Positions 1-64,000 of a stretch of 64,000 nucleotides of DNA are shown in pieces (positions within the stretch are counted from its first letter, which is position 1; each line of letters opens with the position of its first letter). The DNA comes from an uncultured Nitrososphaeraceae archaeon. GTDB taxonomy: Archaea; Thermoproteota; Nitrososphaeria; Nitrososphaerales; Nitrososphaeraceae. The notes beneath the pieces are model-generated. The model searched no databases. It worked only from the letters and a program-made list of their open reading frames with translations, and was not told the DNA's origin. Location: assembly GCA_963837175.1 (NCBI GenBank), contig CAWIMJ010000039.1, positions 1-64,000 of the forward strand. Reading direction: 5' to 3'. The position numbers and the translations under genes are program-made.

Positions 1-281
1 TCACATTTCTTAATGTAAGATATATCTCTGCTTGTGCTATACACATCCATATTGGCAAGTCTGTAATCATTAATTTACCTACTGCTTTTCTCAAGAGAAG
101 TTTTTCCTCATCAATATTTTCTCCCATTAAAAAATAGATGATTGATGCAATATCCTAATCAAATAAGATCTCAATTTTCTCAAATAAAATGCAACAAGAT
201 AAATTACATAACTCCATTATAGCACTCAAATTTGCGTATTCGCAAATGATAATTTATCAATAATTAATTATTCATTATCTA

Positions 282-1196
282 TTAAACAAGCATTAACCAC
301 TTTTTGCTCAAATTCTTATTTTCTCCATGAACTGCCGATTCATAAAGCATTTTTAGTCGTTGTGAAATTGCACCTGTTTTTCCATAGCTAATAGTTCTGT
401 TATCAATTTCAACAACCGGCTTTATTTCTGCTGCCGTTCCGGTTAAGAATACTTCATCAGCTAAGTATAATTCATCCCTTGATATATCGCGAATTTCGCA
501 GGAAATTCTATTATCTCTTGCAAGAGTCAATATGCTGTCTCTTGTTATACCATTCAAGGCTCCTGACATTATTGGCGGAGTGATCAAAACGTTATCTTTG
601 ACAATGAAAATATTTTCTGCGCTAGCTTCAACAACCATGCCATTTGTATTAAGCATGATCGCTTCATCGAATCCCGATTTTAGTGCTTCTACTCGAGCTA
701 GGGCAGAATTAGCATAATTTGCTGTTGCCTTTGCATGGACAGGCATTGATCTGCCATCTATTCTGGCCCATGAGGAAACCATCATACGTATGCCATAATT
801 TAGATTATCACTTCTTAAATATTCATCCCACTTCCATAATGCAATTGCGACAGAAACCTTATTAGGCATAGGATTAACTCCCATCTTGCCATAGCCATAA
901 TATGCAATTAGACGGATATAGCATTCTTCTATTTTGTTTGCTTTTATAGTATCAATTACTGCCTCTTGAAGCTGTTCTTTAGAATATCTGATATTCATAA
1001 AGTATATTTTGCCGCTATCCAATAACCGTTGAATGTGTTCAGGCGATCGAAAAACTGCCTGGCCATGGATAGTTTTGTAACAGCGAATTCCTTCAAAAAC
1101 TCCTGTTCCATAATGTAAAGCATGGGTAAGGATATGAATTTTAGCCTCATCCCAGTTTACAAGGGATCCATCCATCCATATTTTTCGTTCACTCAT
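282..1196 (-). CDS. ilvE: branched-chain amino acid aminotransferase (PLP class IV)
   Basis: Motifs HALHYGTGVFEGIR, AKATANY, EASAENIF, GITRDS, FLTGTAAEI; likely start ATG at 1196 (MSERKIW), overlapping the lysC stop by 8 nt. Confidence 0.95.
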   Translation of the reverse strand: MSERKIWMDGSLVNWDEAKIHILTHALHYGTGVFEGIRCYKTIHGQAVFRSPEHIQRLLDSGKIYFMNIRYSKEQLQEAVIDTIKANKIEECYIRLIAYYGYGKMGVNPMPNKVSVAIALWKWDEYLRSDNLNYGIRMMVSSWARIDGRSMPVHAKATANYANSALARVEALKSGFDEAIMLNTNGMVVEASAENIFIVKDNVLITPPIMSGALNGITRDSILTLARDNRISCEIRDISRDELYLADEVFLTGTAAEIKPVVEIDNRTISYGKTGAISQRLKMLYESAVHGENKNLSKKWLMLV

Positions 1197-2625
1197 AGTG
1201 CTTACTACTAGCATGAATTTTGCTTCGCTTTGCATGAATTGCCTTTACTGCGTCGGCTACGTTGATACTTTTATCTTCAACAACTATTAGAATTCTTGAT
1301 GTTTCCTCTTGAGCATCCAGATTCAGAATATTGATATTATGTTCTCCAACTGTGCTACTAGCTGTAGAGGCGATCTTTGGGATACGCCACATCATATCTC
1401 CAATCAGAGTAACTACACCTCTTTCATAAACAATCTCTACTTTGGGATAATATGCTCTGAAATGGCGCTCTTGCCTTCTTACATAGTCAGCATCAAGAAA
1501 AAGCAATCTTGTAATTTCAGTGTCCTCTCTTTTGTAAGGAGATAATTTTATAAAATCATGATATTGTTTATCTTTTTCAAGTGATGCTATCAGATAAGTG
1601 GCAGCAATACTCTCCATTCTTACAATCGCACAGTTCTTCTTTCCTGTGACAATTTTTACTAGATTGCTATCTTCTGCATCTGATAGAGTCCTTTGAATTA
1701 TTGTGATATTGGCTGGATTTGTCATATTTGTTATAACTATTGGAATATCCAGATCATTATCATCAATTTCTTTTATGGCTATGGGATCTAGAATCTTCAT
1801 TCCAAACATTCCCGCTAACTTTGCTTCATTATAAGATAGATGTTTTACGTATTCGAGATCATCTTTTACAATCTTTGGATCTGCACTTAACACGGCATTA
1901 TCTTTTTCAAAATCTAGTTTCATATTATAACGACCATGTAATAGTATTGCAATATCTGCCGCTGTTCTGTCAGAACCTCCGCGCTCATATGTTGTTTCAA
2001 GTCCGTCAACAGTTTTACCGATAAAACCACCTATTGACACAACTTCATTTTGTTCTACTAAATTAATTAGATGATTAAAGTTTTGTTTTGATTCTTCGCT
2101 CATAAAGTTTGCAGCTTCAAAATTATCATCCGTAATTATTGGCCATTTTTCGATATTCACATGGTCGGACTTGATACCATAACTTCGCATAACGTAATCC
2201 ATAAGATAAGAGATTATAACCTCACCGCTGTATGCAAGGGTTCTAGATCTGGTAACATCAACAAAACGCTTATTCTCAGCCGCTTGTTTTAATGAAATTA
2301 TTACCTGATGATAGAATTTATCAAGGTGTTGAAAGAATTCATTATGAAACTTTTTGATAACATACTCGGCAGCAATCCGTTCATAAACTTCTCGTAAAAC
2401 TTCGATTTCTATTGGATTGGATGAAGCATAGTTCCTTCCAACTTTTATTGCAACATCGGTCATGGAAACCACTTTTTCTTCATAATTAATAAGAGGGGCA
2501 GAGAAAACAGCAACGATCTTAGATTCCTGCTTCATTTGCTTTATACGATCAATAATTTTCGGAATTAAGACACCATCTATTCCAAGAGCACTACCGCCAA
2601 ACTTAGCCACTGTAACATGATTCAA
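1189..2625 (-). CDS. lysC: aspartate kinase
   Basis: N-terminal VAKFGGS, RGGSDRTA, SADPKIV, LSYNEA and a C-terminal ACT-like region. Confidence 0.9.
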   Translation of the reverse strand: MNHVTVAKFGGSALGIDGVLIPKIIDRIKQMKQESKIVAVFSAPLINYEEKVVSMTDVAIKVGRNYASSNPIEIEVLREVYERIAAEYVIKKFHNEFFQHLDKFYHQVIISLKQAAENKRFVDVTRSRTLAYSGEVIISYLMDYVMRSYGIKSDHVNIEKWPIITDDNFEAANFMSEESKQNFNHLINLVEQNEVVSIGGFIGKTVDGLETTYERGGSDRTAADIAILLHGRYNMKLDFEKDNAVLSADPKIVKDDLEYVKHLSYNEAKLAGMFGMKILDPIAIKEIDDNDLDIPIVITNMTNPANITIIQRTLSDAEDSNLVKIVTGKKNCAIVRMESIAATYLIASLEKDKQYHDFIKLSPYKREDTEITRLLFLDADYVRRQERHFRAYYPKVEIVYERGVVTLIGDMMWRIPKIASTASSTVGEHNINILNLDAQEETSRILIVVEDKSINVADAVKAIHAKRSKIHASSKHYE

Positions 2626-3032
2626 TTGATTAATCTCGCTTTGGATGCTACTATCTATACCTATATATTAAATATTAAGCTATTTTTGAAATTGCTTTGG
2701 CAGGAGACTTTCATGATCATCAGTACCGCCGTGGATATCGCCCTTTAGTTTCAGCTGCATTAATAACACACACACAAGAATAGACGTAGAGGGCCTTCCT
2801 CTGCAGTTACAGACATCAGGATATACATCAAATACTATAATAATACGGCCTAAATCAAATATCGACAATAATGCAGTAAGATGGATTTGAGCATGGTGGA
2901 TAAACAACACTACTATAACCATTCCGTCATTGTGACGGAATAATTGTTTGCGTACCAATATAGATAATACCCTGCTTAAATTGACAGTTACTATTATATT
3001 CTAATTTACATAATTTTACTTGATACTACGGG

Positions 3033-3422
3033 GTGTTGTTTTTTGATAAATTATCCGAGATTCTATATGATGAGCTTCCTGAAACAACATCTGCCTATTC
3101 CAAAGTCATGATAAATATTGACCGTTTTAACATTGGTCAGAGTTATGTTACAGCAAAGGTGGAGAATAGATATGGAGATATAACTAATATTAATATCGAA
3201 GGTGGACTGACAGGTATTGAACTACAAGAGGATCTTTTCAATATAAAAGGTAAAAGCCTAAGCTTTGCATATCTAATAACAAAGATTAAAGAAGACGATA
3301 AAATCTTGGTCAGAAAATTACCCATAATAGGACAGAAAGACTGGCTTTTAATTTATGATGATACTTTTTTTCTTATGGCAGTCAAAGATGCCTATGATGA
3401 AATTGAAATCCTTGTTATATGA
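3033..3422 (+). CDS. hypothetical protein
   Basis: 129 aa ORF with protein-like composition, no motif recognised. Confidence 0.65.
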   Translation: MLFFDKLSEILYDELPETTSAYSKVMINIDRFNIGQSYVTAKVENRYGDITNINIEGGLTGIELQEDLFNIKGKSLSFAYLITKIKEDDKILVRKLPIIGQKDWLLIYDDTFFLMAVKDAYDEIEILVI

Positions 3423-3734
3423 CATAATCGAAAGTGTTCTATCGAAAAATAAAATACACATTGATTAATAATGTGGTATCTATTGATTTATTAAGTCATG
3501 TACATTTTATTATCATTCTCCAATTTCATATGAATAGTGATTTGAAGAATATAATATAATTGATTATGCAAAAGAATATCAGAACATAGGAGTAGGATGA
3601 TTTACATTTTGTATTCTGTCAGGCAATTAGTCCCAAAACAAAGTATTGATTAAATCAACCCCTAATGGGCAACCTTATTAAAAAGATATATTAAGAAAAG
3701 CTTTGAATAGGTAAATATAAAAATTACACTTTAT

Positions 3735-3869
3735 ATGAAATGTGCTTGTTGTGGCGGTGACATGATAGTGGAAAAGGAATTAGAAAAGATAACGATTTAC
3801 AAATGCAGAGAATGTGGTCTTAGCAATACTGAGTTAAAGAAAAATAACATATCTGATAGCCATAAATGA
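3735..3869 (+). CDS. 44 aa zinc-ribbon microprotein
   Basis: Translated by hand: MKCACCGGDMIVEKELEKITIYKCRECGLSNTELKKNNISDSHK*, two CxxC knuckles, AT-rich TATA-like sequence upstream. Confidence 0.7.
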   Translation: MKCACCGGDMIVEKELEKITIYKCRECGLSNTELKKNNISDSHK

Positions 3870-4019
3870 CGCAACATTCTAACAGGCATGCAGTATGTGT
3901 TTAAAAGAGAGTGTTTAAAATTTACATTATATCATGAATAAATTATCTTTATATATTTTCAAAATTTTTTATGCCAGAATTAATCTTCAATGTTTGTATG
4001 ATTAACATATTCTTATTTA

Positions 4020-4181
4020 TTATCTATCTTCTACTCTGTTCAATGCCTTTTTCCTTTTAGCACTGGTTCCTGTCTCTCTAGTACCTGAGGATATAATTTC
4101 AATTAGCTTTGCTTTTCTATTTGAATCGGGTTTAGGTCTTAGCAATCTTCCTAATCTCTGGATAAATTCCCTGCTGTTTGA
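4020..4181 (-). pseudogene. C-terminal remnant of an XPB/Rad25-like SF2 helicase
   Basis: SNSREFIQRLGRLLRPK...KAKLIEIISSGTRE: helicase motif VI (QRxGR) plus XPB-like tail; no own start codon. Confidence 0.7.
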
Positions 4182-5204
4182 CTATTGTTTTTTCCTTATG
4201 TTAATTGGTAGATAATTAGTATTATGCATATGAATTACATATATTCCAAGAAATCCTAAAACACCTCCCAGAATAGCAAGAAAGATGTTTTCAGGTAAAT
4301 TAGTCGCTATTCCAAATTCTTTCAGCATCATTTGTATTAAGACGGTAATAAGAATACTAGAAGACCCTATGGTTGCTGTAATAGATGCTCCTATTCTGCT
4401 TAAGCCAGTAGAATAACACAGAGATCCAATAAAAGGAACTAATGAAAAGAGTATTAACAATGTAAAAGTGATCGTCAATGGTTGTTGCGAAGATGAAAAT
4501 CCCCCAGCTGATGACATGCTAAGAGAGTCATGCAAAAATCCAACCATAAAACCAACCAAAATTAATCCAGCGACTAACATTGAGGATCCTGCTACTTCTA
4601 TAGATGAATGTATTGAAACAAGTTTAGTTAAAAAGAGAACACCAATCGCAAATCCAAGGGCAGAAAGAATTGCTTCTATATCACCAAAGGTAATTATTGT
4701 TGATGAAGATAGATATGTTATTACTTCAGTCTTCATACTCTCGTCAAGAACATTACCAGCATCACTTGCTACAGCCATAAAGAATCCTATTAATGCCAAA
4801 ACAATACCAATAACCTGAATTCTATCTAATTTCTCATTCAAGAATATTTGTGCTAAAACAACTATAATTACGATTTCAAGAGGTCCAGCAATAAGGATTT
4901 CTTTTGAGGCACCAATTCTACTAATAGAATCATACCATGTGAATACCCCAACTGCTAGTAAGAAACAAGCCAAAAGAAGGTTTTTCCACGATTTTGAGAA
5001 TAATGCAGGTATTCCTTTCTTTTTCATTAAAAAGGCTGCAGTCAGTAACAGCATAATACCTGCCAAGGTTATGCTTATGGCTGAAATCATAATCGGAGGA
5101 ATTTGTAGGAAAGTAGTAGTTAAAAACTCGATAAGAATTGACTCTATGGATATGGTTATCGCGTAAATAAAAACCACCCATGATTTACGTATTAACAATG
5201 TCAA
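4182..5204 (-). CDS. EamA/DMT-family transporter
   Basis: About ten hydrophobic segments in two repeats; FLNEKL..IGIVLALIG and RIGAS motifs. Confidence 0.85.
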   Translation of the reverse strand: MTLLIRKSWVVFIYAITISIESILIEFLTTTFLQIPPIMISAISITLAGIMLLLTAAFLMKKKGIPALFSKSWKNLLLACFLLAVGVFTWYDSISRIGASKEILIAGPLEIVIIVVLAQIFLNEKLDRIQVIGIVLALIGFFMAVASDAGNVLDESMKTEVITYLSSSTIITFGDIEAILSALGFAIGVLFLTKLVSIHSSIEVAGSSMLVAGLILVGFMVGFLHDSLSMSSAGGFSSSQQPLTITFTLLILFSLVPFIGSLCYSTGLSRIGASITATIGSSSILITVLIQMMLKEFGIATNLPENIFLAILGGVLGFLGIYVIHMHNTNYLPINIRKKQ

Positions 5205-5397
5205 ATGGCTATAACAGCAAAGAAATTACTAATATATAATATGAAGATTCAATCTTCAAGCAGTAGCAGCAATAAGTCTGAACCAATAGATAAAATGACC
5301 AATTTCAATGACATATATTTTAATAACTGACAAAATCATCCTTTAGAAAGAGAGTGTAACTTTAAATATATATTAACAGTATAATTTATTCATCAAC

Positions 5398-5607
5398 TCA
5401 AAAATCTTTTTTCGAGTGCGAATTTGCTGATTGCTCATTCTGCTTTTCCTTTTTAAGAAGATTATGATCCATCTTTCCCATTTTTATTGAACTCCAAAAT
5501 TTTCTTTTCAAAAGTGCAATACAATCTTCGCAAACAATATCATTGCCTTCATAGGATTTAGGAGTAAACCGTTTACCGCAATCTATACATATTTTTTTAT
5601 TACTCAT
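5398..5607 (-). CDS. small zinc-finger protein
   Basis: CIDCGKRF...VCEDC. Confidence 0.65.
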   Translation of the reverse strand: MSNKKICIDCGKRFTPKSYEGNDIVCEDCIALLKRKFWSSIKMGKMDHNLLKKEKQNEQSANSHSKKDF

Positions 5608-5944
5608 GACTTTATATCCATATGCTTTAATAAGAAGAATATTATTTTATATTAAAAAGACTATAAGTTTATAACATTACATTTACTTCCAGCCCTGAAA
5701 AAGTTTGTAAATCTGTTCATGAAGTTTGCAAGAATAAGTGCTTGAATGATGCAAACATATGTTCTATTGAAACATGTGGGTAGTAGTGGTGGTGGGCAAT
5801 AGACTATAGTAAACACATAAAGCTGACTGACAATTCCTATTATTACAAATATCACATATAACTGTGAATACATAACAGTTTGGAACTTTTAACTCAGAAA
5901 AAATGATTAGATCATATTACTATCTGGTATACTTGTGTATATTT

Positions 5945-6202
5945 CTACGTATTTTTCAATTCTGCGTGAATTACTTTCTTTAAATCTGGATCCGTATTAT
6001 TACCAGCATCAGATAATTTTTTTATCAGAAAGTCCTTCCATGAAATACTACCATATGCTTTAACAACGGCTTTATGCTCTGCTATAAAGCTGTCACATAT
6101 CTGATAATGTCTGTAACAGTATTTACTCTCGATGGAGGAGGAGAGAGAAGAAGAAAGTTTCACTCCACATGCAAAACATTTTCTTTGTTTTGTGGTTTCC
6201 AT
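5945..6202 (-). CDS. small CxxC/CxxH protein
   Basis: CFAC...YCYRH. Confidence 0.6.
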   Translation of the reverse strand: METTKQRKCFACGVKLSSSLSSSIESKYCYRHYQICDSFIAEHKAVVKAYGSISWKDFLIKKLSDAGNNTDPDLKKVIHAELKNT

Positions 6203-6740
6203 ATTAAATCAATCTAATAAAAGGATTTTAATTTAGAAAGAGCAAATATTAAAGTTTTCTAAATTATTATTTTGTAATCATTATCATTGCACTTGTTTAT
6301 CTTGACTTAGATTATACACGAGTAAATTTTTTGGTGTCTTTTTCTTTAATATTAGAGTGTAACTGGCAGCCTGAAATGACTTGTCTCAAGGAAATCTATA
6401 GTTGTATTTATCAATACAATACAGTATTATATTATACATAGTCTTTATACGAACAATATACCCCAATGTAAAATAATTATTATTAATAGATTGTGATTTC
6501 TTTACTTTTTTTATATTATATGAAGCAATATCTTCTTCATTTCAATTACTACTACAATTAATATACTAAATATTATGAAGAATTCCAGTCAACCATAACT
6601 GATAATAAATTAAATTTAATAATGAAAAAACTTATTTTGTATAAAATAATGATAATATAATTCCCGTTATAGATCTACATAGTTTATAGGATTACATTTG
6701 GTAATGATGATAAGTAAGATAATCTATATAGAATAGCAAG

Positions 6741-6986
6741 ATGCATAGTAATACTCCTAATCCTTTAATTCAAAATGTAGGATACAACTGTACTGATAAC
6801 CGTCATTTTGTACTCTGTGAATCATGTTTTTGGAGTGCAACTATTTTCAAATCTGGTAATAAACAAGAACATAAAACCAATGCTTGTCCTATTTGTTTCA
6901 ATGACAACAGTATTACACTAATTCCACTTACAAGAAATGAAGTTTACGAATTATCTGTTAGATCCAGAGATGGATTAGAGATGTAG
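6741..6986 (+). CDS. small zinc-ribbon protein
   Basis: FVLCESCFWSA...CPIC. Confidence 0.75.
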   Translation: MHSNTPNPLIQNVGYNCTDNRHFVLCESCFWSATIFKSGNKQEHKTNACPICFNDNSITLIPLTRNEVYELSVRSRDGLEM

Positions 6987-7696
6987 TTTTCAAAATTGAT
7001 AAAAAGTCCAGGCTATTGAATTCTGCATACAAATGAACATAATTTCTTTTTGATAGAACAATGTAGTCTATTATATTGGTATTAATTGCAGCTCATGCGC
7101 TAGTGACAAAGACATATTCTCCCTGATCAAGGAGAATTTTTGTATGTAATATGTTGTAACAAAGTTAAAGATCATCATAAGAGAAATGCGATCCAGAAAT
7201 GAATTAGTTTCAGACTGCTCTTCTATCTCTTCGATTGACAAGCCTCCAAATTCTCCTATTCGATCATATGCTGCAGTATAACTAATACATCAATTCTTTT
7301 GCTTGCCATTATTATCTTATTGATACATATCTATAAATTTTATTATCATTAACATCAAGCTGCAAAGGTCTGGTTTTGGTAGAATAACACCTCTCTTATT
7401 TACTAAAGGTCTTACAAATAACCTAAGACCATAACTTAATTAACTTAATTTACGTTTGTGAATATAGATTACTTGTTCATGCCGAATAGATAGATTAAAA
7501 GTGGCTTTATCTCAAAAGATGATTCTGACAAAAGTATCAAAATCTCATAATCCTGCTGGATTGCGGATCATACAGAGTATTATTTTCTTTAAAGTATTCA
7601 GTCTCTTTCATTTGATTTCTTTTCTTATTGAATTGCTACTATGATTAGCATATAGAGATTATACAGCAACATTCTACTACTAATCACAAATACCTT

Positions 7697-8359
7697 TTAT
7701 GACTTTTTTATAATCTTTCTAATTGATACCATAAATAGTTCAATTTTTTTTTCAACCGCTATGAATAACAAAGCAATACCAACCCCCAAAAGTATTCCTC
7801 CAAGTACATCTAGCGGATAATGGCCACCTACATATACCCTGGAAAGACATACAAGAACTGCTTCTACAGACAAAGCTAAAGATATTATCAGTTTCTTGTG
7901 TGAATCCCTAAATAATACTAAAGCAGATGTTGCACCAGCGGATACTATCATTGCATGACCAGAAGGAAAGGAATATTCTTTATCAGCTGCTAGCAAAAAA
8001 TCTGACTTTGGAATTATTGGTCTAGGTCTTGCTACTATTTCTTTTGCTGCGATACCTATTGGTATGAGGACAAGCATTGATAATGTCATTACAATCGCCG
8101 TCTTTTTGCCTGTCCACCCACCGACAATAAACAAAAGTATTATTACCATAGACCATACTACCTCTCTTCCATACATAGTCATCCATATCATAAACTGATC
8201 GAAAGAAGAGTAGTGCAAGTTGTTAATCTGTAGAAAAGCTGAGGTATCAACATGAATGATTGGAGTATCAGCATTATGGTTTATTGTTGGAGAAACTATC
8301 AGAGCAATTAAGATAAAGAAGCTCAGAATACTAATGGAACTGAGAATATATCTATTCAA
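7697..8359 (-). CDS. PAP2-family membrane phosphatase
   Basis: KEIVARPRP, SFPSGH, SRVYVGGHYPLDV. Confidence 0.92.
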   Translation of the reverse strand: MNRYILSSISILSFFILIALIVSPTINHNADTPIIHVDTSAFLQINNLHYSSFDQFMIWMTMYGREVVWSMVIILLFIVGGWTGKKTAIVMTLSMLVLIPIGIAAKEIVARPRPIIPKSDFLLAADKEYSFPSGHAMIVSAGATSALVLFRDSHKKLIISLALSVEAVLVCLSRVYVGGHYPLDVLGGILLGVGIALLFIAVEKKIELFMVSIRKIIKKS

Positions 8360-8888
8360 ATCTTAACAACTCTTATATTATCACTTTATGGAATAGGTAC
8401 CGTTTGTTTGTTTATACCTTGTTGTTTATGAGCCATATCTAACGCTTTGGTTTGTGGGTTATTTAATAGACTATCAACTTCATAGGGCATCTTCGTTTTA
8501 GTTGGTATTACTGGTATTGATGATATTATTGTTTTTCGGAGTCTGTAAATTTTGTCTTTGGTATAACTCGTTTCCTACTGAAGAGATGTAGCAAAGTATT
8601 TTGTAAATATGATCATGCAGAGAAATAAAATTCCAACCTCAAATAATAATATTCGATAACTCCTTTTTCTAACCAATGCAAATCCAAAAATGATAGGAAA
8701 GTAAGTCCCTTCTCTTTCGCAGAATAGTATTGGTACTCAATAATATAACACATTGTGTGTAAATATATTATCTATATTTAAATAAAACGTTAACAAATAT
8801 CTGATTATTGATGATAATAATAACAAAAATTTAAGGTATAGTGCTGGTTATTTTAGTTTATCTGTTTATTTATCGATCTATCTGTCTG

Positions 8889-9503
8889 TTATTTTGTCCA
8901 ACTACTATTTCCCATTTGAGTATTATTACCCTTCAAATAACCTTGTCTATATCCATGCTCATCCATAACCGTGCCATAGATTGGTGTATTTCCAAAGTGA
9001 TTATTGACCTTTGAAGGATCAAGCCATATGCTTATCACTTTATCACCCATAATCCTTATGCTAGTCGGTATATCCGTAACTGGACCTTCCTTCAGACTTG
9101 CTGTCGCTGTTCCATTAAATATTCTTGTCATATTGTTTGGCATCGACATATTGGATAGAACAAAATTAGTAATAGTATGGTTATGCGCTGCTGTTCCATT
9201 TAGTTTTACCATCTTAAATGAAGTATTAAATACGGAACCTAAAGGCGAAGATGAGGTATTTCCTTGGCTAGTATTATTACTCTGAGATTGATTATTCAAC
9301 AAATTCCCCTTCCAGTGACCTGATACTATCCAGCTGGGATTGCCGTTCTCATCATTTTGTATACTAGCTATTGTTCCAAAAGTGGTATTTCCTTTCTCGT
9401 AGCCTCTTGGATATGCCATAACTTGATTATTCTGATTATTTGCGATCAATACTCCTGCAATAATTATAGATGTAGCTATTGTAATGGCAGATTTAGTACT
9501 CAT
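8889..9503 (-). CDS. exported hypothetical protein
   Basis: Signal-peptide-like MSTKSAITIATSIIIAGVLIA followed by beta-rich, N-x-S/T-rich domain; start uncertain. Confidence 0.7.
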   Translation of the reverse strand: MSTKSAITIATSIIIAGVLIANNQNNQVMAYPRGYEKGNTTFGTIASIQNDENGNPSWIVSGHWKGNLLNNQSQSNNTSQGNTSSSPLGSVFNTSFKMVKLNGTAAHNHTITNFVLSNMSMPNNMTRIFNGTATASLKEGPVTDIPTSIRIMGDKVISIWLDPSKVNNHFGNTPIYGTVMDEHGYRQGYLKGNNTQMGNSSWTK

Positions 9504-10188
9504 TCTATGCATGTATGTTTTATTTTGCGATACCGGTATTTGTATCTTGGTTTTTTGGTATGAAAAAGTTAAGCATAACTCTAATTTCAACTATTTGCGA
9601 ATAATCAATAATTACAGTATGTCTTTTTCTTTAGTTATAGTTATGAACAAAGACTTGTAATACTAATCATTTTAGATAGAATATCAATAAAAAATAAGCA
9701 AAAAAGTATATTGGAGAAGAAGGATATTTGTGCTCAATCATAAAAAGTATTTATAGAAAATATGAATCAGTAAAAATAAAAATCCCACTTATATCGTTAA
9801 GATATGTAAGAGTATATACCATATGCAGATAACACTAACTTTAAGAGAGTGAAGAGAAGTCTAGTTGTAGATTATGATAGATATAACTTCAGTTTTCAAG
9901 ATGGTTGTTTTAGAAACAAATGTCTTAAAATGATACCTATAATGAACAATCCTTTATTGGCATTATATAATTTCAAAGATATGTTATCATAACAATATCA
10001 CAATATATTAGTTTTTATCAGCATATTATTTTAGTCTATCTTTAGATCCTCTATTGACATTAGCTAAAACAAAGACAATATCAATACATCTGTAAAATTT
10101 TTTGCTATTCTCATTTTAAAAAATCATAGTGCCTAACTTGATTTCATGATGGTAATATTTAAAAATAATAAGGAACATCGAACCTTAA

Positions 10189-10650
10189 ATGACAACATTA
10201 GAACATGACGTAGAAATTAAAGCACCAGTACAGACAGTGTTTGAATATTACACAAATCCAGAAAACATCAAAGAGGCTTGGCCTAGGGAGATAATAAAAG
10301 AATCGGAACCTATCTCAGCGTCAAAAAATGAAGAAGGTTCAGAAATGAAAGTAAAAGGAGAATATATGGGAAAAGAAGAGGAAATGTTAATGGAAGTAAC
10401 AGATAAAGAACAAAACAGAAGATTGGCAACTAGACAAACACAAGGACCATTTAAGAAATTTGAAAGTATACAAGAATTTCAAGGTAATGGAAATATTACA
10501 CATGTTAAACATATAATTGAATACGAATTACCTACAACAGGAAAAGTTGCAAACCTTCTTACCGGTAGTCAGGCGGATAAAAAGTTAAAGCAAGGATTAG
10601 AACAGGCGGCTCAAACAGTAAAGCAAAATCTTGAGTCTAATAGAGCATAA
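10189..10650 (+). CDS. SRPBCC (polyketide cyclase/START-like) protein
   Basis: VEIKAPVQTVFEYYTNPEN..W, QGPFKKF..., HIIEYELP. Confidence 0.85.
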   Translation: MTTLEHDVEIKAPVQTVFEYYTNPENIKEAWPREIIKESEPISASKNEEGSEMKVKGEYMGKEEEMLMEVTDKEQNRRLATRQTQGPFKKFESIQEFQGNGNITHVKHIIEYELPTTGKVANLLTGSQADKKLKQGLEQAAQTVKQNLESNRA

Positions 10651-10690
10651 CATAAGGTCACATATTAGAAATTGAGGAGCTGAAAAGTAA

Positions 10691-11044
10691 ATGTCAAATC
10701 AAAATAATCGTCATAACGTAGAGCACTTTGAAATACCAGCAGATGATGTAAATAGTTTGAAGAATTTTTATTCTTCGTTATTTGCATGGCAATTTGAAGA
10801 AGGCGAAACTGAGGGATATTGGATGATAAAGAATGCAGGAATAAGTGGAGCAGTAACGCAAAAAGAAAATCCTGAACAGATATCAACGCAATTCGTAACT
10901 GTGAAATCAGTCGATGATTATATAGGCAAGGCGCAACAATTAGGTGCAAAAGTAATAAAAAATAAGAAAGAAATATCAGAAGGTTATTTTGCAGTCTTAG
11001 AAGATCCTCAGAAAAATACATTTGGAATATGGCAAAGCAAATAG
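10691..11044 (+). CDS. VOC/glyoxalase-family protein
   Basis: VEHFEIPADD, FYSSLFAWQF, LEDPQKNTFGIW. Confidence 0.9.
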   Translation: MSNQNNRHNVEHFEIPADDVNSLKNFYSSLFAWQFEEGETEGYWMIKNAGISGAVTQKENPEQISTQFVTVKSVDDYIGKAQQLGAKVIKNKKEISEGYFAVLEDPQKNTFGIWQSK

Positions 11045-11225
11045 CATAAAAAGTAGATTATATCTTATTTCTATTATTTTTTCTTAATAGTATTTTTTGA
11101 TTAGTTTTATGAGTCTCGATATCTTTATACAAGTAAAGTCAATAATAATAGAGTTAGCACTATAATGATTTGTTGGCATTATTTAAATAGGAGAGGAACA
11201 TTGATAGTAATGTAGTCGAAATAAA

Positions 11226-11558
11226 TTGGCAAAATCGGTTATGTTTAATTTGGAGTTAGATCTAGCAGAAAGTTATATCTATGGTCATGCTGTTACAGAT
11301 AATGATAAATTATATAAGATAAATATACAGGTTGGAAACCAATCTCTAATTTTTCCTGAAGATTTTGAAATAGATGCAAATCAAGCTTTGATATCATTTG
11401 ATATTGGAGAAGAAAAGAAAATTGTATTAAATAGCAGCATCACAAAAGGCAACACAGATATGATTGAGTTTTACATTAATGATGATAAGACCATGCAAAA
11501 TTTAGCAAATCATCTACCGGTATCTATGACAATAGTAATGGATGGCCATCAAAAATAA
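11226..11558 (+). CDS. hypothetical protein
   Basis: 110 aa ORF co-oriented in cluster, GGAG-like element upstream. Confidence 0.65.
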   Translation: MAKSVMFNLELDLAESYIYGHAVTDNDKLYKINIQVGNQSLIFPEDFEIDANQALISFDIGEEKKIVLNSSITKGNTDMIEFYINDDKTMQNLANHLPVSMTIVMDGHQK

Positions 11559-11594
11559 TAAAAAAATTATAACAGTAAGTGAATAATAATAACA

Positions 11595-12998
11595 ATGCAA
11601 AATCAAAATATCTTAAACCATATGGTTGTTCCTGATTCAAAAGCTAGCAGTTTAAGAATTCTGGTTACAGGTGCAAGTGGCTTTATTGGAAGCCGTGTAG
11701 TACATAGACTATCTTTATCACCATCGTCCTCAGATAATCAAGAGATAATATGCATGACACGAAATGTTGAGTCATTGGAGGGTCGTTTTAATCAAGATGT
11801 CAAAATAGTCAATGCAGATGTCATTGACTATCAACAACTTGTAAAAGCAATGTCTGGAGTAGACGTTACATTTTATCTAATACATTCAATGGAAGGTTCT
11901 TCTAAAGAATGGAAGAAATTTGCAGAAAGGGACCGAGTTTCTGCAGAAAATTTTGCAAGAGCGGCCACAGAATGTGGAGTTAAGAGAATCATCTACCTTG
12001 GCGGTCTGAGTCATGTGGATGATGATAATGAGCTTTCAGAACATTTAAAGAGCAGAAAACAAGTAGGCGAAATATTAAAAACATCTGGTGCAAAAGTGAC
12101 AATATTCCGAGCAGCTGTTATTTTAGGACAAGGAGGAGGTTCTTTTCAAATGTTACAGTATCTTGTAGAGAGGCTTCCTATGATGGTGTGTCCAAAATGG
12201 GTGCTGACAAAGTCACAACCAATATCTGTAGACGATGTGGTTACTTATTTAGTTAAATCTCTGGATGTAGAAGAAACAGAAGGAAGAACATTTGAGATTG
12301 GAGGACCAGACGTACTTACATATGTAGATATGATGAGACGTTATGCAAAAATGGTAAATAGGTCAATAAAAATAATTATAATTCCTTTTCTTACTCCACG
12401 ACTTTCTTCCTACTGGGTTGATCTTATTACGCCTGTTAAAGCATCGTTAGCAAGACCTTTGATAGATAGCCTCAAACATGAGGCAACTGTAAAAGACGAT
12501 TCAATAAAGAATATGATTCCTATTCAACTAAAAAATTTTGAAGAAGCAATAAAATCTGCAAAACAAGAACAAATACAAAGAGAAAAGATTACAAGAACAG
12601 AGCGTACTTCTCGTTCTCTAAACAATAGGATCCTGTTAATGTCGCTGCTTGCAATGATTGCTATAGGATCTACTTACTATATATTTGACGCCAGACCTGA
12701 AATATTTCAAGGTAATTGGCTAATTCTAAGTGGTTGCTGGTACTTTGGAATAGCTTTTTCAATGTATTTTGTATCTAAAGGAGCAAGACTTGGTGCTATG
12801 GTTGCAGGTATAATTGGTTGGGTTACTCTTGCCTTTTGGTTAACTGATAACATATACACTGTTTTAGGTAATTCGATAATTGCTAGCTCACCGGACATGA
12901 TTATGACTATAAGAAACTTTATTGGTGCCATCATTGCCTCAGTAGTTGTAGCAGCATCTCACAATGTATTTCATAAAATAAGAGTTCATAATTTATAG
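11595..12998 (+). CDS. atypical SDR (YbjT-like NAD(P)-binding protein) with C-terminal four-TM domain
   Basis: ILVTGASGFIG, YLIHSM, SEHLKSR, LPMMVCPKWV, LIDSLKHE; hydrophobic last ~120 aa. Confidence 0.85.
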   Translation: MQNQNILNHMVVPDSKASSLRILVTGASGFIGSRVVHRLSLSPSSSDNQEIICMTRNVESLEGRFNQDVKIVNADVIDYQQLVKAMSGVDVTFYLIHSMEGSSKEWKKFAERDRVSAENFARAATECGVKRIIYLGGLSHVDDDNELSEHLKSRKQVGEILKTSGAKVTIFRAAVILGQGGGSFQMLQYLVERLPMMVCPKWVLTKSQPISVDDVVTYLVKSLDVEETEGRTFEIGGPDVLTYVDMMRRYAKMVNRSIKIIIIPFLTPRLSSYWVDLITPVKASLARPLIDSLKHEATVKDDSIKNMIPIQLKNFEEAIKSAKQEQIQREKITRTERTSRSLNNRILLMSLLAMIAIGSTYYIFDARPEIFQGNWLILSGCWYFGIAFSMYFVSKGARLGAMVAGIIGWVTLAFWLTDNIYTVLGNSIIASSPDMIMTIRNFIGAIIASVVVAASHNVFHKIRVHNL

Positions 12999-13048
12999 TT
13001 AGGCACTATAAAGAAAATTAGCCACTTGTTTTTATATTACTAATACAA

Positions 13049-13630
13049 ATGCATGTCATGGAATGGCAAAAAACCTCAAAATTATTTATACTGTATTGCT
13101 CACTAGCAGGATTTATTTCAGCTTGGGCAATCTCTGGTCTACTTGTAACAGTGGATCTTATATCGGGAAGTCCACCAGGTACGTTCTTTGCTGTAATTGG
13201 CATTTCTCTAGGATTTACTGATACTACAACCGCTCAATACATAGGGTTTGCACTACATCTATTAACAGGACTCGCTGCAGGAAATATATTTGGACAACTC
13301 GCGCTATTTTGGCGAAAAATTGCACCATATAACGCAAGATACGGCGTGCCGAGAGGAATGATCGTTGGTATAGCTTTATGGCTCGTGTTGTTCGTACCAC
13401 TTGCAACCTTTGCGATACAGCCAAGGCTTGATTCCTTTGCATTCTCAGCACCAAATCAATATATCTATAACATAGCTTTACACTTTCAGGGATTATATCC
13501 TATTATTGTAGGAGGATCATTTTTTTTCCATCTTATATATGGTGCGATGACTGGATTTATATCTGGAAGAATGGCAGGATTGGGAGTATTTGCAACGAGA
13601 ATTAAACCCACTACACAACCATCCTCCTAA
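13049..13630 (+). CDS. integral membrane protein
   Basis: Four hydrophobic segments, two carrying His (GFALHLLTG, FFHLIYG). Confidence 0.75.
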   Translation: MHVMEWQKTSKLFILYCSLAGFISAWAISGLLVTVDLISGSPPGTFFAVIGISLGFTDTTTAQYIGFALHLLTGLAAGNIFGQLALFWRKIAPYNARYGVPRGMIVGIALWLVLFVPLATFAIQPRLDSFAFSAPNQYIYNIALHFQGLYPIIVGGSFFFHLIYGAMTGFISGRMAGLGVFATRIKPTTQPSS

Positions 13631-13720
13631 TCATTTCCTTTTTTAGCACTAGATTATGATTTATCACCAATTAATATAATTGGAGATAGTATGGAAGATA
13701 ATTAATAATTCTGGTCAGAA

Positions 13721-14602
13721 ATGGTATATATCAGAAGTAAAAAAGTAAAAGGCATTGATTATGCGTATCTTGTTCAAAGCAGGTGGGATCATAAAAACAA
13801 TACTTCAAAGCAACAGATAATAAAGTATCTTGGAAGAACAACTAATGTAACAATTGAAGATATACCTGAACAATATCGCCATGATCCTAAGATTACTACA
13901 TTTATCTCAGTTTACAGCTCTTCTTCTCCAGACAAAGAAAAACTGCTAGCAAAAATACAAGAGGAAGTATTTTCATTATTATTAGAGTGCAACCTGGGGG
14001 ATCTTTTTAAAATATACAAGAAGTATTCGTCATTATTTGGACTCATAGATTTTTATGATAAGCTACTAAAACCTGTCATGCATAAGATTGGAGAACTGTG
14101 GGAGCAAGGAAAACTTGATGTTGCAACTGAACATGCATGTACTAATACTGCCAGCAGTCTAGTAAAGGCAATAAATGAACAAATTTCTCATTCTAAAGCA
14201 ACTAGATCACAACATAAAATTCTGATATGCACTCCAGATGGAGAATTACACAGTTTAGTCTGCAATATAATAGAATCTCTACTTCTTAACAAAGGATTTA
14301 AAGTATATAATATCTCACCTTCAGTTCCTTCAGAATCAATTATTGGCTATGTAAAGAATATTGAACCTGCTATAATACTAATTTCAGTAACTATTACAGA
14401 CAATGTAAAAACAGTTGAAAGACTAATCAAGGAAATTCGTTTAAAGTTTCATAAAGTACCCATTTTAGTAGGTGGTTCTGGTTTAAATAATAATGATGGG
14501 GTTGATAATGATAATAATTATTATGATATTAAGCGCAGTGTAATGTTGATACCTAAGACATCATTTGGTGAGCTGATAAAATTTATAATCCATATCTCTT
14601 GA
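13721..14602 (+). CDS. cobalamin-binding domain protein (CarH/LitR-like sensor module) with basic N-terminal domain
   Basis: W-x9-EH (WEQGKLDVATEH) in the cap domain and E-x-H (DGELHSL) plus ISVT and ILVGG in the Rossmann domain. Confidence 0.85.
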   Translation: MVYIRSKKVKGIDYAYLVQSRWDHKNNTSKQQIIKYLGRTTNVTIEDIPEQYRHDPKITTFISVYSSSSPDKEKLLAKIQEEVFSLLLECNLGDLFKIYKKYSSLFGLIDFYDKLLKPVMHKIGELWEQGKLDVATEHACTNTASSLVKAINEQISHSKATRSQHKILICTPDGELHSLVCNIIESLLLNKGFKVYNISPSVPSESIIGYVKNIEPAIILISVTITDNVKTVERLIKEIRLKFHKVPILVGGSGLNNNDGVDNDNNYYDIKRSVMLIPKTSFGELIKFIIHIS

Positions 14603-14889
14603 AAAATAAATTGACAACAATGAACCTACCTGATTTTCCAATTATATAAGAAAAAAACTTGCAATAAAAAAGTTATAATATTTCATTTTCTTTTTGTTAA
14701 GTTGCAGTTTTAGATCCTTGAATCATTTTATAATATTACTTGTAGCTCGGAAACTCAAAAAATTGGCGGGCTCAGAAACATCTAGTCCATCCTTCGCCTG
14801 GATTAATATTGTATCAATTGTTAAACTAGTCAATAATTTTATTCATTGTTGGATTTGAGAAAATAAGGAGAATATTTATCAAAAACCAG

Positions 14890-15200
14890 TCTCGTCTGGC
14901 TAGTATAGGGTTTTGAGCAATTGTTATTATATTGGCCTCATAGTCATGGCATTTCCTGTAGGTACTACCATATTTTTGATATATTTAATGGCATTTGCGT
15001 TATAGTTTGATGGTAATGCTATCTCCTTTCTTTGGTGTGGTTCTGGTAGCTTTCATATTAGGAATAGCACTTTTGATAATTGGAATACAGATAATTGTAG
15101 CTGGAATATCATGTGGGCAAAAAGCAATGATACGGCATAGGTTTATGGGATGTTGAATTTATCTAATGTATTAGTAGGAGCTTAATATGTAGGCTGTTAG
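14890..15200 (+). pseudogene. degraded membrane protein, possibly HdeD/DUF308-like
   Basis: Fragments RLASIG.., GLIVMAFPVGTTIFLIYLMAFAL with stops and frameshifts. Confidence 0.35.
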
Positions 15201-15541
15201 CCCACCCTACGAAAGAAAGATAATCATAAGGATAAATTCTAAATCTGTAAAAATATCTCGTTCCGTTTGAAGTGTTGAAATTGTAGCAAGTAGTAAAAAG
15301 TAGTAGAATGTGAGATGCAAGAAAATAATAGAGGATCGTAATATTTTATAATTATATTAATCTGACGAATCAACTTACAAAAATTAGCTAATAAAAGCTA
15401 ATCATATTTTTAAATATCATTATCAGTCAGACTTTTAATAATTTTATTGTATCTGAAGAGCATGGTCGAAAAAAGTAGGATAGTTAACTCTTCAGTCTTT
15501 ATATTAACCGCTGCTTTCCGAAATCGAGGTACTGACTAAAA

Positions 15542-18292
15542 ATGCTAGAAGAATATCATAAAAAAAGAAACTTTACTATGACACCAGAACCAAGAGGAAA
15601 CACAAATCAATCAAAAGAAAATAAAAATAAATTTGTAGTACAAAAGCATGACGCTACACGATTACATTATGACTTTAGACTTGAAGATAAAAAAGAAGGA
15701 GTATTGAAATCTTGGGCTGTACCAAAAGGAATTTCTCTTGACTCTAAAATGAAGAGGCTTGCAGTCATAACAGAAGACCATCCATTAGATTATTTGCTTT
15801 TTGAAGGGGTTATTCCAGAAGGAAGCTATGGAGCAGGGACTGTAATCGTATGGGATACTGGAACGTATACATCGGAAGGAGAAATCTCGGAGCAATTTGA
15901 TAATGGTAAGATTACTTTTACCTTATTTGGTCGGAAATTAAGAGGGAGGTTTTCTCTAGTCAGAACTTCAAAAGAAAAGCAATGGCTTTTAATAAAATCA
16001 AGTGATGAGTTTGCATCTAATGAAGATTTGACTATTACAAGACCTGAATCTGTTTTAAGTGGAAGGATAAATGAAGATTTAGAAAGATATCATTACAAAA
16101 AGGACAGAAGTTCTTTTGCTAAAGCAGTGAAAATAAGCGAAAAGGTAAGCAATCATAGAAGAAAAAAAGGAGAAGAGGAAAAATATGGTGGTGGTGACGC
16201 CACTGCTACCAGTGATACTGATCAACAAGAAGAGTTCCCTACCAAAATTAAACCAATGTTATCTACGTTGGTTAATGAACCATTTAACAATAAAGATTGG
16301 GTTTTTGAAGTCAAGTGGGACGGTGTCCGCTCCATACTCTTTTTTCACAAGACAAAAGGAATATTGGAAATGCAATCGAGAAATGGTAAATCAATTACTC
16401 ACAGATATCCAGAAATAATAAAGGCATTAAAATCGATATCATCAGCTATAAAGTGCAAAGAATCAGCCATTTTAGACGGTGAGATTGTGGTATCAGATAA
16501 AAAAAATGGCATTCCTAATTTTCAAGATCATCAGAGAAGAATGAATATTAACAATATTAAGGAAATTGAAGTTTTATCTAGACAAATACCAGCCACTTAT
16601 TACTTTTTTGATATTCTTTATCTTGATGGAAAGAACTTGCAGAGCTTACCGTTCTTGGAGAGACGAAAGATTTTATCCGAGATTATTGAAGAGAATAGTA
16701 GAACAAAAATATCTGATTTTATCGAAGAAATAGGTAAGAAAATTTTTGATAAAACGAAGAGTTTGGGCTTAGAAGGGATAGTAGCCAAACATAAATCAAG
16801 CAAATACTTACAAGGAATACGATCTAGAGACTGGCTAAAGATTAAGAATATTAAGACTCAAGACTGTATTATAATAGGCTACACTAAAGGGGAAGGAAAT
16901 AGAGAAAATTACTTTGGCTCACTTCTTCTCGCAGCCTATGATTCAAAGAGTAAATTGCGATTTGTCGGTCATACTGGAAGTGGATTTGACTTTGATCAAC
17001 TTGGGAAAATATATGAAATGCTTCAAAAAACGAAGGTGGAAAAATGCCAAATTAGCTATGTACCATATACGAACCGAGATCCCGTCTGGATTAAACCAGA
17101 GCTTGTTGCAGAAATAAAGTTTAGCAACTGGACTGGTGAAAAAATTATGAGGGCTCCCATATTTCTTAGATTTAGAGAAGACAAAATACCTAAAGACTGC
17201 ATAATAGGAGAAGAAATAGAAAAACATGTAGAAGAGATCATAAAACAACAAGAAGGAATAGGGAAGCATGATAATTTGGACTCAACTTCTTCTTTCTCCT
17301 CCTCTCTCTCTTTCTCAAACCTCGATAAAGTATTCTGGGATAAAGCCAGAAATCAGCCACAACTTGCAAAAAAAGACTTGATAGAATACTATGACAAAAT
17401 TAGTTCTTATATTCTTCCTTATCTCAAAGATAGGCCGTTATCATTAAGTAGATATCCTGATGGAATTAAAGGAAAGTCATTTTATCATAAAAATTGGAAT
17501 CAAGAAAAACCAGCATTTGTTCAGGCTGTAAAAGTTTATTCCGAATCAAGAGAAGATAATATAATCAATTATCTTGTATGTAATAATAAAGAGACTCTAC
17601 TATGGCTGGCGAACTTAGGTTGTATCGAGATACACCCATGGTATAGTAGAGTTAATGATTTTAACTCATGTAATGAAAAAGATGATATTTTATATGAAGA
17701 AAAATGTGGCTTGAATTTTCCTGATTTTATAATCTTTGATTTGGATCCTTATATTTATTCAGGAGTAGAAAATAAAGTCCAAGAACCTGAATATAATTTA
17801 AAAGCATTTAAAGCAACAGTTGATGTGGCTTATAATCTAAAAGAATTATTTGATGAATTAAAGATTGAGTCTTATGTAAAAACATCAGGAAAAACTGGCT
17901 TGCATATTTTTGTTCCTGTGGCTACCTTCTATACTTACGAACAAACTAGGCGCTTTGCAGAAATCATAGGTAAAATTCTGAAAAGAAGACACCCACAAAA
18001 AATTACAATGGAATGGGATACTACTAAAAGGAAAGGAAAGGTATTCTTTGACCATAATCAGAATGCTAGGGGAAAAACAATAGCATCAATTTTTTCAGCA
18101 AGACCGTCTAGTTTAGCTACTGTATCTATGCCCGCCAGATGGGAAGATCTGTCAAGCATACTTCCAACAGATTTTACTATGATAAATGTTCCTCACATTG
18201 TCAAAAAGTCAGTAAATCCATGGCTAGACATACTAGAAAGGAAACAAGACATAAATAAAATTCTTGAAAATGTTTCAGAGATCTTTGTATAA
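15542..18292 (+). CDS. ligD: DNA ligase D (phosphoesterase-ligase-polymerase fusion)
   Basis: PE: QKHDATRLHYDFRLE, SWAVPKG; LIG: EVKWDGVR, LDGEIV, EGIVAK, WLKIK; POL: FDLDP, KTSGKTGLH, FDHNQN. Confidence 0.95.
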   Translation: MLEEYHKKRNFTMTPEPRGNTNQSKENKNKFVVQKHDATRLHYDFRLEDKKEGVLKSWAVPKGISLDSKMKRLAVITEDHPLDYLLFEGVIPEGSYGAGTVIVWDTGTYTSEGEISEQFDNGKITFTLFGRKLRGRFSLVRTSKEKQWLLIKSSDEFASNEDLTITRPESVLSGRINEDLERYHYKKDRSSFAKAVKISEKVSNHRRKKGEEEKYGGGDATATSDTDQQEEFPTKIKPMLSTLVNEPFNNKDWVFEVKWDGVRSILFFHKTKGILEMQSRNGKSITHRYPEIIKALKSISSAIKCKESAILDGEIVVSDKKNGIPNFQDHQRRMNINNIKEIEVLSRQIPATYYFFDILYLDGKNLQSLPFLERRKILSEIIEENSRTKISDFIEEIGKKIFDKTKSLGLEGIVAKHKSSKYLQGIRSRDWLKIKNIKTQDCIIIGYTKGEGNRENYFGSLLLAAYDSKSKLRFVGHTGSGFDFDQLGKIYEMLQKTKVEKCQISYVPYTNRDPVWIKPELVAEIKFSNWTGEKIMRAPIFLRFREDKIPKDCIIGEEIEKHVEEIIKQQEGIGKHDNLDSTSSFSSSLSFSNLDKVFWDKARNQPQLAKKDLIEYYDKISSYILPYLKDRPLSLSRYPDGIKGKSFYHKNWNQEKPAFVQAVKVYSESREDNIINYLVCNNKETLLWLANLGCIEIHPWYSRVNDFNSCNEKDDILYEEKCGLNFPDFIIFDLDPYIYSGVENKVQEPEYNLKAFKATVDVAYNLKELFDELKIESYVKTSGKTGLHIFVPVATFYTYEQTRRFAEIIGKILKRRHPQKITMEWDTTKRKGKVFFDHNQNARGKTIASIFSARPSSLATVSMPARWEDLSSILPTDFTMINVPHIVKKSVNPWLDILERKQDINKILENVSEIFV

Positions 18293-18789
18293 GATGAAAA
18301 CGCTCCCCATTCCTCTTTCTCCTCCTTCTCTCTCTTCCTCATTCATCCCCAACAAATTAATTGCATGTTGTTACTTTTGATAGGTAACCATCCAATCATA
18401 GAGTCAGTTAGTCAGTCAGCTAGTTGTTACTACAATATCCAATTGCTTGCTTAGCGTAGTGTAGTTGTAGAGTGGTAGGAGGACATCATTTCTCATTTGC
18501 TAGCCTGCTTATCTATTATATACGTGTATGTTAGTTTGCTCGTGGATGAGTTTGTGTCAGATAACGGCCAGAGACATACATACATGTATACAATAGAATT
18601 CGTCCATCCCCGAATATAACCAGACTATACCACCGTAAATAGTAGTTACTAAACGTACATCACTAGGTAAATGATAAAAAGAATTAACTGGTGCATTATT
18701 AGGGACCAACTTTATGTTTGCTTAAGGTGATTTAAAAAAGAAAGAAAAAGTAGTTAGGACTAAATGTTTTGATCATACTTTTCTATTTA

Positions 18790-19030
18790 AATTCAATAAA
18801 TGCTGGAGAAAAAATGGTTCTTCTTTCGATATATAATGAAATAACAAAAACGAATTGTTGGGTTTGGTTCATCATACGCTGGTATCTATAACAGTAATAA
18901 TCCTGACCATTTATTTTCATGGGAGTTCTCTACTACAAATATTTCCTTGACTAAATGCATCTATCTAGTTTTTGAATCTATTGGCAAATTCAGCGTATAT
19001 TTGACCCATTTCCACAAAAATATATACATA
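18790..19030 (-). pseudogene. highly degraded IS6-family-like transposase remnant
   Basis: Fragments HLVKEIFVV / TPMKINGQDY / AYDEPN resemble the DET..KI.G..YWLW.AYEP core. Confidence 0.4.
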
Positions 19031-19125
19031 TGCTTTAGGTTATTTTATCATCTTAAACAAGCTAAAGTTTGACTCAAATTAACAGAACCTTTTAAAGAAT
19101 AAAAAGAATATCGCTCTAATGAGTT

Positions 19126-19416
19126 TTAGCGCATCTCCTTTTCATTTGGTTCCCATAATGAACATATTCCATGGCGTGATATTTCACCTGAGCTTTTACC
19201 ATATACATCTGGTCCCCCATCTGTAACAATAGCACAATGATTTGGCTTCATAAAGTATATACAATTATAACAGAAATATCCAGTGTGATGATCCGAGTCT
19301 TTAAACTGTTCCATCTCCATGTATCTTGCAGTCACTTTTGACAACTTCCTTAGTTTTGTTGCTTCTTGGGGTATATTTTGAGTAGAATCTTCTGACATAT
19401 CTGATTTATTATTCAC
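19126..19416 (-). CDS. HiPIP-like small iron-sulfur protein
   Basis: CYNCIYF...HCAIV...GEISRHGICSLW four-Cys pattern. Confidence 0.6.
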   Translation of the reverse strand: MNNKSDMSEDSTQNIPQEATKLRKLSKVTARYMEMEQFKDSDHHTGYFCYNCIYFMKPNHCAIVTDGGPDVYGKSSGEISRHGICSLWEPNEKEMR

Positions 19417-19807
19417 TAAATTGTTTATATGTAGATCATCATAAAAGCCTCGGTATAGTAATTACTAAAATCTGATAGTACTGTATTAACAAAACCATTA
19501 GATTAGTTAAATAAACTTGCCTTATTCTAGTTGCTGATTCTATAGATAACTGCCATAAAATACACTCATTCTAGAAGCATAGCAATTTGATGATTAAGTG
19601 TTGATGTAGAATGATGATTTGGGATATACGGGGAAAATGTAAGCGAATATGCTGCTAATGCAATCTAAAGCAATATTGCAACACTCCTTATAATAAAAAA
19701 TTCTCTTCATTATTATCTCATGTTTGTTTTGCTTTTAATATATATATTTTAAATAATTGAGTAATACTTACTTTTTTTCCCTTAATTTATCAAAAACTTA
19801 AATGTTA

Positions 19808-20446
19808 TTATTGCATATTATGTATTTCTATTGCTATTCCTTTCTCTATGAAAGATCGCGCATTTTCAAATGGCAGTACTGCAACGTCTTCCTCTTGGAA
19901 TGGTCCATACTTTGTCATATCCACTCCCACAAACTGTTCCATAGATTTGATAAATCTGATAACTATTTGTTTTGCCCGAATTTTGGCAGACATTGATTCC
20001 ATAACTTTAGGTCTTCCATTGATAGTTGCGGCAAGGACAGCATTTCTTCTTTTATCAGACTCATTTTCTCCATCCAAAATATATTTTTCCTCATCTGTAA
20101 GTTTTGAATAATCCACTGCTGTTGCCGCCGACGATGAGGAAGATAATATTTCATGCTGGTATTCTTTTAACTTTTGGTGCCTACATTCAAGCAATAGTTG
20201 GGCGGATTTAGATATCATCTCAACCATTCTATCTCTAATTTTTACTTCTATTCCCTCGTAGCCCTGCCCTTTTATATTACCAAGCAGAGTAGCAATATTT
20301 TGATAAGTGTCAAGAGGTATAGATTGTAATGTAGGGATTTGGATTTCTGTCACTAGTAAATTGTATACATCATCAATTGTTAATGATATGTTGGTATTGT
20401 TTCTTGCTTCTGAGTCTTGATCTTCTCTTATTGTTGTCATGATCAT
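19808..20446 (-). CDS. GINS complex subunit (Gins51-like, helical A domain then B domain)
   Basis: C-terminal IRFIKSMEQFVGVDMTKYGPFQEEDVAVLPFENA..FIEKGIA. Confidence 0.8.
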   Translation of the reverse strand: MIMTTIREDQDSEARNNTNISLTIDDVYNLLVTEIQIPTLQSIPLDTYQNIATLLGNIKGQGYEGIEVKIRDRMVEMISKSAQLLLECRHQKLKEYQHEILSSSSSAATAVDYSKLTDEEKYILDGENESDKRRNAVLAATINGRPKVMESMSAKIRAKQIVIRFIKSMEQFVGVDMTKYGPFQEEDVAVLPFENARSFIEKGIAIEIHNMQ

Positions 20447-20703
20447 TAATCATCATTTGGTAATATATTTTCTGTATTATTTAAAAAATTTTCTCTATAT
20501 TGAATCATTGTGATGTTTTTATAATTATAATTTCTTATTTCTTTGGATGAAATAATATACCCCTTCTTTTCATATGTATATTCATAAACATACAATTCTA
20601 AGTCAAGAGAAAGTACAATATTAAAACATTGTTCCTAGTGAAATGAATGTGTAGAAAAGATAAGTTACATACACCTTATAAACTTTAGAACATATTATAG
20701 TAT

Positions 20704-21210
20704 GTGAGCAGCGAAGATAACAACGCCCAAAGGAAAAGTCCAAATGAAAAAAAGGCAGAAGAAACGACAAGTAAGAATCCTGAGGATGTTGAGGACAGTA
20801 ACATTATAGTAATCAGTCCATCAGATACTGGATCGAAGGTTTATGAAGCTGATCAGTCATCAAGCCAAGTAGAATCGGTGTCTACTAAAGCTAAAGAAGC
20901 TGGACTGTCTCTCAGGGAACTTATTTTAGCATTTGGTAGGAAAGCTAAAGGTGCGACTGAAGCGACATCCAAAGAAATAAAGTCAAAAACTATTGATGTT
21001 ACTGCACCAGAGTCGAAAGATATTCAAAGCTTGGGAGCAAATGTAGACAGTATAATCGCAGTATTCGAAGATACTATGGATGAGATTCAAAAAGAAGATT
21101 ACGATGAGCAAGAAAAGTTGTTAGCAGGTTACAAAAAATATTTAGAATCACAGACCAAAGTTGTTGATGCAAGGTTAAATTTGGCAAAAAGACTTAAACG
21201 TGGCGCTTGA
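20704..21210 (+). CDS. hypothetical charged helical protein
   Basis: 168 aa ORF with C-terminal coiled-coil character. Confidence 0.7.
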   Translation: MSSEDNNAQRKSPNEKKAEETTSKNPEDVEDSNIIVISPSDTGSKVYEADQSSSQVESVSTKAKEAGLSLRELILAFGRKAKGATEATSKEIKSKTIDVTAPESKDIQSLGANVDSIIAVFEDTMDEIQKEDYDEQEKLLAGYKKYLESQTKVVDARLNLAKRLKRGA

Positions 21211-21963
21211 ATAATAAAATGGTATTTTCTGTAAATTGTATTCACATACATGTTTGAGGTTTGAATAAGAAAGAGTAATTTACCGCTGCTTTTTTATTAT
21301 AGATATATGCAGGCAAAACAGAGAAAACGATTACTAATTTATGCAGGCATAGGGTTCATTATTAGTGGTATTGTTTCTATACTTTTGGTATACAATTTAT
21401 GGTATTAGTAAGTTCAATATATTTGAAAACTTTATTATAAAAAACTCTATCCCTCAAAATGACAACTAAATTTCTCGAAAATTTCATAAAAGTATGCAAA
21501 AACAAAGATATTGTAATGATAAATGAAGTTCTAACTGATGGGAAATTATTGATACAGATAATACCAAAAAAAATAAGGTCAATATTAGATCTAATTACAA
21601 AGATTGGTGGGATACACAAAGGAAAAGGGTTGGGAAGACTGCGCCTATCATCTCCTCCCTAAATCCATACTAAATACTATAAATAATGCAATGGCAATAA
21701 CTTCTTCTGCTGCAGAATATAGGTTGTAGGAGCGAGAATGAGAAAGAGATTACAAGAAACTAGTAGATGTAGAAGTCACTGGCTACAAAAAGTTAAGGAG
21801 CTCATTTTTACCTTGAACCAGGATTATTCTATTGTCTGTCTTTCTGCCTGTCTGTTGACTTAAATATCGACAATAATAAAAGTAAATCAAAATATTATTT
21901 TATATGTGTAATTTTGTTTTAGAAAAATTGTTTAAATTTAACTTTATTATATATGTATTCATA

Positions 21964-22221
21964 GTGGAAGTCCATAATAGCAAGAGCTGCAATTCTCGAG
22001 TTCATGCTTATAAGAATGGCAAAACGATGGAGGATTGCAGACAACAAGCAAAAAAAAATACAGAATTACTATCAGAAGAAATATCAAATAGAGGCGAGGT
22101 TTCATGGACAAGAATATTAGAAGCAACAGATTATGATGAATTAATTTACAAATTAACTTTAAAATATCTACGACAAAAAGGATATGACATTGGCAATAAT
22201 AAAATTCCAAGGGTTAAGTAA
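21964..22221 (+). CDS. hypothetical protein
   Basis: ORF with plausible GTG start at 21964; start uncertain. Confidence 0.6.
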   Translation: MEVHNSKSCNSRVHAYKNGKTMEDCRQQAKKNTELLSEEISNRGEVSWTRILEATDYDELIYKLTLKYLRQKGYDIGNNKIPRVK

Positions 22222-22550
22222 GTTTTTTCCTGATATAATAGACTAATACAACATAAACTTCGATTTGTAAAATAATCAAATTTTAATATGCATTATAAAT
22301 ATTGAATCTTTTTACTCTAAACATATAGTCTAATAATTAAACAAAATCTATTTTTTACTCGTCCTTATTCAGATAGACTTAGATTTTATTTTATGAATCA
22401 AAACAAGCAATTGGATATAACAAGAAGGAGTGATGTGCATACCTCTATTTCAACATGGAATCTTGTCTTTATTTTGCTTTAGTTTCGAATCAGCATTTCT
22501 AATATCGAATATTTAATATTGTATACATATGCTAAATACATTGATTATAT

Positions 22551-22973
22551 ATGCCCATGAAAACTAAATCTACTTTTATTGATTATGATAGAGAACAAAA
22601 AAATGAAAAGTCACAATTCACTCTTAATGATATAGCACCACGATGGTCAAAAAGATTAGAACAAAAGAAGCTACCATTTCCTTTATCTTTAACATGGTTA
22701 CAGTGGTATTTTGAACTTGATTCTCCCTCTAAATGTATAGTGGGAGAAGCATATGGTTATTCAGCGTCATATGAAAAAGAATGTAAAGAATGTGATATAC
22801 TTGGTTGGCAATTTGGACACTCTTTTTTGATGCGTTCTAGATCAGGACTACAAAGAGATGTCAAGATATTTGTCGAACATTGGAATGAAAAGCATAATAT
22901 AGATACATACACAGAGAGAAGCAGAGGTCACAGGACTGCTATAAAGAATCAGAGATTATTAACTCAAAATTAA
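22551..22973 (+). CDS. hypothetical protein with Cys/His motif
   Basis: KCIVGEAYG...CKEC...FVEHWNEKH. Confidence 0.7.
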   Translation: MPMKTKSTFIDYDREQKNEKSQFTLNDIAPRWSKRLEQKKLPFPLSLTWLQWYFELDSPSKCIVGEAYGYSASYEKECKECDILGWQFGHSFLMRSRSGLQRDVKIFVEHWNEKHNIDTYTERSRGHRTAIKNQRLLTQN

Positions 22974-23472
22974 TCTATAAATAATAATAATTGATTCTCA
23001 TTATTTCCATTATATTCTATTGTTAATATAAGTTAATTTTTTAAAGTGTTCCGGCTACAAATGAATAAGTATTAATCCTCTCTTTAGTGAAATCATAAAT
23101 CTTTTTAACGAACTTTCTAACAAACCCTCCAATGTAAGCAGCCAACATATGGAGAGGATATACAAACGTCGTTTGTTGTAAGCATCTGTTTGCACTGTCT
23201 TCGTTCCTTATCACTTCTTAGATTGAGTACTACCTTATTAGATTTAAAATAGTGCTTTAACAATTCAGGACAGTACCTTTCCAAAATTTCGTTTAAGGCT
23301 ATATCTTTTGGAAAACTATTAAGAATATATTTTCTAGTGTATACTAGAAACCTTAGTTTAGAATGCACTCTAAAATATGGATAAGAAGCTTCAAGTCATT
23401 GAGAAATGAAGGTACATCCCGAATATTAAAATGATAAATAGAACATTCTGCATATAATAGTCAGCATAAGAA

Positions 23473-23613
23473 ATGTCTGATTCCAGCTCTTCATCTGATC
23501 CCAATGACAGTTATGTATGTAAAATATGTGGCCTTGCTTTCTTAACTCCTCAAGCTCTTGCAGCACATATAGATTCTGAACATCCAGACGCAGAACAACC
23601 TGAGATATTGTAA
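23473..23613 (+). CDS. 46 aa single C2H2 zinc-finger microprotein
   Basis: Translated by hand: ...YVCKICGLAFLTPQALAAHIDSEH... Confidence 0.75.
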   Translation: MSDSSSSSDPNDSYVCKICGLAFLTPQALAAHIDSEHPDAEQPEIL

Positions 23614-23719
23614 TATAATAGAGCATAATATGAAAACATCGCATTTAATGAAAATATTAAGTAATGCAATGTGGGATAATAATTTGTTAGTAATGTTGTT
23701 ATGAATTGTTAGTAACACC

Positions 23720-24711
23720 GGCTTTGTAGAAAACATGCTTTTGGATTCCGTCAAAGCTTTCTAGAATCATAATAGACTATGGATATTGAAGGAATCTAAG
23801 TATGTCAGACTAGCAAATACAATATGTATCGTGTTTTAAGGAATTCAAGAATACCACTGTTTCTTCATCGAAAGAGCAACCATGTATTTAGCATATGATG
23901 GCAGCATATAGTCTTGCTTGCTTACTATACGACAGTATGAAGGTAAGAGTTATAGGATGTTTGTACAATGGTTGATAGAAGCATATTATCTTAGAATATT
24001 TCTTTAATTATCCCATATTCCACATTATACTACTCTTCAGAAGTTTGCTGCAAGAATAAATGGTACATTATTGGAGAAGATAATTTCCTCATTCATATTT
24101 TACTACTTACAAATATCAGAAAAATATTTACTGGAATAGATTCATCTGGATTTAAAGCAACCCATGCTTCTCAGTACTATGCAGAGAGAACAAAACTAAG
24201 GAGAAGAAAATACATCAAATTATCGTTAGGAGCAGATGTACTGAAACAGATAATTTGTATCATTAAAATCAGACGTGCACCAAAACGACACGATAATATA
24301 GATTTCCAACCACTTATAATAAAGATAGCCAAAACCCTGCCATTATCTGTTGTTACAGCCAATAAAGGATATGATAGTGAAGTGAAGATAATCATATGTA
24401 TTAGTCAGGGAAATGCTCCATGCGTTCAGTGTTACACCACCCACCCAGATACCAACGGTGTATCAATATGGAGAACACACGGTAAAATATAGGATAGGAA
24501 AACAAATGAAGCGCGGCTATTGTAAGGTGCTTTATAATCAGAGAAACAAAAACGAAACCATAATATCAGTCATAAAACGATTGTTTGGAGAACACATTAC
24601 ATCAAGACTAGTGAGAACACAAAACAGGGAATTATCATTCAGATGCATAGCCTACAATACCCACAGATTAACTAACTAACCTTACTCTAATCACATGGTT
24701 TCTACAGAGCC
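23720..24711 (+). mobile_element. IS5-family insertion sequence with decayed transposase
   Basis: TIRs GGCTTTGTAGAAAACATG / GGCTCTGTAGAAACCATG, flanking direct repeat TAGTAACACC, fragments IPHYTTLQKF, GIDSSGF, NKGYDSE, YNQRNKNETI. Confidence 0.9.
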
Positions 24712-25611
24712 TAGTAACACCTAATCATTATATATACATATTTTGCAATCTTATCTGAAATAAATGTTGCTTATATCCGTCTTTATTATGATATGATGCA
24801 TCGTAAGCAGCAGCATCAATTGTTTTAGTATAACTATTTAGATAACTTTTTCCTTCTGTTTATACCATTTTAAACAGCTGGTATAGGGCCAAGCAATGAA
24901 GGTATTATGAAGGTAGTTACATACTCAGTTGGAGTAGGAGCATCTCTAAAGTTAGTAGTCAAGTTCGATCCATATCGAGAAACTGTATCGATTCGATGAT
25001 TATCTGAAGCCGATTGTAGGCCAGACCAACAATCAAACTCTCTGCTACTTTGATTTTATTTCGAAAGCTGCTGATGGTATATCATATGATACATTAAGAA
25101 AAACTTCACTTCCTGCCTAGTAATCTATATTAGATTTGGGAACATAAATTCTTGCATATTTATTACATCTTCAGATATGATAATGCTTTCGCCATCTTCT
25201 GCAATTACATTTATACATTGGACATCTCAATACAGAAAACTCGCTAATTGGAATTAAGATACTATATTAACACCACTCTCAGAAGAGGGAGTGAATGCAG
25301 TCAGAAAAATAGCAAAAGAAACATCAGAGATTAAGATCTCGTAGGAATTAAATTAAAGAAATACCACTCAACAAGAACAAGAGGTCCATATATTATTACT
25401 ATTATTATTATTTCTATCGCTAGGTTATTTGATGGTTACCATTCATATAGTGAATGGGTTCATACTTCAATCATTGTCACTTTCTTACCAGTATATATAG
25501 ACATATTACTTCTTACCTGATATCCACTATCTTCTAAAGCCTGGCTAAAAAAGTCATGTCATGCTCATCATCTATTACTATACTCTCTTTTTCATATTTT
25601 ATCCATCTCTT

Positions 25612-27339
25612 CTACTTTGATGACCTTATAATGGTAGAATTATCGCCTAGCGGAAGGCTGAAAATGAAAGTAGCTCCCTTTTTTCCGTTGTGGTTGTTTT
25701 CAGCCCATACCTTTCCATCATGAGCTTCCACAATACTTTTAGCAATAAATAATCCTAATCCAGTCCCTTGATAAGACTTTGAAACAAATTTGGAAAATAG
25801 TTGTGGTAATATTTCTGGATCTATACCTTCACCAGTATCTTTAATACTTACAAAAACCTGACCATCTTTCTTTTCTGCAATAATAGATACTGTACCTCGC
25901 TTTGTGAATTTAATAGCGTTATTTAAAAAATTGGAAATGACGCGAGTTAATTGCTGCTTATCTGCTTCTAAGAAAATATGCTGGGGTTTGTACAATAATT
26001 TTATATTTGTATTTTTAAAAAAGTCCTTACTTATTATTATATCATCTATAGTATTTGTTATTACATCATTTAGATTGCATCTTTCCTTGTTTAGTTTTAG
26101 CGAATGGCTTTCTATTTTTGTGACATCTAGTATGTTTTCTGTAAGGCGTTTTAGTCTTTTTGCATTTCTTATAATAACATCGATATATTCACGCTCTTTA
26201 AAATTTACTTTAGGCCGGATAAACTCAGATAAACCAAGTATAGGCTGTATAGGTGTTCGCAGTTCATGAGCTGCTATATTGATAAAATCATCTTTCATCT
26301 TATCTGATTCTTTTAACTTCTCTAATTGAGAGCGAATTATTTCTTCTCTTTCTATTAAATTCCAATTAGCTTCTTTTAATTTTTCATTATATTGAATACT
26401 TGATAGTGCCAATCCAATAATATTAACAAAATAGGCTGCATCCTTTAAAGCATGAGCTACGTTATGTGCTGTATCAAATGAGGTAGTAGAATATGACATT
26501 ATAATTTGTCCAAAAATATCTATAACTAGTGAACCTACTATTCCTTTATAGAAAACATCACTTTTCTTATAAAGTTGATTTTTATAAAAATAAAATAAAG
26601 CTACAAAAAATAAAGCAAGTCCAGGCAGCTCATAGGGCCTATGTATAGGAAAATCATCTATTACAGAACCAGGATAAATTATAAAAAGTGAACTAAGTGC
26701 TACGTACGCAAAACCAATAGTAAGTATAACTAGAGATGCAACAAGGAATTTTGGTATTTTTTGTTTTTTGTTGTTATCTTCTCGCAGAGATGGTAGTAGT
26801 GGTAAGGATTCTGCTGCTTGTAGGCGGCGGCCTGATGATGATGGTGGTGGTGGTGATGGTAAGGAGGTAGAACTAATAATAGGTGATGAGGATGAGGAAG
26901 ATGATTTCTTAGAAATTCCAGAAGCAGTTAATGCAGGATATGCTGCAATTGCTATTGCGAACATAGCACTGAGAAATGTTCTTCCTGCAAACCATGTCTG
27001 TGGTATAAAGTACTTGAGAAAGAGAAATTCATCCATAAAAGTATAAGATACTATGACATGCAACAAGTCAATTAAAGCGTTAACAAGAAATCCTATACCT
27101 ATAAACAAACTGAACTTATCATTTAATGTATAAGCACGTGCCATGTAGTAAAATGATAAAATAGCAGCAAGTAAAACTGCAAACAACTCAATATAAAAAT
27201 GATGAATTTCAGATGTCATCCATGTATTAGAATTAAAAGATAGAATAGCTATTATTGAAAGAGGAATTGAGGGTACAAGTGTGTATTTGATTAGAGTATC
27301 GTACTTACCAAATTGCAGATTGAACAATGAATTATGCAT
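25612..27339 (-). CDS. membrane sensor histidine kinase (MASE3-like input)
   Basis: Multi-TM N-terminus; AAHELRTPIQP H-box, NNAIKF, DTGEG, GTGLGL. Confidence 0.92.
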   Translation of the reverse strand: MHNSLFNLQFGKYDTLIKYTLVPSIPLSIIAILSFNSNTWMTSEIHHFYIELFAVLLAAILSFYYMARAYTLNDKFSLFIGIGFLVNALIDLLHVIVSYTFMDEFLFLKYFIPQTWFAGRTFLSAMFAIAIAAYPALTASGISKKSSSSSSSPIISSTSLPSPPPPSSSGRRLQAAESLPLLPSLREDNNKKQKIPKFLVASLVILTIGFAYVALSSLFIIYPGSVIDDFPIHRPYELPGLALFFVALFYFYKNQLYKKSDVFYKGIVGSLVIDIFGQIIMSYSTTSFDTAHNVAHALKDAAYFVNIIGLALSSIQYNEKLKEANWNLIEREEIIRSQLEKLKESDKMKDDFINIAAHELRTPIQPILGLSEFIRPKVNFKEREYIDVIIRNAKRLKRLTENILDVTKIESHSLKLNKERCNLNDVITNTIDDIIISKDFFKNTNIKLLYKPQHIFLEADKQQLTRVISNFLNNAIKFTKRGTVSIIAEKKDGQVFVSIKDTGEGIDPEILPQLFSKFVSKSYQGTGLGLFIAKSIVEAHDGKVWAENNHNGKKGATFIFSLPLGDNSTIIRSSK

Positions 27340-27406
27340 CGACGATTCTTCTTCCTCCTCTTATTTACTCTCTTGCTACTACTAATACATATACTATTTT
27401 TGATTA

Positions 27407-28468
27407 TTATTGCATTAATGCATGTACGGTAGGGTCAACCCTTCTAGACTCAGTCATAGTAAAGCAATGGGTTGACATAAACAGATCTGCTCCGCCAAGC
27501 CTTTTTTCCCACTTTGATAGCATATCGTCCATACATTTTTTGTTGATGGCATCAATATATTTGGAGAAAATCAACCTTGGGTTATCGAAATGTCTTGGCT
27601 TGCAATCTTGCTAAAAGTGACGTTCTGATTGGCTATAGCAGCTGCCTTTTCCAAGTCAGATACAAACTCCTTCTGTACCATAACATCATTTCTTGTTCCA
27701 AGTCTTGTAAGGTGACCAGCGACAATTGTATCAAAGTCATAATCGTTTAAGGCTATATCATGAGCTTTGATAAAGCCAGCGGTATCTTTAGCTATCGCTA
27801 AATATGGAAATGGAATCCATCCAGGAAATATTATATCAACTAGCATGAGCACTTTTTGTTTTGGAGTATAGATGAACATGTTTCCAGGTACATGATTATT
27901 GCTATAGTAGTCCATCTGTAGTATTTGATTTCCAATATTCAGAGTCATATTCTTAGAGAAGGTTGAAGTAGGAGTTGGTGGCAGTAGTACCATAGAAGCA
28001 TTCTTAGCCACACTTTTTGCCCTTTGTAATTCATCTGCTGTTTCTTGTTGAGCTATAAAAGTAGCATTCTTTGGAAACATTCCTGCAGCACCAATATGGT
28101 CTAGATGATAATGACTGTAGATTACATGTGTAACTGGTTTATCAGTCACTTCTGATATGGCTTTAAGATAATTCTTTCCCATAGTTGTGGGGCATCAATT
28201 GCTACAACGCCTTTGTCTGTTACCACAACATAGTATTATAACTACCATCTGTAACCCAATACAACTGATCGCGTATTTCTTGAACTAAATATCCTTTTGT
28301 AGATGGTATTGTAGGTTCTTTTGCTGTTTGAGGTATTTGGAGTAATGTTGTTGCTGTTGTTGTTGTATTGCTACTAGTATTATTACTGCTAGATTGCTTT
28401 TTTACCTCTGCGGCAATAAACTTCAGATAAGTCTTTTCATCATCATCAAGCAATGGTAGCTTCATCAC
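27407..28468 (-). pseudogene. MBL-fold metallo-hydrolase, frameshifted
   Basis: YWVTDGSYN, YSHYHLDHIG, VAGH spread across three or more frames. Confidence 0.8.
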
Positions 28469-28469
28469 A

Positions 28470-28585
28470 AAATGAGGATCTTATGGTTCAGCCGATGGAC
28501 AGTTTAATACTCCCAATGGCATCGCTATAGATTCCTCAGGTTATGTTTACGTAGCCGATGATAATCATCGTATTCTCAGATATAA
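28470..28585 (+). pseudogene. single NHL-repeat fragment
   Basis: GSYGSADGQFNTPNGIAIDSSGYVYVADDNHRI. Confidence 0.7.
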
Positions 28586-28736
28586 AAAAACGCAAATATA
28601 AAAATCCATTTAAACTATGAAAATATTAAGCATTATGCTTCGACTTTAGGAATGCAAAAGTTGTTTTTTTGGAACAAAAAGTATTACTTATTTTTGTTTC
28701 GATACAATTCTTTTTCTTCGCTTTTACTATGTTGAA

Positions 28737-28900
28737 TTATCTCTCTGCATTCACTTCGAAGATATCGTTTAACTTCTTCAGGAATAGCAAAGTCATCACA
28801 GGTTGGAGATAGACAGCAGGATAAGAGCCCCTAAGAATGTCAGCTGCAGCCCATAAATGAGCCTTTAAGAATTCAAAGGTTATTTTTTGGTTAAATAAGG
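28737..28900 (-). pseudogene. N-terminal fragment of type I restriction-modification M subunit
   Basis: LKAHLWAAADILRG...LLFLKKLNDIF then stop. Confidence 0.75.
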
Positions 28901-29066
28901 TATAGTTAACTGGTTTAGAGGACGATTCTTGTTGTTCTTTCTTGGCTAATTCAGACCACTTTATCCCTTTTTTAATTAAATAATGTCGGTTGACTTTAAC
29001 CGTTTCTCTTAAAAAAGAGCCTTTCTGCAAAAAAGCATTTAGACTACATGGAAGAATTACATATTA

Positions 29067-29531
29067 TTGCGGATTTTCTCTATAAATGGAACCAAACTTA
29101 CTGAAGTAAGAGAGCAGCAATTTCCATTAGAGAGTGAAATCCAGCGGTTAACTGAGTCGAATCTGCATAATCTATTTGAGCTTGATTTTGTAAAAGCAGA
29201 GTTTGAACTTCATGGTTTGAGAATAGACACTCTTGCATTTGATGAAGAATCCAAGGCTTTTGTTATAATAGAGTACAAAAAGGATAGGAATTTCTCAGTT
29301 GTAGACCAGGGTATGGCTTATCTTAATCTTATGCTCAATAACAAAGCCGATTTTATATTAGAGTATAATAAAAGCTCCTATTCATCTCACAATTTAAAAC
29401 GTGAAGAGGTAGATTGGTCGCAGTCAAGAATAATTTTCATCTCACCAGAGCATACTACCTATGCCTTGTCCTATCATTTTTTGTACCATAAATCCAATTA
29501 TCACACGCCTAGTATATTTTTAGGGATGTGA
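29067..29531 (+). pseudogene. truncated PD-(D/E)xK nuclease-like protein (NucS-like N-terminus of DUF5655-type proteins)
   Basis: LESEIQ, RIDTLAFDE, VIIEYKK, DQGMAY; family-like sequence ends near IFISP. Confidence 0.65.
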
Positions 29532-29594
29532 TAATACTCTAGAAGACAATAATTATAGTTTTATTATTGTCCTAATTTACATTCTACCTACAAT

Positions 29595-30323
29595 ATGGCA
29601 GCAACAGATGATGACGCATCCGCTATGATAATAGCTGATATATTAGAGATATGTAAGAATGGGTACAAAAAAGATAAGATAATAGAAGAAACGCATTTGT
29701 CTCACGATCAGTTAAGAAGAATTACAGCAGAGATGGTAGACAAAGAGTTCTTGCATTATATTGAAAATCAGGCAGCCTATATTACAACAGATAAGGGATA
29801 CATATTTCTTGCTAGAAGACAACAATCGAATACCCTGCAAACTAATTCCAAGGTAGTTGATAAAAAAATTAAGACTAAAGAAGGATTAAATTCAATAGCA
29901 AGCAAGCAAAACATAATACACAGAAAAATACAACTATGGACTAACAGATATCAAAACGAATTTGCCATAAGAGTAACAGCGGATTCAGCAATATTAACAT
30001 CTGATGACAGCAAGATTTTTCTTGCATCTACAAATCCTAAAGAAGATTATATTACAGTAGTAGCAGAGACAGACTATTTTAAAGATGTAAAGCATGGATG
30101 GGAATACACTCTAAGTCATTTGATCAAACAATATAAACAGGAGATTCATACCACGTCTTTACGAAAGAATATCTCAACTAATAAGGCAAATAATATAAAC
30201 AAAGAAAATAACAATAATACAATTTCTATTAGACTGATTCCATACATTAAATGCCAATATTGCAATTCAGAATTTAATACTGAAAAAGAAAAGAAAGAAC
30301 ATGAATTAGAATGGCATGTCTAA
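29595..30323 (+). CDS. winged-helix protein with C-terminal C2H2 zinc finger
   Basis: IIADILEIC...YITTDKGYIFL wHTH; CQYCNSEFNTEKEKKEHELEWH. Confidence 0.75.
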   Translation: MAATDDDASAMIIADILEICKNGYKKDKIIEETHLSHDQLRRITAEMVDKEFLHYIENQAAYITTDKGYIFLARRQQSNTLQTNSKVVDKKIKTKEGLNSIASKQNIIHRKIQLWTNRYQNEFAIRVTADSAILTSDDSKIFLASTNPKEDYITVVAETDYFKDVKHGWEYTLSHLIKQYKQEIHTTSLRKNISTNKANNINKENNNNTISIRLIPYIKCQYCNSEFNTEKEKKEHELEWHV

Positions 30324-30438
30324 GACAAATCAGATGACTTCTTTTGCAATGTTTAAGAGGATAGAAGCATACTCATATTTCTAAAGTTAATTCATCTTCA
30401 TTCAATCCAATCTTTTTTAATGGTATTATTCTTTGGAT

Positions 30439-30978
30439 TCAAGTAATTCGGAGGGGTAGGGGTTTTTGCTGTTTTGAAGGTGCTGATTTACTACTATTAC
30501 CTTGCATTCCTGAACGAATTATTTCTAACAAATCTTCTGCCTTATTCTTTGGAATAGCTTCAATTACTCCACCTTGATCATCTTCACCATCAACTATACT
30601 GTCCATCATTCCAAGTCTAGTTGAGCTCATTAATGCTGGGGCTTTGAATCTAGTTGTAGATGAAAGTAATCCTTTTTCCAGTTTTATACTTGTAATTATG
30701 TCATATGGAATATCTACTACATTTTCTTTTATTCCAAGCATATATGGATCTCTAATAATGATTCTTCTATCTGTTGCATAGATGATATTTGGTGTGAAAT
30801 GGGAACCTCCTGGCTTTATCCTTGACTGTCTAGCAACAAGTAATACTCTTTCTTCTGGATTTAGTATTTCAGTTATTTTACTAATTTCATCCAAATCATC
30901 TCTATCTGCAAGGGGCTTTTTAATAGGAGAAGGAATTTCTTCTTTGTCACCACCAAATCCAAAAGGCATATTATACAA
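30439..30978 (-). CDS. bacterial-type PH domain protein, possibly C-terminally truncated
   Basis: LNPEERVLLVARQ, IYATDRRIII, DIPYDIITSIKLEKGLLSS. Confidence 0.8.
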   Translation of the reverse strand: MYNMPFGFGGDKEEIPSPIKKPLADRDDLDEISKITEILNPEERVLLVARQSRIKPGGSHFTPNIIYATDRRIIIRDPYMLGIKENVVDIPYDIITSIKLEKGLLSSTTRFKAPALMSSTRLGMMDSIVDGEDDQGGVIEAIPKNKAEDLLEIIRSGMQGNSSKSAPSKQQKPLPLRIT

Positions 30979-31300
30979 TCTAGCCTTAGAAAGTCATATT
31001 TAAGAAATACGTTAGCCCAAATTTGATATATAGCGTTAACAGAAATGTAAGCAGTAAAAGCTAACTACTTTTTATTTTTTAGAGTATATTTTCACATATA
31101 ATCCATTTTTTAATAGTTTAATCTAGTTTCTTACTCTTTTACTTCTGCAAGCCATTTTTGGTTAGTCAAATAAAACATCATTATCAGCAGGTATTATTAT
31201 ATTTGTTAGAATGTAAGAGACATATTTGACTATTTTTAAACTAAGATGTACATTTAAGAAGCATTTTATTTTCTGTAGTAATATATAATATTTTATTATT

Positions 31301-31426
31301 ATGCAAATCAGGTGTGCAGATTGCGGCTGTTTACCAGAAGAATGTAACTCTAGTAAATCAAAGCTAGAATGCTTAAATTGCATTAATGATGAATGTTGAT
31401 GTTGGGTTACTATCACAAACAAGTAA
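31301..31426 (+). CDS. Cys-rich metallothionein-like micro-ORF with in-frame TGA at codon 33
   Basis: MQIRCADCGCLPEECNSSKSKLECLNCINDEC*CWVTITNK*; aligns with the aquaporin tail at ~47830-47960. Confidence 0.65.
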
Positions 31427-31502
31427 TATTTACAGAATCTTAGCAATGTTAGTATTTCATGGGAGTTGACTAGAATTCTTCATGGAAAAAGATAATACGC
31501 AT

Positions 31503-32410
31503 ATCTTTATTCCCAATCCTCTCTCCATTTCAATGATTCTATGAAGTCTCCATTTAACTCACTTCTTTAAAGTTTCATGATGTTTTTAGTTTACGGAAGA
31601 TGAAGAAATAACGCTAATTTGGTATAAACAAAATCCTTTTTATCAATGATATAGTTTAGAATAATTATTATAGTTTAGCCATATAATATATCAACTACTA
31701 CTATATGGCTATATGTCCAGTACAAGGAGAAACTTTTCCAAAATATTAGTAGCAATAGATGGCTCAGAAATATCTATGAAAGCAGCAGTTTACGCTATAA
31801 ATATAGCTAATAGAAAAGGAAATGAAGCCGGAAGTATACAATTAATTGGAGTAACTGTAATAGATTTAACCAAGCTAAGCCATTCGTTCTTCGCTACAGC
31901 ATCAGGCTACTATGAAGCAAAAGAATTAGAAGAAAAAAGAAAAGAAGCTCAGAGATGGTTAGATAAAGTTGAAAAATTAGTAGTCAATGAAGAACATAAT
32001 AATAATGGTGTCAACAATATTCAGTTTAAATCAGAAATTATTGAAGATCCAACATCAAAAGTAGGATCTGTGCTAGTAGATTATGCTGAGCGTGAGAATG
32101 TTGATTTAATTGTAATTGGTACAAGAGGTAGAACAGGATTTAAGAAGATGCTGCTTGGAAGTGTTGCATCAGATGTTGTAACATATGCACATTGTCCTGT
32201 ATTAGTAGTAAAGTGAAGTTAATGTATCTTTATTATTATTGTATTTTGCCAATTATTCTAGGATGTTAACAATTCAAACCAATAGGTGAAGTTTTGAGAT
32301 CACAATAGAAGACAATTTCAGGTTCTCTTTTGTCTGTTTAAAACGTGGGATAAAGGTTTGACTCTACTATTGAGTCTACTATTTTGCAACATGCTTAATC
32401 GACTGTTTTC
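31503..32410 (+). repeat. left copy of ~0.9 kb inverted duplication (USP locus)
   Basis: Reverse complement of 39904-40818, from ATCTTTATTCCCAATCC to TTAATCGACTGTT, including non-coding flanks. Confidence 0.92.
31713..32216 (+). CDS. universal stress protein
   Basis: KILVAIDGSE, DLIVIGTRGRTG..LLGSVA, HCPVLVVK. Confidence 0.95.
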   Translation: MSSTRRNFSKILVAIDGSEISMKAAVYAINIANRKGNEAGSIQLIGVTVIDLTKLSHSFFATASGYYEAKELEEKRKEAQRWLDKVEKLVVNEEHNNNGVNNIQFKSEIIEDPTSKVGSVLVDYAERENVDLIVIGTRGRTGFKKMLLGSVASDVVTYAHCPVLVVK

Positions 32411-32899
32411 TAATAAAATGCTAATAATATACTGTTAAGAACAAGGAATGAATTGTAAGTATTTTAATACTAATGGCAACACTAGGAGGACTTGCTTCTG
32501 ATATTATCAAATCAATCAGCAACATCGCCTTTACTATTATCATATATTTCTGACTCTTCCTTTAGATAGATATCACTTTGATTTGATGGGTTTTGGAATA
32601 TAGATGATGACGGCTGCAATGCTGGTTTAGGATTGGAAGAAGCATTAGCAATAGAATTATTTACAATGCTTCAACAATTCCTATAAGAAATTATTATGGA
32701 GAATAGAAAGTCCATGATATTAAGTGTAAGTTATTTTCTATATATTTTCATGCTAGTTATACGTATAGTTACCATAAATAGCATATTTGCTTAGATCACA
32801 GCAAAAAGTTACAAATGCTACAGAAGTTACAAATGACCATATATTTAATACATTAAGAAAAGATGGAGCAATATACAATTTACAACAGAATACAACTTT

Positions 32900-33332
32900 G
32901 CCTGCAGGAAAAGATATGACATACGTTGACGCAACTGATAGAAGGAAAAGTTGTTGTTGCGACAAGCAGTGCAGATAATCAAACCTTTATCTTTAACAGT
33001 ACTGATAAAAATATGATGGCTAAAATAAAAGTTGGCGACGTTCCAAAAGATATTAAAGATATCGCCTAATAGAAGAAAATTATGTCTTTGTTGCTAATGA
33101 GTTGCCTGGAACTATCAGCATAATTAACTTCAAGGATTTAAGTGTTATAAAGGAGATCTACGTTGGTCAAGTATCCCATAATATTGTATTTCCACCTGAT
33201 GGACTAAAGGGATATGTAACAGTTCAAGGAGAAGATAAGGTTGTTGTTATAAATACTAATAGTTTAGAAATTATTTCAAGGATTCCAACAGGAAATATTC
33301 CATTCTGGATATCAGTATCTGGAAATACTTAA
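32900..33332 (+). pseudogene. YVTN/YncE beta-propeller remnant
   Basis: IKVGDVPK, VFVANELPGTISII, PDGLKGYVTVQGEDKVVVI with frameshifts. Confidence 0.65.
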
Positions 33333-33359
33333 CTTGCTTTATGTATTTTTATTTATTAT

Positions 33360-33890
33360 TTATTTTATCTCTGCGTTGACCTTTATTATATGAGACATAC
33401 TGTAAATAGCAGGACACCGCTCTTCTGCCATCCTTACCAATTCTTGAAGTTTCTGTTTATCTATGTCTTCACTTTTAGCATCAATATAAAAATTAATACT
33501 TTCTGTAATAGGTTCATCTGCAATATCGAAAGTTTTTGCAAAATTAATGTCGCATTCTGCATTGATGTTTAATTTGTTGAATATGATTCCTTGACTTGAT
33601 GCAACGCTTACAAATGTAGCAATAAAACATGAAGTAATGCCTGCAATACAATATCCCATTGGTCCTACTCTGCTACCATTCCCTCCTAAAAATGATGGTG
33701 AATCTATTTCTATAGTCTGCTTTCCTTTCTCATATGTTAATTCTGTTTTAAATTGATATCCATTTTGTAGATCAAGATTCCATTCTCCTTGCAGTTTGAC
33801 TGGTTTACGTAAGAATTGTCTATCCTTTTGTCCATTTTCAATAGTGTTTTGTATTTTATCAAGGTCTGTGTTATTTATGATATTTGCCAT
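33360..33890 (-). CDS. OsmC-family protein
   Basis: DSPSFLGG, GPMGYCIAGITSC, AEERCP. Confidence 0.85.
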   Translation of the reverse strand: MANIINNTDLDKIQNTIENGQKDRQFLRKPVKLQGEWNLDLQNGYQFKTELTYEKGKQTIEIDSPSFLGGNGSRVGPMGYCIAGITSCFIATFVSVASSQGIIFNKLNINAECDINFAKTFDIADEPITESINFYIDAKSEDIDKQKLQELVRMAEERCPAIYSMSHIIKVNAEIK

Positions 33891-34199
33891 GATGAATAAT
33901 AAATTTTAAATTTATTAATAGTTGCAAGAAAAGACATTACAGGTAATAGTATTATTATTATAACATTGTTAAAAATAATTATCACAATTAATTTATAATA
34001 AGTTCCTGCATCAAATTGTAACCATATCTGATGATGTAATCTAAATCCTAATTGTTCATAGCAAAACTTGATAAAAGTCCCATTAGCACAGACAAAAATG
34101 TACTGTTTTTTGGTATTGGTTTTATAATTTCAAAATTTCAAACTATCCTTCTTCTTAGTAGAATTCAGAGTGTTATTTCAGAGTTATATTTGCAGGTCC

Positions 34200-34705
34200 C
34201 TTTTTAATTGAATATTGCTACAATTACTACTCTAACTCTTCCATTTATTCTCTTTATCAAATAATCTATTGCAATAGGCTCTTTTATAAAACATCTTATA
34301 CTTATGGTTGGAATATAATTCTCTTACAGCTTCATGATTCACTTCTCCTGGCAGACATAAAGCAAATCTTGACATTAAAATCTACTTTTAATATCTCTGT
34401 ACATAATTCAAAGCCATTCATATCTGGCATATTAATATCAATTTAGCAATAAATCATAGAAACTTGGCTTGAATTGTGATAATACTGATAGAGGATCATT
34501 AAACGTATGTATTTCAAGTTTACTGTTACTACTATTATTTTCCTCTTCTAAAGCTAATTTGAAGCTTAAAGTAATATCAGGATCATCATCTACAATTAGA
34601 ATCCTTTTGAGAAATAATGATTCTTCTTTTTTATCAGTAAAAGCAATAGTTTGATACTGATTGTTGATATGATGATAACCGTCTTTTATTTTTATTACCG
34701 TTCAT
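34200..34705 (-). pseudogene. response-regulator receiver, frameshifted
   Basis: KRILIVDDDPDI, FNDPLS, DINMPDMNGFEL in different frames. Confidence 0.75.
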
Positions 34706-35151
34706 TAGTTTATGCGAGTTAGAAACTAATAAGGTTTCATTATTAAATTAGTCTAATATTAACCAGAAGCATGTAAATATTATATAGAAAACATGGTCTT
34801 GCTAAATAAAACATACATAATTAATTTTAATGTAAATCTATTAAAACCTTCTGAAAATGTTATAAATTGTATATTAATCCTGTTTAAGCCATCTGAAAAT
34901 TAATGTGTATTCTTAACATTTCTGGCATCTGATTGTCGTGTCGTAGAAGATATGACTATAAAGTCAATGAAATATAGCTTTACATTATCATAAATTTCTG
35001 ATTGTATTTTTCTATGTATCTAATAGGTAGGCTGGAAATTAATAGGATTCTTTATTTGAATAATTATAATATTTAATAGGCATTATATGGTAATCATTAC
35101 CATTTGTTACCAGAATTTATATATTCATATAACCTAATATTAAGCATAAAA

Positions 35152-35602
35152 ATGGTAGATAATAAATCAAAAGACGAAAGTAGTACAGTAGGATCAAGTA
35201 GCACAGGCCCTGTATTAGATACAGTAAGAGAAAACTTTGTCAGAGCAGTAGATCAGATATCAAGTGTTCAACCACAATATGCACAAGCATTCTCTAATCT
35301 TCAGCTAGATTATATCCAGACGGTAAAGAATGTGATAGAGAAGACAATTTCAGCTCAAAAGCAATTGGTAGGAAACTTTAACATCCCATTATCAATACCA
35401 TCATACACAGAACAATTTACAAGACAATCAAATGAAATTACTAACAAATACATTAAGAGCAGTTGACATTAACAACAAGTTAGCAATCAATGCAGTAGAT
35501 GCGGCAAGAGAGAATCTTAAAGTCTATAATAAAGCAGCTGACGCAGTAACAGAATTTAGCAATAATATCGCAAAGGCTAAGCAGTTAATGAATAATGAAT
35601 AA
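35152..35602 (+). pseudogene. amphipathic helical protein (possibly phasin-like), one frameshift near 35455
   Basis: Q/N/A-rich helical ORF continuing in another frame (AVDINNKLAINAVDAARENLKVYN). Confidence 0.5.
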
Positions 35603-35978
35603 AAGAGTATTAATATTAGATGATGAACCTGATGTTAATTTAGCGATAAAGATGGTTTTAGAAGATAATGGATTCAAAGTCGATTCATTTACTGATCCAT
35701 TCTTGGCATTGGAGAGTTTTAGAAAACAAGCTGGTATGTATGACTTGCTTATGCTTGATATTAAAATGCCAGATATGAATGGATTTGAGTTGTATAAACA
35801 AATAAAGAAGATACATGATAAAGTTAAGGTCTGTTTTCTGACAGCAGGTGAAATGGATTACGAACAGTTTAGAAAAGAATTATTTCCTGCATTAGATAAA
35901 AATTGCTATATTCAAAAGCCAATTGAAACTGAAACGCTGATAAAAAGACTAAATAGAATAATAGCGTCATCAGATTAA
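35595..35978 (+). CDS. single-domain response regulator
   Basis: VLILDDEPD, LDIKMPDMNG, FLTA, IQKP. Confidence 0.92.
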   Translation: MNKRVLILDDEPDVNLAIKMVLEDNGFKVDSFTDPFLALESFRKQAGMYDLLMLDIKMPDMNGFELYKQIKKIHDKVKVCFLTAGEMDYEQFRKELFPALDKNCYIQKPIETETLIKRLNRIIASSD

Positions 35979-36883
35979 ACTTAGCAATAATAACTTTGAG
36001 AGTAAAATATCAATATTAGACCAACCAGCAAATCCGCCAAATAGCTCCATTAATATTAGTTTAGTGATTATTCGCTCCCTATTCACAGTAATATACTCTA
36101 CATTTTAATGAAAAAGATGTTTACTAAGTTGAGTGTAAAAATAAGAAATTCCAAGTCAATAAAGCGTTCTAGAGAGTGCATGAAAGTATTTTATCTTATA
36201 AGGAGAATATACTTTAGTAATGTCATCTGAAAGCGAAGAGGATGATAATAAACAAAGACCTCCAAAGAACAGAGGAGAAGTATACACACAAGAACAACAA
36301 AGAATTGCAGAAGAAATAAACAAGTAAGATTCCGCATCAGCATCAATCATTAGAATCATTCTAAGCCTTATGCTACTCTTAGACTAAATCCTTTTACATT
36401 GCGCAAATGGATTCCATACACTAATGTATTGCATCCCACCGAACCCATTGTGATATCACTCCTTTATTAGGATGCCATGCGAATAAAAATGAGAAAAAAT
36501 TAAGTGTCTTAAAGTAAGAGGAGAAATAGAAGAATCATCAATAGACCCATATTCAATGTTCCTATTTTGCAATCATGTACATAATACTAGAGAGAAATGC
36601 ACTGGGAGGTTGAGATGTTTTTTGATTCTATTGGTATCCTGCGGATGCATGACAGAGCGTTCCAAAACCTTCTGTGAAAATGCAAAATATGATAACTGAG
36701 GAGTCTTTCGCATCGTTGTCCAATATATCCAGAAGCAAAGAGAAAAGGGTAGAAAGAAAGGAAGAACGTGCTAAAGGCAAATTCATGTTAGCTTTTATTT
36801 AATGAAAAGAGTAATAAAAGCTGTCAGAACTGAGAGATATTATTATTATAGAGAGAAATAATAAATTTCACTAGTATCATCTC

Positions 36884-38711
36884 ATGATAGTAGATGGATT
36901 TTAAAAAATATTATAGTATTTTTCCTTTAAACACACAGAAAATTACTATCCTTTCTATCATATTGATTATAGGAATTTCATATGGACTATTTTTTTATTT
37001 TCAGACTAATACAGAAAACAACATTAAAAACAGCTTATTTGATTAGCAAAAGGCAGCGACAGATAGACGCTACAGAAGCTCTTTCTCATCATATTAGCTC
37101 AATTTGGATTCGATTATGGCAAGGCTTCAGATGTTAGCTAATTCTGCAATATTGCAACAAGGAGAACTATCTGGTAATGAAACTACAAAATTATTACAAG
37201 AAGTATATAATCAGATAAACTCCATAACCCCAGTAGATAGGCTTTTTATTTTAAATAAAGACAACATAGCAACAATTAATATAATTCCAAAAGGTGAAAA
37301 ACCGTTTGTAGGTGTCAACTTCTCATATAGAGAGTGGGTAAAGCAAACAAAAGATGCGCACATGCCAGTATTTTCTAATGGCTTTGAAGGAATGGATGGC
37401 AAATAACAGAATAGCTTTAAATTATCCAATTTTAAATGAGAAAACAGGGCAGTATTTAGGGTTAGTAGGAGCTGAAATACCCACAATATCATTTTTTGAG
37501 CATTATGGAAATATCTATAATATAAAATCAAATATCTAGCGGTTTTAAATAGAAACTCTGTTCAATTAATTCATCCAGTTAAATCATTTATTGGGACCTC
37601 ATTCTTTGGTAGCCATACACAAGAAGTTACAGGACACAATACGATCCTAAATAACCTAATACGAAGAGTATTGTCAGGAAAACAAGATTTTGGTATTTAC
37701 GAATTTAAGAATGGTGAAAGACTAAATACAGGAAATCCTATTTTTGTTGCAGGAAAACCCATATATTTTATTTTTGTTATAACCCCTACTTCAACAATTT
37801 ATTCGCAGATCAATGATATAATTTCTGTACAAAGATTACAGACATTTTCACTACTTGCAGGCATAACTACTGCAGTTGTAATCTTAATTGTTTTTCTTAT
37901 TAAATGGAATAGTAGGTTAGATAGAGAGGTAAAAAGAAGGACAAAGGAATTAGATGAATCCAATAAGCAACTTGGACCGGCCAATAAAAAATTAGAATCA
38001 GCAAATAGAACAGCTAAAATTTCATGATAAAATGCAAAATGAATTTATCAATATAGCAGCATCTGAATTGAGAACTCCGATACAACCAATACTTGGATTA
38101 ACTGATGCTCTTCGTTCTAAAATAAAAGATACTGAAAAACAGGAAATTCTAGATGTTGTAATTAGAAATGCAAGAAGATTGCAACGACTTACAGAAGATA
38201 TACTTGATGTTACAAGAATTGAAAGCCATACTACTAGAACTCCAGAAAAAAAGATTCAATGCTAAAACACATACTTTGAAATTTGATAGAAGATCATAAG
38301 AGTCAAATTGCAGATAAGTAAAAATAAAAATGAATAAGATTTAAAGATTGTACACGAATCTAATGATGACGCTATATTTGTACATGCAGATACAGAAAAG
38401 ATTAATCAAGTAATTTCCAACCTTATCAATAATTCCCTTAAATTTACTAAATCAGGAAAGATATCTGTTACCACAGAAAAAAAAGATAATCAAGCTAATA
38501 GTTAGTATAAAAGATACTGGGACCGGCATTTATCTCTAACATTGAACCTAGACTATTTTCAAAATTTGCTTCAAAATCATCTAAAGGTACAGGTCTAGGT
38601 TTGTTTATCTCCAAAAGCATAGTAGAAGCTCATGGTGGCAAGATATGGGCTGAGAATAACTCAGATGGAAAAGGTGCCACGTTTAGTTTTAGTTTGCCGA
38701 TCAAATTATGA
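36884..38711 (+). pseudogene. Cache-domain sensor histidine kinase, multiply disrupted
   Basis: NFSYREW, PVFS, ELRTPIQPILG, GTGLGLFISKSIVEAHGG across many frames; phospho-His position reads Ser. Confidence 0.85.
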
Positions 38712-38981
38712 ATAACAAGAAATTCTCCAATATTTATAAAATGATATTAATATATATATTCTGGGATATTTGTTTCTCAATCATCAATCTTTGTATTCTG
38801 AGAATGCATTTCTATAGATAGAATGAATCCTGGGAGGCACAATAGAGTCAATTCTGTCTTTTATATTCCACCGAACGTTGTGCTATCTCCTTTATTTGAA
38901 AAAATAAAAAACTAGAACGCAGAGGTTTAAGACATAAAGAAATAGAAAAAAATAATTTAACATACATAGGATAAAAGTTAG

Positions 38982-39274
38982 TTACCTTCTCCTTGCTACT
39001 ATTGTATATGTGTCTCTTCTACATACCATCTAATAGTATCCTTAAACTTTGACCACCAGTCTAAAAATGAATCAGCACTATCAGGAGCTTCAAATAACAA
39101 AAAACCATTATATTCGCTACATCATGCATGGATATATTCTTCTACAATCTCAATACCAGAGAAGGTAAGTTAATTTTTCTTTAATTCATGCCATTCATCA
39201 TAATTAGCTTTTTGTGTTTCTTCTTTATTTATTGCTTTAAAACGATAAAACACTAAGAATCCAGTAGATGTCAT
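38982..39274 (-). pseudogene. small disrupted ORF (GYD/DUF3303-like alpha-beta protein)
   Basis: FLVFYRFK, EYNGFLLFEAPDS, RWYVEETH with stop and frameshifts. Confidence 0.4.
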
Positions 39275-39579
39275 ATATGTATAAGTAACAAGAACTCTAA
39301 TTATTTAAAAGAGTTCTATTTGTTAGAACATATTTTTACATTTATTTATTGCTACTGCTAGTAGTATATAATTCTCTAACTAAGAGATAAAATTATTACT
39401 TATCAGTCCTATTTTATGCATTTGCATCATATATATATTATGGAATGATATATGTGCAGATTTGATAGTTGCATTAGCATTAGCATTTTCTTTTTTACAC
39501 TATAAAACCTAAAGCAAGCCATACTAATTTAGATTAAAAAAATAATAATTAGTAGTAGACTGATTTTCTATTTTCTTAT

Positions 39580-39792
39580 TTATTCATCCTTAGTACCATT
39601 TATTTGACCGCTATGCAACCAGTCCTTTAAGCTCTTCATGACTTGGCTTAGCATCATGCTTTTAGCCAAATGAAGATGCAAAAAAGCATAATTAATTTGA
39701 TTTAGCAATGGCTTGTTTTGTTCATCACCGTTAAAGCTTTTCTGCTGGAAATCAGCTGGAACAGTCTTCCACCAATCGTTGAAACTTGTCAT
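39580..39792 (-). CDS. hypothetical small protein, probably frameshifted
   Basis: MTSFNDWWKTVP...KPLLNQINY...LKDWLHSGQI. Confidence 0.45.
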   Translation of the reverse strand: MTSFNDWWKTVPADFQQKSFNGDEQNKPLLNQINYAFLHLHLAKSMMLSQVMKSLKDWLHSGQINGTKDE

Positions 39793-39903
39793 CTTATGAA
39801 AAGTAATAGATTATAAAGACTTTAAAGATTGCATATCACTTAACTTTTTGGTTACTATACTGTAAGTCGCATATTACAGTATGCATTAAATTCGTCTGAA
39901 GCC

Positions 39904-40818
39904 AGAGAACAGTCGATTAATGTGTTGCAAAATAGTAGACTCTTGTCAAACCTTTATCCCACGTTTTAAACAGACAAAAGAGAACCTGAAATTGTCTTCT
40001 ATTGTGATCTCAAAACTTCACCTATTGGATTTGAATTGTTAACATCCTAGAATAATTGGCAAAATACAATAATAATAAAGATACATTAACTTCACTTTAC
40101 TACTAATACAGGACAATGTGCGATATGTTACAACATCTGATGCAACACTTCCAAGCCTCATCTTCTTAAATCTTGTTCTACCTCTTGTCCCAATTTACAA
40201 TTAAATCAACATTCTCACGCTCAGCATAATCTACTAGCACAAATCCTACTTTTGATGTTGGATCTTCAATAATTTCTGATTTAAACTGAATATTGTTGAC
40301 ACCATTATTATTATGTTCTTCATTGACTACTAATTTTTCAACTTTATCTAAGCCATTCTTCTGAGACTCTTTTCTTTTTTCTTCTAATTCTTTTGCTTCA
40401 TAGTAACCTGATGCTGTAGCAAAGAACGAATGGCTTAGCTTGGTTAAATCTATTACAGTTACTCCAATTAATTGTACACTTCCCGCTCCATTTCCTTTTC
40501 TATTCACTATATTTATAGCGTAAACTGCTGCTTTCATAGATATTTCTGAGCCATCTGTTGCTACTAATATTTTGGAAAAGTTTCTCCTTGTAATGGACAT
40601 ATAGCCATATAGTAGTAGTTGATATATTATATGGCTAAACTATAATAATTATTCTACAAATTATATATCATTGATAAAAAGGATTTTGTCTATACCGAAT
40701 TAGCGTTATTTCTTGCATCTTCCGTAAACTAAAAAAATACATGAAACTTTAAAGAAGTGAGTTAAATGGAGAGACTTCATAGAATCATTGAAATGGAGAG
40801 AGGATTGGGAATAAAGAT
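39904..40818 (-). repeat. right copy of inverted duplication
   Basis: Reverse complement of 31503-32410 with substitutions and small indels. Confidence 0.92.
40092..40600 (-). pseudogene. universal stress protein, second copy with 3' frameshifts
   Basis: Near-identical to 31713-32216 until DLIV, then frame lost. Confidence 0.88.
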
Positions 40819-41568
40819 GATTATTATATAATAATCAAATAAAATTAAACCGTCTCTAAGCAAGACTCAATATGACTGAATTTGATTGCTTTGAATGTTT
40901 ACATTGCTTTAAAACAAATAATCGAAAATAATAATAAAGTATACTATTGAATCCGTTACATGCAAGGTTCAAAACTCCCTTAAGACTACAATACGTTACT
41001 TTATATTGGTAGCGATATAATTAAAGAATATTATACGAACCCGTTTATACTAGGGTTAACCAGATATCATCCTCCATTATAATCTAGCAATTTTGATCCT
41101 AATTGATAAACTAGACTAGTAAATTGTTTGTTATAAATAGAAAACAGGTAAAATATCTTATAAAATTCGAATATTATTAGAAAAAATATTTTAAAAAATA
41201 GTAAGTGAGTGCACTTATCAATAAATAACAACAACTCCAGAGCAATCATATACATGCTAGACACATAATAACAATTGATTTCATACTATTGTTATATTCT
41301 GATATTTGTTTATTGGAATTATGACCCAGCCTCAATTACTTAATTAATTAATTGTTCTATTCGCTTGAAAGTTGATACTTATAGACAATATAAGAAGAGA
41401 TCAAAAGAAATCAAAAATCAAAAGCGTTAAGAGCATTGAGAATTAAATTTTACATCAATTACCATGTTGGCTGTCTCGGCTACTTTAAAGGCAAGTTTGA
41501 ATTTTTTCTAACATTCCATTTTCTATAGGTGCATTAAAAATATTGCACAAATATTGTAAATATGGAAT

Positions 41569-42115
41569 CTAATCATTAACGCGGTTTCTTTCATCTATTG
41601 CTAATAATGATGTAACAAAAATAAGCCTACTTATCATCTCTTGTTCTTTATTTTTAATATCAAACTTTCCATCACAATCTTCAAATAAAGTCTCTAGTAC
41701 ATTTACTGTTTCATAATAATTTTTATTTTGAAAGTAAAGTTTCGCTAATTCCATTCTCGCATATTCCTGTACGTATGACAAATTGATTTCTAGATTTTTC
41801 TTAAGATAACTAATAGTCATTTCTTCATTATTGAACCTCTTCCTCATTAACTTTGAAATATTACTATTACATAATTGCAACGGCCATTCTTTATTTTTAT
41901 GATTCTTATTTGCCAAGTTTAATGCATCAAATTCCAATGATAGAGATTTATCATTATTGCCACAATGATACTCTACTAATGCTAATCCATTTAGTAATAA
42001 GATTTCAACATATATTCTCTGGTTTTCGTCTTGTATATTTGATATTATTGAAAATGCATATTTATACCACATCCTAGCCTTTTTTAAGGATGAAGAATTT
42101 CTTTTGATATATTGA
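41569..42115 (-). pseudogene. fragment of a TPR-like helical protein
   Basis: LLLNGLALVEYHCG, ARMELAKLYFQNKNYYETV; very AT-rich and lacking its own N-terminus. Confidence 0.45.
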
Positions 42116-42760
42116 ACGATGGCGCCATCCATGGAATGCAACGGCATATTCAAAGTGACGCCCAATAACTGTTTTAAGCTTTGGGAACGATTCCTCGCTG
42201 ACATCCGTCGAAGTAATGTGCCAGCGGTCAAAGGCGCCACCGTGTTCTTTAAAACCTTTGCAGACCCATACAGAAACACACTTGGATGAAAGCTGTTTGC
42301 CAAAGTGTTCGGCTTGCTCATCCATGTATGGTTCGATATCGCCACCATGCGGGGCAATGACAATTAGTCCGTGATGATGGCCGTTGTCATCCAGCTGTTC
42401 AATAAATTCACTGTTGTATCTTGCCTGAGAAACAGTAGATCAACGGCTGTGACCTGAGCATTAAGATTGCCCGTGAAAGAATGTGTATTGGATAGACCTA
42501 AGCGCTTCCGAAGATCATCAAGATTTGTGTAGCCCACAAATACAGCATCTGAATTTTCTTCATGCGTATCAATTATTGTGTAGAGCGTGAGTGTTGTCCC
42601 GCTCGCTGTAGGTCTTTCTATACGAACTTGCTGACCTAGATCTCGTCCTATCATATGAATCTGATTAAGGTTTACTGCACAATGCTCCCGACGGTGAGAT
42701 GGGTCGAATCTGTCCTTATCCGGTTTAAATTGAGCAGCGTAGGAAGTTCTTCTTAACATT
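42116..42760 (-). pseudogene. poly-gamma-glutamate hydrolase (PghP/DUF867-like), frameshifted and truncated
   Basis: LIVIAPHGGDIEP, WHITST, AVAFHGW motifs; locally higher GC. Confidence 0.75.
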
Positions 42761-43421
42761 CTCCTAGATCTTTTCAAAAATTATTCTAGATGTATATACT
42801 ATAGTTATTTAAACTGATTCAGTTTTATAAACTGAGTACATTTTTCAGTTATTAATATAGAAGTTATTCCACTGCGTTTGCCCCTAATCGTCTTCTGATA
42901 CTAATACTCTGTGTATGACAATATCCATTGGATTATTTCTATTTCTCCACTAGCTATTGTTATACATTCTATTCTGGATCTTGTGCATTTCTTGCTTCTT
43001 TTTTTATTTAACTGCATAATTCACCTAGTAGGATTTAGATCTTACTTCTAAAAAGAAATTCTTATGACGATCTCTTTTATAAGTCCCAAGTAATGGTTGA
43101 AGTAGGTATAGCTGAATATTTCAGCATCGGAGAAGCACTTGGCATAATTGGTACGATGTTTATAGTCCTGTACTTCTCTAGGAAGCAAATGCAGGCGCTA
43201 ACCGTAGATATTGAAACAAAGGTTCTCAATGATTTAGATGAAAAAATGCATGGACTTACTCGGATGGCAGTTGAGCGACCTGAGTTAATAAGGATAGTCA
43301 GCAATGTTGAGTCCGACCTGACAGAAGAGGTAGCATTTACATATCATCTTTTGCATACCTTTGCGCATGTATATCATATGCACCAAGAAAAGTAGTAAGC
43401 GACAATGAATGGACTGATATA

Positions 43422-44431
43422 TGCTTTGTTGCATAACTCATTTAAACAATCTATCTTTATTCTCTTTTACTTATCTGATAGTTATGCTTTGAAACAAGTT
43501 GTACAAAGATGCTTTTAACATCATTTCTTTTACCATATTGTCAAATTTTATAGCAGTAACATATTCTCCAAACATTCTTTTGATACATGAGAAGACAGTT
43601 TCTACAATCCATCTTTGTCCATAGTTCACACTAACCTTCCATTGTTGTAAATTATTTTTCTGCATCTTCACCGTCTTATTTCTAAGGTAATGATTGGTCT
43701 TTCTACATCTGGAATTCTTTCTTACCTTTATTGCTGGTTTGATTCCTTTAAATGACAGAAATTGAAAATTATTGTTATTGTCATAGGCACCATCTGCAAT
43801 AATAGAGTCTACTATTTTATTCTGCTTTATTGTTATATCCTCTATCAATACAGGTAATACTTGAGAATCATGTACTTGTTCACTAGTAACATCTAATGAT
43901 AGGATTCTCTTCCTTTTGATATCAACTGCTATGTGTATTTTGAGATAACCTCTTTTTACTTTCCATTTATGTCTAATCCATTCCCCTCTGTTTGTAACTT
44001 TAAGACCAGTAGAATCAATTGCAATTACAAAATTATCAGCATGTAAATTAGATTTATCAGTATCATCTAAAGAAATCTTGATATCCAATCTATTTATTCT
44101 TCTGCTAATGTTACTATAATCAGGAATAGAGGGTAATGTATTGGAAGCATGTTCTCGTACTACGCCTTCAGTTTGTCGATAAGGCAAATGAAAGTATGCT
44201 CTCATGTATCCTAATAACTTGATAAATGAATCTGGATATACGAATTTTCTACCTTCTTTGTTCTTATTCATCTCTATTAATTCTGTATTCCAGTTATCAA
44301 TAACATCAAAATCAAGTAATATCTCTCCTCTCTTTACCAGAGATTCATTGTAATTCTTCCAATTTCTCACATAATAGGACTACAAGAGGTTAGCTAAATG
44401 TGTTAGCAGTAATGAGTTGTGCAACACAGCA
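43422..44431 (-). mobile_element. IS5-family (IS903-group) insertion sequence
   Basis: TIRs TGCTTTGTTGCATAACTCATT / TGCTGTGTTGCACAACTCATT around the transposase. Confidence 0.9.
43471..44370 (-). CDS. IS5/IS903-group DDE transposase, intact
   Basis: NWKNYNESLVKRG, AIDSTG, ADGAYD, YGQRWIVETVFS. Confidence 0.95.
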   Translation of the reverse strand: MRNWKNYNESLVKRGEILLDFDVIDNWNTELIEMNKNKEGRKFVYPDSFIKLLGYMRAYFHLPYRQTEGVVREHASNTLPSIPDYSNISRRINRLDIKISLDDTDKSNLHADNFVIAIDSTGLKVTNRGEWIRHKWKVKRGYLKIHIAVDIKRKRILSLDVTSEQVHDSQVLPVLIEDITIKQNKIVDSIIADGAYDNNNNFQFLSFKGIKPAIKVRKNSRCRKTNHYLRNKTVKMQKNNLQQWKVSVNYGQRWIVETVFSCIKRMFGEYVTAIKFDNMVKEMMLKASLYNLFQSITIR

Positions 44432-44628
44432 GATGGCTACATATGATGATAAGTTGTTTTGAACAGGGTAAGATAAGGGAATATTGGGAAAGTGACCTTG
44501 AATTAGAGAAATGGTTTGATCCTGCCTTCGAGGAATTTATCAATAAGAAATTGATTCCTACAATTAAAAAATAAGGGAGCCTAAGCCGTGGCATTAGTAA
44601 ATAATAATAATAATAATGATAATGTCCA

Positions 44629-45087
44629 TCAATCCCAACCGGCTATATCTTTTTCTGCAATCATTCTTGTAGGTTTTATTTGTACAAGTACGAGACCTTC
44701 CTCGCTATTTCTTCTACCATATGCTTCTGCATTCCTTTTTCCCATATATCGTTCTGCTATTTTAGTAGCCCATTTTAAAACCTCCTTTTGTTTGTAAGGG
44801 TGTATTTTTGCAGTGCCAAATATTGTTACAAAGGAAAATGGCGGTATTTGATCATCGACGCAAATACTTACTCTATTATCTCGCCGAATATTCTGTGCTT
44901 TGACTGATGTGTCACCAGTGGTTAAAATGATATCTCCTATTTTATCTCTACCACTATTCCTGTTATCTAATACAAACCAAATTGGAACAACATGAGAACT
45001 TCCATCTTTCTTAACTGTAGCTAGCTTTCCTGTGAAGGTACTTTGCATAAGGAATCTTCCAATTTCAGCTTTGGACATTTCTGTCAT
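44629..45087 (-). CDS. PPOX-class (probably F420-dependent) oxidoreductase
   Basis: LATVKKDGSSHVVPIWF, KAQNIRRDNRVSICVDD. Confidence 0.85.
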   Translation of the reverse strand: MTEMSKAEIGRFLMQSTFTGKLATVKKDGSSHVVPIWFVLDNRNSGRDKIGDIILTTGDTSVKAQNIRRDNRVSICVDDQIPPFSFVTIFGTAKIHPYKQKEVLKWATKIAERYMGKRNAEAYGRRNSEEGLVLVQIKPTRMIAEKDIAGWD

Positions 45088-45880
45088 TGTTGTTGTTCAT
45101 TAATCAGAATGAACAGGAAGTTATTATATACATGGTATTAATTGATTAGCATTTGTTAAATAAAATTGAGTATTAACAGTGGAATTGAGTATGTTGCGAT
45201 ATGCATTGTCATATGAACAAATGAATGAATATTCAGCCATTTGTCCTTTCCAATGAATCACAAATTTTTGTCACTAATTGACATCTTTTCTAATGAGTGG
45301 AAAATATTTCCTATTCTAAATTCTTTTTCCAAATATTATATTAATAGCAATGTCTCCTTGTAGTCGCTTTATGTAACTATCTTATCTTTTTAGATTATTT
45401 ACTACTATTATTTCATCCATGGATTTTTATTTCCTATCACAGTGTTATTCGATAAACTACTTGCAAGTTTACCTTGCCGAAGAAGATTATCTATAGTTTT
45501 CATTATTATTTCATCACTATATACAATCCAGTAATATCCACCAACTAAGTGTTGTTTTAAGCTTGTATAAGATACTTTCTAGAAAGGCTAGTGCGCTCAG
45601 GAGAGGAGGCTTCTGCCATCATGCCCCTCTTAGTAGACATAAACAATACAAATTACAGGTGGTGGTAATCCTAGCAGTGTAGTATTTGAGCCAAGACCCA
45701 TTGGAGTATTTCTATGCTATTCATATATTGTCTATATGTGCTCTATTAAGACTTCTATGTATGTCCTCTTTCTTTGAATCATGATTGTCTAACAATAACT
45801 AAGACAGATCGATATTGATTATTGTTACTATTATTTGTTCACAAATATCAATATCTAATATTGAGTAAATATTATTTTAG

Positions 45881-46603
45881 ATGTATTCTAGGAAAGTAAT
45901 AAAAGTAGCAGTAGTTGTTTTGTCCGGATTTGTAACACTGTTATTTTTATTTTTATTTTCAGTTACCATCAGCACAAGCACTCTGCATCAACAAGAAGCA
46001 TCAGCATTTTTCCATGAAAAATTATTTGGAGATATCAGCAGTAGTAATAATGCTGCTAGCGCTCAACTTACAACTGACGTTAATCTTACCACAAATGCAT
46101 CTACGACTACTACTGCCACTTCCAAACAGAATGGAACTCCAGCTGATGATAATTTAAGAGGTTCAGATCAAAATGATGTTATAGTAGGTCTTGCTGGAAA
46201 TGATATAATTACAGGACAAGCAGGAGACGACAATATTGATGGTTCTGAAGGAATGGATTATATAATTGCTGGCCCAGGCAATGATGCTCTTGTTGGTGGA
46301 GCTGGAATTGATGTAATTGAAGGTAATGCAGGAGACGACAATATTGATGGTTCTGAAGGAAATGATTACTTGATTGGTGACCAAGGTGCGGATACTCTTA
46401 AAGGCGCAGCTGGCAATGATACTCTAATTGGTGGTCCAGGGGCTGATACTCTTTCTGGCGGCCTAGGCCAGGATAAGTTTATCTGTGGTCAAGGAAAAGA
46501 CACAATTTTAGATTTTCAGGCTAGTGAAGGTGATAGTAGAACAATTGACTGCGAAGCCGCAACTACTGTTGCTACCACTAATAATAACAACATAACAGGC
46601 TAA
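45881..46603 (+). CDS. exported RTX/hemolysin-type calcium-binding repeat protein
   Basis: Signal-like N-terminus, S/T linker, about 14 GxxGxDxUx nonapeptides, terminal DCE. Confidence 0.88.
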   Translation: MYSRKVIKVAVVVLSGFVTLLFLFLFSVTISTSTLHQQEASAFFHEKLFGDISSSNNAASAQLTTDVNLTTNASTTTTATSKQNGTPADDNLRGSDQNDVIVGLAGNDIITGQAGDDNIDGSEGMDYIIAGPGNDALVGGAGIDVIEGNAGDDNIDGSEGNDYLIGDQGADTLKGAAGNDTLIGGPGADTLSGGLGQDKFICGQGKDTILDFQASEGDSRTIDCEAATTVATTNNNNITG

Positions 46604-46729
46604 TAAACGATTACTCTTCTCTAGGATCCATGTTGGTCTTTCTTCTTCTTCTGTCATAGTATAGTTCGCACACGTATCGGTAATAAATGGAAAAGAATGA
46701 CCCATAGAAGAACAAAAATAATATTATTA

Positions 46730-47050
46730 AAATTCTATGATAATCTGGCTGCGATCATTGTCAAGCCACATTCAAAGACCTCTTTGAATACAGATATATC
46801 ATCAGCAGAATTATTTGATGTCTCTGGAAAATAGTATAACAGGCTATCACCAGTATTCTTAATTATAGTTGCATTAAAGTCTCTAATGATAGCTTCCATT
46901 GTATTGATAAATATCTAATAATATCTTCTAATTTTTTCTGCCTCATTTATTTCAGTTGTAGTAATCCTGGTAGAATCTACTACTATATCAATAAACGACA
47001 CACAACAGTTTTGTGAACTCCCTGTAAATGATATTTCTTCACCATATATA
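46730..47050 (-). pseudogene. class III adenylate/guanylate cyclase fragment
   Basis: CCVSFIDIV.DST, IIKNTGDSLLYYFP with internal stop and truncation. Confidence 0.7.
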
Positions 47051-47254
47051 ATTAGTATTTTCAATTCACAGACATTATATACTACAAGATAATAAAAAAT
47101 GCGGTGCTATTACAGATAACATACGATATAGGCATCAAGCTTTTTAGAATATAAACTAAAGGTATTATTATATTGTATAAAAATAAAGAAATAAAATCCA
47201 CATTAAAGAAATGAGACTTTCTAGGAGTTAAACAAAATCCACTTAACAAAGTCA

Positions 47255-47396
47255 TCACTTTGGTTCCGACACGATACCTAATATCTTATCACATTTCTTG
47301 CATGAGTAAATACGCAGTACCATTAGGAACGACTATTGCTTCTGTATTACATCCATTTATGGCAATATCGAATTCACAACTTAGACATTTCGCCAT
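47255..47396 (-). pseudogene. zinc-ribbon microprotein with one frameshift
   Basis: MAKCLSCEFDI... then YSCKKCDKILGIVSEPK* in a shifted frame. Confidence 0.55.
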
Positions 47397-47798
47397 ACTA
47401 TTTTTTGGTTTTAGTTAGATATTATATAAAGTATTCTAAGCATCCGAGGGTACACAAATTCTGAAATCTCTCTTCTCACTAGTAATGGTACCGCACCTCC
47501 TCCTAGCCATCTTCTGATACTAAGACTCTCTGATAGCACTCATTGCAATGTCTGTATCTTTGTCCATATCTTGTCTGTTACGGCTCTTTCAGTCGCCTTG
47601 TGCATCTCTTCTTTCTTCTTGGCGATTCTGTTATGCAACATGTCCTCGAGTGTTTTTAATGGCAGTCGCCATGGGGATGCTGCTCCTCCTTCCTCTGATT
47701 TTCCTTGGATATGCGGACAAGATTTGTATATGATAGTGAAAAAATATTATTCTATCAAACAAGATAAAAAAAATTGTTACATACTAGACCTAAGGTAA

Positions 47799-48698
47799 CT
47801 AATCTAATTTGAAGAAAAAAGTTAGCCAATGCGTATTATTATGTAAAAGTTTCCAACAGCAGCATTCCTCACAAGAACAATTAGGACACTCTTTCGAAGA
47901 GTTACTATATTTACAGTTTATTGGATAGCATTCACAATCAGCACAAAATCTGATCTGTAGTATATAATTAAGTAATTTATAACTGAATTGTGTTATATAT
48001 CTTGAGGAATACCTAAATTTTTTTCGTAATACTAAAGCAACAATTGAAGTCCCAACAAAAGTAGCTGTCCAATATAGCCACAAGTCATTTACCATTCCGG
48101 ACAGCAAAGCAGGAGCTAAAGAACGAGCTGGATTCATAGAAGCACCAGATATAAATGCTAAAAAGAATATGTCTAAACCAACCATGCCTCCTATAGCAAT
48201 CGCTCCAAAACCTTTCAATCCTTTTGTATAAACTACTATTAGGATAACAGCCATAAGAAGAGCAGACGCGATTATTTCAACTCCAAAAATTACAGGTAGA
48301 GGAAAAGCATAATTTGGAGCATTAGCTCCTAAATTGGCTTCATTTCCTATAATATATTTTACAAATAGACTTCCTAGTAAAGCACCAATTATCTCAGCAG
48401 TAAAATAGTATATTAATTGAATTTTTGTAATATGTTTAGTAATCATAAATCCAACTGTAACTGCAGGATTAAAATGAGCCATTGAGATTTTTCCAAACAA
48501 GTATACACCCAAGGCTACTCCAACAAAAGGAGCAAAGGCAATAAATGGGATACCTAATATACCATTTGTTTTAGCGTCTAAAACTACAGAACCAGTAGCA
48601 AGAACAACTACTATAAAGGTGCCAATAACTTCAGCTACAAACCTCTTTTGATTCTCAGTTAGATTCTTTGATATCTTGCTTATTAAGCTCTGCTGCAA
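47799..48698 (-). CDS. MIP-family aquaporin (probable metalloid channel) with Cys-rich C-terminal extension
   Basis: HFNPAVT and SMNPARS; tail FCADCECYPINC...CPNCSCEECCCW; directly downstream of arsC. Confidence 0.88.
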   Translation of the reverse strand: MQQSLISKISKNLTENQKRFVAEVIGTFIVVVLATGSVVLDAKTNGILGIPFIAFAPFVGVALGVYLFGKISMAHFNPAVTVGFMITKHITKIQLIYYFTAEIIGALLGSLFVKYIIGNEANLGANAPNYAFPLPVIFGVEIIASALLMAVILIVVYTKGLKGFGAIAIGGMVGLDIFFLAFISGASMNPARSLAPALLSGMVNDLWLYWTATFVGTSIVALVLRKKFRYSSRYITQFSYKLLNYILQIRFCADCECYPINCKYSNSSKECPNCSCEECCCWKLLHNNTHWLTFFFKLD

Positions 48699-49110
48699 GT
48701 TCCCTTACTCTTCTCTCTATCTCATCTCTGATTTCTCTAACTTTCTCTATTGGTTTATCCTTTAGGATCTTCTAGACTCCAGTCTATTACTTTGGGTATA
48801 TACACAGTAGGGCAGTAATTATCGTCCATGCATCCCATATTAACTACTGTAGTGGCATTTCTTATCATATCTTCTGTCAAATCCTTTGATTTTTGTTTGC
48901 TAATATCTATACCTACTTCTTTCATAACTTGTAGTGCTAATGGGATTAATCTCTGAGACAGGCTTGGTTCCTGCACTTAAGGTTGCATATCCTCTAGGAG
49001 CATATTTTCTAAAGAAGCCTTCTGCCATCTGGCTTCGGCCTGCGTTTTCTACACAAACAAACAGAACGGTTTTACCTATTTCTCTGTTCTTTAGTTTTTA
49101 ATTTACCAAA
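48655..49110 (-). pseudogene. arsC: LMW-PTP-type arsenate reductase, frameshifted
   Basis: VLFVCVENAGRSQMAE, SAGTKP, MGC..C, DWSLEDPKG, VREIRDEI. Confidence 0.85.
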
Positions 49111-49165
49111 TGAAAATTTCATATTTGTTTAATCTTCCCCTCCTCTATTCTTGTTTTATTACTAC

Positions 49166-49951
49166 TTATTCTTTGATAGCCTTGATAACTAGACTACTAA
49201 TCTTTCTACTATCATTAACTTGTTCGTCTCCTTCGTATATAGCATTTGTCACCTAACACTTCAATATTTGTAAATCCTGCTTTTCTGATACTATTAAGAT
49301 AGTTCTCTTTTGTTAATGCACCATCAATACAACTACACCATTTTTCAGAATCAATTGAGTCCGTCTCCACTTCCTTATCTGTAACTAAATCAGATATTAC
49401 CATTCTTCCTTGACCTTGTTTTAAAATTCTATAAATCTCTTTGAATGTGTTTACTTTATCTGTGGTCAAATTGATAACACAATTACTGATAACTACATCT
49501 GCAGTGTTAGCTTCAATAGGAATTCTTTTGTCAATATCTCCTTTTCTAAATTCAACATTTGTATACCTCCATTATCTTTTGCATTTTTTCTTGCCTTCTC
49601 CAACATCTCATCAGTCATATCAATACCTATTACTTTTCCAGATTCTTTGACTCTATTTGCTGACAAAAATACATCAATTCCTGCACCAGAGCCTAAATCA
49701 ACAACAGTTTCGCCTTCTCTAAGTTGAGCATGATTTAATGGTGCGCCACAACCTACTCCAAGAACTGACGCTTTAGGTATAGATTCTAACTCTTTAGTAT
49801 CATAACCAACAACTGTAGCAGCTTCTATTGGTGAACTTCCTTGGTCATCGCATTCATAAGGAACATAACAACAATTTGAGTTTCCTGTTAATGCAATTTT
49901 GCCATATCTTTCTTTTACTTTTTCTTTTATATCAGCTGTTACTTCTTGCAC
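49166..49951 (-). pseudogene. arsM: arsenite S-adenosylmethionine methyltransferase, frameshifted
   Basis: VKERYG..CC, GVGCGAP, DLGSGAGID, GIDMTDEML, VISNCVINL, WCSCIDGA. Confidence 0.88.
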
Positions 49952-50015
49952 ATCAATGTTTTACAAATAAAACTATTTAAGTTATCAAGGGAAAATAGGT
50001 AAACTAAGTGCAATT

Positions 50016-50429
50016 ATGGAAAATAATAGAATATTGAAAAATGAACCATTATTACCTGTAATACAACCACAACAAGAAGTTTGTGCTTTCAATGGATATG
50101 ACGCAGATACACTTATGAGAGAAACTGCAAAATTGAGAAAATTGATTACAAAAAGAGGAACACTTGAAATACTAATTCCATTGTGTTGTACTACAAATCC
50201 TGTAAGACATAAACAATTTAAACAAACAATGAAAGGCTTTAGCACAAGGACATTATCCAACAGGCTTAAAGAGTTGGAAAAGAGTGGAATATTGGAAAGA
50301 CAAAGATATAATGAGATTCCTCCAAGAGTTGAATATAGACTTACAAATAAAGGACAGGAACTTGCTGAGTCTGTCATTTATCTTCTGCAATGGATGCAAA
50401 AATGGTCGAAATCGAAGGTAACAAGATAA
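50016..50429 (+). CDS. HxlR-family transcriptional regulator
   Basis: TRTLSNRLKELEKSG, YNEIPPRVEYRLTNKG. Confidence 0.9.
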   Translation: MENNRILKNEPLLPVIQPQQEVCAFNGYDADTLMRETAKLRKLITKRGTLEILIPLCCTTNPVRHKQFKQTMKGFSTRTLSNRLKELEKSGILERQRYNEIPPRVEYRLTNKGQELAESVIYLLQWMQKWSKSKVTR

Positions 50430-50669
50430 AAAGGACAAAGATAAAAATCTATTTTCATAAAAAATAGTTAAAAATCACATCAACCCATCATATCGAACTC
50501 AAATATATTATATAATAACAAAAATTACAAAATATTCTTCTAATTATTTTGTTTTAAGAGTTAGTGATTGAGCCAAGACCCACTGCAATGTCTCTATCTC
50601 TCCATATCTTTTCTGTCTCTGCTATTTCACGGCACGAACACCAGGCGCCCCCGCGGCGAAATACAACGT

Positions 50670-50835
50670 TTGTAAATTCTCGGCATATTACAGCGCTGGC
50701 ACAAATACCAAGCATGTTATCTACGTTACTTAAGACTACCATCTGCACGATATCACATGGACTCCTGGGAGTGGAACATCGGAGCACTTCAATCTCACGA
50801 CGTTGACTGACCCGCCTCTGCCTCCAGCCGTTGAA
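50670..50835 (+). pseudogene. fragment of a beta-propeller (lectin-like) repeat
   Basis: AYYSAGTNTKHVIYVT*DYHLHDITWTPG..HFNLT in a GC-richer patch. Confidence 0.35.
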
Positions 50836-50956
50836 TATTTAAATAGATTTGCTTAATTTGAAATAAAAATAAAATGTTTTCTTTTCTCCCTTTCTTCACA
50901 ATATATACATTTTAATTCATTTCAGAATAATTAAAGTATGTAGCAGATATTTCAAA

Positions 50957-51152
50957 ATGACTTTCAAGGAAATCCATAAAGTAATAGCCCGAACATACCC
51001 CGAACTATCAGACTCGTCACTACAGCAGCGCAACCGGTACTTTGCTAGATTGAAAGGGAAACCTTTTTGGATTTGGAACGTAGAACAACACAAGGCAGCA
51101 GATAGACAGACAAAAGGGGACTGTTGTTTTCAACACATAATTGGCCTTCCTG
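50957..51152 (+). pseudogene. N-terminal fragment resembling thaumarchaeal terminase-like ATPases
   Basis: LKGKPFWIWN..H......KGDCCFQHIIGLP, cut at the DUF899 stop codon; assignment from memory. Confidence 0.45.
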
Positions 51153-51869
51153 TTAGCCGTATTCATCATGACGTCGTACCCAGAATTGAGGGAATTCATG
51201 ACCTTCTTCGTCTCTTCCCTTGGGAACCAGGTCTAGATAGTGATACGCCACATTCAACATATCGATACCACGTGCATAAGCTGAATAAGTATGAAACACC
51301 CGACCTGCAGGATCTTTGTAAAATACACTCACTCCCTCTCGCTCTGGAGCTCCAGTATCTTGCAAATTATAGTTATAGAAGGTTTCTTTCTTATCCAACT
51401 CTTCCGGTGTGAATGACACGTCATAATCGAAATTGAAATCTGAGTCATAAGAAGAAACCCACTTGAAATCCCAGCCCATCCGGTTTTCGTATGCAGCCAA
51501 CTTGCTATACGGAGCACGAAAGACAGCTATCATGGTAACGTCCCGTTGGTTCAGGTGCACGATTATTTTATTGAAATTGTCAGCCCAAAAGGAGCAGTGT
51601 AAACATCCTTCCTCCCAGCTTGGATCAAACATAAAATGATAAACTACCAGTTGGCTTCTTCCGTCAAAAAGTTCTGCCAGAGTTTCTTTACCCTTTGACC
51701 CCTCAAAGAGATACTCTTTATTAACTGCCTTCCACGGGAGTTCGCGTCGCTGCTCGTTAAGCTGGCCACGCAATGCGGTAAACTCTTTTTCCTTCTTGAG
51801 AAGCGACTTGCGAGCTTCGATCCATTTTTCCTCGGAAACAATCTTGTGATCTTTTAAGGGGTTAGTCAT
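51153..51869 (-). CDS. DUF899 thioredoxin-like protein
   Basis: RRELPW, LFDGRSQLVVYHFMF, GCLHCS, HTYSAYARG, LDLVPKGRDE, WVRRHDEY. Confidence 0.92.
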   Translation of the reverse strand: MTNPLKDHKIVSEEKWIEARKSLLKKEKEFTALRGQLNEQRRELPWKAVNKEYLFEGSKGKETLAELFDGRSQLVVYHFMFDPSWEEGCLHCSFWADNFNKIIVHLNQRDVTMIAVFRAPYSKLAAYENRMGWDFKWVSSYDSDFNFDYDVSFTPEELDKKETFYNYNLQDTGAPEREGVSVFYKDPAGRVFHTYSAYARGIDMLNVAYHYLDLVPKGRDEEGHEFPQFWVRRHDEYG

Positions 51870-52318
51870 TATTTTCTCTTCCTCTTTTTGTTCTCCATTT
51901 ATAGCCCGCATCTACAACATTCGTATTCAATGGTTGTTGCTGCTGTAGTATTTGTTTGTTCAAAACGTCTTAACCTTGTAACAACATGATCCACAAGTCC
52001 ATCCGTTACGAGTGCTATTTTCCTTTCTAATTTAATTTTAATTCTCCTCCTTCTATTTCCTTTTCCTTTTCCTCTGCTTTTAAATAATCATTATAATTGT
52101 CGTTATCATTAATTCTTCTTGCTGTATTATTAGCCAGAGCAGTAGCAGTCATTCTTTAGTTTCTAACGCTCAATGATGGAAAGTAATCATATATACTCTT
52201 TCATTAAGAGTGTATATCTATGAATATACTTTGGCGATTTCAAGTGCAGATAAATAACATTAGTATTGTTTTAAAGTCCTCTTAATGAATTGAACTAACT
52301 ACTAATAATTTGGGATTA

Positions 52319-52531
52319 TCATGGTACTGTCTCTGCTCTTAGTTCATCACTTCTTGTTATTCCACGTTTATCTTTCTCTGCTTGCAAAGTTTCAGGCGAT
52401 AAGGTTTGGACATGACAGCTGCACTCACATTGATATCGATTATTGTTATCCTCGTCATAGAATTGAGCAATGCAGTTATTATGATCTGCTTTTTCGCAGC
52501 TCTTGGAAATCATATCGTTACTTATTAACAA
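52319..52531 (-). CDS. small Cys/His metal-binding protein
   Basis: SCEKADHNNC...CECSCH. Confidence 0.65.
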   Translation of the reverse strand: MLISNDMISKSCEKADHNNCIAQFYDEDNNNRYQCECSCHVQTLSPETLQAEKDKRGITRSDELRAETVP

Positions 52532-52620
52532 AAGTTCACTTCATTTGAATCTATGCATTATATACATATTGAAGAACATACGTCCATCAGCCTTTTAACC
52601 TAATTCCGAAGGGATATATC

Positions 52621-55258
52621 TTGGTAATACTTGTTGAATATGTGTATAATTATAGATGTCCAAATTGTAGCTCTTTAAATTCTGTTGATGTTAACAAGAT
52701 ATACAATGGACGGCTAATGTTTGTCTGCTCTAAATGTAATATTTGTGGTGTTGTTCCGTCCATTGCCAATCAAGATGAAGCATATCTGGAATTTCTGGAT
52801 ATGTATGATAATGGGCAGCTTGCTAAGACACAAGATTTAGAATCATTAGTAGAACAGGAAAGACTCTTGCGCCCAACATCTGAGGTAGACTCTTTGCTTT
52901 ATCGCAACGATGCTAAAGAAAATGAATTACTTAAAGCCACAATATATTCTAAAAAAGATTATGTCGTTGATTTTAGAGTAATTCAGGAACCCAACCCTGA
53001 AATTGGAAGTGAACTTACAGTTCTTCCCATAGAAAAGGGAATTATTAATGCTCTATCCGCAAGAGACATCAAAAGGCTTTATAAATTCCAAGAAGAATCC
53101 ATTAAACAAATTTTACTTGGAAAAGATGTTGTTATTGTTGCACCAACTGCTTCTGGCAAGACAGAGGCTTTTTGTATCCCCATAGTACAAAAAATTTCTG
53201 AGGAAATATCACGTTTTTCATCTCTACGGCCAAAAGTAGGAGGAAAAGTGTTCGCTATTTTTGTATATCCAACTAAGGCTCTTGCAAGGGATCAATTACC
53301 AAAGATAAGACATATTGCAGAACCTTTAGGAATAAATGTAAATATATTTGATGGAGATACAACAAAAGCTGAAAGAGAATCAATAATAACTACCTTAGTC
53401 CCTGAAATCATTATTACAAATTTTGATGTGATTCATTACCATTTACTTTACAGAACAAAGTTTTCTCGTCTAATTAAAACAGCTAAATTTTTAGTTGTTG
53501 ATGAAGCCCATGTTTATACTGGAGTTTTTGGAGCAAATATCCATCATGTTATAAAAAGACTTGAAAGGTTGATTATGTCGACAAGTAAGAACAAACTTCA
53601 GATAATTGCTGCCTTCTGCTACTTTACCAAATGCAGAAGAATTCTGTAAGCCATTATTTGGAAGAGAAATGGATATCGTACGAGGCAGAGGCAGGAAAGG
53701 TAAAATCAACTTTGTTCTTTTATTCCCATCATTTCATTCACAAAGGTCTTTAATGCTTGATCTATTAAAACAAACTACTACAAGAAATCACAAGACAATT
53801 GCCTTTAGTAAATCACATTTAGGTTCAGAACTATTGGCGTTTTATTCATCCAAACAAGGAATAGCAATAAGAGTACATAGAGCTGGTTTGCTACCAATAG
53901 AACGCAAATCAGTTGAAGGATCATTTAAGAAGGGTAAATTAATGGCAATTTCTGCAACTCCAACTTTAGAGCTTGGTATAGATATTGGAGATGTAGATGC
54001 CATTATATCAGATATTGTACCTGTTAACAGGCTGATTCAAAGGTTAGGAAGAGCAGCAAGAAGTGGTCAAGAAGGATATGCATTTCTTGCATTAGGTAAT
54101 GATCCTATAAGTCAGTATTACAAACTACATCCAGACGATTACCTGGAAGATCAAGAACTTGCATATACAGATCCTACCAATCCATTTGTAGAAGAATATC
54201 AGGTTCTTGCAATGGCCTGTGATAGACCCATTTCTGTGTATGAATCATCCCATATGTGGAATACTATTCAAACACTTATTTCAAAAGGTTTGATTCAATT
54301 GTCAAATGGAAAGTTTATGCCTAATTTTAAGAAGGCGATGGATGTCCTCAGAGACTTTAGTATCAGAGGAATAGGAACTAGTGTTGACATAATATATAAT
54401 GGAAAATTAGTTGGTGAACGTCAAATGCCACAGGCAATAGAAGAGCTTCATGATAACGCAATATACTTCTTAGCTGGAAGAAGGTATCAAGTCCAAAAGC
54501 TACATTTTGACAACAAAAACCAAAAGGATCAACAACGAGGCCTACAAAAACAACAATCTGTGCCTTATGCTGAATTAAGATCTATCCCCCACGATTATCC
54601 ATACTACACAAAGGCAATAGTTGACGAGTGGCCAACTATTCTGGAAACTTATGAACAAAAGAAAACATATGGTTTAGAAGTAAAGTATTGTTCTTTAAAA
54701 ATACAAAAGAAAGTAATAGGATATTCAAATATCGAAATTGGCCAGGAGGTCATGCAAGGAACAAAAGTAATGCTTGAAAATCCTATAGAATTTGAATTTG
54801 TTACAAAAGGATTGGTGTTTAGAGCGCCCACCCCCGACGACGTTTTAAAGACTGCAAATGATGAGCAATATGTAGAAATGAGCGGGTATCATGCTTCAGA
54901 GCACGTCTTAATAGAGGGAAGCTCAATGGTAACAGGAGGAGCATCACAGGATCTAGGTGGAATATCACTTGGATCTTCAGGTTTAATTTTTATTTATGAT
55001 GGGAGCGTTGGTGGAAATGGTGCCAGCAGGGCATTATATGATAAATTTGATAAAGCAATAATAAGAGCGTTAAGAATATTGTCTGAATGTCCATGCAAAA
55101 GTGAAAGTGGCTGTCCTAGATGTACATACTCGTATAGATGTGGAAATAATAACGAATACTTGCACAAACATGCAGCTATTGAAATATTAAATAGAGTTGT
55201 AGAGGGAGAGCAAACACAAATAGGAGATATAATGACTATAGATAGACCTCTTGTTTGA
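52621..55258 (+). CDS. DEAH-box helicase with DUF1998/MZB domain (Hrq1/SftH/MrfA-like); single frameshift near 53610
   Basis: APTASGKT, YPTKAL, DEAH, SAT, TPTLELGIDIG, QRLGRAAR, C-terminal CPC...GCPRC. Confidence 0.88.
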
Positions 55259-55522
55259 TAAGAAGATATGTTACCTCTTCTCTACTCTTTTCATAGGCAG
55301 CATACAAAATCCTTCATTTGGATTATACCTATAACATAACAACAGATGCTTAAAGAACTTATCTCAAGATTCAGATCACATTATTGACGTCTTAATGGAG
55401 GCATTCAGTTTTTTTAACTCCGATAACAGGACCTTTTGATTAGAATTAATACATATTAAAATTACCACATCTATTAACAATGCTTATTTTCTTCAAATTA
55501 CATTACTACTAGTACAAAGCAT

Positions 55523-56488
55523 ATGTGTAATACTGTTGTATTTTTTGGAGAAGAACTTTCCAAATATGGTTTTGGTAAATCACATCCATTGAACTCAGAT
55601 AGAATCTATGCGTTCTGGTCAAAGTTCACTGGCTTAAAGATTGATAAATCGACTCAAATTCGAATAGAAAAACCTGTCACAGTTCAAGAAGAAATTATAC
55701 TTGAATTCCATGAAAAAGATTATGTCGAATTTATCAAGGAAGCTTCAAAACATGGAACTGGTCTTCTCGATCTTGGAGATACGCCTGCATTTAAAGGTGT
55801 TTTTGAAGCTTCTTCCTACGTAGTTGGCACGAGCCTCAAAGCATTGGATTTAGTAATGAAGAAAACAGATGGAATATTGCATGCATTTAATCCCATTGGA
55901 GGACTTCATCATGCAAGAAGAGGATCTGCAGGAGGATTTTGTGTCTTTAATGATATAGGTATTGTAAGCATAATGGCACGAAAGAGATACGCTGTAGATA
56001 GAATAGCCTATGTGGATATAGATGCACATCATGGGGATGGAGTTTATTATGAATTCGAAGACGATCCTATGCTCTTTATTGCAGATATACATGAGGATGG
56101 TCGTTATCTATATCCTGGTACTGGTAATGAATCAGAAATAGGATCAGGTAATGCTAAAGGTACAAAAATAAATATACCATTGAATATCAACTCAGGTGAT
56201 AGTGAATTTATTGCTGCATTCAGTAAAGTCGAAGAATTTATTGATAACACTGCAAAACCTCAATTAATTATTCTACAATGTGGTACCGATTGCATAGACG
56301 GTGATCCATTAACACATTTGAAATATACCTCAAAAGCACACAGATATGCAGCGGACAAATTACATCAGCTCTCACATAAGCACTGTGATGGAAGAATAAT
56401 TGCATTAGGCGGTGGAGGATATAATCAAAAAAATATCGCAGATGGATGGACAGAAGTTGTGAGCTCATTTATTAGCAGCATAGAGTAG
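55523..56488 (+). CDS. AcuC/HDAC-family Zn-dependent deacetylase
   Basis: GGLHHA, GFCVFND, DIDAHHGDG, DGDPL, GGGGY. Confidence 0.92.
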   Translation: MCNTVVFFGEELSKYGFGKSHPLNSDRIYAFWSKFTGLKIDKSTQIRIEKPVTVQEEIILEFHEKDYVEFIKEASKHGTGLLDLGDTPAFKGVFEASSYVVGTSLKALDLVMKKTDGILHAFNPIGGLHHARRGSAGGFCVFNDIGIVSIMARKRYAVDRIAYVDIDAHHGDGVYYEFEDDPMLFIADIHEDGRYLYPGTGNESEIGSGNAKGTKINIPLNINSGDSEFIAAFSKVEEFIDNTAKPQLIILQCGTDCIDGDPLTHLKYTSKAHRYAADKLHQLSHKHCDGRIIALGGGGYNQKNIADGWTEVVSSFISSIE

Positions 56489-56747
56489 CACAACTTTAAT
56501 GAGAATTACCTATTGTGACCTTACAAATCGACACATTATTCTTTTTATATATTGGCTCGATGAAATTTGTCCTCTTCGTACATATAGAAGGATTGAGTTG
56601 TTTATGTTATTTGCCTTTTCATAGTGTCCTTGGTATTTAATTAGTATAATAGAAATCCTTTGTTTGCTATATTGTTTTAAAAATATCACCCCCACCCTCT
56701 CCATAGGGATATTCAGCTCTTAAAAAGAACTGCAATTATGTTAAATC

Positions 56748-57011
56748 ATGAGCTTATGTTCAGAAGATATTTTAATCAAACAAATTGAATCATGGCGAGG
56801 TTCTGCAGATGATAGATTGGATACAGAAAAAGATAAGAAAGAATTTAAAGATATGTTAAATGACTATTATAAATATTCTATGATTATTATTAACTCACAA
56901 TTTGAAGCATTTCCAAGTAAACCGTTGATTATGGCTTTGTTATTATCTCAGCATAATAAAATCATGCAACTGCTGATGAATAAGGACCCCAAAAAATTGA
57001 GCAATCAATAG
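56748..57011 (+). CDS. hypothetical helical protein
   Basis: 87 aa ORF, protein-like. Confidence 0.6.
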   Translation: MSLCSEDILIKQIESWRGSADDRLDTEKDKKEFKDMLNDYYKYSMIIINSQFEAFPSKPLIMALLLSQHNKIMQLLMNKDPKKLSNQ

Positions 57012-57330
57012 AAAACAAATATTCATTTATGTAAAAACTAGTTTTGAAAATCCTCTCATAATCATTATTTCTACGACATGCTGGTAGCCCTGTTATGTTA
57101 CTTGGGAAATGATAAGCTTTGCATTTTCTTTGTGATACCATCTTTAATTATCACTCTGTTATATTTTATTATTATGCTTTTTCTATTCGTAACTGCATAA
57201 GTTCCCACATTGCAGCAAGTAGACAAAAAAAGAAACAAACAAGCAACTTGAGAAAAGAGATAGTATTATTATTACTAGTACAAAATTACAAAATCAGCAA
57301 AAAGAATGGAAAGTGAATTTCTATGATGGT

Positions 57331-57732
57331 TCATTGAAGAAAGGGCACACTAGGTGCCAGTTGTATTTGTTCACCTCTTGCTTTTTCTTCTTCCTGTTGA
57401 TTGGATAGTAATTGTGGAGTTACCGCCTGCTTAGGCTCTTCTGAAATCTTATTCTGTAAATCAGTTTTATCCAGTCCATTAGCGTCTATCAAGACTTTAT
57501 TATAACATGTAACAACTTCATTTTTAGTAGGTTCATCTTTAAAATATGCATCCTCCTGCACATTGACGCTCTGCTCTACTGCTTTATCTATGCAATCATA
57601 GAATATTGGTAAAGCTTGGTTGAGAGTTGAATTAGTGCCGTTTAAAGGAATTAATTCTACTGCTAATACCCAATTAACAAAACCAACTTGTGCTATAACA
57701 GCTAACGCAATTACCATCGCTAAGATATTCAT
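57331..57732 (-). CDS. exported hypothetical protein with a Cys pair
   Basis: Signal-like N-terminus, FYDCI...VTCY. Confidence 0.7.
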   Translation of the reverse strand: MNILAMVIALAVIAQVGFVNWVLAVELIPLNGTNSTLNQALPIFYDCIDKAVEQSVNVQEDAYFKDEPTKNEVVTCYNKVLIDANGLDKTDLQNKISEEPKQAVTPQLLSNQQEEEKARGEQIQLAPSVPFLQ

Positions 57733-58009
57733 TGATGCCTTATCTTGCTATTGATGTAATAAAACTGATATTGTCGTAATAAATTGTCAGTATGTATAAT
57801 ATTTTTGATAATGATTAAAACTAATCATAGGATTAAAACTCCCTCTTCTATTTTATCAAAAAAAAGGGAAATTCTATTAGCCTTATTTTGAAGGAAATTT
57901 TCCATTTTCAATCCTATATCAATACATAATGTTAACTTTTTACCAAACTTGACATAAGCAAGACTTTTGACAAATAACAAATTTGAAGAAAACAATATTA
58001 TTTTGTATT

Positions 58010-58170
58010 AATGGATCTAAAGGTATTCTAAAAAATGCAACAATAAGAAAGGAATATGTTAGGTGTGGAAAGTCATTCTGTTATAGATAGAGACACGTTT
58101 CTCCTTCTTACCTCGTTTTTATGAAAGACAACGATAAGAAACTATGGAAAAGTATCTTTAAATTAGTTTA
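58010..58170 (+). pseudogene. DUF6788-like fragment
   Basis: KNATIRKEYVRCGKSFC then stop. Confidence 0.4.
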
Positions 58171-58641
58171 GACTATCACAAATAATCACTGGAGCATATT
58201 AGTAAGGAACGTTTTACCCAAGGATTAGAGTTTATATTAACGACTTAAATTACAAACACACTAACTTAAAACACATATAACTTTTGGTAATTTGAAACTA
58301 ACAGTAATTAGATAACTATCTATACTTAAATTGATAAAATATGAAGAACTCTATTATTTAAGTAGGATTAGTACAGTATTACTTTTGTTAATGGTAGCAG
58401 TTAGTTTGAGATGAATTTATACCATATTCTACTATAGTAACCGTTCTTCTTCTTACTACACAATATTCAATAGTAATATTCTAACCCTCATGTAATCAAT
58501 TGGGCCATTGAGATGTGAAAATAAATTTGTCATCAGTTTAGGACCAAAGAAATAATACTTGCTTTAATGGATGAACAACAAACAATATTCAAATTATCGT
58601 CCGTACGTATTTACTTCAGCAAAAAATAACGTAAAAGATCA

Positions 58642-59875
58642 TTATTCTAAATCAGATATGCTGTTATGTTCCCTCTGTGCTGCAGCATGATATAACGTAG
58701 AATGCTTTTTAGCAACAGAATCCCACTTTAGATTTTCTTTAAATATATCAACAGCTTCTTTGTATTTGACATAATTACTAATGAGATCCTGTAAACCTTT
58801 CGAAAATTCATGAGGATGCCTTTTGACAGTTATTCCTAATCCTTGCGCAGCAAATTCTCTAAAGAATTTTAAATCTGTTGCTACAAATGGTAATCCATGT
58901 GCTAAAGCATCAAACATTACACCTGAACCACCAGTTACTCTATATGGTAATATTACAGCATCAGAAGCATAGAATAATGTAGAGAGTTCATCCTCTCTAA
59001 GATAACCACGTCGTAAATCTAGAATATTGGCTGCTCCTTGCCAGCTCAGATCAAGATTCTCTTTATTGTAGTAGTCTTTAGAGGAATTTACTACCAAGAT
59101 CCATCCCTTGGGAATATCCATTTTCTTTAGCATATCCCAACCTTTGCCAGCAGTTCTAAATCCATGAGCTAAAGCTATTCTATATCCATGGTCTTGAGGT
59201 AGAGAGAATTTTTCCCTTGCTTCTTTCTTGGTTAGTGGAGGATATATGGCTGGCTCAGATCCATGATAAATTATATGGCATTTACTACTAGCACTGTCCC
59301 CAATATCATTAGTACTACCACCAAGTCTCTCTGACATATAACGTGAGAAGACTATGCCTGCTGTGCTCATCCTAAGTTTCTCCTTGGTTATGTTATTGAA
59401 AGCCTGATAATTTAGAAAATACTTGTAATATCTAAGCAAGGCTCGCAAAGGTATTCCTAATTTTCCTATCTTACCGCTTTTTTTTACCAACGATGATGGC
59501 GTCATCCATTGGCGTAGAGTTATTGGTCCAGAGTGAAAAGTTGTTACTATTGGAATTTTGCATTTGACATAAAATTGATCGATATATGTACCAATCTTTC
59601 TTGGATGTTTTGTGTCCCATATTAATCCATACAAACCAGGCTCAAATTGTAACATGTACAACATCAGGCTTTAGGTCGTTAACAATTTTTAACAGTACAT
59701 CAGAATTATGAGGATTATTAGGATAAATGCCCGAATAATGCCCAGCACCTTTCTCATCACATACAACATAGACATCAAGTCCTAATTTTGAGAGAGCATT
59801 TGTCAGATTTGCAGTGTATCGCCCTATACCTCCTGGCATGGATGGATATTCTATACTGACCATCAATACTTGCAT
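58642..59875 (-). CDS. GT4-family glycosyltransferase, single frameshift near 59650
   Basis: EYPSMPGGIGRY, KPDVVHV, ASDAVILPY, SGVMFDALAHGLPFVATD. Confidence 0.85.
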
Positions 59876-60310
59876 AGATATTTTGTTTTATCTGTTATTC
59901 ATATATTATATTATTTGCAAGCTAATGTGCTAATGAATACATAAATAGCATAGTTTTACAACTAATATTACTTCGTAGTGAGTCATCTGATCAGGACTCC
60001 TCATAAATTCTGTCGATATTATTTCGCCTATTTTATTTCATAAAGTTTTATTTTGTCTGTTCTTATTGTGTAAGAGTTACTTGCTTATGTATAAATATAA
60101 TAAATCATCATTATTGTCAAGGTGTAAATATAACTTAAAAATTATAACTTAATATTACACCTGAATCACAAGCTGATTCAGGTCCGTCAATTCCAACATA
60201 AACCTTAACACCATCATCAATAATAACAACAATCTATTTCTGACTTCAAAAATAGCAAAGCTCGCTTCCATATTCGGGGAAATCTACATTCAGTAAATCT
60301 GACTAAAATA

Positions 60311-60409
60311 GAACCTACTAAAAATGAAGTTGTTACATGTTATAATAAAGTCTTGATAGACGCTAATGGACTAAATAAACTGATTTACAAAATAAGATTT
60401 CAGAAGAGC
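60311..60409 (+). repeat. ~100 bp inverted partial copy of 57435-57534
   Basis: GAACCTACTAAAAATGAAGTTGTTACATG...TTTCAGAAGAGC matches the reverse complement with few differences. Confidence 0.85.
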
Positions 60410-60595
60410 AACGTAAGGCTTAATAATTCAAGAAAAACTTCCATGACTACTGCTCTATTAATATAATTAAGGTTCAGCACGATTGTTACTCTTCATATCT
60501 AAATTTTTCATTTTGGTATCAAAGTTTTGATAAAAGGTTAACATCCTGTAATATTTGAATTAATATAGTAATACAATTCATTCTTATCAAGCTTT

Positions 60596-60829
60596 ATGAA
60601 TACAAAGACGAAATGGAGTATCGTTGCCGTTGTATTTGCATTGGCTATTGTGGTTCAAATTAGTTTCATAATTCCTGCACATGCGTTAACATACTATTTC
60701 AACTGCATATCAAGAATAGCTAATAAGAATGGAACCATTACTCTTGAAAATGCTGAAAATTGTTATGATAAGGTATTTAAGGGAGCCAAACAAATACAAG
60801 AAAAAAATAATATTACAATATCTTCATAA
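60596..60829 (+). CDS. small exported protein with a Cys pair
   Basis: Signal peptide ending AHA, YFNCI...ENCYDKVF. Confidence 0.7.
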   Translation: MNTKTKWSIVAVVFALAIVVQISFIIPAHALTYYFNCISRIANKNGTITLENAENCYDKVFKGAKQIQEKNNITISS

Positions 60830-62438
60830 TCATTATCAGCTTTATTCATTTTTTCAAATTTAGCATCTATTAATAATAGTATTTAAATTATGATTTACTA
60901 TTTGGACAAACTCCTTTCATTGTATCAGAATTATACTTACAATTATATTTTATTGTGGTTGTTATATTGACATATTAGATTTCTCACGTGATGCATTGAT
61001 TCAATAGCTGTTTGATGAAGTTCTTACCTTTACCTTTCTATAATAAATCATGCTTTTTTGGCTATAGGATTATTGATAGTCATGATGTTATCAGTATTTT
61101 TTATTAATTTTAAAGAAAAAATTGAATTCAGTATATTAATATTCTACCATTTATATATACTCCATTCTTTCTATCCGCCAATGCTTTAATAAAAGGCTGG
61201 GGCTCCAATGTATGAACTAAAGAATCCATCTGACGTAGATCAACAGTTCTCCCGTGCACATAGATATGCAAATTCATTTACTGACCCTAAAACACAATAG
61301 TCAGAAAAATTAGAATACCCTATTTTTTTTCTAAAAATAAATCTATATCACACTCATTATGCAATGGCTGTAAGAAGCTTCTGTGATGTTAGTGAATTTT
61401 CTCACAAGGACGGGATTAAAGACTAAGGTACATAGAAAATCTATAGACTGAAATAGAAACAATTCAATGGGTATTAATGAAACTATTAACTATTCTTAAT
61501 AAGAATAATAATAATGAAGAGTTCTGCTGCAAACATAACTTATTTGGAACATGCTATAATTCAATTGATAAGAAATAATTGATGGCATTACATAGTTGGT
61601 TTAAATATTCAAGCTCTGTAGATTATCGCTATTATGGAGTGGTGGTGGACAGATCCGAAAACAATATGGGAAGGAATTAAACCGTTTATTCCACTTATAA
61701 TAAGCGTCATTATGAGAAAAGAAATAAAAACAAACTAAGTTTTTTATTAAACAACCGCAGGTTAGTAATCAATTAAAACAATATCCTGTATCAATTTCGG
61801 TTAAAGGTAGAACCACTAAAAAAGATCTTGGCCCAGAGACATTTGATGGAATTGTATGGAATATTGAAGTTGCTAATAAGCTCCCAGTTCTATCAAAGTT
61901 TATTGATAACTATTCTGCCAGTCTATACATAAAGAACATAGAACAATGGATAGATTTGGTATGGAAATCACCATTAGAAATAATCACAACATATCGTACT
62001 TCTGCTGGAATTTTAGAAGAAGATGATTATAGATATCAATATCGAAGAAGACTTGGTTATGAGTATAGTGAAATATTAGCCTGTAATGGTGCTGTATTGA
62101 CTAAGATTCCAAAAGGAAAATCTAAAGAACTATATTTTCTCTTTACAACCCCGGATCCGATTTTGCATTTTTCATAACATCCTCTCATGCTACCATTGCA
62201 TGGTATGATAACGATACATTTGCAAAGCGTATTGACGATGTATTTCTCATGCTGCCAATACCTACTGAAACCGAAATCTATTTAAAATTTGGGGTAGATG
62301 ATATACGTAAATTTAAACTTAAAATAAATTCTTATGACGATATTCAATTGTATTAGTGGTATTGTAGGCTTGGATTGTCAAGCGACTGATATTCATCAGA
62401 TAAAATATCATGACGACGATCTACTAAAAGATACTATA

Positions 62439-63624
62439 GAGCTCTGTCCTAGTTGTCATATAAAGAAGCTTCATTTTAACAATATCTATTGATCATTGTC
62501 TATTTAGCTAGCCTTTGGATGTCTGATGCTCTAGTGAGAAACAACGAAACAAGTCCAAAGACTAGACTATGGTAGCATCAGAATCTATCCTTATTAGCAT
62601 TTTGTACCTGATAGATCGCATATCATGGCCTACTTTCAAAAGAAGGAACAGCCGTGGGAGGCCATATGTTTATTCACAGACTGTAATCATGAAGTGCTTT
62701 ATAGTTAGAATATGGTTTAGACTGGATTCTAACAATGCATTACATGAATTCTTGGAAATGGATTATCCGTACAATAAGAAGATAATGAAAGCATGTGGCC
62801 TAACACAGATACCAGACAGGCGTACGTTTGACAGACGTCTAAGAACGATATCTACAGATATAAAAGAAAGAATAGTTGTCATGACAAATCATTTCATATA
62901 TGAAGGAATGATAGACCCATACATTGTTGCAATAGATAGTACTTTACTCAAGGCCAAAGGACATATCTGGCACAAATCATCTATGAAAAAAGATATAATA
63001 CCACGTTCTGGAATTGATACTGATGCAAGATGGGGATTCAGCCATACCAAGGGTTGGATATTTGGTTACAAACTCCATTTGATATCAAGTACTGGACCTA
63101 TTATAGTACCATTAGCAGCAGATTTTACAACTGCTAATGTACAGGATAATCAATTGTATAATCCAATGACTGCCCTATCATCTTCTCTAATCACAGAAGA
63201 AACATGTTTCATGATAGGTGATTCTGGGTATGACGATCAAAAACTATATGATCTTAGCATCAATAGAGGATTTGAACTAGTGTGTCCAGTACAAAGATAT
63301 GAACATACTTCGACTAAAAGACTACACCTTATAGAATTCTATGAATCTGAATTAGGACAGGCCATTTATTCTTGGAGAAGCAAATCGATAGAACCATTAA
63401 TAGAACATCTAAAACAGGTATTTAGAATAGATCCATTACTTATAAGAGGATATCACAAGGCTGCTGGACTAGTACTCTTATCAGGTACTTCTATACCAGG
63501 TACTTGTCTATTACAATCTTAAAATGACAAGAAAACAACCAAAAGCAATCAAACATCTATTGTGTAGTTAATCTGACAATAAATGAATGATGAAAATTAT
63601 AACATCGAATTATGCCCAAGTCTC
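62439..63624 (+). mobile_element. insertion sequence with DDE transposase (62569-63571, 3' frameshift); IS5/IS982-like, family uncertain
   Basis: AIDST, DTDARWG, FGYKLH, GDSGYD, IEPLIEHLK; ends only weakly inverted (GAGCTCTGTCCTAGTT / GAGACTTGGGCATAATT). Confidence 0.8.
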
Positions 63625-63808
63625 ATATAATTACATAAGTATGCACATGGAACGAGTAGGTAAGTTATCGTGTACATAACCCTCCTTTATAGAGAGGAAT
63701 GGGTGACAATTTTATGTATCACATTCATACGGGATATTTATGACGTAGACAAACCAGTTAACACCTTTATAAAGAATGAATAGGCTACAAATTATATACT
63801 GAGTAGTG

Positions 63809-64000
63809 ATGGCTGCTGGTCAGATATTCATTTCTCATAGTGCTAAAGACAAAAAATAGTGGATGCTTTCCTTGAAAAATTTAACGATGCGGGCATTAAA
63901 CCTGTTTTGATGGAATATGAAAAATGGTCGAGATGGTAGACCTAATTGGTTATGGATAAAGGATGAAATCCAAAGATCAAAGGCCTTTTTTCTTATATTA
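63809..64000 (+). pseudogene. TIR-domain protein N-terminus, partial and frameshifted
   Basis: QIFISHSAKDKKIVDAF...WIKDEIQRSKAFFLIL; runs off the window edge. Confidence 0.65.

Follow-up and report, generated by a model that had tools for sequence, protein, structure and literature searches.

A candidate B12-dependent, light-responsive transcription regulator of ammonia-oxidising archaea, with a beta-sheet head and a putative direct-repeat operator

Background

Ammonia-oxidising archaea are major nitrifiers of soils and oceans, and they are inhibited by light. By what means might they sense it? The literature searched contained no paper naming a light sensor or a light-controlled gene circuit for these organisms, and none linking them with CarH/LitR or other B12 photoreceptors. 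The latter are described, in the accessible part of PMC8156234, as broadly distributed across bacterial taxa.

The question is raised by one gene, here called c0, in a stretch of 64,000 nucleotides (the window) from an uncultured Nitrososphaeraceae archaeon. Its product joins a cobalamin-binding module with the look of a bacterial photoreceptor to an N-terminal domain that is not of the MerR type. Is this a light sensor, and if so what does it do with the signal? Domain identities, motif conservation, a candidate operator and the linkage of that operator to c0 were computed directly, and they are set out first. They lead to a reading that we hold to be probable, if some way from secure: c0 is a transcription regulator that depends on AdoCbl, is released by light and governs a small photo-oxidative-stress regulon.

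The gene, its protein and its host

The c0 reading frame translates to a protein whose N-terminus agrees with the one quoted in the original prediction. More than 1300 homologues were found, mostly full length, and the closest named ones in a sequence search are from Nitrososphaeraceae. The gene and the parts of its product (AF2, AlphaFold2) are:

13721..14602, + strand: c0, ATG open reading frame for a 293-aa B12-sensor regulator candidate
13721..13885, + strand: N-terminal basic three-stranded beta-sheet (residues 1-55), predicted DNA-binding head; AF2, no Pfam family
13928..14194, + strand: four-helix bundle (residues 70-158) of the cobalamin-binding module; AF2 helices 70-88, 92-106, 108-128 and 134-158, Pfam B12-binding_2
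14099..14134, + strand: W127-x9-E137-H138 with G124 before it (GxxW); read from the translation, invariant in an alignment of 39 sequences
14216..14599, + strand: Rossmann-type B12-binding domain (residues 166-293); Pfam B12-binding, AF2, Foldseek

The host genome (3.81 Mb in 58 contigs, 91.5% complete) encodes an archaeal AmoA (E 2.7e-118), so that the organism is indeed an ammonia oxidiser; near-identical DNA is present in soil metagenome runs. The same genome encodes a PduO-type adenosyltransferase (3.3e-54) and a methylmalonyl-CoA mutase (1.2e-219), and AdoCbl is therefore made and available in the host.

Annotation pipelines already sense a likeness to CarH: many homologues bear the JGI automatic name 'MerR family ... 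light-induced transcriptional regulator'. The MerR head that this name implies is wrong for the homologues of c0.

A sensor module of the photoreceptor type

Pfam assigns residues 103-150 to B12-binding_2 (E 1.4e-9) and residues 166-254 to B12-binding (E 5.2e-12), both above their cut-offs, and the AF2 model of c0, built on 39 sequences, has a mean pLDDT of 86.8. The original prediction of a CarH-type sensor module (residues 70-292) is borne out by the company that the module keeps, its best PDB matches in sequence and in fold being B12 domains of photoreceptors, and by the conservation of its cap motif and of the lower-ligand His. By sequence the PDB matches are, best first, the CtMerR B12 domain (8jbs, 1.3e-14), the photocobilins 8j2w and 8j2x (4e-13) and TtCarH (~2e-8), with methyltransferase corrinoid proteins and MetH ranking between the photocobilins and TtCarH; the top Foldseek matches of the AF2 model are the B12 domains of 8jbs, 8j2w and TtCarH (E ~1e-11, TM on target 0.74-0.81).

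The motifs themselves can be read from the translation where the original prediction had placed them: W-x9-EH is WEQGKLDVATEH (residues 127-138), GELH occupies residues 174-177, and Val180 stands at the position of the Gly in ExHxxG. G124, W127, E137, H138, N142, H177, P203, G251 and G252 are invariant in all sequences of the 39-member alignment, whose members come from several families of the order and are as little as 36% identical; it had been stated in advance that orthologues losing W-x9-EH would speak against a photosensor, and every one of them retains it. The cap motif is not generic to the fold, because the MetH-like B12 domain encoded in the same genome has F, V and L at the positions of W127, E137 and H138 and keeps DxHxxG.

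How closely does this match what is known of light-sensing B12 domains? CarH is defined, in the available portions of PMC9304148 and PMC8156234, by Wx9EH together with D/ExHx2G/P-x41-SxT/V-x22-27-GG. The lower-ligand motif of c0 is ExHx2(V)x41SxTx26GG: E175, H177, S222, T224 and G251-G252 are at the right spacing, and position 180 is Val where the definition has G/P (G, A, V or P in orthologues). The motif residues of the Rossmann domain are thus G174-E-L-H177, V180, S199-x3-P203, S222-x-T224 and G251-G252. Wx9EH is the element that PMC9304148 and PMC11796333 associate with photoreceptor activity. In the latter paper, Yu et al. 2024 give a light signature made up of GxxW, EH, GxxH and GxxxP, and c0 has three of these four elements (G124xxW127, E137H138 and G174xxH177). 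The fourth is S199xxxP203, with an invariant Pro and with S, T, A or G at its first position among orthologues; for the Gly of GxxxP the same paper reports no obvious contact with AdoCbl.

Is c0 then a CarH? By two criteria it is not a member of that family: a MerR head is missing, and the NCBIfam TransRegCarH equivalog, whose cut-off is 400 bits, gives it 53.2 and aligns with residues 78-233 only. Trp127 is followed by Glu, where TtCarH has the His that forms its bis-His light state; disassembly driven by light may therefore proceed differently in c0, or may not occur. The protein stands closest to light-responsive B12 domains as a broader group, in which the output domains are of several kinds. 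Motifs and model together support the assignment of residues 70-292 to the CarH/photoreceptor type, as distinct from the methyltransferase-corrinoid type.

The N-terminal head

Pfam finds neither a MerR domain nor any other helix-turn-helix in the whole c0 protein, and residues 1-80 searched alone yield no Pfam family (best E 0.093). The basic, aromatic, beta-rich N-terminus that had been described in place of a MerR helix-turn-helix appears in the AF2 model as three long antiparallel strands (residues 2-9, 12-23 and 28-39); the pLDDT is ~90 for the head within the whole protein and 91.7 for a model of residues 1-60 by themselves. In the 39-sequence alignment few stretches of c0 are as well conserved as the head; R5, K7, Y14, L17, V18, W22, Q31, Y36, L37 and G38 are invariant.

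Structural comparison of the head alone gave nothing significant with Foldseek, either against the PDB, where the best E was 0.34 and PC4 and Pur-alpha came in at about E 1-2, or against viral models (BFVD; best E 0.083), and a protein atlas look-up with residues 1-62 reached a best score of 0.77, below the useful level. A sequence profile of 60 positions, made from 26 heads and searched against 1.84 billion representatives, matched 1068 proteins at E<=1e-3 and 132 at E<=1e-10. Domain context was examined for 30 among the best 150 of the 1068 matches, which include B12-type proteins of ~280-310 aa. P0230 (526 aa), matched at E 8.2e-12, carries DDE_Tnp_1 and is an IS1634-family transposase by NCBIfam (NF033559; 215 bits against a cut-off of 100), and this match upholds the earlier suggestion that the head resembles the N-termini of IS1634 transposases. 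The head also occurs with AbiEii, a nucleotidyltransferase (P0257), with HNH, a nuclease (P0222 and P0238), and in a group of 155-186-aa proteins that have an unnamed C-terminus in common; some genomes of the order encode a stand-alone form of 136 aa.

Because one small basic module recurs on a transposase and on nucleases, it is most simply a DNA-binding one, and the sequence evidence points to a portable module of that kind: a small, probably DNA-binding beta-sheet domain, widespread on mobile-element enzymes, for which Pfam has no family. One possibility is that c0 acquired it by domestication from a transposase, though the transfer may have run the other way; another is that both draw on a common mobile DNA-binding module.

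Distribution and gene neighbourhood

Full-length orthologues, with head and B12 module, are encoded by 31 of 121 sampled genomes of the order, in five families, and the genome of the window has a second copy on another contig (C7; 53% identity). Besides 20.9 kb of the window, the comparison took in 15 orthologous loci (12.8-19.9 kb) and the paralogue locus, 17 loci in all, with open reading frames called by script and clustered by BLASTP. The genes that precede c0 in the window are:

11226..11558, + strand: c3, 110 aa, no Pfam family, first gene behind the candidate operator O-cluster described below; adjoins c0 in 4 of 17 loci
11595..12998, + strand: c1, 467-aa NmrA-like/NAD(P)-binding protein with a hydrophobic C-terminal region; Pfam NmrA 2.5e-14, NAD_binding_10 4.3e-14
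13049..13630, + strand: c4, 193-aa hydrophobic protein, no Pfam family; homologues adjoin c0 in 4 of 17 loci

The commonest neighbour is c1 (9 of 17 loci; 447-485 aa), which is directly upstream of c0 on the same strand in six loci, divergent in two and nearby in one; c4 (190-205 aa across loci) lies between the two genes or just upstream in three of the six same-strand arrangements. Five loci have c2 (~300 aa), which belongs to no Pfam family and begins with a hydrophobic stretch that resembles a signal peptide. DUF6789 membrane proteins are found in four loci and a Pyr_redox_2 flavoprotein in two. Among the 17 loci neither a second regulator gene nor a methyltransferase gene is conserved beside c0.

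Contigs from four soil metatranscriptome runs, compared with 11000-14700, cover parts of c3, c1, c4 and c0 in pieces that are 95-100% identical, and one of them (X18, 348 nt) spans 13463 to 13810 and thus crosses the c4-c0 spacer; cover is absent at 11000-11247, 13976-14223 and 14472-14700, gaps that carry no meaning. Since the libraries may contain DNA, and the contigs give neither transcript ends nor levels, this is only a hint that c3-c1-c4-c0 is expressed in soil.

A candidate operator

If the head binds DNA, which DNA does it bind? The 200 bp upstream of c0, read in 17 loci, contain a recurring direct pair of TTAGCACTA-like 9-mers (consensus T-T-A/G-G-C-A-C/T-T-A), spaced 18-20 bp start to start, mostly 19, with a TATA-like box 1-2 nt beyond the pair. 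In the window there are two such candidate operators:

11154..11181, + strand: O-cluster, direct 9-mers 19 bp apart; score 26.7, the best in the 3.81-Mb genome
13643..13669, + strand: O-self, direct 9-mers 18 bp start to start; score 25.2, second in the genome

O-cluster is followed by a TATA-like box at 11182-11189 and ends 45 nt before the reading frame at 11226, ahead of c3-c1-c4; O-self is followed by a TATA-like box at 13671-13679 and lies 52 nt before the c0 start codon. Candidate direct-repeat operators at the c0 and c3-c1-c4 promoters are what is new here, and among the 10 papers listed, of 162 that contain the 9-mer, none deals with archaea or with this operator. The exact 9-mer has four copies in the window, two of which head the composite sites. 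Taken singly, with one mismatch allowed, the 9-mer is about as frequent in the window as expected (26 found, 24 expected); it is the pairing and the position that carry the signal. The original prediction had proposed the regions upstream of 10189, 11226 and 13049 for binding tests; that of 11226 is well chosen, as the place of O-cluster, and those of 10189 and 13049 have no candidate operator.

The second candidate operator of the neighbourhood, at c0's own promoter, lies outside these three regions.

The scores come from a composite matrix built on 24 half-sites from the c0-upstream regions of 11 loci only, so that O-cluster took no part in its training; one AT-only match, in locus L037, was kept out. 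Four sites in the real genome score at least 24, and none does so in ten simulated genomes of the same size (first-order Markov), where the maximum is 23.6. The third and fourth of these composites are near-identical sites on contigs C27 and C26 (score 24.6), and the C27 site precedes genes for a 66-aa hydrophobic protein, a 447-aa NAD-epimerase-family protein and an Fpg/Nei glycosylase. The matches that come next, on contig C21, were rejected, as they sit in a coding 18-bp tandem repeat; so were the TTAGCGCTA pairs on C57 and C22, near which there is no reading frame of at least 90 aa on the strand of the site. LigD (15542-18292, downstream of c0) was likewise set aside: no 9-mer with at most one mismatch is found in 14603-15541, and among the 17 loci LigD adjoins c0 only in this window.

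Across the 17 loci (~20 kb each) the matrix finds 23 sites scoring at least 19, in 15 loci; L037 and the paralogue locus on C7 (L050) have none. All are intergenic except two, one of which falls in a 75-aa reading-frame call and the other inside an over-long c0 call. They precede c0, c1, c2, c3, c4, DUF6789 and flavoprotein genes, most commonly 29-34 nt before the start codon.

Does the motif travel with the gene? A strict IUPAC form of it has 44 matches in the 121 genomes (6 for the reversed control), and these are distributed over 23 of the 31 genomes that have c0 and 6 of the 90 that do not, a count in which related genomes are not independent; eight genomes with c0 do not have the strict pattern. 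One of the six without the gene (G084) has a frameshifted relic of c0 with sites on both flanks. Within 3 kb of a gene or relic lie 25 of the 44 matches, and these include ten genomes that were unseen when the pattern was written. The motif thus tracks c0 across the 121 genomes, and this co-occurrence is what connects the putative operator with the protein.

A proposed mechanism

About the form of the cobalamin, the response to light, the oligomer, the contact of the head with DNA and the sign of regulation we infer the following. In ammonia-oxidising archaea c0 would act as a one-component regulator of transcription. Its C-terminal module would bind AdoCbl in the fashion of CarH, with His177 as the lower ligand and Trp127, Glu137 and His138 capping the adenosyl group. 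In the dark, cofactor-loaded c0 would oligomerise and thereby set at least two beta heads, in the same orientation, on the direct 9-mers spaced ~19 bp; a common orientation, comparable to the head-to-tail CarH assembly described in the accessible part of PMC8156234, is expected because the repeats are direct. (A homodimer prediction from two copies of c0 and alignment A2 scored 0.01 against a mark of 0.42 and has no weight either way on oligomerisation.) The promoter-proximal 9-mer occupies the expected BRE position next to the TATA box on its upstream side, and bound protein would most likely block TFB/TBP and so repress the promoter. Light, from UV to green, would cleave the Co-C bond, the oligomer would loosen, and the promoters would open. 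Repression in the dark and release by light are favoured because of this occupation of the BRE place, though a site so close before the TATA box might instead activate.

The predicted targets are c0 itself, the adjacent c3-c1-c4 cluster, in which c1 is the NmrA-like oxidoreductase, and, at a distance, the operon with the NAD-epimerase-like protein and the Fpg/Nei DNA glycosylase. Because oxidoreductases, membrane proteins and a DNA glycosylase of oxidative damage make up this list, a photo-oxidative-stress response would fit it better than B12 homeostasis does.

Other readings

The same parts can be assembled differently. If c0 monitored the availability of cobalamin, loading with the cofactor would switch DNA binding, light would have no physiological role, and the CarH-like residues would only give adenosyl specificity. 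This suits a soil organism (whose DNA is in soil metagenome runs), a genome, 91.5% complete, in which no photolyase was found, and a protein that lacks the His next to Trp of the TtCarH light state. It is unlikely, nevertheless, since none of the operator-linked genes is for cobalamin synthesis, transport or use (they specify the oxidoreductases, membrane proteins and DNA glycosylase instead), since the literature, so far as its text is available, ties Wx9EH to photoreceptor activity, and since AdoCbl in the c0 pocket would be photolabile anyway. We judge it decidedly unlikely that c0 resembles AerR, the Rhodobacter antirepressor, in being a B12 co-regulator without DNA binding of its own, its head a protein-protein adaptor and the TTAGCACTA repeats read by another factor, such as a dedicated TFB/TBP or a separate repressor. 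Bacterial B12-binding co-regulators that have no DNA-binding domain do exist, according to the part of PMC9144470 available, no known DNA-binding fold matches the head significantly in structure, and the operator is assigned by co-occurrence only; the same head, however, is fused to enzymes that act on DNA (the IS1634 DDE transposase and an HNH nuclease), it is strongly basic, Arg, Lys and aromatic residues are conserved in it, and in the 17 loci no second regulator gene is conserved beside c0 that might do the reading.

There remains the name. The source databases call many homologues 'methanogenic corrinoid protein MtbC1', and NCBIfam finds weak matches to pyl_corrinoid, MtbC and MtaC (E 1e-8 to 1e-14), which would make c0 the corrinoid carrier of a methyltransferase system. 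That is highly improbable: the NCBIfam scores are far under their cut-offs (for example 48.9 bits against 350; best 53 against 215-450), no methyltransferase gene is conserved beside c0, the Wx9EH cap is absent from MetH of the same genome, and neither the head domain nor the promoter motif has a place in such a system.

Significance

Should a light-released regulator be the right reading, the c0 family would extend the B12 photoreceptors to the archaea and would open a molecular approach to the light sensitivity for which archaeal nitrifiers have long been known. Work on that response already gains from it a defined protein, a pair of DNA probes and a short list of candidate targets. The most far-reaching version of the proposal we advance tentatively, as one that may quite possibly be wrong in some of its parts: c0 might be the first photoreceptor-transcription factor of ammonia-oxidising archaea and represent an archaeal branch of B12 photoreceptors. 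Its head would then be a DNA-binding domain of new fold, used as well by IS1634 transposases, HNH nucleases and AbiEii, and the protein would read a direct-repeat operator at the BRE position and switch a photo-oxidative-stress regulon. One can think of it, if it is so, as a compact 293-aa green-light switch for TBP/TFB (eukaryote-like) promoters, possibly of interest for optogenetics.

Comparison with known systems

The AerR/PpaA antirepressors of purple bacteria have a B12 module that signals light or B12 to transcription, as is proposed for c0. These proteins are not known to have a DNA-binding head, and they act through CrtJ/PpsR.

CarH and the class I LitR proteins (Thermus thermophilus CarH, PDB 5C8A/5C8D/5C8E; Myxococcus and Bacillus CarH) are built to the same plan as c0: a DNA-binding head (predicted in c0), a linker, and a four-helix and Rossmann B12 module with the Wx9EH cap and a His lower ligand. 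They also have in common with c0 a direct-repeat operator over the core promoter (a candidate in c0), probable autoregulation and, as predicted for c0, a small stress regulon. The operators of CarH are, in the accessible part of PMC8156234, tandem direct repeats that overlap the promoter. Several differences stand against these likenesses: 1) the head of c0 is a three-stranded beta sheet, that of CarH a MerR winged helix; 2) c0 is archaeal and would act at a TBP/TFB promoter; 3) its candidate operator has two 9-mers ~19 bp apart, whereas that of CarH has three or four contiguous 11-mers; 4) c0 has no His after the Trp, has Val for the G/P after ExHxx, and scores far under the NCBIfam CarH cut-off.

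The CtMerR B12 domain (8JBS/8JBT) and the photocobilins (8J2W/8J2X), light-responsive B12 domains found with SignatureFinder (PMC11796333, PMC10979010), are the best matches of c0 in sequence and in fold. GxxW, EH and GxxH are common to all of them, and CtMerR, like c0, has no His next to the Trp; their GxxxP is SxxxP in c0, and identity is only 17-23%. Output domains in that set are a MerR helix-turn-helix, a bilin-binding globin or GGDEF, and in c0 the beta head.

With the IS1634 transposases (NF033559) c0 has only this head in common: the first ~41 residues of P0230 are homologous to it, and the remainder of c0 is the B12 module, without a DDE domain. The transposase works at transposon ends; the head of c0 is linked to what appears to be a fixed chromosomal operator.

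The beta head apart from the B12 module

The basic beta head of the regulator is also encoded separately from the CarH-type B12 module. Two loci in genomes of the order each carry a 136-residue protein in which the head is followed by a charged helical tail, the B12 domain being absent; the genomes that encode these short proteins also encode the full-length regulator.

L051:2498-2905, + strand, 136-aa head protein
L052:2461-2868, + strand, 136-aa head protein

Among the profile matches listed there is, in addition, a family of proteins of 155-186 aa that join a regulator-type head to a common C-terminal domain (P0213, P0218, P0220, P0225, P0235, P0240, P0246, P0250, P0255, P0260, P0263, P0265 and P0268). 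No family was found by Pfam in the three of these that were scanned (P0213, P0220 and P0240), or by NCBIfam in P0213.

The downstream flank

A gene 940 bp downstream of the regulator gene encodes a complete three-domain LigD.

Window 15542-18292, + strand, LigD (Pfam: 3'-phosphoesterase, ATP ligase, primase-polymerase)

The operator 9-mers, with up to one mismatch allowed, were not found in the spacer (14603-15541). In the loci compared, LigD does not recur beside the regulator gene. The ORFs of this 940-bp stretch are all short (53-54 aa).

Candidate operators elsewhere in the genome

The matrix scan placed the third-best candidate operator of the genome on contig C27, and a near-identical one on C26.

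G000:C27:8699-8727, candidate operator, third-best
G000:C26:8708-8735, candidate operator, near-identical to the preceding
G000:C21:7412-7750, tandem repeat of 18 bp within the ORF of a 723-aa repeat protein

Operator and downstream genes are present on C27 and C26 as near-identical copies, except that a 447-aa ORF of C27 has only two smaller counterparts on C26, one of 83 aa and the other of 97 aa; the duplication may reflect strain variation or assembly redundancy within the genome bin. The composite-operator matches on C21 were rejected as false positives, mimicry by the coding repeat; coding tandem repeats of this type should be masked in any regulon scan.

Other copies of the regulator gene

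G000:C7:20408-21172 (L002/L050), - strand, regulator paralogue, 283 aa, 53% identical to the window regulator
G084:C1:1497500-1503000 (L053), frameshifted relic of the regulator gene

The C7 paralogue retains the head, Wx9EH and ExHxxG; no TTAGCACTA-type site was found upstream of it or, in the same pattern, upstream of the regulator at L037 in another genome. These two may constitute a subfamily with a different DNA specificity. The relic in G084, another genome of the order, retains strict operator matches on both flanks (G084:C1:1500423-1500450 and 1502815-1502841).
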